Shown here: positions 1 through 64,000 of the stretch, one piece after another
How the letters are laid out: each line of letters begins with the position of its first letter
Numbering within the stretch: position 1 is the stretch's first letter
NCBI GenBank assembly: GCA_963514005.1
Contig: OY740783.1
Location: 32,922,001-32,986,000 of the forward strand
Length of the DNA stretch: 64,000 nucleotides
From: Raja brachyura
Taxonomy: Eukaryota
Direction of reading: 5' to 3'
The notes under the pieces: model-generated
What the model saw: only the letters and a program-made list of their open reading frames with translations
Told to the model about the DNA's origin: nothing
Databases searched by the model: none
Made by a program: the position numbers and the translations under genes

Positions 1-100
1 TTGGAAAATTAGAATGTTTTACTGTTCATAATGCCCATATTTGAGTGCCTTTTATATAGGAATGTGTATGTTTTTATTGTATTATGGATATCCAGACTCT

Positions 101-280
101 AGCGCCACAGTGGTGCAGCAGCAGAGTTGCTGCCTTACAGCGCAGGTATGTGGGTGAATTGGCATCTGTATATAGTCCCTAGTTTGTAGCATTGACTAGT
201 GTACGGGTGAGTGTTGGGCAGCGTGGACTCGATAGGCCAAAGAGCCTGTTTCCACACTGTACCTATAAAGTAAACTAAAT
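101..280 (+). mobile_element. tRNA-derived SINE (HE1-like), internally deleted
   Basis: tRNA-like head (cacagtggtgcagcagcagagttgctgccttacagcgc) and CR1-type tail (gggcc..gcctgtttcc..ctgta). A related 3' piece lies at about 2262-2435. Confidence 0.65.
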
Positions 281-2261
281 GCAATGACCAGCTAAGTAAC
301 ACTGAGGTTTCTAAAAGTTTGGCTCAACCACATTAGTTGATGAACGAAAGAATCAGTGACTGGGGAAGAGATTATGGTGGAAATCAAAGATCATGGCCCA
401 GATTATATAGCAATAATCGTAAAAATACTATACACCTAATATTTGTAAATTAAACTTCACATGAAGATCCTGAAATTAAGCCATTAATTTGGCACATCGC
501 CAAAGAATGCTCATTTGCATTGTTGTCCAATACAAACAAACTTAAATTATTTGAAATTACACACATTTTGGTAATGTGGTATCATAGTAAAACACAAAGA
601 AAATAGACACCTAATTATACACGATATTAAAATTGAGTCACTTGCCTATGTCCTACTACAAGATCATGACCCAAAACATCGACCATCCCTTGGCTCCACA
701 GATGCTGCTCGAGTTCCTTCAGCAGTTTGATTTGACTCTAGATTCCAGCATCTGCAGTCTCCTGTCTGCACTAGGCTATAATTACTGCTTAACAAATTGT
801 ATACCTAAAAAAAAACTAACCATAAATTGCAGTAATATTAAAATTAAAGTTCATGATATTTAAGATTCTACTTTAATCCAGTGTGCGTCTGAACTTTACT
901 TGGTACTTTATATGATTAAAAAGATATTTTTCTTCTGGCTATTCTTTAATGGGACTCACTGCTCAGTCGGCTGGTAGGCAATGCAGCCTGCAAAGTACCA
1001 AGGACTCCTTTAAACTCTTGTGACAGTATCAAAAAAGGTGAATTCTTACTACAGCAGATCACAAGGTTATTGCAGGAAACTACATTCCCAATCATTGTAA
1101 AGCACTATCACTTAATCACTACCAATAAATTCTGGGCGAGTGCCACTAGTTTTTCCAGAATGTAGTTGCAGGGAATTTCTGCCCTTCAGTTTTGGATGGC
1201 ACACAGACAATGCAGCAGTCGAGAAAGAATGCAGTGTTAGAGGGAGATGATAAATTGCGGCCAACCAAGCATCAGTAAAAGGGGTAAAGCAGATCAGTAT
1301 TGGGCCACAATACATTTCAATAGGTTTTAAATCTCCTGCAAACTTAAAGTTCACCCTAATAACCAAAATAGTACAAGTCACAGGAACAGTATGCAGGAGT
1401 CAAAATATGGAAACACACCCTTCAGCCAACTGAATCAACACTGACCATCCAGTAACATTTTACACTAATTCCATTTAATTCAATCCCCTTTCCAACTTTC
1501 CATCAGCTCTCCCAAATTGTCTACCACTTCCCTACAAGTTATGGTGGACACTTAACCTACAAAGGCTGCTCAACTTTGCTATGAGAGGGGAAACTAGATC
1601 ATCAAAAGGAAATCCCAGCATTCAAAGTGAGAATGTACAAATTCCACATACACAGCAGAGGTCAGGATTGAATGTACATCACTGGCACAAAGAGTCAGTA
1701 GCTCCCTTAGCTATGCCACTCCCAAGTGGAATCAAGGGCTTACAAGAAATGATACAAATTAAGATTCAAATGGGAAGCTACAAATGAGATGCCTGGATAT
1801 TTAAAATGCATCAAGGGAACATTGAATATTTTACCAAGTGCAACTGGTAAAAAGAGCTGTGGTTCTGCCATATTAAGCTCAAATCAAATTTGTAACATGA
1901 CAGTGTGAATACATTAATTCATGTATCTACGCCAATCTACCTTTTAGAAAGTTCAGTTTATGTGGCCAATGGTATTAGGTTTGAACAAAAGCTATTGTAA
2001 TTAAAAATATTGGAATAGCACAATAAATTGGAACTCCTTGCTACTCGATGAAATAAATAATTTCACTTTCTGCATGAAGCTTTGGGTCTTTTCCTTCAAA
2101 ATATAATACTACAACAGATCAGTGATCCATTTGCAGCATTAAATTCTTGTTGGCCAATTTTCTTTTTTTTCAGTTGGTCCTCTAGCCACTAGGTGATCAG
2201 GAACTCAAAAACTAGATTCTATACTTGTGCTAACATTAAATGGTTGGTCAGTGTGTCTCGT

Positions 2262-2435
2262 TTAATAACTCCAAAGACATACAGGTATGTAGGTTAATTG
2301 GCTTGCTAAATGTAAAAAAAAAAATTGTCCCTAGTGTGTGTAGGATAGTGTTAATGTGCGGGGATCGCTGGTTGACGTGGACCTGGTGGGCTGAAGGGCC
2401 TGTTTCTGCGCTGTATCTCTAAGCAATACTAAACA
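2262..2435 (+). mobile_element. HE1-like SINE 3' fragment
   Basis: ctccaaagacatacaggtatgtaggttaattggc ... gggctgaagggcctgtttctgcgctgtatctctaaa. Confidence 0.6.
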
Positions 2436-4581
2436 AATAGTTCAGACAGCAGTCCAAGACCCCTCCAATAGACTCCATATGGAAGCAATCAGAAAAGAAT
2501 GGATGGAGCGAAACGAATTGCGCAATATCCACCATTTACAACTTGCAGAATTCACCAAGGGAAAATCTACAGCATTTATGTAATGTTTCAGATAAAAGTG
2601 TCTTCCCGAAAACTGAATACCAAATTTTGCTAGTCATTTAAAACAGAAGATTTGTAATAACATTCATAACAAACAGCAACAGCTATGGTTTTATAGGCAT
2701 CTAGGTTTTAAGAATATACCCATGATAATTGAGATTTAAACAGCACCAGAGCAAAATAAGGCTTCCACACAGAAAATAGGGTGATTTATCAGAATGATCA
2801 ATTTCTTAAGAGGTCAACATAAATTGTACAAGAGTAATCTTATTCCCCTCACAGTTGGCAGTAAACAGTGATACTAGCTAATAATGCAATTTACTGAGAT
2901 GCAAGGTATAATTTCTGAGTTGCAAATGTAAATTTAAGAACATTTCATAATGAAGTTTCAGGCTACCATCAACCAATACATTCCACTGATTCTAGGGCAA
3001 CAAGACCACATGGCACATTATTACTGGTGTCCTAGTCAAAGTTCTTAAGTCTGGGAAAGAGGTAATAGGTACAATTTGCAGAGTGTAAAATTTGAGTGCA
3101 CTTTAAACTGAAAAGATGACTGTGCTGAACTCCAAAGTGACAGGGACATATGAATAAGGCAGATGAAATTTAATGGAAAGAAGATGCAAAATTATAGATT
3201 TTTATAAGGAAAATGTGGAAGAAAATATAATACAATGGGCCAATCTTAAAGAATGAAGGTGGACCAGATTTAACCAAGTGATTAAGTACATAAATCTTTG
3301 AAGGGCCGGTTGAGAGAAAACAAATTGTCATGAGATTTAAAAGATTGAGGCAAGGAGCACAAAAACGAAATTGTGCAAGTTAACAGTATTCGAGCAGTTC
3401 AGGCACAAGTGGACTACAGCATCCAATTCTGGCATCCATGCCTTAGGAAGGATGAAAAGAGCTTAACAGGGGTTCAGAGCAGATATTTTGCAGGTTAATT
3501 TCAGGAATGAAAGACGTGCATTATGGAAAAGATTGAAGCTAGGATTGTTTCCCCAAAAGGAAAAGTGTGCAGCAGCATGGTCTCACATTTTCCCAGCTCA
3601 AAAAAAAGTCCTGTGCCCTTTTGCAAGAATTAGTTTGACTGTGGTGACAAACCCTGAGGAGAACAGAGACGCACTTTTAAAATAAAAGTAATATTCTCAG
3701 ATTTTAGATTAAATAAAACATAATGCCACTTGGATTTAGTTTCAAGATCCAAGAGCAACAGAGGACAGAGCTAGTGGAATTCTCCCAGTGTCCTGGGTTC
3801 AATCTTGACCTCCAGTGTGCTGTATGGAATGTGCATATTTTCTGTGACTGCTTGGGTTTCTTTCCACAATCCAAAATGTGTGGTGGATTGTTAGATTAGT
3901 TAGCCACTGGTGTATGGATTACCGGCAGAATCTGGAGTAGTTATGTAGGAAGGATAAAATGGGCTCCGGTAGGGTTGTTGCAAAAATGGATGTTTGATGC
4001 TATGCATGGAGTTATGGGTTGTATTTCTTTGACCCCGACTCTAACGCTGTGCATGAAATCGACTTGATTTATATTGAAACAAGAGGTTTTGGGTTAACTT
4101 GGTATGTTCAACAAGCAGTATCTGGAGTTGACTGTTTCCTGCCAACCTACTCTCACCAGCACACCACCAATTCTGCTGTCATCCACAAACTAACCAATCG
4201 GGCTACCTACATTCATTAAAATTACTGATATACATGAGGATCCAGCACCCATCCCTGTGGCACAGCACCGGTCAGCCTCCAATCTGAAAAAACTCTCACT
4301 TGCAACCTCTGCCTCCTTCCACCAAGCCAATTTTGTATCCATTTGGCTAGCTAATCCTCATTTTGGACATCAACCTTTTGGACAACCTACCACGTAAGAC
4401 CTTATCATAAGCCATGCTGAAATCAGTGTTGACAGTGTCTACGTCATTAGGAGCAAACCACCCACAACACTTCACTGGACTCAATTTTATGACAATAATA
4501 TCTCATTCCAGAATTGACTGCAAGAAAAATGTGCTTTTTAAATAAAAAGGTTGGTTTCTCAAAATTATAAGTTCTCCTTAC

Positions 4582-4629
4582 CCCTTGAAGTCCTTGGAAT
4601 TGTATTGTTGGTTGTGAGATAGAGGAATT
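4582..4629 (-). CDS. ELL2: ELL2 coding exon 2 (48 nt, NSSISQPTIQFQGLQG)
   Basis: Long T/C tract plus AG acceptor (4630-4652) and donor ggg|gtaagg. Phase 0/0, in frame with exon 1, and resembles ELL2 RPSIQFQGLHG. Confidence 0.92.
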
Positions 4630-7346
4630 CTGGGGGGGGGGGAAAAAAAAAAATCATATTTAGTTTCAATTAAACTAAAAGACACAATACAAAAACTCAG
4701 TAATGCTGCCCAATCTGAGTATTGCTGTAATTTGCGTTATTTTCATATTTCATGCATCTACAGTAATTTGCTTTCGCAAGTTAATTATTTAACGTTCAAC
4801 TTAAAAGATATTTTCTAAGTAGTTGCAGTTAAGTTCACATATTATAATCACAATTTGCATTTCTATGTATTTCTAGTCACATAATTAATATTGTCAATAT
4901 AAAGAGTAAAAGGCAAAAGTTAACAGCAAACCATATTATGATAGCAGGGTTGTGCATACGAGGATCCGTACAGGCAAAAATAATATTTTTGGAAGGGAGA
5001 TAAGAGTACTATATCTGAAACTGAACAAATTATCCAGTTGGCAAAGGCATCTTTTGCAATCCTATCTTTGCACAACAGTGAAATTTTATTAATTACGAAA
5101 CACATGTTCATTACTAATTTTTACTACCCCAAAATTTAGTAAGCACCAGCCTCTGCAAAGACCATAAATTCTTAACTGCATGCATGCAGTGTTGAATTGC
5201 CTGGTGCCCAAAGAACAATATTGCTTCTAATCCATAAACCAGAAACTAAACCTTCAACTGATATTCCCATCAAAGCATCAACTTTTTGCTGGTTATAAGG
5301 TATGGAAATGCCATGACCCCAGCTGTAATTTACCCAAATAGCCATCATACATATATAAACCCAAAAACATCATGCAATGATATATTGAACTCTGAAAGTT
5401 GACACAAAGCAAAAACAATTTATGGGAGCTGGAAACGGCAGATAAATCAAACTACTGCAAGATTACAATCAGACAACATTTATGGATGTAGAAGTATAGA
5501 ATTTCAAAATGAAGTTTCATCAGAATTAACTTGATGCAAGGTCATCAAACGAGCAGATTCTCCATCCACAAACGCCCTCTTACATGCTAAGTAATTGCAG
5601 TTTTTATTATAGCAGCATTGTTTATCCATGAGTGATACACATGTGCAGGTTACAAGGAGAGGTACCACATGCAATCAATCAGCAAAGCGTTTGATGAGAA
5701 TCTGCATTGGAGGCTGTTCCCCGTCCTGAGATTAAAGTATCAGAGATCAAAAATGGTCAATTGGATCCAAAATTGGCTTGGTGATATGAGGCACGGGGTT
5801 TGTGATATATAATAATAATTTGGAAGCGATTGTAGCAAGTTTGCAGATGGCATAGAAGTTGGTGGAGACATGGATAGTGAAATATTGTCCGAGGTTACAA
5901 CAGGATGTAGATCATCTGGAAAGTTGAAAAATGCATCAGCAAAATTAATTTAATATAGGTAGAACATACGCAGCAAATGTCAGGGTGCTAAATAATTTTT
6001 TTTTGTTAAATACATTTTATTGAGCCATCAAAAAGTGGGTACAGATTATGTTGCCATATCCAAGCTAATTTTTTCCAAATGTACATATCAAAACAGAACA
6101 TTTGAGTATTATACAAACAATATGGAGAGGCATGTTTATGAAAAACAACACCTCTAAACAAATAAATAAATAACGAGGGGGGGAATTTAAATAATAAATA
6201 CATAATTATAATGTGTCAATAGTCTTAAGTGCAAGAAATGACATAAATGGTCGCCAGATTTTATTAAATTGGTTGACTATCCTTTAGAACTAATCTTATT
6301 ATTTCTAAATGTAATGTCATGGTCAAGTCATTAAGCCACATTCTGTAATTGGGAGTTGTTTTTTTTCCATGACATGAGCAGTAGTTTCTTTGTAGTAATG
6401 AGACAGTAGGAGAGGAATTGTAGTTGAGCAGTCTTGATGTTTCAGATACCCCAAAGATGATTAATAAGGGCTCTGGGTTTAATGGGATGTTAAAAATGTC
6501 TTAGATATATTTAACACATTCTTAATATGTCTAATATATTAGACCAGAAAGGAGTTTAGGGCACGATACAAAGTTATGAAAAAGATTAGCATCTGAGGAG
6601 TGACATTTATCATAAGTAGGATAAACATTTGGATATATACTGTGTGTTTTTGCCTTGGAGTAGTGAAATCTATGTATAATTGTGAACTGTACGAGGCAGT
6701 GTCTAGCATTCTTTGAGCACCTATATATATATGTTTGAGGCTTTCCTCCCATACTTCATCTGATATTTGCACATTTATGTATTTTTCCCCAATTGATCTT
6801 ATACTTGCTAGAGGATGGATAGGTTATTGATAGAAGGATATCATACATACAGGAGATGAATTTATATGGTTTTTATATGGTGATGTTTTAAGGCAGACAT
6901 CTACTTGAGACTGCCTCTCAACTTCAAATCCCGATAGATGCTTTCATGTATAATCCCTGATTTGTAAGTATCTGAAGAAGTTACTATTTGGGAGTTCAAA
7001 TTTATTTCGTAGCTGTGTAAAGGTGGCAAACATACCATCAATATATAGGTCACTGACACTGTGGATTCCTAATTCACTCAACGTAGAGAAAGTCTTATCT
7101 AAAATAGATGGTTTGAATGTGGGGTTGTTTGTTATGGGCAAAGCGAGAGATATAGGTTTAAGTTCAAAATGTGTTCTGATTTGCTTCCACATACGTATCA
7201 AATTGTGTATAACAGGATTCAATCCATAATATGATTTATCAATTGAAGTAGGAGCTAGTAGGATGGTACCTATTGAGTATGGGTGACAATCTTCTTGTTC
7301 TATTTTTAGCCAATTCAGAGGGATGTTTGAGGTGTCAAGCCAGAAA

Positions 7347-7575
7347 ACTCAGAGAGTGGTAGCGGTGTGGAATGAGCTTCCAGTGGAAGTGGTGGCGGCA
7401 GGTTTGTTGGTATCATTTAAAAATAAATTGGATAGGCATATGGATGAGAAGGGTGTGGAGGGTTATGGTATGAGTGCAGGCAGGTGGACTAAGGGAAAAA
7501 AGTTGTTCGGCACGGACTTGAAGGGCCGAGATGGCCTGTTTCCGTGCTGTAATTGTTATATGGTTATATGGTTAT
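7347..7575 (+). mobile_element. CR1 3'-end fragment with (GGTTATAT)n tail, inserted in the L1
   Basis: Nearly identical to 16498-16727. Possible AAAAC duplication at the junctions. Confidence 0.9.
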
Positions 7576-8300
7576 AAAACCAAGGATGGCGGAGGCCCAG
7601 AAATATAATCTGACATTTGGAAGAGCAAGCCCTCCCTTAATTTTTGATTTTTCGAGCGGATTTTTGGTTATCCTACGAGTTTTGTAATTCCACAAGAAAG
7701 GTACTATCGAATTAATCTCTTAAAAAATGTTTTTATAAGAGAAATAGGAATGTTCCAAATTAGATATAGTAGCTGGGGTAAGAAGCTCATTTTAATGGTA
7801 TTCACTCTTCCTAGTAAGGAAATTGGAAGAGATTTCCAGAATTGGATTTTGCTTTTTTAGGTTTTTTTTAAATAAGGGAAAGAAATTGGTCTGTAGAAGG
7901 GAAGAGTAACGCTTTGTAACCTCAATCCCTAGATAGGTAAATTTATCTGTTGTTACTCTGAAAGGAAAATTCTCCAATGTATCTGAGGGGATGGTATGTA
8001 CTGGCAACAGTATACTTTAATCCCAGTTAATACTATAGCCTGAAAATGTACCAAACACGTTAATTTTGTCCAGTATCGCTGGAATAGTGGTTTGAGGTTC
8101 CATTATGTACAGGAGAAAATCATCTGCATACAAAGATATCTTATTTGTAGTCTCTTTCGTGTCGTAACCATGAATACAGGGATCTAATCGAAAACTCCGA
8201 GCAAGAGGTTCTATAGCAAGGGCGAATATTAATGCTGATAGGGGGCAGCCCTGTCTTGTTCCCCTGAACAAATTAAAGGGGGATGAGAGCGTCGGATTTT

Positions 8301-9158
8301 TACAGAAGCTTAATCCATTCCAAAAAGTTGTATCCAAAGTTAAATCTCTTGAGGAGCTCGAATAAGCATGGCCATTCAATCTGGTCAAATGCTTTTTCCG
8401 CGTCAAGCGTTATGGACTTATGGGTTGTATTTCTTTGACCCCGACTCTAACACTGCCCATGAAATCGACTTGATTGAAATTGAAACATAAGGTTTTGGGT
8501 TAACTTGGTGTGTTCAACAAGCAGTATCAGGAGTTGACCGTTTCCTGCTAACCTTCTCACACCAGCATACCACCATTTCTGGTGTCATCCACAAACTAAC
8601 CAATCGGGCTACCTACATTCATTAAAATTACTGATATACATGAGGATCCAGCACGCATCCCTGTAGCACAGCACCGGTCAGCCTCCAATCTGAAAAAACT
8701 CCCACTTGCAACCTCTGCCTGCTTCCACCAAGCCAATTTTGTATCCATTTGGCCAGCTAATCCTCATTGATCAACCTTTTGGACAACCACGTAAAACCTT
8801 ATCAAAGGCCTTGCTGAAATCAGTGTTGAGTGTCTACCACCCTGCTCTCGTCACTGGGAGCAAACCACCCACAATACTTCACTGGACTCAATTTTTTGAC
8901 AATAATATCTCATTCCAGAATTGACCACGAACTGCAAGAAAAATGTGTTTATTTTTAAATAAAAAGGTTGTTTTTTTTAAATTATGTTCTCCTTACCCCT
9001 TGAAATTGTATTGTTCGTAGAGAGATAGAGGAATTCTGGGGAATTGTACAGAAGCTTAATCCATTCCAAAAAGTTGTATCCAAAGTTAAATCTCTTGAGG
9101 AGCTCGAATAAGTATGGCCATTCAATCTGGTCAAATGCTTTTTCCGTGTCAAGCGTTA
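8301..9158. repeat. 112-bp direct repeats of L1 sequence (8301-8412 and 9047-9158) flanking the exon-2 duplicate
   Basis: tacagaagcttaatccattcc...tcaagcgtta occurs twice, with 2 mismatches seen. Confidence 0.92.
8412..9041 (-). pseudogene. Duplicated copy of 4006-4635 containing a second, 39-nt ELL2 exon 2 (8997-9035, NSSISLRTIQFQG)
   Basis: Colinear match to 4006-4635 by eye. AG and GTAAGG are retained, and there is a 9-nt in-frame deletion. Confidence 0.9.
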
Positions 9159-9420
9159 GTATAGCCAAGCCATTGTTTCCTTGTCTTTTTGTGTACAAGA
9201 TCTTAAACAGACATCTCAAGTTAATGGTGGATTGTCTATTAGGTATGAACCCAGTTTGATTTTGTGTATTAATTTACTTATTAATGGGCTTAATCTATTG
9301 GCTAAGATTTTAGCAAATATCTTGCCATCTGCATTTAGCAGTGAGATCGGACAGTATGAACTTACTTCTTGGGCATCTTTTCCTTTCTTATGAATCACTG
9401 TAATTGTTGCTTCAGTTAGT

Positions 9421-9678
9421 NNNNNNNNNNNNNNNNNNNNNNNNNNNNNNNNNNNNNNNNNNNNNNNNNNNNNNNNNNNNNNNNNNNNNNNNNNNNNNNN
9501 NNNNNNNNNNNNNNNNNNNNNNNNNNNNNNNNNNNNNNNNNNNNNNNNNNNNNNNNNNNNNNNNNNNNNNNNNNNNNNNNNNNNNNNNNNNNNNNNNNNN
9601 NNNNNNNNNNNNNNNNNNNNNNNNNNNNNNNNNNNNNNNNNNNNNNNNNNNNNNNNNNNNNNNNNNNNNNNNNNNNNN
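9421..9678. other. Assembly gap (258 N)
   Basis: Run of N inside L1 ORF2. Confidence 1.
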
Positions 9679-10840
9679 CATTTCTTATATAATTCACTTG
9701 GATTCATCTAGGCCTGGTGCTTTACCAGTTTTAAGAGACGAGATGGCTTTTTGAATCTCTATAACATGGAGATCAAAGTTAAGACCATTGCATTCTTCTT
9801 CACTCAATTTAGGGAGATTGCATTGATTAACAAAGTCAGCCATGACAGGGGAGTTTGCGGTGCATCTGGGCGTATATCGGCTGGAATAAAACTTTAGGAA
9901 TCTATGAAGTCTTTTGATTTTGTTAGCGCAGTTCCATTGTCACTCTTAATTTTATGTATTGTTCGGTCAGTCTCCATATTACTTAGCTGTCGTGCCAATA
10001 ATTTGTGCGGTCGGTCTCCGAATGCAAAGTATTTTTGTTTGGTGTATAAAAACGCCTTGCTTATTTTTGCAGAGAGTAATTGATTATATTGATATCTCAA
10101 ATTTGCTATTTTCCTATGTAAATCAGGGGAGGGAGAGAGTGCGTTATCCCTCTCCCATTGTTAGATCTGTTTTTCTAATTCTTCTATTTTTTTTTTCTTG
10201 CAATTTCAAATGAGATTACACATCCCCTTAATTAGGCTTTAACGGCCTCCCAGAATGTGGCAGGGGTGGTTTCTGGGATATAATTTGTTTCAAAATAAAT
10301 ATTAATTTGGGTTTTTAAATATTCACAAAACTTTTTCAGTTAGTAGCTGCGAGTTCAGTCTCCAGGTTCTATTTGATGAGGTCATGTTTTCCAAGTACAG
10401 CGAAAAAGTGAGAGGATTGTGATCTGAGATCCCAATATTGTGATATTTAACATTTGTTGTAGAGGGCATTTATTAATTTTGTATCTACCAGGAAGTAATC
10501 GATTCTACGGTATGAGTTATGTATTGAGGAGTAAAAAGACTAGTCTCTATCTGCAGGGTTCTCGATCCGCCATACATCTGAAAGATTCATATTTTTGAGG
10601 AACGTATTTAGGAGTTCACTTGAATTGTTTCTTGGGATATTTTTGGCGGATGATCTGTCAAGATATCGATCCAAAACAGTGTTAAAGTCTCCTCCCATTA
10701 TTACGTTTGTTTGAGATATATCAGGTATAAGGGTAAAGACCTTACTGAAGAATGAAGGGTTGTTTATATTGGGTGCGTATATATTAACTAGAGTTAAAGA
10801 TGTATTGAGATTTCCCCTGTCACGACCAGATACCGCCCGC

Positions 10841-11880
10841 CTGCCAACCGCCCCGCTGAGATGCCCAGCCCGCCGCAAACGTTGCTGAGCCGCAGCCGCA
10901 CGTCGGGACCGGGGTAAGTGCCAGTGGTGCCTTTATCACCTCCAGGGCGCTGAGACCTGCCGATGCCGACCCCCCTGCACATTCGGGAAATGCCTCGGCC
11001 GACTGGTAGTGGGAGCTATCACTATCGGCCACAACAAATCGCCTCTACGTGAGCATCCTCCCCTCGACTGGGTTGGACACCCGTGCTGGTAAGTGGGGCC
11101 CTGTGCTCACGGCTGTCAACCGCAGTACTATCCGCACCTACGGCATGAGGACCCCATCCCTTTCTTTCGACTCCCGCCCGTACGTTTGGACATTTATCGT
11201 CGCCGCGGTGGCCCAGCTGCTCCTGGGCGCCGACTTCCTTCGGGCCTTTTCCCTCATGGTGGACGTACGGGGCAGGCGCCTCATTCCACCGACGGACCTC
11301 GACGGAGATCGTGCGGCGCTCCGATGGCCCGTGGGCATCACCATTGTACATGGTCCCCAAGTCATCTGGAGGGTGGAGACCATGCGGGGATTATAGGCGC
11401 CTGAACGCCATTACAACTGTGGACCGTACCCGGTCCTACATATACTGGACTTTTCGACCCATCTGGAGGGCACCACCTTTTTCTCCAAGGTGGAACTGCT
11501 CCGTGGTTATCATCAGATCCCTGTGCGCCCAGAAGACGTGCCCAAAACTGCCTCCTTAAAAACTGCTTGTTCGTTTTTGTTCGCATGGATGCCCACCAAT
11601 CTCCGCTCCAGCGAGTTTACGACGTGCTGTTCCGGGTGTTGCGTGCTGGTCTCGCTACGTTTACATTGGACGTGGGGGGCCATGGGGACATCGTCTCTGT
11701 CATCCGGCTCAAGTGGACGTGGACGTGGTGGTCGCTCAGCCCCGGCATAGATGTCGTCCGCCGGCTGATCCCGCTGCACCAGTGGTGCTCGTTTCACCTG
11801 ACCCCGTTGTCCCCGTTGCTCCATGCCAGTTCCAGTCTCCTGGCTCTGTTTTGCCAGCCCCCGTTGTTACGCCATGAGCG
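10841..11880 (+). mobile_element. Internally deleted Gypsy/Ty3 LTR retrotransposon remnant
   Basis: GC-rich. Gag knuckle-like WCLYH..C..PC, protease LLGADFL, RT WASPLYMVPK..GWRPCGDYRRLN and RGYHQIPV..EDVPKTA, integrase C-terminus VFVR.DA...PLQ..Y...VSVIRLK. Confidence 0.85.
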
Positions 11881-12274
11881 CGGGTTTCTATTGGCAGTTT
11901 ATTTTTGCTGTAACTGTCAGTCTGGCGCCCACGCTTGTGGATGCAACATTATTTTTGGCTGTCTTATTAGACTCTGATGACTCATTGTTTGTGTTCTAAA
12001 ATAAAAAACTTTTCGTACACCCTAAAGTCTCGACACGACAAAATGTGTTTTTTGTTGTGTCTGACCGTGTTCCGAGGAGGTGTTCCACATACTCCTAGGC
12101 TTTTTGGGGATCGGTGAATGAAGTTTGCTCGCCGTTGTAGGTCACCAGGAGTCTCGCCGGGTAGAGCAGGCCGTATCTGATGCTGGCTACCGTAACATTT
12201 CTCTGGTTTTAGTGAAGAGTTGGTGGGTTTGCGATGGTTGGTGGGCAGTCAGGGAAGATCTGGATCTTTTTGCC

Positions 12275-12529
12275 TTAAGAATAAGGGGCAAGCCATTTAG
12301 AACGGAGACGAGGAAACACTTTTTCCTCACAGAAAGTCGTGAGTCTGTGGAATTCTCTGCCTCAGGACAGGAGAACTAGATAGGGCTCTTAAAGATAGCG
12401 GAGTCAAGGGATATGGGGAGAAGGCAGGAACGGGGTACTGATTGGAGATGATCAACCATGATCACATTGAATGGCAGTGCTGGCTCGAAGGGCCGAATGG
12501 CCTACACCTGCACCTATTGTCTCTTGTCT
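12275..12529 (+). mobile_element. CR1/HER1-like 3' fragment inserted in L1 ORF1
   Basis: LRIRGKPFRTETRKHFF followed by the shared 3'UTR (gctcgaagggccgaatggcctac..cacctattgt). Confidence 0.85.
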
Positions 12530-13102
12530 TGGATATTTCTTGTCGATGACGCATTGCGTAGGATATCTTCCAGGGTATAGTAGTAATGTAGACATATTAC
12601 AAAGGGCCGGGGAAGTTCAGAGGGTGTGGGTCGCTGCTGGAGAGTGCTAAATAATTTTGATAACCAGATGGGTCTTGGTGTTATAATTCAGCTGTCTCTT
12701 CATTACCACATGTAGCAAGGTACAGTGAAATATTTTGTTGGCATATCGCTCAGCAAGACTATAACCATACACAAGGCACCATTACCTGGTTAGTACAGAA
12801 TGTTTTGAATAGCCCACTGAGTCTATATGCAAGCGGCACCATTTTAGTGGCACTTTACAGTCCCAGCTGCAGCTGGCCACAATGGCCCGCCTAATTCGCT
12901 GGATGTGACAAAGGTAGGTAGATAAAAGATGGCATTTGGCATACTTGCCTTCATTTGCAACACTGGTTAGATCTCACTTGGGAATATTGTAAGCAGTTCA
13001 GATCTCCACTTTTGTTTTCCCCAGTGGAATGGAACACTTGTAAGCTATTGGTAATTCTCACTGCACTGTAAAACAATCAATTAAGCAATAAGTAATAATC
13101 AT

Positions 13103-13317
13103 AGGCACAGAATGCTTGAGTAACTCAATGGGACAGACGGCATCTCTGGATAGAAGGAATGGGTGACTTTTCAGGTCGAGACCCTTCTTCAGACTCGGGT
13201 CACGACCCGAAATGTCACCCATTCCTTCTATCCAGAGATGCCGCCTATCCCGCTGAGTTACTCCAGCATTGTGTGTCTATCTTAGGTTTGAACCAGCATC
13301 TGCAGTTTCTTCCTACA
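13103..13317. repeat. Palindromic (head-to-head) Penelope-like repeat with hammerhead core
   Basis: 13103-13180 is the reverse complement of about 13197-13278. The minus strand 13195-13161 reads agtCTGAAGAagggtctcgacctGAAAagtcaccc. Confidence 0.7.
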
Positions 13318-13378
13318 CAATAAATAAATTTCAGATCTTTTTGACATTGTGTGCTTCTGTTGAAAGATTCTGACGAAA

Positions 13379-14070
13379 GGCAAGGCAAGTTTATTTATAT
13401 AGCACCATTCATACAAGCTGCAATTCATAGTGCTTTACAAAAGAAACAAGAGAATAACATAGTTTAAAAACATTGCAGAACCACAATACAACACAGGACA
13501 ACAAAATAGCCAATAAGCCAATTGCATGAATAGCAAAACAAAATCACTAAAATATTAAGGCGATTTTAAAAGCACATAAAAAGGTTAAAACAAGAAGATT
13601 AAAATTACCCCCATGTAGGGTCATGAAAAAGCTACATCAAACAATAGTGTCTTTAGGCCTGACTTAAATGTGGTTACAGACTGTGCACACCTCAGGTGTT
13701 CAGGGAGCCTGTTCCACAGGTGTGGAGCATAGAAACTGAATGCTGCTTCAGCCCTTTTTGTTCTCACCCTGGGAACATGGAGTAAACCTGTCCCCGAAGA
13801 CCTGAGGAGTCTAGGTGCCTCATAAACAACAAGGTCAGAGATGTATTTTGGACCCAGACCATTCAGAGCCTTGTATGCCAGTAGCAGAATTTTAAAATCT
13901 ATCCTTTTACACACAGGGAGCCAGTGCAAAGATTTAAGGACAGGTGTAATGTGGTCCATTTTCTTGGTGTTGGTTAAGACTCTGGCAGCGGCATTCTGGA
14001 TAAGCTGCAGTTGTTTAATTGATTTTTTACTGAGACCTGTAAAGATACTATTACAATAATCTAACGTAAT
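13379..14070 (-). mobile_element. L2-clade LINE 3' fragment
   Basis: HITPVLKSLHWLPV..RIDFKILLL..AFSFYAPHLWN.LP. 3' end gtgctatataaataaa(cttgc)n. Confidence 0.85.
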
Positions 14071-14299
14071 CTAAGGCCACTGATCCTAATTGTTATTCCC
14101 TTATTATGTATCATGTATTGCCGTTCTGACCGGATAGTACGCAACAAAAGCTTTTCACTGCGACTTGGTACACTTAACAATAATAATCTAAACTAACCAA
14201 CTTCGTTTTTATTCTTTCTATATAAATTCTGCCTGATTTTCTAAATATAACCAATTTTTTTTCAAATGAATAAACTTGGTATAGCAGAAAGGAGACATT

Positions 14300-16727
14300 G
14301 GGCTGGATGGTTTGGAGTTTGTAAAGTGTGTGCAGGATAGTTTTTTGCAGCAATACATAGAGGTGCCTACTAGAGGAGGGGCATTGCTGGACCTCCTGTT
14401 AGGAAATGAGACGGGACAGGTGGCGGAGGTATGCGTAGGGGAGCACTTCGGGTCCAGTGATCACAATACCATTAGTTTCAATATAATTATGGAGAAGGAC
14501 AGAACTGGGCCTAGGGTTGAGATTTTTGATTGGAGAAAGGCTAACTTTAACGAGATGCGAGATGATTTAAAAGGAGTGAACTGGGACATTTTGTTTTATG
14601 GGAAAGATGTAGAGGAGAAATGGAGGACATTTAAAGGGGAAATATTAAGAGTACAAAATCTTTATGTTCCTGTTCGGTTGAAAGGAACCAGTAAAAATTG
14701 GAAAGAGCCCTGGTTTTCAAGGGAAATTGGACATCTTGTTCGGAAAAAGAGGGAGATCTACAATAATTATAAGCAGCATGAAGTAAATGAGGTGCTTGAG
14801 GAGTATAAGGAATGTAAAAAGAATCTTAAGAAAGAAATTAGAAAAGCTAAAAGAAGATATGAGGTTGCTTTGGCAAGTAAGGTGACAGTAAATCCAAAGG
14901 GTTTCTACAGCTATGTTAATAGCAAAAGGATAACAAGGGATAAAATTGGTCCATTGGAGAGACCGAGTGGACAGCTATCTGCAGAGCCAAAAGAGATGGG
15001 GGAGATATTGAACAATTTCTTTTCTTCGGTATTCACCAAGGAGAAGGATATTGAATTATGTGAGGTAAGGGAAACTAGTAGAGTAGCTATGGATACTATG
15101 AGTTTCAAAGTAAAAGAAGTACTGGCACTTTTGAAAAATATAAAAGTGGATAAGTCTCCAGGTCCTGACAGGATATTCCCTAGGACATTGAGGGAAGTTA
15201 GCGTAGAAATAGCCGGGGCTATGACAGAAATATTTCAAATGTCATTAGAAACTGGAATAGTCCCCGAGGATTGGCGTACTGCGCATGTTGTTCCATTGTT
15301 TAAAAAGGGTTCTAAAAGTAAACCTAGCAATTATAGACCGGTTAGTTTGACTTCAGTGGTGGGCAAATTAATGGAAAAGCTACTTAGAGATAATATATAT
15401 AAGTATCTGGATAAAGAGGGTCTAATTAGGAACAGTCAACATGGATTTATGCCTGGAAGGTCATGTTTGACTAATCTTCTTGAATTTTTTGAAGAGGTTA
15501 CTAGGGAAATTGACGAGGGTAAAGCAGTGGATGTTGTCTATATGGACTTCAGTAAGGCCTTTGACAAGGTTCCTCATGGAAGGTTGGTTAAGAAGGTTCA
15601 ACTGTTGGGTATAAATGCAGGACTAGCAAGATGGATTCAACAGTGGCTGAATGGGAGAAGCCAGAGGGTAATGGTGGATGGCTGTTTGTCGGGTTGGAGG
15701 CAGGTGACTAGTGGGGTGCCTCAGGGATCTGTGTTGGGTCCTTTGTTGTTTGTCATGTACATCAATGATCTGGATGAAGGGGTGGTAAATTGGATTAGTA
15801 AGTATGCAGATGATACCAAGATAGGGGGTGGTGTGGATAATGAAGAGGATTTCCAAAGTCTGCAGAGTGATTTAGGCCAGTTGGAAAAATGGGCTGAAAG
15901 ATGGCAGATGGAGTTTAATGCTGATAAATGTGAGGTGCTACACCTTGGCAGGACAAATCAAAATAGGACGTACATGGTAAACGGTAGGGAATTGAAGAAT
16001 ACAGTTGAACAGAGGGATCTGGGAATAACCGTGCATAGTTCCTTGAAGGTAGAATCTCATATAGATAGGGTGGTAAAGAAAGCTTTTGGTATGCTAGCCT
16101 TTATAAATCAGAGCATTGAGTATAGAAGCTGGGATGTAATGTTAAAATTGTACAAGGCGTTGGTGAGACCAAATCTGGAGTATGGTGTACAATTTTGGTC
16201 GCCCAATTACAGGAAGGATGTCAACAAAATAGAGAGGGTACAGAGGAGATTTACTAGAATGTTGCCTGGGTTTCAACAGCTAAGTTACAGAGATAGGTTG
16301 AATAAGTTAGGTCTTTATTCTCTGGAGCGCAGAAGGTTAAGGGGGGACTTGATAGAGGTCTTTAAAATGATGAGAGGGATAGACAGAGTTAATGTGGACA
16401 AGCTTTTCCCTTTGAGAATAGGGAAGATTCAAACAAGGGGACATGACTTTAGAATTAAGGGACAGAGGTTTAGGGGTAACATGAGGGGGAACTTCTTTAC
16501 TCAGAGAGTGGTAGCGGTGTGGAATGAGCTTCCAGTGGAAGTGGTGGCGGCAGGTTCGTTGGTATCATTTAAAAATAAATTGGATAGGCATATGGATGAG
16601 AAGGGTATGGAGGGTTATGGTATGAGTGCAGGCAGGTGGGACTAAGGGAAAAAAGTTGTTCGGCACGGACTTGAAGGGCCGAGATGGCCTGTTTCCGTGC
16701 TGTAATTGTTATATGGTTATATGGTTA
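14300..16727 (+). mobile_element. 5'-truncated CR1 LINE with uninterrupted 777-aa ORF2 (end of endonuclease plus RT), antisense to ELL2
   Basis: ORF 14312-16645 with [33 protein letters not shown] and KYADD. 3'UTR and (GGTTATAT)n tail. Confidence 0.97.
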
Positions 16728-19700
16728 ATTTATTCCTTAAGAAAAGCAGCAACAGGATAAAAAGTGGGCTATTCACCTCATCTGCTCATCCAACTGTGTA
16801 CCCAATCCCCAGCATGCTGAACTCTCAATGATTTGTTCCAAATGCTTGTAGCTGGAGTCAAGTCTATTTTAAACATGCTGTTCATTACTTTTAAATTTGT
16901 GGCCTTTTGTCCTGGAGGTTCACGCATGTGTATCAAATCTTAATTAAGTCACTAGTAAAACCTATTCCAAGTATCAAGGAAAGTTTCTTGCATCTTTCTT
17001 CATAACTCACCTATTATATTTGTAATGATTCCTGCTTGCCTCTTCTAAACTACTGCTTACAATCTAAGCATTTTTATGTACTTATAATCCATTGTTTTAT
17101 CAAAAAATCAGTTTATATATTCATCCATTTGATTCATTGAAAATGTCAGCTGTCACAGTGCTAAAATGCTATTCTCTGCCATGCACATTGCATGCCAGAA
17201 GTAAATGTTGAAACAAGTACTTTTGTTAATTGCTATAATTTCCAATTACTTAAGTCTCAATCTTGCCATTTAAATTTAAACTATAAATATCCAAGTTTAC
17301 AGTTGGTTTTACTATTTGTTTTGTTAATGTAGCTCGGAAGCACAAACGTCCTACAAAAAAGCACCTATACCACATACAAGATCAATACGTTTTACACACA
17401 ATCAACATTTAGAACAGGTTGCGTTTATTTTCTCATCACACTGACCTCTGAGAACGTTTCCCATTAATTTTACACAGAGGTAAACTTGGCCATCTTAAAT
17501 GAGTTTACTACGACTGCTTTTGTTTATTCAATTGTTGCAAAATCAGTTTGCAGCCTGACAAGTAAAACGTATTTGCATACATGCACCAGTCCAAACATTA
17601 TGTTGAGACAATATTTGTCATCTATGTAAGTACCTCAAAAATTATGCAAGGAAAAAATTACATTAAGCCTCCAAATGTTACGCTGACCCTGCATTTTGTA
17701 ATACTTTGCATTCATCATGTTAACAACTCACCATGTTTGCCTAAACAATAACCCAAACAGAGAAAGATTTCCTATGTCTTTACGGACAAAGATCAATCTG
17801 TATATTTTGTTAACGAATGAGTCATTCATATACATGCCGGTTGGGAAACAAATTTATAACTTTGTTGCAAGTACTGCCCCCTGAAGATAAATAAAACACA
17901 TCATTTGTACATTTATTTTAGCCAAAGGCTGTTTGACAGTATTAAAGTATGAAATTCCTTATCTAGTCAAGGATTACAGGGTCACTAAAAACCGTTCATT
18001 TTGTTGTTTTCCCATTCATCTAATGAGAAAATCAAAAGGTCAAAATATTTCCTGCTGCAAAGTGTCATATTCCCTTCTCCACATCTCTTCCTATTGTTTG
18101 TGTTTGTGCCAACGGTGTAAATCTGCTTTTCCTATCTTCTTCCAAACGCTAGGCCACAGCCTTCCCATTTTCACATATCCTACTCACATTTTTCCCATCG
18201 TGGCAATAAACATCTTCCCGACGCTTTCCCACCTATATTTCCGATTATATGAATCCTTTACATTTTAAAAACAGCCCCAAAAACTCACTAATTTCGGTAA
18301 AAAACCCCGAGTGACGTCAGAATGCACTTGCAAGGCAGGACAGGACATGGCAGGTGGGGGGGGCACTCCAGCGCTCGTGGAGCAGCTGCCGGCGCCCGAC
18401 ACCTTTTTGCGAGGGTGGTGCCGCAGGCCCTGGCTGGTGCCAAGCCTGGTGCTCGAGCTGGAGTGACAGCCGAGCCTGGGGCTTGGGTTGGGCCGTGACC
18501 GGGGCCAAGAAAAAAGCCGCCGCTGGAACCAAGGACGAATCTGGGCAGTGGAGCCCAGGCGGCGGCTGAGGTGACGGCTGGAGATGAAGTCGGGGCCTGG
18601 ACTGGAGCCCAGGGGGTGGCCGAGCTGACAGCTGGAATCTCTACAGAGTTGGGCCGAGTTCGAAAACCAGGCCAAGTTCCAGGCCCTGGCGCTGCTTAAC
18701 GACCTGGGTAGGTCCTGGAGCGGGGCATGGGAGGAGGATGAGGGAAATGAGATGGGGAGTGGGGAGATAGATGGGGGGGGGGGGGGGGGTGTGGAGAAGG
18801 GATTGGTGGAGAGAGATGCCCCTCCCTCCCTACCCCCCTCCCTCGCCTTTACTCAAATTCCAGTTACACTGCGCAGTGATTCCCCCACCATTGTCAAAAA
18901 AAGGTACAGAAAGCCAAATAAAAGGGCCTTCATTGAGGAAACTCAGGACAATGCAAAACAAAGATACATATCACACACAAATGAGAACATTTAAAAAATA
19001 CTAGAAATACTCAGGTGGTTAGGTAGCTTCTGTAGTAGAAACAGTCCATACCTCAGGTCAAATTGATATGCAGTAACTACTGGAGTACAATCTGGTTTAA
19101 TGTAAAAAAATGTCACACAAGGAGGGAAACGTATTCTTCATCCTGCTACCAGATAACATTCTTAGCTCAAAGTTTAATTATGCAAGGGGATGTGTGATAC
19201 GTTATCGCTTGTTTCAGTGTGAAAGAGTCACAGACAGAACAACTTGCTGACTTAAAGTATGAAGTGCTTTATAATTGTTTAAAGAAAGCAAGAAAGCAGC
19301 ATTCATTATCTCTAATTGCAAGAATGAAAGTAGTGAAAAGTGACCATTTAAATGTCTATGCAACATAATAACAAACATAAGAATTTGAACTTTAATCAAT
19401 AACTTAAAAAAAAAAATTTAAACACAAGCCACAATTCAGGAGCAAGTTTAAGAGAAAAGGAATAAGCCTGCCTCAAAAGCTGGGCAAACTGCCATTTAGA
19501 AACTAGGATATCTGAGCAGAACGTAGTGTTCTTACAAAATTAGATGAATGGTGAAGCCAAGCAAATAATTTCCATTGGTGACCTTTACATAATACGAAGA
19601 ATCAACTGTTAACAGAAATAAACATTGGAAAACGTTAATTCATTTTTATACCCCAGCAGTCCATACCAAAATAAACTAAGCAGTTAAACCAAGCAACCTT

Positions 19701-20142
19701 TCCAGGGCCCATTTTGTGCTGAATACAATGGACTCTGTTTAAATATTTTTGCTTAGACGAATTCATGTCATAGTTCATAAGATCATATTTTAGTAAATTA
19801 GCTTCATGATTAATGCGCAATGGGAATAAATCTTTCAAAACTCAATTTTTTTTTTTAAATGGTTAGATCAGAGATTAGCCATTAGTAGGTGAAAGTCCAA
19901 TAAACCATTTCAGAGTGACACATGATCAGAATCTTATTAAAGCACATTGTTGAGAAAAGTAGTTTTCACAGTGCGAGAAAAATCAACATTTACATTGGAC
20001 GCCAACTGGAATGGCTTGAATCTTGGAAATTAACTTGCCATTTATATACATTATTCAAAATACCCATTTAAGCCCAACAGACAAATTAGCTAATTTTGCG
20101 TGTGGTGATGAGCCATAACCCAACCCAGGGACACTCAACATC

Positions 20143-20237
20143 AGTCTGAAGAAGGGTCTTGACCCGAAACATCGCCCATTCCTTCTCTCCAGAGATGATG
20201 CCTGTCCTGCTGAGTTACTCCAGCATTTTGTGTCTCC
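20143..20237 (+). repeat. Penelope-like short repeat with hammerhead core
   Basis: agtCTGAAGAaGGGTcttgACCCGAAAcatc followed by the family arm ...gctgagttactccagcattttgtgtct. Confidence 0.7.
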
Positions 20238-23200
20238 ACTCAAACTATATTCATTTCCAAGTGTCTTGAGAGATGTAATTCAGTCCATTATAAAATGTAT
20301 CCAAATTAATGAACTGCCCGTTTCATCTGCTGATCTCAAACTTCACTTCAACTTCTTTCTATATTTAGCAGCGTGAACATTTTTTGCAGTCAGTAACCAT
20401 CTCAAGTCCATACTCCTTATCATTAACTATGGAGCTCTTTGGTCTCCAAGTCCCTGCAATTTACAGTTCAACCAAGTGGGATAGATGCTTTTGTTTAGCA
20501 GTGCAAGAGTATTGGGAAGGCTAACTATCCGAACAGAGTGATAGGCATAAAAATGGTACAAAGGCAAGAGTAGAGATTACTAACACAAGCAAAGTATGTG
20601 GTGGAGCATTCAAAAGACAAAAAGGGCAAATAAATATAGTCAACTGTATGATTTTGAGGAACACTGGGGCTCTGCAATGTTCATTCACATATTATTCGAA
20701 GGACCAAGACAGGTGTATATATTTTAAGGATAGTTGCCTTTATTGATTAAGACAAAAAAGCAGAAAATCATGCCAAAATTGAACAAAACTGCAATTAGGC
20801 CAAAGATATTGTCCTGCATTCTTGACTTTGTTCCAGTCAACAGCAATTATATTTATAAAGAAACAATGGATAGGCTGGGGTTGTTCTTTTCAAACACGAT
20901 TTACATTGCTGGCAGGATGACAGTAAAGGAGTCTACAATTCACTTATTTTAAAGGGCAAGAGGCAAAACTCATTACATTCAAAAAATCACTTGGACGAGC
21001 ATTTGATATGCTTAACTAACAAAAGGTACAAGTCAAGAACAGGGAAGCAGGAATAGGCTGGATATCTTTGTCACGTGTGGATATAATGGGACAAATTGTT
21101 TTTTTCTATCCAACAATTTCTATTTGGTTAATATAATTTAGACCAAAATTACATACTATATAAACTCTAAAATAACTCTTCTAAAATTATTTTTTGCTAT
21201 TACTGACACAAGGAAGAATGTCATGGTATCTCTTTACACTTTTTGAATGTTGAGAGTTTTTGTCTTATGCCCTTAAAAGAAGCAAATTCTATGTGTCAAG
21301 GTAGCAACTGAAAACGCTGATATTTATACAGAACATTCACATTAACTTTGTATTGTGCAGTCAATAGCGCTTTGTATAATCTTAAACTGAATGCATTTTG
21401 TGTTGAGACCTAAATTAATTTTGATTATATCATCCACTCGTCAGATGCATGCAGCAGAAGCAAAGCAAAAAACGTTGCTTCATTGTCACAATTATATTGC
21501 ATTTTATCTTATTCACTTTTCACTTTATATTGCATTTTATCTTATTCACAAATTCACTTTATCTTAACAAGCATTTATTTCAAAAACGACCGATTTTCTA
21601 GAAACTTAGCTTTTTGATTTTCACGTTTACATAATCGTGTTTATAAAACTTTTTGGACACGCCAAATTGGCCAAAGGGTTCTTCGTTACTGTCAAAATGA
21701 ATTATAATATTTCACCTGAATACTGAACTGATATCAATTGTACACATGCATCCGATTCCTTAGAAAAGGATTTATTTATATATTTATATATACTAAACGC
21801 AGAACTTTATATAAAGAAGGCCTCTACATAGCAGCAATCAATCTATTTTTAGGTAGGTACAGAAGACATCAACGTATTGAGTTACAATACTATTTGCATC
21901 TGTTTGGTTTTCAATTACCTGAATGAAATCAGGGAAATTAAGTCCAAGAAATAGTCTAACATTTCCTATTTTGATATGCCTAATAATATTTCTTCAATGA
22001 CAGGCAAAAAAGCATTCATTTATTTTATTTTTTTAATCTTGAGGTTGCAGTGTGAAAAGGGAAAGAAAGGTCCAATGCAGGAACCCCTTGCAAATAAATG
22101 CTGACTAGTTCAGCTCTATCTTTAACTCCCTATTGAGCTTCTGCAACATTGAATCTTTGCATTTGCTTTTCCAACTTATTTCTTCACAGTGTACACACGT
22201 TTTTACTTAAAATCAACTGACAATAACCTATAACAATATCATTGTACAAACCAAGTAGGCATTTCACAGCCAATTTTATGCATTTTAAAACAAGACTTCA
22301 CTTACACTGAAAGCAAATGGTACAATGGGGAGGAAAACAGCACCAGGAATTCAGTCAAAATTGTACTCCAATATAATAATCTTTCAATATTTTAACATGT
22401 ACAGGAATTATCAAAATGCAAATATTGCTTGAAGGTGAATTTGCTAGTTGCCAAAATATTTCAAATCAGATATATTTTTGTAAGTTTGATAAAATTGACT
22501 GCCACAATTTACCTTCTATTTAATATATCAATCACATGCTAAGTAATAAATTAATTGGGATTATATCCATAAAAAGGGTTTACGTTTTAACATTGAAAAA
22601 AATAGCACAAGTAATTATATTAGCTGCAATGATTCCTGTTCAGAAAAGTTTAAAATGTATCAAAAAGAATATATGCATATAATTTAAATATAGTTTTCGT
22701 CACAATACAAATATATTAGTTAGCTTCTATAACTTCCTAAGAATGATGGGGAGATTCAGAATGAAAAAAAGGATTGGTCTAACTATGCACCATTCTCAGT
22801 TTTGTTAACAGAATGAGTGTTAACAGGCTCCGTGCTCAATTATTCAGTTATGTGCTTGATGTGCAAAAAAATGCCTGTTCACAAGATACAAAATTGCCCA
22901 AAACAAATTCATACCGTTATCTACCATTGACTGGAATTATAAATAGGTAGATCAGAGTAGATTAAGACACTGCATTACATTTCACTAAATGAAAACCCTT
23001 TTGTATCGGGGATCGGCAACACACAATAAGTTACATCATATTTAATGGGTTTTTTTTAAACGGAGTTACATACCCTTTGTAAACTTTAGCACAGGACTGC
23101 ATTAGGGCAGGTGATCAAAAACATGGTCAAAATGTTTTAATGAGCATGATAGGGAAAAATACTAGAATTAGAGATTATCCAAGGGCTTAGGACCCAAGCA

Positions 23201-24819
23201 GCAAAAAAAAGCAGGACAATAGTCAAAAGGTCTGAAACAGGTTTGAATAGGCCATATCATTCAGGGAATTTAATTCGGCTCTGATTGTGATCCACAACAA
23301 TACAGTCCTTTTGATGCACCACTAACCCCTTATGTACAACTATGATAATTGCTGGGCAACATCCACATCCTAAGAATGAATGTTTAAAAAAAGCACCATC
23401 AAATGAGGAGAAATAAAATATCTTACCAAGGGACCAGAAATAGAGTGACACAGATCTCAGAACATTGACAAGTGCATTTGAACACAATAATGAAAAGTTC
23501 AAGTCAGTAAATGCAAGGGTGAGAGGAAGATCATTGTGCAAATTAGAATACAGAAATAACTTATTAACTCGAGTGCATCCAGAGGTGATGGTACCACCAA
23601 GTAGGAAGTCAGGCATGGCAATATTAGAAAAGTCAGAATAAAGTGGTGATGAGAACAAGTATGAGGGTTAAAGTATATCTGAGATATCATAGTCAGTGGG
23701 TGTAACCAATCATTTTGCTGGATTAAATTTAATCTTAACCTTGTCAAAAAGCGGTTTCAATTGGCTTTACAATTCTGTAGGAAATGGGGTCAGAGAAGCA
23801 GGAAAAAAATAAGGTTGTGTGAAAAGTGCATGCAGTGCAGTTTTGGCTGATAGAAAGAAAAATAAGAGGACTTTGTCATAATAATCCAAACTCAGTGCAA
23901 ACTGGACCCTTAATGGAATTATGTCCTGCAAAATAAAAAGCAGCATCCTTTGGTAACGTAGTACTGATTCTTGTCAAAGTATCCGAGCGACGGCCGAGCC
24001 GGAGTGGGCAGAGGGATGGAGGGAGAGTCGGGTTGCAGGATGGCCGAGCAGTTTGCGCGGAGTTTGTGACACACACACACACAGGTCCAATCGTCAAGTC
24101 AACGGGATCTAAACACAGCTAACAATGAATAAACTGCAGATGCTGCTTTTTATGGATGGAGGGAGGGAGGGAGAGCCTTCTGGGTGCAGAATGTTAGGAC
24201 ATCACAGCCAAACTACAGTCCGCAGGATATAGAAAGCAAACGAAACACTGCCAACAAGAACTAGAAACCCAAAATGATTTCCCCCACTGAGCACCAATGC
24301 ACATAACCACCAATTACACTAATCAATTATTGCAGATCCCATTTGAAAGTGGAATTTTTAGACTAATAAACTGGCTAACATTGTAACAAAAACCAGAAAT
24401 AATAATATTAGTACACAAAAGCTTTTCACTGTACCTCGGTACACATGATAATAAACAAAACTAAATAAATTGCAGGGGTCTTAAGTGGCATTTCTAAGTA
24501 AATTTTAGAAGCTCTCTTCATAATATTAAAGAATAAATATTCATTCTTGGTCCACGTTCACTGAAATGTTGTGGGTCTGCAGTCTTTGCTTGGATTTTCC
24601 GCATCCAAAAAAGGAAGATCAAGGAGTTTTAAACAGATTAGAAATGGATGGTACACAAAAGACTACAGCTGTTGAAATCATGTTGAGTAAAAAAAGAGGA
24701 GAAATTTGGTGGAGAAACAAGGTACTGCAGATGCTAGTTTAGAAAAAGGACACAGTGCTAGAATATAGTGGGTCAGGCAGCATCTTGGAGAACATGGTGG
24801 AGCAGTTGTGGAGGGAAGA

Positions 24820-25935
24820 GTCAGAGCATGGATACAGGCCCTTTGGCTAAACGTGCCTATGCCGGTCAGCATGCCCCGTCTACACTAGTTCCATCCGAGT
24901 GTTTTGCCTATATCCCTCTAAACCTATCCTTATACCTGTCCAAATGTTTTTTTAAATGCTGCAATAGTACCTGCCTCAACTACCTCCTATGGCCAATAGG
25001 TTCCATATATCTACCCCCTTGTGTGAAAAGGTTGCCGCTCAGGTTCCTATTAAATCTTTTCCCCATCACTTTAAAACCATGTCCTCTGGTTTTCGACTCA
25101 TAGTAAAAGACTGCATTCACCCTTTCTATTCACCTCATGATCTTATACACTTCTAGAAGATCACCCCTCATCGTCCTGCATTCCAAGGAATAAAGTCCTA
25201 GCTAGCTCAACCTCTCCCTTTAGTTCCGGCCCTTGAATCCTTGCAACATCCCCATTGATCTTCTGTGCACCCATTCCAGCTTAACAAAATTTTTCCTATG
25301 ACAGGGTGACCAAAACTGAACACAATACTCTAAATTTGACCTCACCAAATACAACTGTTACACGACTTCCCAACTTCTATACTCAATATTCTGACTTATG
25401 AAGGCTAATGTGCTGAATGTCTTCTTGATCACCTTGTCTACTTGTGATGCCACTGTCAAGGAACTATGTACCTGCACTCCTTGATCACTCTTCTCTACAA
25501 CACTCCAGAGCCCTGCCATTCACGCTACAGATCCTGTCCTGGTAAGGCACGTCAAAAGTCAACATCTTGCACCTCTGTATTAAATTCCATCAACTGTTCC
25601 TCAGCCCACCCAATCAAGATCCTGCTGCAATTTTTGACCAACCATCTTCATTATCTACAATACTTTAGTGTCATCTGCAAACTTGCTAATCATATTATCT
25701 GATCTCATCCAAATCATTGATATAGGTGACAAAAAGCAATGGGCTCAGCACTAAATCCTGATGCACACCATTAGTCACAAGCCTCCAATCCGAAAAACAT
25801 CCATCCACCAAGACGTTCTGCTTCCTTCCATGAAGCCAATTTTCTATCCTGTTGGCTATCGTTCCTTGGATCCCATGCGATTTAACCTTCCATGGCAGCC
25901 TACCACAAGGGACATTATCAAATGCCTTGCTTAAA
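24820..25935 (-). mobile_element. Old degenerate CR1 (RT to 3' end)
   Basis: Reverse complement of CR1 RT and 3'UTR motifs with many disruptions. Confidence 0.75.
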
Positions 25936-25999
25936 GTGGACAGACGATGTTTCAGGCTGATGTCAGCAAACGCAGTGCTTAGAGAGCTTATAAAACAGC

Positions 26000-27210
26000 A
26001 ATGTAATGCGGAGGCTCATGGTCAGGCCGCATTTTGAATGTTGTGAGCAATTTTGGGCACCATATCTGAGGAAGGAAGTGCTGGTTCTGGAGAGGGACCA
26101 GAGGAGGTTTACAATCATTATTCCAGGAATGAGTAGATTAACATATGATGAGCATTTGGCAGCACTGGGCCTATACTCACAGGAGCTTAGAAGAATGAGG
26201 GGGGACCTCACTGAAACATACAGAATAGTGAAAGGCTTGGATAAAGTGCATGTGGAGAGGATGTTTCCACTCGTGGGAGAGTCTAGGACTAGAGGTCATA
26301 GCCTCATAATCAAAGGAACTTCTTTTAGGAAGGAGATGATGAGGAATTTCTTTAGTCAGAGGGTGGTGAATCTGTGGAATTATTTGCCCAAGAAGGCTGT
26401 GGAAGCAAAGTCAGTGGATATATTTAAGGCAATAGACAATAGGTGCAGGAGTAGGCCATTTGGCCCTTCGAGCCAGCACTGCCATTCAATGTGATCATGG
26501 CTGATCATCCCCATTCAGTACCCCGTTCCTGCCTTTTCCCCATATCCCCTGACTCCGCTATTTTTAAGAGCCCCATCTAGCTCTCTCTTGAAAGAATCCA
26601 GAGAACCTGCCTCCACCGCCCTCTGAGGCAGAGAATTCCACAGACTCCCACTCTCTGTGAGAAAAAGTGTTTCCTCGTCTCCGTTCTAAATGGCTTACCC
26701 CTTATTCTTAAACTGTGGCCCCTGGTTCTGGACTCCCCCAACATCGGGAACATGTTTCCTGCCTCTAGTGTGTCCAAGCCCTTTACAATCTTATATGTTT
26801 CAATGAGATCTCCTCTCATCCTTCTAAACTCCAGAGTGTACAAGCCCAGCTGCTCCATTCTCTCAGCATATGACAGTCCCGCCATCCCGGGAATTAAACT
26901 TGTAAACCTACGCTGCACTCCCTCAATAGCAAGAATGTCCTTCCTCAAATTAGGGGACCAAAACTGCACACAATACTCCAGGTGTGGTCTCACTAGGGCT
27001 CTGTACAACTGCAGAAGGACCTTTTTGCTGCTATATTTGATTCCTCTTGTTATAAAGGCAGATAGATAGATTCTTGATTAGGGTGTCAGAGGTTATAGGG
27101 GGAAGGCAGAAGAATAGGGCTAGGAGGGAGAGATAGATCAGCCATGATTGAATGATGGAATAGACTTGATGGGCCAAACGGCCTAATTCTACTCCTATCA
27201 CTTATGATGT
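26000..27210 (+). mobile_element. CR1 3' region (+) interrupted by a younger CR1 3' fragment on the minus strand (about 26431-27058)
   Basis: ORFs 26006-26494 (+) and 26577-27008 (-) both carry [11 protein letters not shown]. The host resumes at gatagatagattcttg (about 27059). Confidence 0.85.
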
Positions 27211-29189
27211 CTTCACATTTTCCTCCAGTTGCTGCCTGACCCATTGAAAGTGGTCTGTTAATTTACTCAAATGGATCCAATTTGAAAACCTTGGATGAGC
27301 TCTAAAGTTTTATTTTACACAAGGGTATGGCCAAGAAATGCATTTAATTTTTTTTTCTCATTAATTCAAAACAAACAGGTTATGGAGTACCATATTAATG
27401 AATAAATACTGTATTTCAACAGAATTAAATTGAATAAGTACTGCTGCAGTATTTTAAATAGCATACTCAGATCAAGTTTGCTGACACAGCAGGAAGATAG
27501 CGCAAACTGTCTCCCAACCCAATCACACACACAGAAGGCCAAAAGATAGCTACGCCTAACAATATTTGCAATAAGCCATGGCACTCGGATTTGAAATACT
27601 GTACACCCAAACTTGTCAACAGTTCATCATAAGCATGCGTTCTGCAAGTTATTTCCCTTCAGCTTTCAACAAACTTCAAAATATGTCATGCTCTATGTTT
27701 AAAAACCATGCAAAGCTAAAAACAAAACTCAGGAACCCGGCAGAGACATCAAACATTTGCGTCCCAACTAAAGGACGCTCTTATGAACTGAAGATACGAC
27801 TGGAGAATTCGACGAAGATTTTTTTTAAATGGACGGAACAGCAATTTTAGGTCAGCCTGGCGTCTGGGCAGGTTAAGCAGTCAATGCAATGACAGACGGC
27901 TTCTTCATAAATTATTCATGAAATTCGAAACGGCAAATATTCATTTAATGAATAATAACATTTAAAGAATAGCAACTAAAAGATAAAACGTTCTATACTT
28001 TTGCAAGAAGACCCATACACCAATGAGGCCACGTTTGCTGTGTCAATACTACCTACGCAAATTAATCGGTAAAATGACCGCCTGCAGGAAAAAAATGTTA
28101 GTCTCAGCCAATCAAACGAACATGACAAGTGAAAAAAACTCACTCGTCTCTCAACCGAACGATCACCAAAGGTAAAAGAAAACGGAATAAATGGGGATTC
28201 AGTATTTGTGGTTAATTAAGTCTGTGTGTATTCGGTTGGACTTAGCCACCCTGCTGGGTTGGCTGCTGCTGCCAGGCCCAGGCTAACCTGCCCCCCAACA
28301 TATTTTAGATACGGTTTAGCAAGTTTGTCTCAGGATCAAAAATCCTGCCAGATATTTCGAACGGTTAAGCGAAATTAATTTGTTTTAATTCACTGAAATT
28401 GACATTACCTAATCGTCGCGATTTAATATTTATATGAAATACGCCTAGAGCCACTATGCAAATACAGTATGTCGCGATTGAAATGGCTACTGCAGAGGTT
28501 AATCAGCCTCGCCTAATCGCTTCCCAACACACATCACGTACTCGGAATCTCCATTTAATAATGCAGTTAGAGAATCGTCTGGAGTCACATTAAACTATTT
28601 AAACAATAAAGTTTGTTATTTCAATTTCAAAATCATACCAATATATCCAAACTTTACCCGTTGCTGTCTGCTGCTAGAATTCCAAAATGTGTATGACATT
28701 TAATATTTGAAATTAAATGTCAATTAACATCTGTTAACAAAATAGCAGCAGCAGTGGGCGACAAAGACACTGAATACTGTCTGTTGAGTTTTGTTCAAGG
28801 GAACAATCTCAGTTGGTTAAGTTTTACTTTAGCTACGATGGCAAGATATCGGTTCAAAAAAATAGGATAGAAACAAATGCATCAAACAGAATTAGCAGTG
28901 TTTTTCCTTTGCACTGGAAACTACGGTCCAGTGCAAAAGAATATAAAAATTTGGGGAGAAGTCGTACGTTTTTTTTTCAGAACGCGAAGGTTTGATTAGA
29001 TATATATCATGAATTAGATTGAGCAACGAAAGAACAGTTCACAGTAAGTTTTAAACTCTTTAATCCCCCCCACCCCCATCCCATCTCAGCTTTCCACTGT
29101 CGGCATCTGAACTGTCAGTCACTACTTGTCCCGTAAACGAAAAGTTGAAATAGCGTTTAAAGAAATCATAAACCTTCCCCAACCCGCAC

Positions 29190-29324
29190 CTTTGCATTTT
29201 GAAAGGCTTCCAGCGCTCGGAAGGCTGTCTCTGTCAATTTAACATGAAATACGGTGATTTTGCCGGGATTCGCTTTCCCACACGACAGCCCGTAACGTTG
29301 ATCCACAGCGAGCGCTGCCGCCAT
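29190..29324 (-). CDS. ELL2: ELL2 coding exon 1 (45 codons, [45 protein letters not shown])
   Basis: Hand translation of the minus strand. Strong Kozak context ccaagATGg and a phase-0 GT donor (aag|gtgcgg). Matches the recalled ELL2 N-terminus (QRYGLSCG...[17 protein letters not shown]) better than ELL (VKLTDSALRAFE). Confidence 0.93.
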
Positions 29325-30190
29325 CTTGGACTCGGCCCTCCGGCATCAGTTTACTGTCCCCCTCATCGTCCACGTTCTCCCTGCCGTCCCTTCCCCGGGC
29401 TCTGAAGGAACCATCCAGCAGAGCAACCGAGGGGGTAACTGTGGGGCAAATGCCTGCCACCCAACTTCTTTGGACAAGCACATCCCGCCCAGCTCGCAGC
29501 CTCTCCGACCCTCTCATTGGCTCACCCCGTCCCGACCTCCCCTCTCGCTGATGCAGGTCTCCGCTGTCTGATTGGTTGGGCGCAACGTCCATCATCCTCA
29601 CCCGGACCAATGGGAAATAATCGAATGGGATCCTTCAGCCGGGCGGAGGCGGGAGCTAACCTCAGACGCGACTGACGTCACGTCGCAGCTGGCAATCAGT
29701 CCCGGGAAGCGTGACCGCCCTCCGGTCCCGCCGGCGCTGATTGGCGCGCAGACGTCACGCACCGGACTAACTGTCATCTCGGTTGCCCGTCGCATGACGT
29801 ACATTGCTGACCGTGTAAATATGTAAATCAAATAACGTCACGGGCCGGGCCGGCTGCGGGGAACTTGGCCTCTTCGCCAAGTGACGTCCATTGAGGTGAG
29901 GTCGCGCAAGGGAAGTTTGTCTAATTACCCACGTCTTGCATTGCCACAGTGACTGCACTTCACTGCTGCTCCACGTCCACCTCTAATGCGCTTTGGGACG
30001 TGTGGGAGATGTGAACGGTACTTCATGAATGCTGCCTGCTGAGTTGCTCTAGAATTTCGCGTCTGTCTTCGGTGTAAATCAGCAAATTATGCAGTTCATT
30101 CCTACACTTTATAAATAAGAATCAGTTTTCCTTGTGTTAATTAACCGATCAAAAAAAAATCCTCACAAGGTTTGCTTCCACGTCACTCGG
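29325..30190 (-). promoter_or_regulatory. ELL2: CpG-island promoter and 5' leader of ELL2
   Basis: CpG-dense. CCAAT boxes at 29516, 29571, 29607 and 29740. GC boxes at about 29641-29653. Perfect CRE TGACGTCA at 29673-29680 plus near-CREs at 29750, 29795, 29833 and 29882. YY1-type GCCGCCATCTTG over the start codon. Confidence 0.85.
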
Positions 30191-30196
30191 AGAGGA

Positions 30197-30380
30197 TGTG
30201 TAAGAAGAAACTGCAGATGCTGGTTTAAACCGAAGATAGACACAAAAAGCTGGAGTAACTCGGCGGGACAGGCAGCATCTCTGGAGAGAAGGAATGGGTG
30301 ACGTTTCGTGTCGAGACCGAAGACGAAAGGGTGACCCGAAGCCTGTCCCGCTGAGTTACTCCAGCTTTTTGTGTCTATCA
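30197..30380. repeat. Palindromic Penelope-like repeat
   Basis: Arm 30237-30272 is inverted at 30341-30380. The minus strand retains GAAACGTCaccc. Confidence 0.65.
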
Positions 30381-33300
30381 TAGAGAGGATGTCCTGGAAC
30401 AGCAGGACTGAGCCTATTTGTTTAGAATTATGAATCAGCGGAGGTCTAATTACAAGAACTGAGGCTATTCAAACGACTGCCAACTAATGGGAAGAATATG
30501 GAGAAACAAATTTTGGGGGGAAATTACAGAGATGTGCAAAAGCAGTAGTGGTGATATTGAAAGATTTCAATGATGCGTAGATAGTCTGCAATAGCAATAA
30601 GTCAAAGGACAAAGAAGGTATGGAGTTTCGTATCTGTATTTAGGAGATCTTTAACAAGATACACAAGTATCTACAAATGATAAAAATCTAAAATAAAACA
30701 AAATGCTGGAGATACTCAGAAGTTCAGGCAGCAGCTGTGGAAAGATTCAAATTTAATCGTTTCAGGTGAATGATTCAAGAGAGAGTTAGATTTAGCTCTT
30801 GGGGCTAAGGGAATCAAGGGATATGGGGGAAAAAGTCAGAAAGGGGTACTAATTTTGGATTATCAGCCAAAATCATACTGAATGGCGGTGCTGGCTTGAA
30901 GGGCCAAATAGCCTACGCCTGCACCTATTTTTCATGTTTCTATGATCCTCCACCAGTTCTCATGAAGGGTTATCGACCTGAAATGTTAAATTACCTCTTA
31001 AATTTATTTTAAGAGAGTAGTTATTTAATCATTTTGGGTTTCATGAATTAATTAACAACACTGGAGAATGTTTGAGAACCTTTTGAAACTTTGGAGAGGC
31101 TGCAATTAGATTACTGCATTTAATTCTGAGCTTCATACTTAAGGAAGGAGGTGTAGGTCCCAGGAGGGTGCATACCGGTTTACTGGAAGTTCCAGGGTTG
31201 TGCAAACTGGAATCATTCTCATATCTGGACTAAAATAAATTAAGCAGGGATTGGAAAAATATGTACAAGATGGAGAGAAGTATAAACAAGGTGGATACAT
31301 AAAACCTGTTGCCCTTTGCTGATGCTACTGATCATGGATTTGAGGTATTAAATTAGAACTGTGTGGTGGATGTGAAGATACACTTTAATGTAGATTGTGG
31401 AAGGTGCTCTCATCATTTGAGCATTTTCTGCAATCTTTCTTCTTATTTTAGAATTCCATTATTAAGGTATTTTACCTTTATTACTGGTGTAATGTCGACC
31501 TAGGTGTCAGTTTAGACATGGAAACCAGCCTTGTGTCTTTTGATATCATCCAGGGATACCATGCAGATGAAATCAAGAATCAAGTCAATGGATATGTTTA
31601 AGGCAGAGATAGTTAGATTCTTGATCAGTACAGGTGTCAGGGGTTATGGCAAGAAGGTTAGATAATGGGGTTAGGAGGGAGAGATAGATCAGTCATGATT
31701 GAATGACTTGATGGGCCAAATGGCCTAATTCTGCTTCTATAACTTATGACCTTGTGATGAAGCTGCAAACATGGCCAAAATAATTTTACAAAAATAAAGC
31801 ATTTGTGTAGATGCTGTGCTATGAATGGAGAGATAAGTGAAAATTTGCTTGCTTTGAATTTGCACGTATTTGCAAACCTTATGAGTGGTTATTTTAATCT
31901 CTGATCATCTTAATGAAACTGAACTACAAAGTGAACTACAAAAACCCAGTCTAAGTGAGCTACAGGTATTGCAGGAACTCCATTTGTCTATTTAAATATG
32001 GTTTATATTGTAAGCCCAACAAAACTCTGATGGCAGACAGGAAGGACACTATGGAAGTGCCTAGTATTCATACCGGAGTTTTACGATATCTTATCTTTGC
32101 TCTTGAAACCTCCAACCTTTCTCTTGCTATCTGTTCAAATTTCCTCAGAATCTTTCTCTTTCATTGTGCATTTGCAGACTTAATCTTCCATGAAAAGCAC
32201 CTCAGGATAGTTAATCAAGTAAATGGATTTATTCAAATGCCATTTGATCGTGTTGCTTTATATACACCAAGCTGCTTTCACATATCTTTGACTTCAAAAT
32301 GAACTGATGTTTTTGAGCATCTTGAAGGAAATTATTGCCCTTTTGCTAGGGTTAATTATAGTTTTGAAATTTTGCAGTGCCTGTAAAGGGTGATGGCGAT
32401 TGTGGGCTCTGCGAGCTTTCTGTAGGGCTCACTGGTAATTAATTTATACTGCTCACAATGCTTAATGGGGAGCTGGCAGAGGAAGTCTAGTACAGTTCAG
32501 TTTAGTTTATTGTTACGTGTACCGAGGTACAGTGAAAAGTTTTTGTTGCGTGCTATCCATTCAGCAGAAAGACAAACATGATTACAATCGAGCCATTTAC
32601 ATTGTATAGATACATGATAAGGCAATAGGATTAGAGATTTAAGAGTGTGGTGCGATTGCAACATGTGTTTGTAGGTCTGCTTCTATGACTAGAATGCAAA
32701 TAGTCGCCTGGTTTGGGCGCCATCTTGGAAGCAAGGCTGTTAAATATGGTGTTTTGGGGGCGTATGTATGCACAAAAGGTGGTTTAAAAAGAGGTAAATT
32801 AGTGAGGATTCAGCCAGAATTGAAATAATCAATGAAAATGTGAGTTGGAAAGAGAAGTGGGTAGAATCAGTGATAGTCTGTAAAATCAGGAGGTTCAAAG
32901 TTAATTATAGGACTGTAGGTCAGAGGGGTGAGTTGCAGGTGGGATTGAGAGCAAAAGAGGTTGGTAACATGTGAGGTCAGATGTTTTGGAGGCGGTTGTC
33001 AATAGGAACAGGTATTTGGGTTGACATTTTGCCACAGGTGGTATTGGAGGCTCATGGTGCTTGGAAGCAGATAAAATTAGTTTGAAGGATTGATTTCAGA
33101 TATAGTTACGGATCAGATTTGGTCAGATATGCATATCTTGGGATAATAAAACTTTAGAAAATAGTCTATGCCTTTATAACTACTACCAAAATGCATGGCA
33201 CCACACTGTTCTACTCTATTCCATCTGCCATTTATTTCCCCTCTCTACCAATCTGTCTAAGTCGTTCTGCAGAGTACCTGCTTTCTCTACACTGTGCCCT

Positions 33301-33464
33301 CCACCTACATGGACACCACCTGTCATTCCTTCATTCAGCATTACTCTGGTAATGGATGGACAGGTCAGTGTGAGAAAGGGAAGGAGTTTGAAATGGCATA
33401 CTATTCCTTACACAGTTTCTGACCAGCTGAACGTCACTTCATTGAGGGCTATGGACATTATAGC

Positions 33465-34125
33465 CAATAGACAATAGGTGCAAGAGTAGGCCATTCGGCC
33501 CTTTGAGCCAGCCATTCAATGTGATCATGGCTGATCATCCCCAATCAGTACCCCTTTCCTGCCTTCTCCCCATATCCCCTGACTCTGCTATCTTTGAGCC
33601 CTATCTAGCTGTCTGTTGAAAGTATCCAGAGAACCGGCCTCCACCGCCCTCTGAGGCAGAAAATTCCACAGACTCACAATCTCTGTGTGAAAAAGTGTTT
33701 TCTCTTCTCCGTTCTAAATAAATTACCCCTTATTCTTAAACAGTGGCCCCTGGTTCTGGCCTTCCCCCTACATCGGTAACATGTTTCCAGCCACTTGCGT
33801 GTCCAAGCCCTCAATAATCTTATATTCTCTCAGCATATCACAGTCCCGCCATCCCGGGAATTAACCTTGTAAACCTATGCTGCACTCCCTCAATAGCAAT
33901 AATGCCCTTCCTCAAATTAGGAGACCAAAACTGCACACAATACTCCAGGTGTGATCTCACTAGGGCCCTATACAGCTGTAGAAGGACCTCTTTGCTCCTA
34001 TACTCAACTCCTCTTGTTATGAAGGCCAACATGCCATTTTTTGTTCTTCACTGCCTGCTGTACTTGCATACTTACTTTCATTGACTGATGAACAAGGATT
34101 CCCAGATGCCATTGTACTTCCCCTT
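33465..34125 (-). mobile_element. CR1 3' fragment with (CTATTGT)-type tail
   Basis: ORF 33838-34032 MLAFITRGVEYRSKEVLLQLY and the shared 3'UTR. Confidence 0.85.
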
Positions 34126-34652
34126 TAGTAAATGAAGCATTCCCAATATGAAATTCTGGTGTTTTACACCAGTTTGGGGGATGCACTGCAGGTTACACTT
34201 ACAAAGGTGAATACAATGATCCAGGTTCAATCCTGAACTTGAGGGCTGTCTGTGAGGAGTGTGTGCATTCTCTAAATGTGTTTTTCTGGGTTCTTCAGTT
34301 TCACCCCACAAGGCTCGCAACCCAAAACATCATCTATCCATGTTCTCCAGAGATGATACCTGACCCGCTGAGTTACTCCGGCACTTCGTGTCATTCTTGT
34401 AACCCAGCATCTTCAGTTTTGGTGAACTTTTGTAACTTTGTTGGCGACATGTGGCGACTTTTATGTACTGCCTAGATGAGGTCTGCTGTACGATTTTACC
34501 AAGTTGCATGCAAAACTAAGCATTTCACTGCACCTAGATACATGTGACTAAGCATCATTAAACCATTGAATTTAATTCCTGTGAATATATCCTAAAGTTT
34601 GTGTGTTGATAGACTAATCGGCCACTAAATTGCTCCTAGTGTGTGGATGAGT

Positions 34653-35301
34653 CTCCTCGTTGGATTGCAGCCTTGTCGTGGTCGGGGAGCTTGTGTGTCT
34701 CAGTGACCCCCTAGAGCTATGCCAGCGGGAGATTCGTCTCATAGAATCATAGAAAATAGGTGCAGGAGTAGGCCATTCGATCCTTCGAGCCTACACTGCC
34801 ATTCAATATGATCATGGCTGATCATCCAACTCAGTATCCTGTACCTGCCTCGCAGGTCTCCTGTTAGGGTCTCCTATGCTGGACAGATCGAAGGGGAGAG
34901 GCGAGACGAAGAGCGATCCACTAATCCTCCAGATTGGAGGTTGAGCACAGGGCTAACAGCCCTGTCTCGTAAAACAAATATGTTATGGAAACAGCAACTG
35001 AAGGAATCAACACAACTGGGCGTGATGGACTTCCAGGGCTATCGACAGATGCTAGGATGAATGTCAATGGTGAAAGAAGAGATCCAGACAGCATCCCAAG
35101 AATAGCTCTGCACTGGACACTGGAAGGAAAAAGGAAAAGAGGGAGATCCAAAACCACCTGGCGTCGAACTGTAGAGGAGGAAATGAAAACAATGGACCTG
35201 TCCTGGGGTAGTGTCCAGAAGCTAGCCCAGAACAGACAGGAGTGGAGGACCTTCGTTGCTGCCCTACATGCCAGGAGGCATAATAGGCAGTAAGTAAGTA
35301 A
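34653..35301 (+). mobile_element. Non-autonomous bipartite RTE element (5'UTR fused to ORF 3' end) with 12-bp TSD; small CR1 tail nested at about 34738-34849
   Basis: TSD gtgtggatgagt at 34641-34652 and 35302-35313. RTE-type 5' motif gccttgtcgtgg..gagctatgcc. C-terminus IALHW..EGKRKRGR.K.TWRRTV...W..FVAAL. (TAAG)n tail. Confidence 0.85.
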
Positions 35302-36247
35302 GTGTGGATGAGTGGTAGAACCGGAAAGTATTGAGAATCCAAGGAAATAAAAATAATTAATGTGAGGATGCAGCTCTGCGCATTTGTGGAAACATAAAAA
35401 GGGATAAATACAACATAGAAACCTGTGTATTGCAGGATGCAGTTGCACAGTTGAAAACATGTAGCTGTACTACCTCTGACATGCTAAGAAAATCATCTAT
35501 CTACTCACATTTTTTACATCTGCAGGCCATGCTTTGTGTCAAAATGATACATCTCATAAAGCTCTCTCATCTGCATACATTAGATTCCTTCAGAACATCT
35601 ACTTGGTAACAGGACCAATTGGTCAAACAACTTCATTTGTTAGTCTTAATAACTATTTATGAGGGCAGATGAATAGGTGAGTCACTGCAGCTGAGAGTAA
35701 AGGACATTCAATTAAATGAGAAGAAGGGGATACGGTGCTGAATATTTCTAGTCAACACACTTTGAACCATGACATTAAATTGAACCTACTAAGAAATGTG
35801 ATGGTCTTCTAATGATCCAGAATCTGGACCAGCATCATAGGTTTTCACTCACTTTACACTAATCAGATACTAATGCTTACTTAGGAAGGATCCTTCTGGA
35901 TAGCACTTTTTGCATAGTGGAACAATTAAGCATAATTCCTTTTTTTAGAAGCATTTTTCATTGGGAAGGATGTCATTTGGAAACTATTGATACATGGACT
36001 CAAATGCTTTCCAGTTGCAGACATAGTCAATGAAGTATGAAAAACTGAGTAATGCCACCACGTTCCATGTTTGATTTATGGAAGTTTATATTCTATAGTC
36101 TGGAAATGCATCATTAAATAATGACCTGAGTGTGCTCATCATGACATCCTCTCACACACAAGTTTAAAGCATCCTGACATTTATGACTGAAGTACTGCTA
36201 ATAAACTGCAAATGTAAAATATAACAGCATAGTGAATCTTGGTCACT

Positions 36248-38849
36248 GAGAAAGGCGGGAGAGAGAAAACGTGGAATTATAGACCGGTTAGCCTGACATT
36301 GGTGGTGGGGAAGATGCTGGAGTCAATTATAAAAGATGGGATAGCCGCACATTTGGATAGCAGTAACAGGATCGGTCCGAGTCAGCATGGATTTATGAAG
36401 GGGAAAGCATGCTTGACTAATCTTCTGGAATTTTTTGAAGATGTAACTAGGAAAATGGACAAGGGAGAGCCAGTGGATGGTAGTGTACCTGGACTTTCAG
36501 AAAGCATTTGATAAGGTCCCACATAGGAGATTTGTGGGCAAAATTAGGGCACATGGTATTGGGGGTAGAGAAAAACAACGAGTAGGGATTAACGGGTCCC
36601 TTTCAGGATGGCAGGCAGTGACTAGTGGGGTACCGCAAGGCTCGGTGCTGGGACCGCAGCTATTTACAAAATACAAATCAACGATTTGGATGAAGGGATT
36701 CAAAGTAACATTAGCAAATTTGCAGGTGACCATTGAAACATAGAAATTAGGTGCAGGAGTAGGCCATTCGGCCCTTCGAGCCTGCGCCGCCATTCAATAT
36801 GATCATGGCTGATCATCCAACTCAGTATCCCGTACCTGCCTTCTCTCCATACCCTCTGATCCCCTTAGCCACAAGGGCCACATCTAACTCCCTCTTAAAT
36901 ATAGCCAATGAACTGGCCTCAACTACCCTCTGTGGCAGAGAGTTCCAGAGACCCACCACTCTCTGTGTGAAAAAATTCCTTCTCATCTGTCCTAAAGGAT
37001 TTCCCCCTTATTCTTAAGCTGTGACCCCTTGTCCTGGACCTCCCCAACATCGGGAACAATCTTCCTACATCTAGCCTGTCCAACCCCTTAAGAATCTTGT
37101 AAGTTTCTATAAGATCCCCTCTCAATCTCCTAAATTCTAGAGAGTATAAACTGAGTCTATGCAGTCTTTGTTCATAAGACAGTCCTGACATCCCAGGAAT
37201 CAGTCTGGTGAACCTTCTCTGCACTCCCTCTATGGCAATAATGTCCTTCCTCAGATTTGGAGACCAGAACTGTACGCAATACTCCAGGTGTGGCCTCACC
37301 AAGACCCTATACAACTGAAGTAGAACCTCCTTGCTCCTATACTCGAATCCTTTTGCTATGAAAGCTAACATACCATTCGCTTTCTTCACTGCCTGCTGTA
37401 CCTGCATGCCTACTTCCAATGACTGGTGTACCATGACACCCAGGTCGCGCTGCATCTCCCCTTTTCCTAATCGGCCTCCATTTAGATAATAGTCTGTTTT
37501 CCTATTTTTGCCACCAAAGTGGATAACCTCACATTTATCCACATTATACTGCATCTGCCAAACATTTGCCCACTCACCCAGCCTATCCAAGTCACCTTGC
37601 AGTCTCCTAGCATCCTCCTCACAGCTAACACTGCCCCCCAGCTTAGTGTCATCCACAAACTTGGAGATATTGCCTTCAATTCCCTCATCCAGATCATTTA
37701 TGTATATTGTAAATAGCTGGGGTCCCAGCACTGAGCCTTGCGGTACCCCACTAGTCACTGCCTGCCATTGTGAAAACGACCCGTTTACTCCTACCCTTTG
37801 CTTCCTGTTTGCCAGCCAGCTCTCTATCCACATCAATACTGAACCCCCAATGCCGTATGCTTTAAGTTTATATACTAATCTCTTATGTGGGACCTTGTTG
37901 AAAGCCTTCTGGAAATCCAGATACACCACATCCACTGGTTCTCCCCCATCCACGCTGGGTGGCAGTGTGAACTGTGAGGGGGATTCTATGAGAATGCAGG
38001 GTGACTTGGACAGGTTGGGGGAGTGGGCAGATGCATGACAGATGAAGTTTATTGTGGATAAATGTGAGGTTATCCACTTTGGTAGCAAAAACAGGAAGGC
38101 AGATTACTATCTAAATGGCGTCAAGTTGGGAAAAGGGGGAGTACAACGGGATCTGGGGGTCCTTGTACATCAGTCTATGAAAGTAAGCATGCAGGTACAG
38201 CAGGCAGTGAAGAAAGCAAATGGCATGTTGGCCTTTATAACAAGAGGAATCGAATATTGGAGCAAAGAGGTCCTTCTGCAGTTGTACAGAATCATAGTGA
38301 GACCACATCTGGAGTATTGTGTGCAGTTTTGGTCCCCTAATTTGAGGAAGGACATTCTTGCTATTGAGGGAGTGCAGTGTAGGTTTACAAGGTTAATTCC
38401 CAGAATGGCGGGACTGTCATATGCTGAGAGAATGGAGCAGCTGGGCTTGTACCCTCTGGAGTTTAGAAGGATGAGAGGAGATCTCATTGAAACATATAAG
38501 ATTGTTAAGGGCTTGGACACACTCTGGCAGGAAACATGTTCCCGATGTTGGGGGAGTCCAGAACCAGGGGTCTGATGAAGTTAGCCATTTAGAACGGAGA
38601 CGAGGAAACACTTTTTCTCACAGAGAGTGGTGAGTCTGTGCAATTCTCTGCCTCAGAGGGCGGTGGAAGCACGTTCTCTGGATTCTTTCAAGAGAGAGCT
38701 AGATAGGGCTCTTAAGAATAGCAGAGTCAGGGGATTTGGGGAGAAGGCAGGAACGGGATATTGATTGGGGATGATCAGCCATGATCACATTGAATGCTGG
38801 TGCTGGCTCGATGGGGCAAATGGCCTACTCCTGCACCTATTGCCTATTG
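36248..38849 (+). mobile_element. CR1 (+) split by a second-family CR1 on the minus strand (about 36735-37952)
   Basis: Host RT runs to ...agcaaatttgcaggtgac (36730) and resumes at gctgggtggcagtgtg (37954). The insert starts with a (GAAACATA) tail. Confidence 0.9.
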
Positions 38850-39518
38850 ACACTGCCTCAGAACATACCTTCATCAGAATTTGGCTAGATCTGCATTTTG
38901 ACATATCATAAGGGACTGCAAAACCAATGTATTATTTACAACATGTATTTGAAACGTCATTTGCAAGTGCAAACGATGACTTCAATGTAATGCAGATTTT
39001 TTAAGCAGGTTCTTTATGATCATCTTATAGCCGGTCTTCACTGGCCTAACATGGGCAAGACTATGAGTCAGCTTCCTTTCTAAAAGTGACCTCTGACTGA
39101 AATAGAGTAATTGAGTCAAATATACATTCGGCCCAACTCGCCCCTGCCAAACAATGTCCCATCTAAGCAAGATGCCTCATGTTTGAATTGGTGGGAAAAA
39201 AACTCCCTGAACACTACAGCAAAGACTTTGCTTGAATTCTCTCAGTCGTCAGTTTGCTAAAGCAGTAATCAAGACCCAATAAAAAAACATCTGGAAATTA
39301 CATCTGCAGTGTTATCACCAACTATTTTGTCCACTTGACGATGTTAGACTTGCACTTCTCTGAAATCAATGGTGTCCTTTCAAGGCTTTTCCTTGTATGA
39401 AACCTCATCCAAAATGTATGGCATGAGTAGATTCGCCAACGCCTCATGTCTCCACACATACCAACAGTATCATCTTCTTCTTGCACATCATCACATTTGT
39501 CTGTCCTCTCCTCCTCAC

Positions 39519-40127
39519 ATAAAAACATAGAAAATAGGTGCAGTAGTAGGCCATTCGGCCCTTTGAGCCAGCACCGCCATTTAATGTGATCATGGCTGAT
39601 CATCCCCAACATGCCATTTGCTTTCTTCACTGCCTGCTGCACCTGCATGCTTACTTTCAGTGACTGGTGTACATGCACACCCAGATCTCGTTGCACCTCC
39701 CTTTCTCCTAATGTGACACCATTCAGATCATAATCTGCCTTCCTGTTCTTGCCACCAAAGTGGATAACCTCACATTTATCCATATTATACTGCATCTGCA
39801 TTTTTCTGCCCACTCTCCCAACTTATCCAAGTCGCCCTGGAGCCTTATAGCATCCTCCTTGCTGCTCACACTGCCACCTAGCTTACTACCTAGCTTTGTG
39901 TCATCCGCAAACTTGGAGATGTTACATTTAATTCCCTCGTCTAAATCATTAATATATATGCTGTAAACAACTGGGACCCCACCACTGAGCCTTGCAGCAG
40001 CCCACGAGACACTGCCTGCCATTCTGAAAAATACCTGTTAATTCCTACTTTTTGCTTCCTGTCTGCCAACCAGTTCTCTATCCATGTCAATACTCTACCC
40101 CAACACCATGTGCTCTAATTTTGCACA
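39519..40127 (-). mobile_element. Internally deleted CR1
   Basis: RT motifs ISKFADDTK and DKCEVIHFG joined directly to the 3'UTR at about 39606. Confidence 0.8.
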
Positions 40128-40259
40128 CCTTGCTCACCTCACCTCAATTTTTCTCACCTCACCTCACCTGAGTCCTTGACAATCCTATTATGTCTTACAA
40201 ACATTTCCACTCAATTCATTTAAATGGACGATGACTGAGTTCACTCAAATTTCTACATT

Positions 40260-40390
40260 AGTCTGAAGAAGGGTTTCGGCCCGAAACATTGCCTATTTCC
40301 TTCGCTCCATAGATGCTGCAGCACCCGCTGAGTTTCTCCAGCACATTTGTCTACCTTCGATTTTCCAGCATCTGCAGTTCCTTCTTAAAC
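40260..40390 (+). repeat. Second-subfamily Penelope-like repeat with hammerhead core
   Basis: agtCTGAAGAaGGGTttcgGCCCGAAAcattg ... ccagcatctgcagttccttc. Confidence 0.65.
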
Positions 40391-40699
40391 ATCACTCAAA
40401 TTTCTCCAGGTTGCTGATCTAGCCAACACATCCATTACTGGCCATCATCACTGTTCCACGCCCAATGGCATTATAATGACTGAGCTATTTTGTGCTGATT
40501 GCATAAATAAGTAGCAGAGTTTCAGTTTCAATTTCTGTTTTGTTTCAGTTTCAGTCTAGCTTATTGCCACGTGTACCGAGGTACAGTGAAAAGCTTTTGT
40601 TGTGTGCTATCTAGTGAGCAGAAAGAAAATACATGATTACAATCGAGCCATTACAGTGTATAGATACATGATAAGGGAATAACATTAAGTGCAAGGTAG

Positions 40700-41107
40700 G
40701 TCAGGTCGGGGAGAGTTCTCCCCCCCTCCCCCCCCCCCCCACGGGTACCATGTAATCCTGCCTTACCTGCTCCATGGTTGGATAGTCGGCGACTAAACCG
40801 TCTCCCCCACCTAGTTTGCCAGGTGAGGAGGGGGCTGTGGACCCCGAGCAGGACCAAAAACAAGACCTGTTAAAGGGCGGATGAGTTTCTAGCGAGCCGA
40901 CGGCCATCCACACTTCAGTAGAAGTTGCGATCACTGTCGTACATAGTATTGTAAGGAATGATGATAAAGCACACACACCAAAATCCTATACTTCCAACGA
41001 TGGATGTCCGCAGGAACTGGAGGACAGAGATGCGTGGTGCGTCCGTCACCGTTCCCTTCGGAACCAGCACCACTGCATCGCTAATGTTTTCAACGATGAT
41101 GAATGAA
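40700..41107 (+). mobile_element. About 410-bp RTE-like non-autonomous element inserted in a common dispersed repeat
   Basis: Imperfect TSD tgcaaggta / tgcgaggta. EDRDAW-like coding remnant. (GAT)n(GAAT)n tail. The host repeat (gtaccgaggtacagtgaaaagcttttg) also occurs at about 14140, 24415 and 32515. Confidence 0.6.
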
Positions 41108-41727
41108 TGCGAGGTAAAGCCAGTAAAATACAATCAAGGATAGTCCGAGGGTAACCAAAGAGGTAGATAGCTGAGAGCTGGACTTATCAGTTGACATATA
41201 TTAATAATTTGGATTATAATGTTGTAATTAGTAAGTTTGCAGACAACACCAAAATTGGTGGTACAATGGAGAGTAACCTTATCTAAAATACACACCTGAA
41301 TAATTGCCAATAACTATTTGAAATCAGGAATAGCTTCAAGGCAGAATTTTCCTCCATTTAGTCTAAGGGTATTAAGGCCCGTTGCAGTGACTATACTGTC
41401 CTGGCTGATGTTACTTAACTCTTTCTGTCCAACCACTGAAGCATTAATTTTCTTTGTCTTGCACAACATGACATGATGCATTTACCTTCTTCGTGGTTGA
41501 AATTTCAATCTTAGAGGATTTTTGTTGAGATATTATCAGCTATGGAAAATGATATATGTTTCACAAGGTATGAAAAGAGAGGAGGACATTATTGTCCTTT
41601 TCCAACTTCAAAATAACTGCTAGGTTGTGACAAAGACACTGAGTTGTGACGAGGTCTGCCCTGGGATGGGTGATCCACCTGGACCAAACCTGTGCTGTAC
41701 CTGGCGCTGCTGAGAGATACCATTGCC

Positions 41728-42102
41728 TTACAAAATTCTTAAGGGGTTGGACAGGCTAGATGCAGGACGATTGTTCCCGATGTTGGGGAGGTCCAGAACA
41801 AGGGGTCACAGTTTAAGGATAAGGGGGAATTCCTTTAGGACTGAGATGAGGAAAACATTTTTCACACAGAGAGTGGTGAGTCTCTGGAATTCTCTGCCAC
41901 AGAAGGTAGTTGACGCCAGTTCATTGGCTATATTTAAGAGGGAGTTAGATGTGGCCCTTGTGGCTAAAGGGATCAGGGGGTATGGAGAGAAGGCAGGTTC
42001 AGGATACTGAGTGGAATGATCAGCCATGTTCATATTGAATGGCGGCGCAGGCTCGAAGGGCTGAATGGCCTACTCCTGCACCTATTTTCTACGTTTCTAT
42101 GT
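41728..42102 (+). mobile_element. CR1 3' fragment nested in Tx1
   Basis: [17 protein letters not shown], the 3'UTR and a (TTTCTATG)-type tail. Confidence 0.9.
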
Positions 42103-43754
42103 GCAGGACAGACGGGTGGATGCCTGCCTAGTCAGCTTGGACCAGGAGAAGGCCTTCGACAGGATATCGCACACATAAATGAGGGACGTGCTCTCCAAAA
42201 ATTTGGGGAGGGAATCAGAAATTGGATCAAACTGCTCTACACCGATATCTGTAGTGCAGTACAAATCAATGGGTGGGAATCAGACAGCTTCCCCGTCAGG
42301 TCTGGAGTCAGGCAGGGTTGTCCTCTCTCCCCTGTCTTGTTCATCTGTTGTATTGAACCTTTTGCCGAGTCCATCAGGAAGGACGCGAGCATAAGAGGAG
42401 TGACATTGCCAGGCAGTGGGGGCACTCAGTTCAAAACCTCCCTGTACATGGATGATGTCGCTGTGTTCTGCTCGGATCTAGGGTCGGTCCGCAGATTGAT
42501 CAGCATCTGCGACCAGTTTGAGTCGGCCACGGGAGCCAGGGTGAACAGCAGGAAGAGCGATGCCCCGCTCTTCGGCAACTGGCCCAACTGATCTTCCGTC
42601 CCCTTCACCATCAAGCCTGACTTCTTGAAGATGCTGGGGATCTGGTTTGGGAGGGCTGAGTCATGTGACAAGAATTGGCTGGAACAGATAGCCAAGGTGG
42701 GGAAGAAGTTGGAGCTGTGGAAGCAACGCTCCCTCTCCATAACGGGGAAAAATGTGGTCATCAGGTGTGAGATCAGGTATGAGATGCTCTCGGGGCTGCT
42801 GTACTTGGCGCAAGTGTGGCCTGTCCCTCCCTCCGATGCCACAGGGATCAGCCGGGCTGTCTTCCAGTTCATCTGGGTGCGACGGGCCACAATGCACAAG
42901 TCGGCAGACAAAGGGGGTAAATGCGTGCCCAACGTCGCCCTCACCCTGATGGCCACCTTCGTGTGTGGCTGCAACAGGCGGAGCGTAGAGCCAAGGCACG
43001 TGGGCACCAAGTGTTACTACCTGCTGAGGTTCTACCTCTCCCCGGTGTTGCGAAGGATGGGCCTGGCGCAGATGCTATGCAATGTGCCAGTCAGCTGGAC
43101 ATTGCCGCCCTATCTGTCGTTTGTGGAAAGGTTCTTCCGGACCAACACCTTTGACCACAACTCCATCGGGCAGCGGTCAACACGGCAGGGAAAGGACTCG
43201 TTGGATCTGGTGGAGTGGTTCCCAGAGCAGACTGCCCAGCTTGTCTGGCAAAATGCCTCATCGCCAGAACTCACCAACAAGCACCAAGACCTGGCTTGGC
43301 TGGCGGTGAGGGGAGCCCTCCCAGTCAGATCATTCCTGCACCTTCGGAATTTCACTACCAGCGCACGCTGCCCTCGGGACGGCTGCTATGGAGAGGAGAC
43401 GGTTGCCAACCTCTTTGCAGAGTGTGGATTTGCAAAGAGAGTCTGAAGAGGTCTGCAAGGATCCCTGTCACGGTTTATTCCGAACAGCTCCGTCACAGAG
43501 GACTCTGATTTACGGACTGTTCCCAGGGACGCATTCAGAGACTGACATCAAGTGCTGCTGGAAGGTCATCAACTCGGTGAAAGACGCTCCGTGGCCTGCC
43601 CGAACGCTGTTCACCACCCAGCAGAGCAAGATGTCTGTCGGGGAATGTTGCCGACTGGCCCGCTGCAAACTGCAGGAGTATGTGCTGAGGGATGTACTGA
43701 AGCTTGGTGCAGCCAATGCCAAGGCTCGGTGGGGGAGGACCACAGTCTAGGGTC

Positions 43755-46480
43755 TAGAGAAACAAGGGTTCTGAACTTAAACAAAGGTAACTTTGAAGGT
43801 ATGAGACGTGACTGGCAAGTGATTCTTAAAGGGTTGACAGTGGATGTGCAATGGAATATATTTAAAGACTGCATGGATGAACTACAACAATTGTTCATCC
43901 CAGTTTGGCAAAAGAATAAATCAGGGAAGGTAGTGCATCCGTGGATAACAAGGGAAATCAGGGATAGTATGAAAACAAAAGATGAAGCATATAAATTAGC
44001 CAGAAAAAGCAGCCTACCAGAGGACTGGGAGAAATTCAGAGTCCAGCAGAGGAGGACAAAGGGTTTAGTTAGGAAAGGAAAAATAGATTATGAAAGAAAA
44101 CTGGCAGGGAACATAAAAACTGACTGCAAAAGTTTTTATAGATATGTGAAGAGAAAGAGATTAGTTAAAGCAAATGTAGGTCCCTTGCAGTCAGAAACAG
44201 GTGACAGCATGGGGAACAAGGACATGGCAGACCAATTGAATAACTACTTTGGTTCTGTCTTCACTAAGGAAGACATAAATAATCTTCCGGAAATAGCAGT
44301 CAAATAAGGTGGAGGAACTGAGTGAAATCCAGGTTAGTCGGGAAGTGGTGTTGGGTAAATTGAATGGATTAAAGGCTGATAAATCCCCAGGGCCATATAG
44401 TCTGCATTCCAGAGCACTCAAGGAAGTAAACACAGAAATAGTGGATGCATTAGTGATAATTTTTCAAAACTCCTTAGATTCTGGAGTAATTCCTGAGGAT
44501 TGGAGGGTAGCTAATGTAACCCCACTTTTTAAAAAAAGGAGGGAGAGAGAAAACGGGGAATTACAGACCAGTTAGTCTAACATCGGTAGTGGGGAAACTG
44601 CTAGAGTCAGTTATTAAAGATGGGATAGCAGTACATTTGGAAAGTGGTGGAATCACGAAAGGTAAATCATGTCTGACGAATCTGATAGAATTTTTCGAGG
44701 ATGTAACTAGTAGAGTGGATAAGGGAGAACCAGTGGATGTGTTATATCTAGACTTTCAGAAGGCTTTTGACAAGCTCCCACATAAGAGATTAGTATACAA
44801 ACTTAAAACACACGGTATTGGGGGTTCAGTATTGATGTGGATAGAGAACTGGCTGGCAGACAGGAAGCAAAGGGTAGGAGTAAACGGGTCCTTTTCAGAA
44901 TGGCTGGCAGTGACTAGTGGGGTGCCGCAAGGCTCAGTGCTGGGACCCCAGCTATTTACAATATATATTAATGATTTGGACGAGCGAATTGAATGCAACA
45001 TCTCCAAGTTTGCGGATGACACTAAGCTGGGGGTAGTGTTAGGTGTGAGGAGGATGCTAGGAGGCTGCAAGGTGACTTGGATAGGCTGGGTGAGTGGGCA
45101 AATGCATGGCAGATGCAGTATAATGTGGATAAATGTGAGATTATCCACTTTGGTGTCAAAAACAGGAGGGTAGACTATTATCTGAATGGTGGCGAATTAG
45201 GAAAAGGGGAGATGCAACGAGACCTGGGTGTCATGGTACACCAATCATTGAAAGTAGGCATGCAGGTGTAGCAGGCAGTGAAGAAAGCAAATGGTGTGTT
45301 AGCATTCATAACAAAAGGATTTGAGTATAGGAGCAGGGAGGTTCTACTGCAGTTGTACACGGTTTTGGTGAGACCACACCTGGAGTATTGCGTACAGTTT
45401 TGGTCTCCAAATCTGAGGAAAGACATTCTTGCCATAGAGGGGGTACAGAGAAGGTTCACCAGACTGATTCCTGGGATGTCAGGACTTTCATATGAGGAAA
45501 GACTGGATAGACTTGGCTTGTACTCGCTAGATTTTAGAAGACTGAGGGGGGATCTTATAGAAACTTACCAAAGTCTTAAGGGGTGTACAATTTTGGTCGC
45601 CTAATTATAGGAAGGATGTCAACAAAATAGAGAGAGTACAGAGGAGATTTACTAGAATGTTGCCTGGGTTCCAGCAACTAAGTTACAGAGAAAGGTTGAA
45701 CAAGTTAGGTCTTTATTCTTTGGAGCGCAGAAGGTTAAGGGGGGACTTGATTGAGATCTTTAAAATGATGAAAGGGATAGACAGAGTTGACGTGGATAAG
45801 CTTTTCCCATTGAGGGTAGGAAAGATTCAAACAAGAGGGCATGACATGAGAATTAAGGGACAGAAGTTTAGGGGTAACATGAGGGGGAACTTCTTTACTC
45901 AGAGAGCGGTGGCTATGTGGAATGATCTTCCTGCAGAAGTGGTGGAGGCAGGATCGATTTTAACATTTAAAAGTAGAGTGGATAGGTATATGGACAGGAA
46001 GGGAATGGAGGGGTATGGTCTGAGTGCAGGTAGAAGGGACTAGGGGAAAATAAATGGTCAGCACGGACTGGAAGGGCCGAGAAGGCCTGTTTCCGTGCTG
46101 TAATTGTTATATGGTTATATGCTTATATGGATAGGCTAGATGCAGGAAGATTGTTCCCGATGTTGGGGAGGTCCAGAACAAGGGGTCACAGTCGAAGGAT
46201 GAGGGGGAATTCCTTTAGGACCGAAATGAGGAAAACATTTTTCACACAGAGAGTGGTGAGTCTCTGGAATCCTCTGCCACAGAAGGTAGTTGACGCCAGT
46301 TAATTGGCTTTATTTAAGAGGGAGTTAGATGTGGCCCTTGTGGCTAAAGGGATCAGGGAGTATGGAGAGAAGGCAGGTACAGGATACCGAGTTGGATGAT
46401 CAGCCATGATCATATTGAATGGCGCTGCAGGCTCGAAGGGCCGAATGGCCTACTCCTGCACCTATTTTCTATGTTTCTAT
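43755..46480 (+). mobile_element. CR1 ORF2 (frameshifted) nested in Tx1, itself carrying a (GGTTATAT)-family CR1 at about 45582-46128
   Basis: ORFs 43552-44307, 44589-45173 and 45278-45604 belong to one family. ORF 45657-46043 matches the 14300-16727 family. The host resumes at ggataggctaga (46129). Confidence 0.9.
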
Positions 46481-47247
46481 GTCCTTCCGCTGCTGGACAT
46501 GGGTGGCAGGGTGTGGTGGAGACACCTCTCAAAATAAGGGAAGGGATCCCACGCCAGTGGGCCACATGAGTGGCAAGGGTGGGGGATAAATTTGTGAAAT
46601 TTGAGCAATGTATGTAGACTGTATTGAAAAATTTGTATAGCCTCCGAAAATGTCAGATGAATTTGTTGCACATATTTATTACCTGAATAAAGTCTATTTT
46701 GAAATGTAAAAAAAAATGTTAAAAAAATCCTTTGTTGCAAGGCAAGATGATGAGCAATATGATTGGCAGTGTAATTCAAGATATATGAATATCAGGCTGA
46801 GGATCGTTGACGTAATCGGGTATTTGTACATGTGTAGTGTATTCTCAAACTATTGGAATTGTGTGCAAGGTAAGGGGAATAAAGGAATAAAAGGAAACCT
46901 TTTTACATTGCATTTCTGCATACCTTTCTTTCTTTAAGATGTTTCTTAAATCTTGTTGATCAACTTCTTCAAAGAAGAAAATGTATGTGCTTATCAATCC
47001 CCTTGTGGCTCAGTTAAAAGCTTCATTTAATGATAATTCCAATGAAGTACTTTATCATTTTGCTGCAGATGATTTCTGTTTAGAAAATCTCCATCCTGTC
47101 TGTCACAGGGAAAGAATTTGAGGCTTCACAGATGCTAATGTGAGAATAAGTCAGGAACTAGAAGGAAAGCCTGCTTTAAACGAATTACTCCCAGGACTTT
47201 GGACAGCCATTGTGAAAAAGTGGAAAAAGATTATAAAATGACTCTAT

Positions 47248-47381
47248 GTGTAGGAAGGAACTGCAGGTGCTGGTTTAAACCAAAGATAGACACAAAATGC
47301 TGGAGTAACTCAGCAGGACAGGCAGCATCTCTGGAGAGAGGTAATGGGTGACATTTTTGGGTCGGGACCCTTCTTCAGGCT
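47248..47381 (-). repeat. Penelope-like short repeat with decayed hammerhead core
   Basis: Minus strand CTGAAGAaGGGTcccgACCCaaaaatgtcaccc followed by the full family arm. Confidence 0.65.
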
Positions 47382-47390
47382 GGGACGGAA

Positions 47391-49528
47391 GAAACATAGA
47401 AACATAGAAAAATAGGTGCAGGAGTAGGCCATTCGGCCCTTCGAGCCTGCACCGCCATTCAATGTGATCATGGCTGATCATCCAACTCAGTATCCCGTAC
47501 CTGCCTTCTCTCCATAACCCCTGATCCCTTTAGCCACAAGTGCCACATCTAACTCCCTCTTAAATATAGCCAATAAACTGGCCTCAACTACCTTCTGTGG
47601 CAGAGAATTCCAGAGACTCACCACTCTCTGTGTAAAGAATGTTTTCCTCATCTCGGTTCTAAAGGAATTCCCCCTTATCCTTAGACTGTGACCCCTTGTT
47701 CTGGACTCCCCCAACATCGGGAACAATCTTCCAGCATCTAGCTTGTCCAACCCCTTAAGAATTTTGTAAGTTTCTATAAGATCCCCCCCTCAATCTTCTA
47801 AATTCCAGCGAGTACAAGCCGAGTCTAACCAATCTTTCCTCATATGAAAGTCCTGACATCCCAGGAATCAGTCTGGTGAATCTTCTCTGCACCCCCTCTA
47901 TGGCAAGGATGTCTTTCCTCAGATTTGGAGACCAAAACTGTACACAATACTCCAGGTGTGGCCTCACCAAAAACCGTGTACAACTGCAGTAGAACCTCCC
48001 TGCTCCTATACTCAAATCCTTTCGCTATGAATGCTAACATACCATTTGCTTTCTTCACTGCCTGCTGCACCTGCATGCCTACTTTCAATGACTGGTGTAC
48101 CATGACACCCAGGTCTCGTTGCATCTCCCCTTTTCCTAATCTGCCACCATTCAGATAATAGTCTACCCTCATGTTTTTGCCACCAAAGTGGATAACCTCA
48201 CATTTATCCACATTATACTGCATCTGCCATGCATCTGCCCATTCACTCAGCCTATCCAAATCACCCTGCAGCCTCCAAGCATCCTCCTCACACCTAACTA
48301 TACCCCCCAGCTTGGTGTCATCTGCAAATTTGGAGATATTGCATTGAATTCCCTCGTCCAAATCATTAATATATATTGTAAATAGCTGGGGTCCCAGCAC
48401 TGAGCCTTGCGGCACCCCACTAGTCACTGCCTGCCATTCTGAAAAGGACCCGTTTACTCCTACCCTTTGCCTCCTGTCTGCTAGCCAGTTCTCTATCCAC
48501 ATCAATACTGAACCCCCAATACCGTGTGCTTTAAGTTTGTATACTAATCTCTTATGCGGGACCTTGTCGAAAGCCTTCTGAAAGTCTAGATATAACACAT
48601 CCACTGGTTCTCCCTTATCCACTCTACTAGTTACATCCTCGAAAAATTCTATCAGATTTGTCAGACATGATTTACCTTTCGTAAATCCATGCTGACTTTG
48701 TCCAATGATTTCACCACTTTCTAAATGCGCTGCTATCCCATTTTTAATAACTGACTCTAGCAGTTTCCCCACTACCGATGTTAGACTAACTGGTCTGTAA
48801 TTCCCCGCTTTCTCTCTCCCTCCTTTTTTAAAAAGTGGGGTTACATTAGCTACCCTCCAATCCTCAGGAACTACTCCAGAATCTAAGGAATTTTGAAAAA
48901 TTATCACTAATGCATCCACTATTTCTGTGGCTACTTCCTTGAGTACTCTGGGATGCAGATTATCTGGCCCTGGGGATTTATCGGCCTTCAATCCATTCAA
49001 TTTACCCAACACCACCTCCCGGCTAACCTGGATTTCACTCAGTTCCTCCATCTTATTTGACCCCCGTTTCACTGCTATTTCCGGCAGATTATTTATGTCT
49101 TCCTTAGTGAAGACAGAACCAAAGTAGTTATTCAATTGGTCTGCCATGTCCTTGTTCCCCATGATCAATTCACCTGTTGCTGACTGCAAGGGACCAACAT
49201 TTGTTTTAACTAGTCTCTTTCTCTTCACATATCTATAAAAACTTTTGCAGTCAGTTTTTATGTTCCCTGCCAGTTTCCTTTCATAATCTATTTTCCCTTT
49301 CCTAATTAAGCCCTTTGTCCTCCTCTGTTGGATTCTGAATTTCTCCCAGTCCTCCGGTAGACTGCTTTTTCTGGCAAATTTGTATGCCTCATCTTTTGTT
49401 TTTATACTATCCCTGATTTCCCTTGTTATCCATGGATGCACCACCTTCCCCAATTTATTCTTTTGCCAAACTGGTATGAACAATTTTTGTACTTCATCCA
49501 TGCAGTCTTTAAATACCTTCCATTGCAG
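47391..49528 (-). mobile_element. 5'-truncated CR1 with long ORF2 (584-aa ORF, frameshifted near the end)
   Basis: ORF 47840-49594 carries RT motifs. 3'UTR and tail at 47391-47480. Confidence 0.95.
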
Positions 49529-51289
49529 GTAGAAGGTAGGATGACTACTGCCCTGATTCCAATATTTTATAACATCGACATACCATGTTCCCAAATGTTA
49601 ATTGACTCTTAACCAACTTTATTAAAATATGAAAGTCCCAGCTAACTCTTCCAAGAAGACATTATGTCCAGCACATCCAACTATTTATTTTTCAGTCCAT
49701 TAAATTGCCCTACAAGGTTTTCATTCATACCCTTATGATGCCATTCACATGATGCCATTCACATCCTCAGTATTCATTGAATTATCCTACTGAATGCCTT
49801 TCACGGAATGGAATTCATTATAGTTTCATCCACCTGAAAGCGCACATTATGAATTTTCAGAGGGCAGTATTATTTCAAACAGTCTGCTATTCTTTCGTCG
49901 CTGCGATTTCTGTTTCTCTGCAACCCTCAATAGCTTACTGATCTCTTTCAGAGTTAGGAAAACATTGCCTCTCAGCCAGGTAAAATGCAGAATAACCTGA
50001 AAATGATAGGCTATGTGCAAAATAACTGATTTGGAAAGAATGTTATTAATTGCCAAACCTATTTAACATTGTTCATTTCGGGATTCTTGGTCCTTAAGAT
50101 CTGTATGGGTTTTGCTCATGAGTGCTTTTCCCAACTTCTCAACATTTAATTGGTACCTTTCTTGCACAAAATAATCGAGAGAAGGAATTTGCATTTTATC
50201 ACTTTACAGCAAAATAGTATTTTTTTTAATAAGAATTTCAAGTCCTTAAGACATTGGCATTTCAAATCCTGAAGAAATTTGATACATCAAACTAATTGAT
50301 CAGTTAGTTGCACCAGGGAGAAATTGGACATTTTCCTTGCAATATGGTAACAACAGAATAATTTGATATATGTTTTTATTGAGCAATGTTATGATGTGAC
50401 ACAGTAGATGGCAAATTTTCACTTCCATGGTTAATAATTGACTGGAAAGAACAATGGTGAAAAAATATTGATGGAGAAAAGTATAATCAAAATGAAGCTC
50501 CTCTTGTATCTAAATTAATGGAAGTAGAATTAGGCAGGCCACATTTTAGCTGTACACTGCTCTCCTTTCCTCCCTGCATTGCAACCAGATATTGTGTTAT
50601 GTCCAGAGGTTAAAAATCGATGATTCAATGATACTTCCAAATCAAAATTAAAATCCAGCTCTTCATATTTACATTTTGATATGTTCAATAAAATGAAACC
50701 GATTACAGATTACAATGCTGTGGTACTATCATGTTTCTCTTGGCTTTATTAGGTCTGCCATTTTCTCTCAACTGCCATATCAGCAGCAACAGGGGTGTTT
50801 ATTTACAGTGGAGCTGCTACTCGTATCGAGTGTTAAAAAATGATAAATAAATAGCTTGTAAAGCTGAATTAGGCAGTTATAAATAAAATCACATTTTATC
50901 TGGAGACCAGGTTGGTAATTCTGCAATATGGTTTCTCTGGATTTGGGGACCATTTTCTATACACAATTGCAGGTGCACGAAGTATATACAGATTAAATGC
51001 TTTGGGTTCACCCTATTACTTGTGCATTTCTCACTTCAGAAATTAAAATAGCTAAATTCTATTCAATGTTCTCATGTGCTGATAGCCACATGTGAGAGAA
51101 TAAATTATGGGGCAACAGGGGAAACGGGTTTGCTGTGCTAGGAGCTGGAATGCACCTAATGGCCTCAATATCCTCTCTACCCTGATTCAAAATCTAATTA
51201 CTACAATGCTGAAAATCTGAAGTAGTAACAGGAAATATAAATAATCCTCTCTGCTCTCCTCCTATTCATTCTCTATCCTCCTTTAATAA

Positions 51290-54200
51290 GAGTCTTACAG
51301 TGTGGAAACAGGCCCTTCAGCACAACTTGCTTATGACGACCAACATGACCCATCTACAGTAGTCCTACCTGCCTGCACTTGGCCCACAACCCTCAAAACC
51401 TATCCTATCCATGTACCTGTTCAGGTGTATCTTAAATGTTATGATAGTACCTGCCTCAACTACCTCCTCCAGCAGCTCATTCAATATACCCACCAAGCTT
51501 TGTGAAAAGAGGTTACTTTTCAGGTTCCTATTAAATAATTCCACCCTCACCTTAAACCTATGTCCTCTTGTTCTCAATTCCCCTACTCTGGTCATTAGTA
51601 ATAGGAGCAGAATTGGGCCATTTGGCCCATCAAGCCTATTTTGCCATTCAATCATGGCTGATCTATACCTCCTAACCCCATTTTCCTGCCTTCTTCCCAT
51701 AACCCCTGACACTCGTACTTATCAAGAATTTATCTATCTCTGCCTTAAAAATATCCATTGACTTGGCCTCCACACCCTTCTGTCGCAAATAATTCCATAG
51801 ATTCACCACCCTCTGACTACAGAAATTCCTCTCATCTTCCTAAAGGACCATCCTTTAATTCTGGGCTATGACTTCTAGTCCTAGATCCTCCCACTACTGT
51901 ACATTTCAATCAGCCCCCCCCCCCCCCCTCATACTTCTAAACTCCAGTGGGTACAGGCCCAGTGCCATCAAACACTCATCATAAGTTAACCCACTCATTC
52001 CTCGGATCATTCTTGTAAACCTCCTCAGGATGCTCTCCAGGGCCAGCTCATTGCTCACAATTCTTCAAATGTGGCCTGACCAGTGCCTTATTCGACTTGC
52101 AGATGAACTTTTTGGGAATCCTGCACCAAATTCTCCAATTCCTGGATTCTTCCCCCATTTAGAAAATAGTCTATGCCTTTATTCCTACTACCAAAATGCA
52201 CGACTACACATTTGATACACTATATTCCATCTGCCACTTCTCTCCCAACCTGTCCAAGTCCTTCTGCAGAGTCCCTGCTTTATCTGCACTACCTGCCCTA
52301 CTCTGCACAAACTTGGCCACAAAGCCTTCAAGCCTTCAATTCCCTCGTCCAAATAATTAATATACAACGTGAAGAGTAGCGGCCCCAGCACCAACCCATA
52401 CGGAACTCCGCTAGTGACTGGCAGCCAACCAGAAAAAGTAGCCTTTATTGCCACCCTTTGCCTTTTGTCACCCAGCTAACCATGCTGGTATCTACCCTTT
52501 AATGCCATGGGCTCTCATCTTCCTTAGCAGACTCACGTGCAGCATCAAAGGCTTTCTGAAAATGTAGGTAAACAACGTCCACTGACTCTCATTTGCCTGT
52601 ACTACTATTTACTTCTTCAAAGAGTTCCAGCAGATTCGTCAGTCAAGATCTCCCCTTATCAAAACTATGTTAACTTTGGTCTATTTTATCATGAACTTCG
52701 AAGTACTCTGTAACCTCATCCGTTATAATAGCCAATAGGTGCAGGAGTAGGCCATTAGGCTCTTCGAGCCAGCACCACCATTCAATGTAATTATGGCTGA
52801 TCATCCCCAATCAGTACCCCGTTCCTGCCTTCTCCTCATATCCCCTGACTCCGCTATCTTTAAGAGCCCTATCTAGCTATCTCTTGAAAGTATCCAGAGA
52901 ACCGGCCTCCACCGTCCTCTGAGGCAGAGAATTCCACAGACTCCCAAATCTCTGTGTGAAAAAGTGTTTCCTCATCTCCGTTCTAAATGGCTTACCCCTT
53001 ATTCTTAAACTGTGGCCCCTGGTTCTGGACTCCCCCAACACCGGGAAATGTTTCCTGCCTCTAGCGTGTCCAAACCCTTAATAATCTTATATGTTTCAAA
53101 AAGATCCCCTCTCATCCTTCTAAACTCCAGAGTATACAAGCCCAGTCACTGCATTTTCTCAGCATATGACAGTCCCGCCATCCCGGTAATTAACCTTGTA
53201 AACCTATGCTGCACTCCCTCAATAGCAAGAATGTCCTTCCTCAAATTAGGAGACCAAAACTGCACACAATACTCCAGGTGTGGTCTCACTAGGGCCCTGT
53301 ACAACTGCAGAAGGACCTCTTTGCTCCTATACTCAACTCCTTGTTATGAAGGCCAACATGCCATTCACTTTCTTCACTGTATGCTTACTTTCAGTGACTG
53401 ATGTACAAGGACCCACAGGTCTTGTTGTACTTCCCAATTTAGATAATAATCTGCCTTCCTGTTTTTGCCACCAAATTGGATAACCTCACATTTATCCACA
53501 TTAAACTGCATCTGCCATTCATCTGTATTGTAAATAGTTGCGGTCCCAGCACCGAGCTTTGCGGTACCCCACTAGTCACTACCTGCCATTCTGAAAGGGA
53601 CCCGTTAATCCCTACTTTTGTTTCCTGTCTGCAAACCAATTTTCTATCCATGTCAGCACTCTACCCCCAATACCATGTGCCCTAATTTTGCCCACTAATC
53701 TCCTATGTGGGACCTTATCAAATGCTGTCTGAAAGTCCAGGTACACTACATCCACTGGCTCTCCCTTGTCCATTTTCCTAGTTACAGCCTCAAAAAATTC
53801 CATAAGATTAGTCAAGCATGATTTCCCCTTCGTAAATCCTGTTACTGCTATCCAAATGTGCCGCTATTTCATCTTTTATGATTGTCTCCAGCAACTTCCC
53901 CAACACCGATGTCAGGCTAACTGGTCTATAATTCCCTGTTTTCTCTCTCCCACCTTTCTTAAAAAGTGTGATGACATTAGCTACCCTCCAATCCACAGGA
54001 ACTGATCCTGAATCTATAGAACATTAGAAAATTATCACCAATGCATCCACAATTTCTAGAGCCACTTCCGAAAGTACCCTGGGATGCAGACCATCAGGCC
54101 TGGGGATTTATCAGCCTTCAGTCCCATCAGTCTACCCAACACTATTCCCTGCCTAATGTGGATTTCCTTCAGTTCCTCTGTCACCCCAGATCCTCTGTCA

Positions 54201-56320
54201 CCCCAGATCCTCTGTCACCCCAGATCCTCTGGCCACTAGTACAAGATTGTTTGTGTCCTCCACAGTGAAGACGGATCCAAAGTACCTGCTCAACTCATCT
54301 GCCATTTATTTGTTCCTCATAATAAATTCACCCTTTTCAGTCTTCAAGGGTCCAACTTTGGTCTGAACTATTTTTTTCCTCTTCACATATGGAAAGAAGC
54401 TTTTACTATCCTCCTTTTTTCTTGGCTAGCTTACCTTCGTACCTCGTCTTTTCTCCCTGTATTACCTTTTTAGTTATCTTTGGTTGCTCTTTAAAGATTA
54501 CCCAAATCTCTTGCTTCCCGCTCATCTTTGCAACGTTGTACTTCTTCTCTTTTATTTTTACTGTCCCTGACGTCCTTTGTCAGCAATGGTCGCCCCTTAC
54601 TCCCCTTGGAATCTTTCTTCCTTTTTGGAATGAACTGATCCTGCACCTTCTGTATTATTCCCAGAAATACCTGCCATAGTTGTTCCACTCTCATCCCTGC
54701 TAGGGTATCTTTCCAATCAACTTTGGCCAGTTCCTTCTACATGGCTCCATAGTCCCCTTTATTCAACTGTAACACTGATACCTCCGACTTACCCTTCTCC
54801 CTTTCCGATTGTAGATTAAACTTGACCGTTGCCACTACCTCCTAATGGCTCCTTAACCTCAAGTTCCTTTATCTGATCTGGCTAATTACACAACACTAAA
54901 TCCAGAATTGCCTTCTCCCTAGTAGGCTCCAGTACAAGCTGCTCTCAGAAACCATCACGGAGGCTATTTTTAAAATTCATTCCCAGTCCACCTGCATGTT
55001 GAAATCTCCCATAACAACCATGGCATTACCTTTACTACATGCCGATTTTAACTCCTGATTCAACTCGCACCCTATACCCAGGATACTGTTTAGGGGTTTC
55101 TGGGTAAGTCCCATTAGGGTATTTTTACCCTTACAATTCCTTAGTTCTATCCATAATGACTCCAATCTCTTGTTTCATTGTCACCCCTTGCAAGGGACTT
55201 AATTTTATTCCTCACCAACAGAGCTACCTAACCCCCTCTGCCCACCTGTCTGTCTTTTCGATAGGGGGTATACCCTTGAATATTCGGTCCCCAGCCCTGG
55301 CCCTCGTGCAGCCATGTCCTGTGTAATTCCCACAACATCATACTTGCCAATTTCTAACTAAGCCTCAAGCTCGTCCACTTTATTTCTTTTACTTCGCGCA
55401 TTCATATACAACACTTTGGACTAAAATCTTACCAACCACTGAAGTCAGACCTATAGTTCCCATTATTCTGCTTTGCTCCCTTCTTGTACAGCGGCTTAAT
55501 ATTGGCAATTTTCCAATCGTCTGGAACCACTCCTGACTATGGTGATTCTTGCACTATTAATGCTTCCACAATCTCTACAGCCACCTCTTTCAGAACTCTA
55601 GGGTGCAGTCCTTCCGGAACAGGTGACATCCACCTTCAGCCCTTTCAGCTTCCCAAGCACCTTCTCCCTAATAATAGCCACTCCACTAACTTCTATGCCC
55701 TGATTCTCTTGAATTTGAGGCACGTTGCTGGTGTCTTCCCTGTGAAGATGGATGTGAAAATGTTATTCAACTCCTCTGCCATTTCTTTATTCCCCATTAT
55801 AACTTCTCCTGCATCATTTTTCGGCGGTCCAATGTCCTCTCTTGCCTTGTTCTTATTCTTTATATAACTGAAGAAACTGTTGCTATCCTCTTATATATTA
55901 TTAGCTAGCTTACCTTAGTATTTCATCTTTTCTCCCCGTATTGCCGTTTTAGTTACCTTCTGTTGTTCTTTAAAAGCTGCTCGATCCTCTGACTTCCCAC
56001 TAATCTTTGCAATGTTAGATTCTTTACCCTTTAGTTTTATAATGTCCTTGATATCCCTTGTCAACCACGGTTGCCTCTTTCTTCCCCTAGAATCTTCCTC
56101 TTTGGAATGAAAAGATCCTGCAAGATCCGGATTATTCCCTGAAATTCTTGCCATTGCTGTTCCACTGTCATTCCTGCTAGGGTCCCTGTCCAGTCAACTT
56201 TGGCCAGCTCCTCCCTCAAGCCTTTGTAGTCCCCATTGCTCAGTTGTAATACCAGCACATCCAATTTCACCTTTTCCCTCTCAAATTTCAGATTAAATCT
56301 TATCATATTGTGATCACTAC
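51290..56320 (-). mobile_element. Stack of nested and adjacent degenerate CR1 copies from several families
   Basis: 3' ends at about 51290, 51600 and 52731. RT motifs at 52188-53996. Endonuclease motifs ESLWIEL..MGDFN (54977-55165) and GSDHNMI (about 56310). 17-bp x3 tandem at 54175-54230. Confidence 0.85.
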
Positions 56321-56328
56321 CAAATATA

Positions 56329-56518
56329 CTAGAGGAACAAGATAGACCACCCCTACGAAATCCAATGGACTGACGTGTAATACGCATCAGAATGCAACAG
56401 AACGTCACTTCTGCCATTTTAGGAATAAGACCCCGACCTCCGTTATGCCTCTCGCAGTTTAATCCAGTTCAGGTCATTGGATTTTGCAGTTTATCTTGGT
56501 CTATCTTAGCCTTCTATG
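56329..56518. mobile_element. About 190-bp MITE-like element with imperfect terminal inverted repeats
   Basis: Left tagaggaacAAGATAGACCA versus right TGGTCTATCTTagccttctatg. Confidence 0.5.
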
Positions 56519-56877
56519 ATAGACCATTATGATCTTTGATTATAATAAATAATGTGCTTCTTTAAAACATTTTCTTTTAACAGGAAACCGCGTATAAAAT
56601 TGCGACAATGTGCAATCAAAGGTCCTTGGACCATATGCATTCTATGATCTTTGGTTTAATCAGTGTTGTGGGGGAACGGTATGTGTGTGTTTCTGTGTTA
56701 GAGAGGCAAGATAGAGATAATAGATTTCAAAGTTCCTCATTAATCAGAAGCAACTTTGATTTAAAGCAACACATGATGTACATAAGCCATAAAGGCAATT
56801 ATATTTGCCTTTTTTTTGCCTATAAGATATAAGGAACAGAAGCCATAAAGGCAACTATATTTGCCTATATTTATCTA

Positions 56878-57956
56878 TCTATATTACTAAAGGTCTGATC
56901 TTGACCACTTCCTGTTGTTCTGTACATTGATTTTAGAAAAAACGCTGCCACTTACGGCTGTGATTTTTGGCCATCTTACTCGGAGTCCCCCTCCAATGCG
57001 CAGGACAAGAGGATTTTTCCCATCAATGAAAAATAAAAGAGTTATTAGTGTTTAAAAAATGTTGAGATTCTCTCTCCTGAAGGCCACGCCCCTTCCAGAG
57101 GGACTATAAAACCCGGAAGTGTTGAGTGCCTCAGTCAGTCTTTGCAAGATGGGGGAGCGAGAGGGTCACGTCTCTCAGTCTGAGCTGTGAATAACACTGA
57201 ACACATGTCTACTAAACTGTGAGTGTTTTTACTGACCTGTCAGTGCATTTAATGTGGTTTGAAAATATGGTTTGGAAATGCTAAAGCTGTGTTGCCTTTG
57301 GTTTGGAAATGTTAATGCTGTGTTACCTTTGGTTTGGAAATGCTAAAGCTGTGTTGCCTTTGGTTTGGAAATGCTAAAGCTGTGTTGCCTTTAGTTTGGA
57401 ATTGCTAAAGCTGTGATGTCTTTCGTTTGGAAATGCTAAAGCTGTGTTGCCTTTGGTTTGGAAATGCTAAAGCTGTGTTGCCTTTGGTTTGGAAATGCTA
57501 AAGCTGTGTTGCCTTTGGTTTGGAAATGCTAAAGCTGTCTTGCCGAAGTGTGGGCGTGGCTCAGTCTCTGCAAGATGGAGGAGGGAGAGGTCACGACTCT
57601 CTGTCTTTAGTGGCCTTGCACCCTGCTTGAAATGGAATTTCAAGAAATAGCCGTGAGTTAACTGCCAGCCCACCAGCCGTGAGTCAACTTCCAGCCCACC
57701 AGCCATGAGTGAGCTGCCAGCACAACAGGCTTGAGTGACTGAGCCGCCAGCCCAAGAATCCATTCGGCCCACAATGTCCATACTAGTCCTCTGGAAACCA
57801 GTCCCTTCAGCCCACAACACCCATACAAGTGCTCCAGAAAGCCCCCCCACCCCCCACTGGCCACCAATATTGGAATTGGTGGAGAGGTGGAATACTGCGT
57901 TGGGGGACCAGCTCTCCCGTGTGATGCTGGGACCCAACGGGTCCCACTTAATCTAG
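56878..57956 (+). mobile_element. Non-autonomous Helitron (about 1.08 kb)
   Basis: 5' A|TCTATATTACTAAA. 3' hairpin TGGGACCC-aac-GGGTCCCA (57928-57946) then CTAG|T (57953-57957). No TSD. Confidence 0.88.
57269..57544. repeat. 31-bp minisatellite (GGTTTGGAAATGCTAAAGCTGTGTTGCCTTT), about 9 units, inside the Helitron
   Basis: Unit starts at 57269, 57300, 57331 ... 57517. Confidence 0.95.
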
Positions 57957-57968
57957 TATATGTATGTA

Positions 57969-58027
<59 letters not shown>
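57957..58027. repeat. (TA)n microsatellite at the Helitron 3' junction
   Basis: Direct reading. Confidence 0.95.
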
Positions 58028-58029
<2 letters not shown>

Positions 58030-58302
58030 CTCTAGTTTCTTTCTTGTGATGTCCTCTATTTGTTTGTTGAACCTTTTTCTTTCTTTCATTCAACCTCTCT
58101 CTCTCTCCCTCTAAAATCCTAATATTGTGAATAAAATATCAATGAACACATGACAAGATATATTTTCATTCTATATTAGTGTAATGAAATGTAGTGTATA
58201 CATACCTACATTGATGCAGAAGTGCGAGCTTTAGACATGAATACTGTGCATTGCTTCCATAGTTTACTATGGAAAATCTAACATATAATTGAGGGAATTA
58301 TG

Positions 58303-59001
58303 TTCATCAGTCTATGAAAGTGAGCATGCAGGTACAGCAGGCAGTGAAGAAAGCGAATGACATGTTGGCCTTTATACCAAGAGGAATCAAATATAGGAGC
58401 AAAGAAGTCCTTATGCAGTTGTACAGAGCCCTAGTGGGACCACACCTGGAGTATTGGTCCCCTAATTTGAGGAAGGACATTCTTGCTATTGATGGAGTGC
58501 AGCATAGGTTTACAAAGTTAATTCCCAGGATGGCGGGACTGTCATATGCTGAGAGAATGAAGCAGCTGGGCTTGTACACTCTGGAGTTTAGAAGGATGAG
58601 AGGGGATCTTATTGAAACATATAAGACTGTTAAGGGTTTGGACACGCTGGAGGCAGGAAACATGTTCCCGATGTTGGGGGAGTCCAGAACCAGGGGCCAC
58701 AGTTTAAGAATAAGGGGTAAGCCATTTAGAATGGAGACGAGGAAACACTTTTTCTCACAGAGAGTTGTGAGTGTGTGGAATTCTCTGCCTCAGAGGGAGC
58801 GGTGGAGGCACGTTCTCTGAATGCTTTCAAGAGAGAGCTGGATAGGGCTCTAAAAGATAACGGAGTCAGGGGATATGGGGAAAAGGCAGGAACGGGGTAC
58901 TGATTGGGGATGATCAGCCATTATCACATTGAATGGCCGTGCTGGCTCAAAGGGCCGAATGGCCTACTCCTGCACCTATTGTCTATTGGCTATTGTCTAT
59001 T
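58303..59001 (+). mobile_element. CR1 3' fragment with (CTATTGT)n tail
   Basis: ORF 58314-58820 plus the shared 3'UTR. Confidence 0.9.
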
Positions 59002-59639
59002 GAAATGAGTCACCGTATTTCCCGGCAATGAAGACCACCATTTGAGTTGCTAAATTTTGAAAAAGGGCTAGCGGGACAGGATCGAGGGTTTGGTTTAGTC
59101 CAGGGGTCGGCAGCCTTTGTTGCATAGGGGCCAGGACGCTCCGGGACTAGCTGCAGTTCCCAGATCGCCTGCGAGCCCTGGGTCCAGCTGCAGTTCCGCT
59201 CTCCGGTCCCGGTGACCGCACGCAGCCACCCGAGCTATTGAGTGAGTTTTTAAATGTGAATATCTCATAATGACACATTTGTGGGTTAACAGTATATTAC
59301 ATCAATCCACACAATTTTAAATAATTCTACATCAAAATTCATAAACAAGGATAAGACTTTTTTATTTCTGTCATTCATGGTAAGATTTACATAATCTACA
59401 TCGCTTTATGTGTGAGATATACAGGGTTACAATGTTTCACATATCAGCTAACCAATGAAAGTGATGTAAAATTCAACATATTTCAAACAATGATACCCCC
59501 ACCCCTGCTTACCCCAAAGGACAAAATGTCCAACGTATATACAATAATATATAAATTGCATTATTTTGTGAGGCTAACAAATCACAATTTCACACTATGC
59601 ACATAAACAATTGTATTACTTCAAATAAATTATTTAAGA

Positions 59640-60170
59640 AAATTATGTACTCATGTGCCACCTTTTGAACTGTCTTGCACTTCCTTTTAACGGTCATCTC
59701 CTGCATTTTTTATTCTTACATTTGAGTCCATAATGTATGTGGACACTCACAAAAATTGCTACAATTCTAGCCTTGACTCTGTGGCAGCACAACTTCATGT
59801 CCTTATATTCCTGTGTATTGTGTATTGCTGGGTTTATTGGATGGGAAATGTTGTTCCTGGTCATGTCAACATCGTCAAATTCTGTGCAAAACACTTTCTC
59901 ACACACTTCACAGAACGCTAGAAAGTATTCAGAAGGCACCATCAAGGAGCCGGTCAGACGTTGATGTGTCATATGTTTTATGATGGATGAATATGAGTGC
60001 TGGATCAATGAAAGTGGCATCAGGTCGGTGTAGCTTCTCTGCATGTGTGGCATGTGTCTGCATGCGAACAGTTTGTGTAAAGTGATGATTCTACGACAGA
60101 TGTGACCTGCGATGTAAGCCAGTGTACTTTCTTCAGGGAGATCCTGTCGACATCTGATATTATAGTAAAA
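59640..60170 (-). pseudogene. Degenerate P-element/THAP9-like transposase C-terminal region
   Basis: EESTLAYIAGHICRRII is in frame with GSLMVPS...CEVCEKVF and IVAIFVSVHIHYGLK. CHTC and KRKCKTVQKVAH occur in shifted frames. The motif order matches the recalled P-transposase C-terminus (YIAGY, CxxC, GGLxxPS, RxHH). Confidence 0.6.
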
Positions 60171-60702
60171 TATCTTATAGAATTAACATAAGAACAAATT
60201 TGATTATACATACCTGCAGAATGAATGATATGTCACTTCAATGCAATTGTTTTCAAGGATGGGTAGAGACATGTATTTTGAAGATGCATTTTTCCTCTAA
60301 TAGGTCAATTTATCTTAAATGTAGAAAAGCTTACTAGCATGCATGCCTTACAACAAGAACAAAACCAAAAATGTACAGCAGTGTAAAAATTGATACCAAT
60401 ATTATTGTTTAAGAAGGAACTGCAGATGCTGGAAAATTGAATTTATATTTATAGTAATTGCCTTTATTATTGTGGTAAGTCACAATATAAATACCGATAA
60501 ATAACTCCCATTAGGCTCTTTTTACCTGTACAATTTCTCAGCTTCCCACAATGACTAATTCTTCTGATCCTCTATCACCCCTCGCTAAGGACAGAATTTT
60601 ATTCCTTGCCAATAGATCTGCCCCACCCTCCCTGCCCACCTGTCTGTCTTTCCAATAGGTCATGTAACTCTGAATATTCAGCTCCCAGCTCCGATCCTCT
60701 TA

Positions 60703-61430
60703 TGGGCCTGTCCCACTTAGGCAATTTTTCAGGCGACTGCCGGTGACGTCAAGTTGCCGACAGTCGCCTGAAAAACTGGCAACTGGAATGGCGACTGTCA
60801 GAGTGGAATGTGCTTGCGCACATGCACGCATGCACATCGCTTCCTATGCAGGCGGGGAACAGGGGGAGCGTTGTCTGAGTGAAATTCACATGGTGCAAAA
60901 TCAATGTGATACAGACACACCACGATGAACAGGAAGGTTGGCGCTGTATTTAAGAAGCTAAAAAGCATAGTGTACGGTAAGTCCATTAAAAGAGGAGTGA
61001 GAAGGGGGGCGAAGGAGTGGAGACAACTTTTAAGAAGCCAGAGATACACGGCTGCGAAGCTCGGTGGACATTAACATTACCAGTCTGTTATCCTTGGTTC
61101 TGAAAACTACTGCTTACGTTTTTTTCCCCAATGAGCCAATGAAATTCACCGGTCAGCACCGGCTGTGAACCGAGAACCTCCGACCTCCTGGCAACCCACT
61201 AGGACCTCCTGGAGACCCACCTACTATCTCGCTACTCTCCCTGGTGGCTTCATTCTAGTCGTCACTAATATTTCAACATATTGAAAAATTTGCGGCGACC
61301 ATAATGAGGCTGCGACTGGTTCCCACAATGCGGGAACTCCTCCCAACCATGAAGGCGACTGCCTGGCAACCATCCGCGATCATGTGGCGACTGCATAGTC
61401 TCCTGCAGTCGTCTAAGTAGGACAGGCCCA
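60703..61430. mobile_element. PIF/Harbinger MITE (728 bp) with TTA TSD, inserted in a CR1 endonuclease fragment
   Basis: TIRs TGGGCCTGTCCCACTTAGGC and GTCTAAGTAGGACAGGCCCA. TTA at 60700-60702 and 61431-61433. Confidence 0.88.
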
Positions 61431-61994
61431 TTACGGTCATATTTCTATAATTCACATTCCATCATGCCTACTAATTTCTAACTATGCTACAAGGTCATCC
61501 ACTTTATTTCTTATACTACGTGAATTTAAATACAACACCTTTAATTTGGTATTCACCTCCCCTCACACCGGTCCTGATTTTACCCGACCTTACTCTCTTA
61601 TCCCTTCTTAAACTTCACGTCCTGTTACTTCTGGAGACTTCTGTAACTTTTCCTGCACTCTCATTCCCTTTATCTCCACCCTTACACTTCCAATTTGTTG
61701 TCCTGCCCCCCCCCCCCCCCCCCCCCCCCTCCCCCACTATTTAGTTTAAAGCTCTATCTACGGTCCTGGTTATATCTACGGCCCTGGGCAGAAGACACTG
61801 TTCATTTATCCTATCTATTCCTCTCATAATCTTATAAACCTCTATAAGATCACCCCTCATCCTCTTACACTCCAAGAAATAAAGTCCTAGCCTGCTCAAG
61901 CTCTCCCTATAGTTCAGGCCCTCGAGTCCTGACAACGTTCTCATAACTCTTCTCTGCATCCTTTCCAGCTTGACAACATCTTTCCTGTAACATA

Positions 61995-64000
61995 GATTCA
62001 TAGAAAATAGGTGCAGGAGTAGGCCATTCGGCCCTTCGAGCCTGCACCGCCATTCAATATGATTATGGCTGATCATCCAACTCAGTATCGTGTACCTGCT
62101 TTCTCTCCATACCCCCTGATCCCTTTAGCCACAAGTGCCACATCTAACTCCCTCTTAAATATAGGCAATGAACTGGCCTCAACTACCTTCTGTGGCAGCG
62201 AATTCCACAGACTCACCACTCTCTGTGTGAAAAATGATCTTCTCATCTCGGTCCTAAAAGACTTCCCCCTTATCCTTAAACTGTGACCCGTTGTTCTGGA
62301 GTTCCCCAACATCGGGAACAATCTTCCTGCATCTAGCCCGTCCAACCCCTTAAGAATTTTGTAAGTCTCTATAAGATCCCCTCTCAATCTCCTAAATTCC
62401 AGCAAGTACAAGCCGAGTCTATCCAGTCTTTCTTCATATGGAAGTCCTACCATCCCAGGAATCAGTCCGGTGAACCTTCTCTGTACTCCCTCTATGGCAA
62501 GAATGTCTTTCCTCCGATTAGGAGATCAAAACTGTGCGCAATACTCCAGGTGGCCTCATAAGACCCTGTACAACTGCAGTAGAACCTCCCTGCTCTTGTA
62601 CTCAAATCCTTTTGCTATGAATTCCAACATACCATTCGCTTTCTTCACAGCCTGCTGCACCTGCATGCCTACTTTCAATGACTGGTGTACCATGACACCC
62701 AGTCTCATTGCATCTCCCCTTTTCCTAATCGGCCACCGTTCAGATAATAGTCTACCCTCCTGTTTTTGCCGCCAAAGTGGACAACCTCACATTTATCCAC
62801 ATTATACTGCATCTGCCATGCATTTGCCCACTCACCCAACCTATCCAAGTCACCTTGCAGCCTCCTAGAATCCTCCTCACAGCTAACACTGCCCCCCAGC
62901 TTCGTGTCATCCGCAAACTTGGAGATGTTGCATTCAATTCCCTCATCCAGATCATTAATATATATTGTAAATAGCTGGGGTCCCAGCACTTGCAGTACCC
63001 CACTAGTCACTGCCTGCCATTCTGAAAGTGACCCGTTTACTCCTACCCTTTGCTTCCTATCTGCCAGCCAGTTCTCTATCCACATCAACACTGAACCCCC
63101 AATACCGTGTGCTTTAAGTTTGAATGCTAATCTCTTATGTGGGACCTTGCCGAAAGCCTTCTGAAAGTCCAGATATAACACATCCACTGCTTCTTCCTTA
63201 TCCACTCTACTAGTTATATCCTCGAAAAATTCTATAAGATTCATCAGACATGATTTACCTTTCATAAATCCATGCTGACTTTGTCCAATGATTTCACCAC
63301 TTTCCAAATGCGCTGCTATCCCATCTTTAATAACTGACTAGCATTTTCCCCACTACCGATGTTAGACTAACTGGTCTGTAATTCCCCGTTTTCTCTCTCC
63401 CTCCGTTTTTAAAAAGTGGGGTTACATTAGCTACCCTCCAATCCTCAGGAACTACTCCAGAATCTAAAGAGTTTTGAAAAATTATCACTAATAAATCCAC
63501 TAATTCTGGGGCTACTTCCTTAAGTACTCTGGGATGCAGCCTATCTGGCCCTGGGGATTTATCGGCCTATAATCTATTCAATTTACCTAACACCACTTCC
63601 CGGCTAACCTGGATTTCACTCAGTTCCTCCAACTCATTTGACCCCTGGTCCCCTGCTATTTCCGGCAGATTATTTATGTCTTCCTTAGTGAAGACAGAAC
63701 CAAAGTAGTTATTCAATTGGTCTGCCATGTCCTTGTTCCCCATGAACAATTCACAAGTTTCTGACTGCAAGGGACCTACATTTGTTTTAACTAACCTTTT
63801 TCTCTTCACATATCTATAAAAACCTTTGCAGTCCATTTTTATGTTCCCTGCCAGTTTTCTTTCATAATCTATTTTCCCTTTCCTAATTAAGCACTTTGTC
63901 CTCCTCTGCTGGACTCCCAGTCCTCTGGTAGGCTGCTTTTTCTGGCTAATTTGTGTGCTTCATCTTTAGTTTTGATACTATCCCTGATTTCCCTTGTAAT
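61995..64000 (-). mobile_element. CR1 ORF2 and 3' end, running off the window; older CR1 pieces at about 60480-60700 and 61434-61990
   Basis: ORFs 62082-62453, 62705-63307 and 63567-63836. Same family as 47391-49528. Confidence 0.92.

Follow-up and report, generated by a model that had tools for sequence, protein, structure and literature searches.

An old duplicate of ELL2 exon 2 lies within an L1 in ELL2 intron 1 and may record iterative templated break repair

Exon 2 of the ELL2 gene occurs twice in the 64,000-nt stretch of DNA analysed here (the window), and the second occurrence, which is a real duplicate, lies in intron 1 within an L1 element, between two copies of a short L1 sequence. 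We propose, with a probability of about 0.5, that the sequence arrangement arose from a single break in the already existing L1 that was repaired by microhomology-primed, iterative templated synthesis. The copied exon has kept its reading frame and its core splice signals, but on sequence grounds it is likely an unused, neutrally decaying pseudoexon. Below, we describe the structure and its host element, its presence and age in related sequence data, the explanations that can be offered for its origin, and the probable fate of the exon.

The assignment of the surrounding gene to ELL2, made in an earlier note on this DNA, holds: exon 1 has its best match, at 96%, in ELL2 of Mobula birostris, and the top matches come from rays and sharks. 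Coding exon 1 (29190-29324, minus strand) comprises 45 codons and ends in the donor AAG/GTGCGG, and exon 2 (4582-4629, minus strand) is a 48-nt exon of phase 0/0 with a T11C11AG acceptor and a GGG/GTAAGG donor. The exon 2 peptide is found exactly in 17 of the 32 ELL2 proteins compared, and the exon 1 peptide of the window begins none of the 38 proteins compared, Leucoraja and Amblyraja included; a batoid origin of the window is likely, and the more specific 'skate' of the earlier note is not confirmed. Exon 2 is missing from annotated ELL2 isoforms of Amblyraja, Chiloscyllium and a frog (P0024, P0005 and P0011), and it may be a conserved cassette exon across species. The Pfam ELL domain extends over 15-294, human ELL2 is present in PDB 7OKX/7OKY, and PMC10716050 describes ELL2-EAF1 dimerization domains that touch the Pol II lobe. 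Separately, the N-terminal alanine run of batoid ELL2 ranges from 3 to 10 residues across records (P0002, P0022 and P0027-P0035), with 3 residues in the window.

Self-comparison of the window (BLAST E 0.0) aligns 4006-4635 with 8412-9041 in the same orientation at a start-to-start spacing of 4406, which bears out the earlier observation that about 630 bp had been duplicated roughly 4.4 kb away. The source (4006-4635, plus strand) takes in exon 2 together with 6 nt from the end of intron 1 and ~576 nt from the start of intron 2. It contains an old CR1-type fragment at about 4137-4449, which blastn matches at 60-64% to further CR1 copies in the window. The template was copied, and the donor is intact. 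The copy (8412-9041, plus strand) is also found in contigs of organisms A, B and C. Global alignment of source and copy yields 569 matches and 39 substitutions over 608 aligned bases (6.4%), together with 8 indels. On either side of the copy lies the same stretch of L1 ORF2, seen in the self-comparison as 8294-8412 repeated at 9040-9158. The 112-bp direct repeats proposed earlier were recovered by global alignment, with 110 of 112 positions identical between 8301-8412 and 9047-9158, and their extent could be refined: the visible repeat measures 115 bp with 3 mismatches (8298-8412 on the left and 9044-9158 on the right, plus strand). Since the L1 ORF2 reading extends in the right copy to about 9038, as IKLLYNSP like that of L1 homologs, the original repeat would have been about 121 bp (right copy 9038-9158, plus strand). 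The path thus returns to the L1 with a host segment of 115-121 bp rereplicated. The first 4 nt of the right repeat (GGGG, 9038-9041) are common to the end of the copy and constitute the microhomology at this junction.

The host L1 (6000-12643, minus strand) is sense to ELL2, 5'-truncated and interrupted by stops and frameshifts, with its poly(A) end near 6000. Two of its pieces match Pfam RVT_1, full-length EN-RT homologs are colinear with it in tblastn between 10806 and about 6233, there is a T run beginning near 6000, and the element is bounded by a target-site duplication that agrees at 15 of 15 positions (5985-5999 and 12644-12658, plus strand) and is TTTT-ended, as expected. Taken together, the RVT_1 matches, EN-RT homology, T run and perfect target-site duplication are those of a normal 5'-truncated L1 insertion, and we read the element as such. 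From its motifs, we take the reading at 12098-12687 to be ORF1-like; this piece had no L1 match in Pfam.

The copy and an N gap interrupt the element, as do two CR1 fragments and one further insertion that arrived later. A young CR1-type 3' fragment (7347-7574, plus strand) is 98.7% identical to 16499-16727 and is absent from other L1 copies, in which 7346 connects with 7585; the fragment, taken as 7347-7584, is without a clear target-site duplication, and other L1 copies hold 11 different letters between 7346 and 7585. The second CR1 fragment was located by self-comparison at about 12275-12540. The assembly gap consists of 258 N at 9421-9678, inside the L1 and 262 bp to the right of the structure. 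A GC-rich insertion from 10818 to about 11870 separates the ORF1-like from the endonuclease sequence and replaces the first ~108 ORF2 codons. This insertion presumably carries Ty3/Gypsy-like RT motifs on the plus strand, and the Gypsy-like piece from 10818 had no match in Pfam. Apart from the 26-nt gap described below, one gap of at least 20 nt relative to homologs was seen in the L1, at about 6360-6490; it amounts to 7-9 residues in 6 of 6 homologs aligned.

Other repeats in the window are recorded here as observations in their own right. An open CR1-type ORF of 786 codons occupies 14285-16642 (plus strand) in ELL2 intron 1, and its family has possibly been active recently, with very high contig depth at the 3' end in all four runs. 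Upstream of ELL2, a second non-LTR element (41968-43747, plus strand) carries long open frames of L1/Tx1 RT type. Near-palindromic self-matches are present at 13101-13280 (85% over 182 bp), where they represent two inverted copies of a short dispersed repeat, and at 57957-58027 (89% over 70 bp), and a tandem array with a period near 31 bp and units 93-97% alike spans 57268-57544.

A third junction, overlooked in the earlier note, is located at the outer edge of the left repeat (8299-8302, minus strand), where 26 nt of L1 ORF2 are missing. The G.RQG motif is present in 24 of 32 L1 ORF2 homologs, all 24 of which have 21 residues between LLY and G; the spacing expected from LL to G is therefore 66 nt, against 40 nt in the window. 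The tblastn alignment of L1 homologs likewise skips residues 639-648. Within this 26-nt gap falls the L1 position of the right junction, an overlap with a chance of about 0.8% per deletion, or 1.7% for two, in a post hoc calculation, and about 10 of the 26 nt survive on the right side. Homology amounts to 4 nt (GGGG) at the right junction, about 1 nt at the left and a putative 4 nt at the third. The microhomology at the right junction would have been GGGGAA if the source G run was then four long, and that at the third junction would require a presumed Thr codon and one later substitution; L1 family copies were available as contig counts.

The structure can be followed in sequence data from other organisms. 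The runs listed as matching the window number 20, from 10 studies, with best shares of 0.65 for organism A, 0.52 for B, 0.48 for C and 0.12-0.13 for E-I; no RNA data set figures among them, which bears on expression in neither direction; contigs of four runs (organisms A, B, C and D) were aligned to the window, and E-I were left out. A contig of organism A (X1), possibly the organism from which the window itself comes, crosses the right junction with 0 differences. In organism B (X3, study P2), the left junction is bridged over 8369-8612 with 1 difference and the right junction over 8739-9073 with 5 differences and no gap, and in organism C (X4, study P3) copy-specific sequence at 8422-8636 and the source are each recovered with 1 difference. 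Among the contigs listed for the four runs, none extends across the whole structure. The earlier note had raised the concern of an assembly artefact, and for the junctions this is refuted by the bridging contigs of organism B and the copy-specific sequence of C. An artefact arising near the 258-N gap is thus scarcely credible, even with the whole structure spanned by none of the contigs listed: the copy differs from its source by 6.4% and 8 indels, and another organism and study bridge the junctions, with a copy-specific contig in a third. Raw long-read error was rejected as the origin of this divergence, as copy-specific contigs match with 0-1 differences.

Over the listed pieces, divergence from the window is 0.7% for B, 0.9% for C and 5.0% for D, compared with 6.4% between source and copy. 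Judged by these sequence comparisons, the duplication is far older than the split among A, B and C and lies near the split from D. The gap-free contig of organism B across 8739-9073 indicates that the 9-nt deletion in the copied exon predates the A/B split. In organism D, one contig follows the source from 5040 to 4540, across exon 2, and continues on the copy at 8956-8798 (16 differences, 2 gap letters). By this fit to the copy, the stretches of 12, 7 and 3 nt that the source now lacks belong to the ancestral sequence, and it was the source that lost them. With the CR1 copies of the window, 7 of the 39 substitutions could be polarised, 4 to the copy and 3 to the source, and both have drifted. 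Over 4038-4362, the source differs from D by 13 and from the copy by 21. A simple clock would not produce this pattern; the duplication is older than the split from D, or else the copy evolved faster. In organism D, none of the pieces listed covers 8957-9041 and a 725-nt contig aligns only at 5914-5530, uncovered stretches being no sign that D lacks the copy or the L1. Across the runs, 41,046 pieces lie outside those listed. The joint of the L1 before insertion (8412 to 9159) was not found among the 15 listed of 31 joints, and no intermediate allele was seen.

The relative ages of the parts were compared by counting differences. The flanking repeats differ at 3 of 115 positions and source and copy at 39 of 608 (Fisher p 0.13, or 0.07 for the 112-bp repeat), so that the visible repeat and the long pair are compatible in age. 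The L1 differs from four non-overlapping high-depth family contigs at 34 of 769 positions (4.4%), and the duplicated copies differ at 42 of 723 (2.9% per lineage), giving a one-sided p of 0.045 for an older L1. This L1 count omits overlapping family pieces (1/151, 12/156 and 4/217), and also pieces from other copies at single depth (21/202, 17/231 and 16/136). The L1 is perhaps older than the copy, but the difference in age is weak, and the parent is not necessarily among the family contigs.

The spectrum of changes between source and copy is unusual. Complement-type changes (A<->T, C<->G) account for 19 of the 39 substitutions; in 8 pairs of CR1 copies from the window, they make up 107 of 559 (19%; p 6e-5 for the comparison). 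The changes show no strand bias, with A<->T split 6 and 6 by direction and C<->G 4 and 3, and their clustering is borderline (p 0.06-0.08). An error burst at birth is unsupported as the cause, given these balanced directions, the clustering values and the polarised counts of 4 versus 3 (7 of 39 callable).

Of the possible origins of the structure, a single break-repair event is favoured by the coincidence of the 26-nt gap with the right-junction position. The break would have occurred inside L1 ORF2 at the position of the gap. The left end would then anneal by short microhomology to the other end and copy about 115 nt, producing the left repeat, after which the strand would slip off and find a new priming site at 4006, 4.4 kb away, where about 1 nt is homologous. 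From there, about 626 nt would be copied through intron 2 and exon 2, until GGGG (up to GGGGAA) paired with the outermost bases of the right end and completed the repair, with about 16 nt of target lost. The exon would owe its inclusion to its polypyrimidine tract, whose G/A run gave the closing microhomology. The insert is partly flank-templated, the left repeat being the flank copy, and is accompanied by a small target deletion, as in MMEJ. In addition, the inner edges of the repeats have no poly(A) or TTTT end, which argues against a retrotransposed insert. The geometry is that of the iterative annealing-extension model by which templated insertions are explained in PMC12426944, where Pol-theta inserts are generally <25 bp. 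The segments of 115 and 626 nt exceed this usual size, so that a more processive polymerase would be needed, and the left junction with only about 1 nt of homology also speaks against break repair. Further points against it are the conjectural microhomology at the third junction, the weak age gap between L1 and copy, the lower divergence of the repeats than of source and copy, the closeness of organism D to the source over 4038-4362 and the unusual substitution spectrum. The earlier proposal of a template-switch or repair-type insertion nevertheless stands on the direct copy, the intact donor, the absence of poly(A) and the junction microhomology.

Several other routes to the structure have to be weighed against break repair. 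A replication switch with two jumps (a local cycle) would yield exactly the order repeat, copy, repeat in direct orientation, and so would a tandem duplication of 4006-8412 (4.4 kb) whose second unit then lost 3.66 kb. PMC7025897 counts both tandem duplications and local n-jumps among the common classes, and the L1 carries at least one other deletion of similar size. Such a history treats the 26-nt deletion as unrelated and later, which must then hit the junction position by chance (about 1-2%, post hoc), and we regard it as possible but rather unlikely. A switch during integration of the L1 itself is somewhat more doubtful. In that case, the growing cDNA would have switched from the L1 RNA to a nearby template, either DNA or nascent ELL2 pre-mRNA, and returned about 121 nt behind. 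Both L1 and copy are indeed ELL2-sense, as RT switching needs (PMC13174262 and PMC11702581), the distance between the end of the source and the target site of the L1 is 1350 bp, the ages are close (4.4% for the L1 and 2.9% for the copy), and templated non-L1 pieces in new L1s are known, with 22 cases in bioRxiv 10.1101/2024.08.27.596794 and 3 in PMC11702581. However, according to the bioRxiv report the known templates are typically <250 bp and lie no more than 15 bp from the site, a size and distance from which 630 bp taken from 1350 bp away departs. A switch of this kind also leaves the return inside the 26-nt gap without explanation, the copy continues into intron 1 (CTGGGG) rather than exon 1, with no sign of spliced RNA, and the L1 is somewhat older (p 0.045).

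The boldest form of an L1-based origin, in which the L1 reverse transcriptase jumped to the nascent ELL2 transcript and duplicated a host exon in cis with a new acceptor, now spliced in some tissues to give an isoform with an altered Pol II/EAF-binding domain, is very improbable. Two further candidates were rejected. A class 1 TSIP, derived from RNA trans-mobilised by L1, does not fit, since there is no A or T run at the ends of the copy and, in place of a TTTT/A site with target-site duplication, the inner edge of the left repeat ends in GCGTTA. A class 2 TSIP does not fit the 115-bp flanking duplication, the donor 4.4 kb away and the possession of the structure by three organisms.

The copied exon (8997-9035, minus strand) is 39 nt long and in frame, with 3 substitutions and a 9-nt deletion relative to exon 2; it reads NSSISLRTIQFQG, and exon 2 at 4582-4629 reads NSSISQPTIQFQGLQG. 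As reported earlier, it retains its AG (as CAG) and the donor GGG/GTAAGGAG, is of phase 0/0 after the 9-nt deletion and is free of stops. The related statement that its polypyrimidine tract was mostly lost is correct for the original tract, yet L1 sequence has taken its place: the acceptor now consists of CCCCAG plus L1 sequence, with pyrimidines at 13 of 18 positions from -20 to -3, compared with 18 of 18 for exon 2. In a crude scan of the 24.6-kb intron 1, it was the sole in-frame, stop-free site among 9 acceptor/donor pairs, so the claim that a frame-compatible extra exon exists in intron 1 is upheld.

Survival of the splice signals is expected by chance: at the measured divergence (3.2% per lineage), the 8 splice-site letters would survive with a probability of 0.77. 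The 9-nt deletion is flanked by CAAGG repeats with a spacing of 9 nt, and no selection is needed to account for its in-frame length. The copied exon has 2 amino-acid changes, compared with a neutral expectation of 0.96 (P(>=2) 0.25, of low power on 39 nt). The copy has lost P59, which does not vary in the alignment of 18 ELL/ELL2 proteins, to a replacement, and a deletion has removed 3 residues from IQFQGLQG, in which I61, F63, G65, Q67 and G68 are invariant. Thus purifying selection on the peptide is not apparent over these 39 nt, a length of low power. In a comparison that has no bearing on use, the copied-exon peptide is found in none of 32 ELL2 proteins, none of which begins with the exon 1 of the window (15 of the 32 main-cluster members are listed). 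Neutral or faster change, loss of conserved residues and splice letters expected by chance are why we read the copied exon as likely an unused, neutrally decaying pseudoexon, which would be skipped in nearly all transcripts. Rare inclusion, if any, would add 13 residues before, or in place of, a conserved segment of the ELL domain, and replacement of exon 2 by the copied exon would likely damage that domain.

The opposite reading, in which the copy serves as an alternatively used ELL2 exon, in tandem with or instead of exon 2, and thereby creates a lineage-specific variant of the ELL domain, appears improbable from the same sequence features. It can point to the intact AG, donor, phase and open frame, to the uniqueness of the site among the 9 scanned, to the retention of the copy with its 9-nt deletion in organisms A and B, and to the cassette status of exon 2 in annotated isoforms of other species, which makes some inclusion possible; alternative exons are also known to arise by exon duplication (PMC5224494). 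Against these stand the neutral or faster change with loss of invariant residues, the chance survival of the splice letters together with the CAAGG repeats that account for the in-frame length, and the weaker acceptor of a 39-nt exon that has to compete against an 18/18 tract. Among the papers listed for ELL2 exon 2 skipping and isoforms, no title concerns an exon 2 duplicate in fishes, most subscription papers lying outside the search. Overall, the earlier interpretation is sustained in its repair-type insertion and frame-compatible exon, while use of the exon is without indication and the third junction had gone unseen.

If the break-repair reading is correct, iterative templated break repair has left a clean footprint that can be dated in the germline of a cartilaginous fish, which is useful as a case rather than a new principle, and the locus offers a small example of how repair can make a frame-compatible exon duplicate that then decays. 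Were the exon spliced, it would bring a 13-residue change in the N-terminal ELL domain; had the copy been born with the L1, it would represent a retrotransposon duplicating an exon via its own host transcript.

The event belongs to an already known kind, as comparison with five described systems illustrates. It resembles the cycles and local n-jumps of PMC7025897 in that the donor is intact, an extra copy is inserted and the host is rereplicated on both sides of the insert, and it differs from them as an old germline event common to several organisms, with a template from the same gene 4.4 kb away and a third junction. With MMEJ and Pol theta (PMC12426944), it would share a first round that uses the other end of the break as template, repeated rounds of priming, short microhomology and a small deletion, although its segments of 115 and 626 nt contrast with the inserts of generally <25 bp described there. 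Class 2 TSIPs (PMC5110952) are likewise intronic germline patches of hundreds of bases with microhomology, a microdeletion and no poly(A); here the donor is local, the flanking duplication measures 115 bp, and the event is held by three organisms rather than being a polymorphism. The templated insertions in new L1s (bioRxiv 10.1101/2024.08.27.596794 and PMC11702581) also embed non-L1 DNA from near the site in an L1, whereas the insert described here is 630 bp long, comes from 1.35 kb from the target, is internal, and returns to the L1 about 121 nt back. Finally, the mutually exclusive exons Ab/3 of U2AF1 (PMC5224494) parallel the copied exon in having a homologous exon in the adjacent intron with the same phase and an altered polypyrimidine tract, but in ELL2 the upstream intron is unduplicated, the acceptor is built from L1 sequence, and the copied exon carries no sign of purifying selection.
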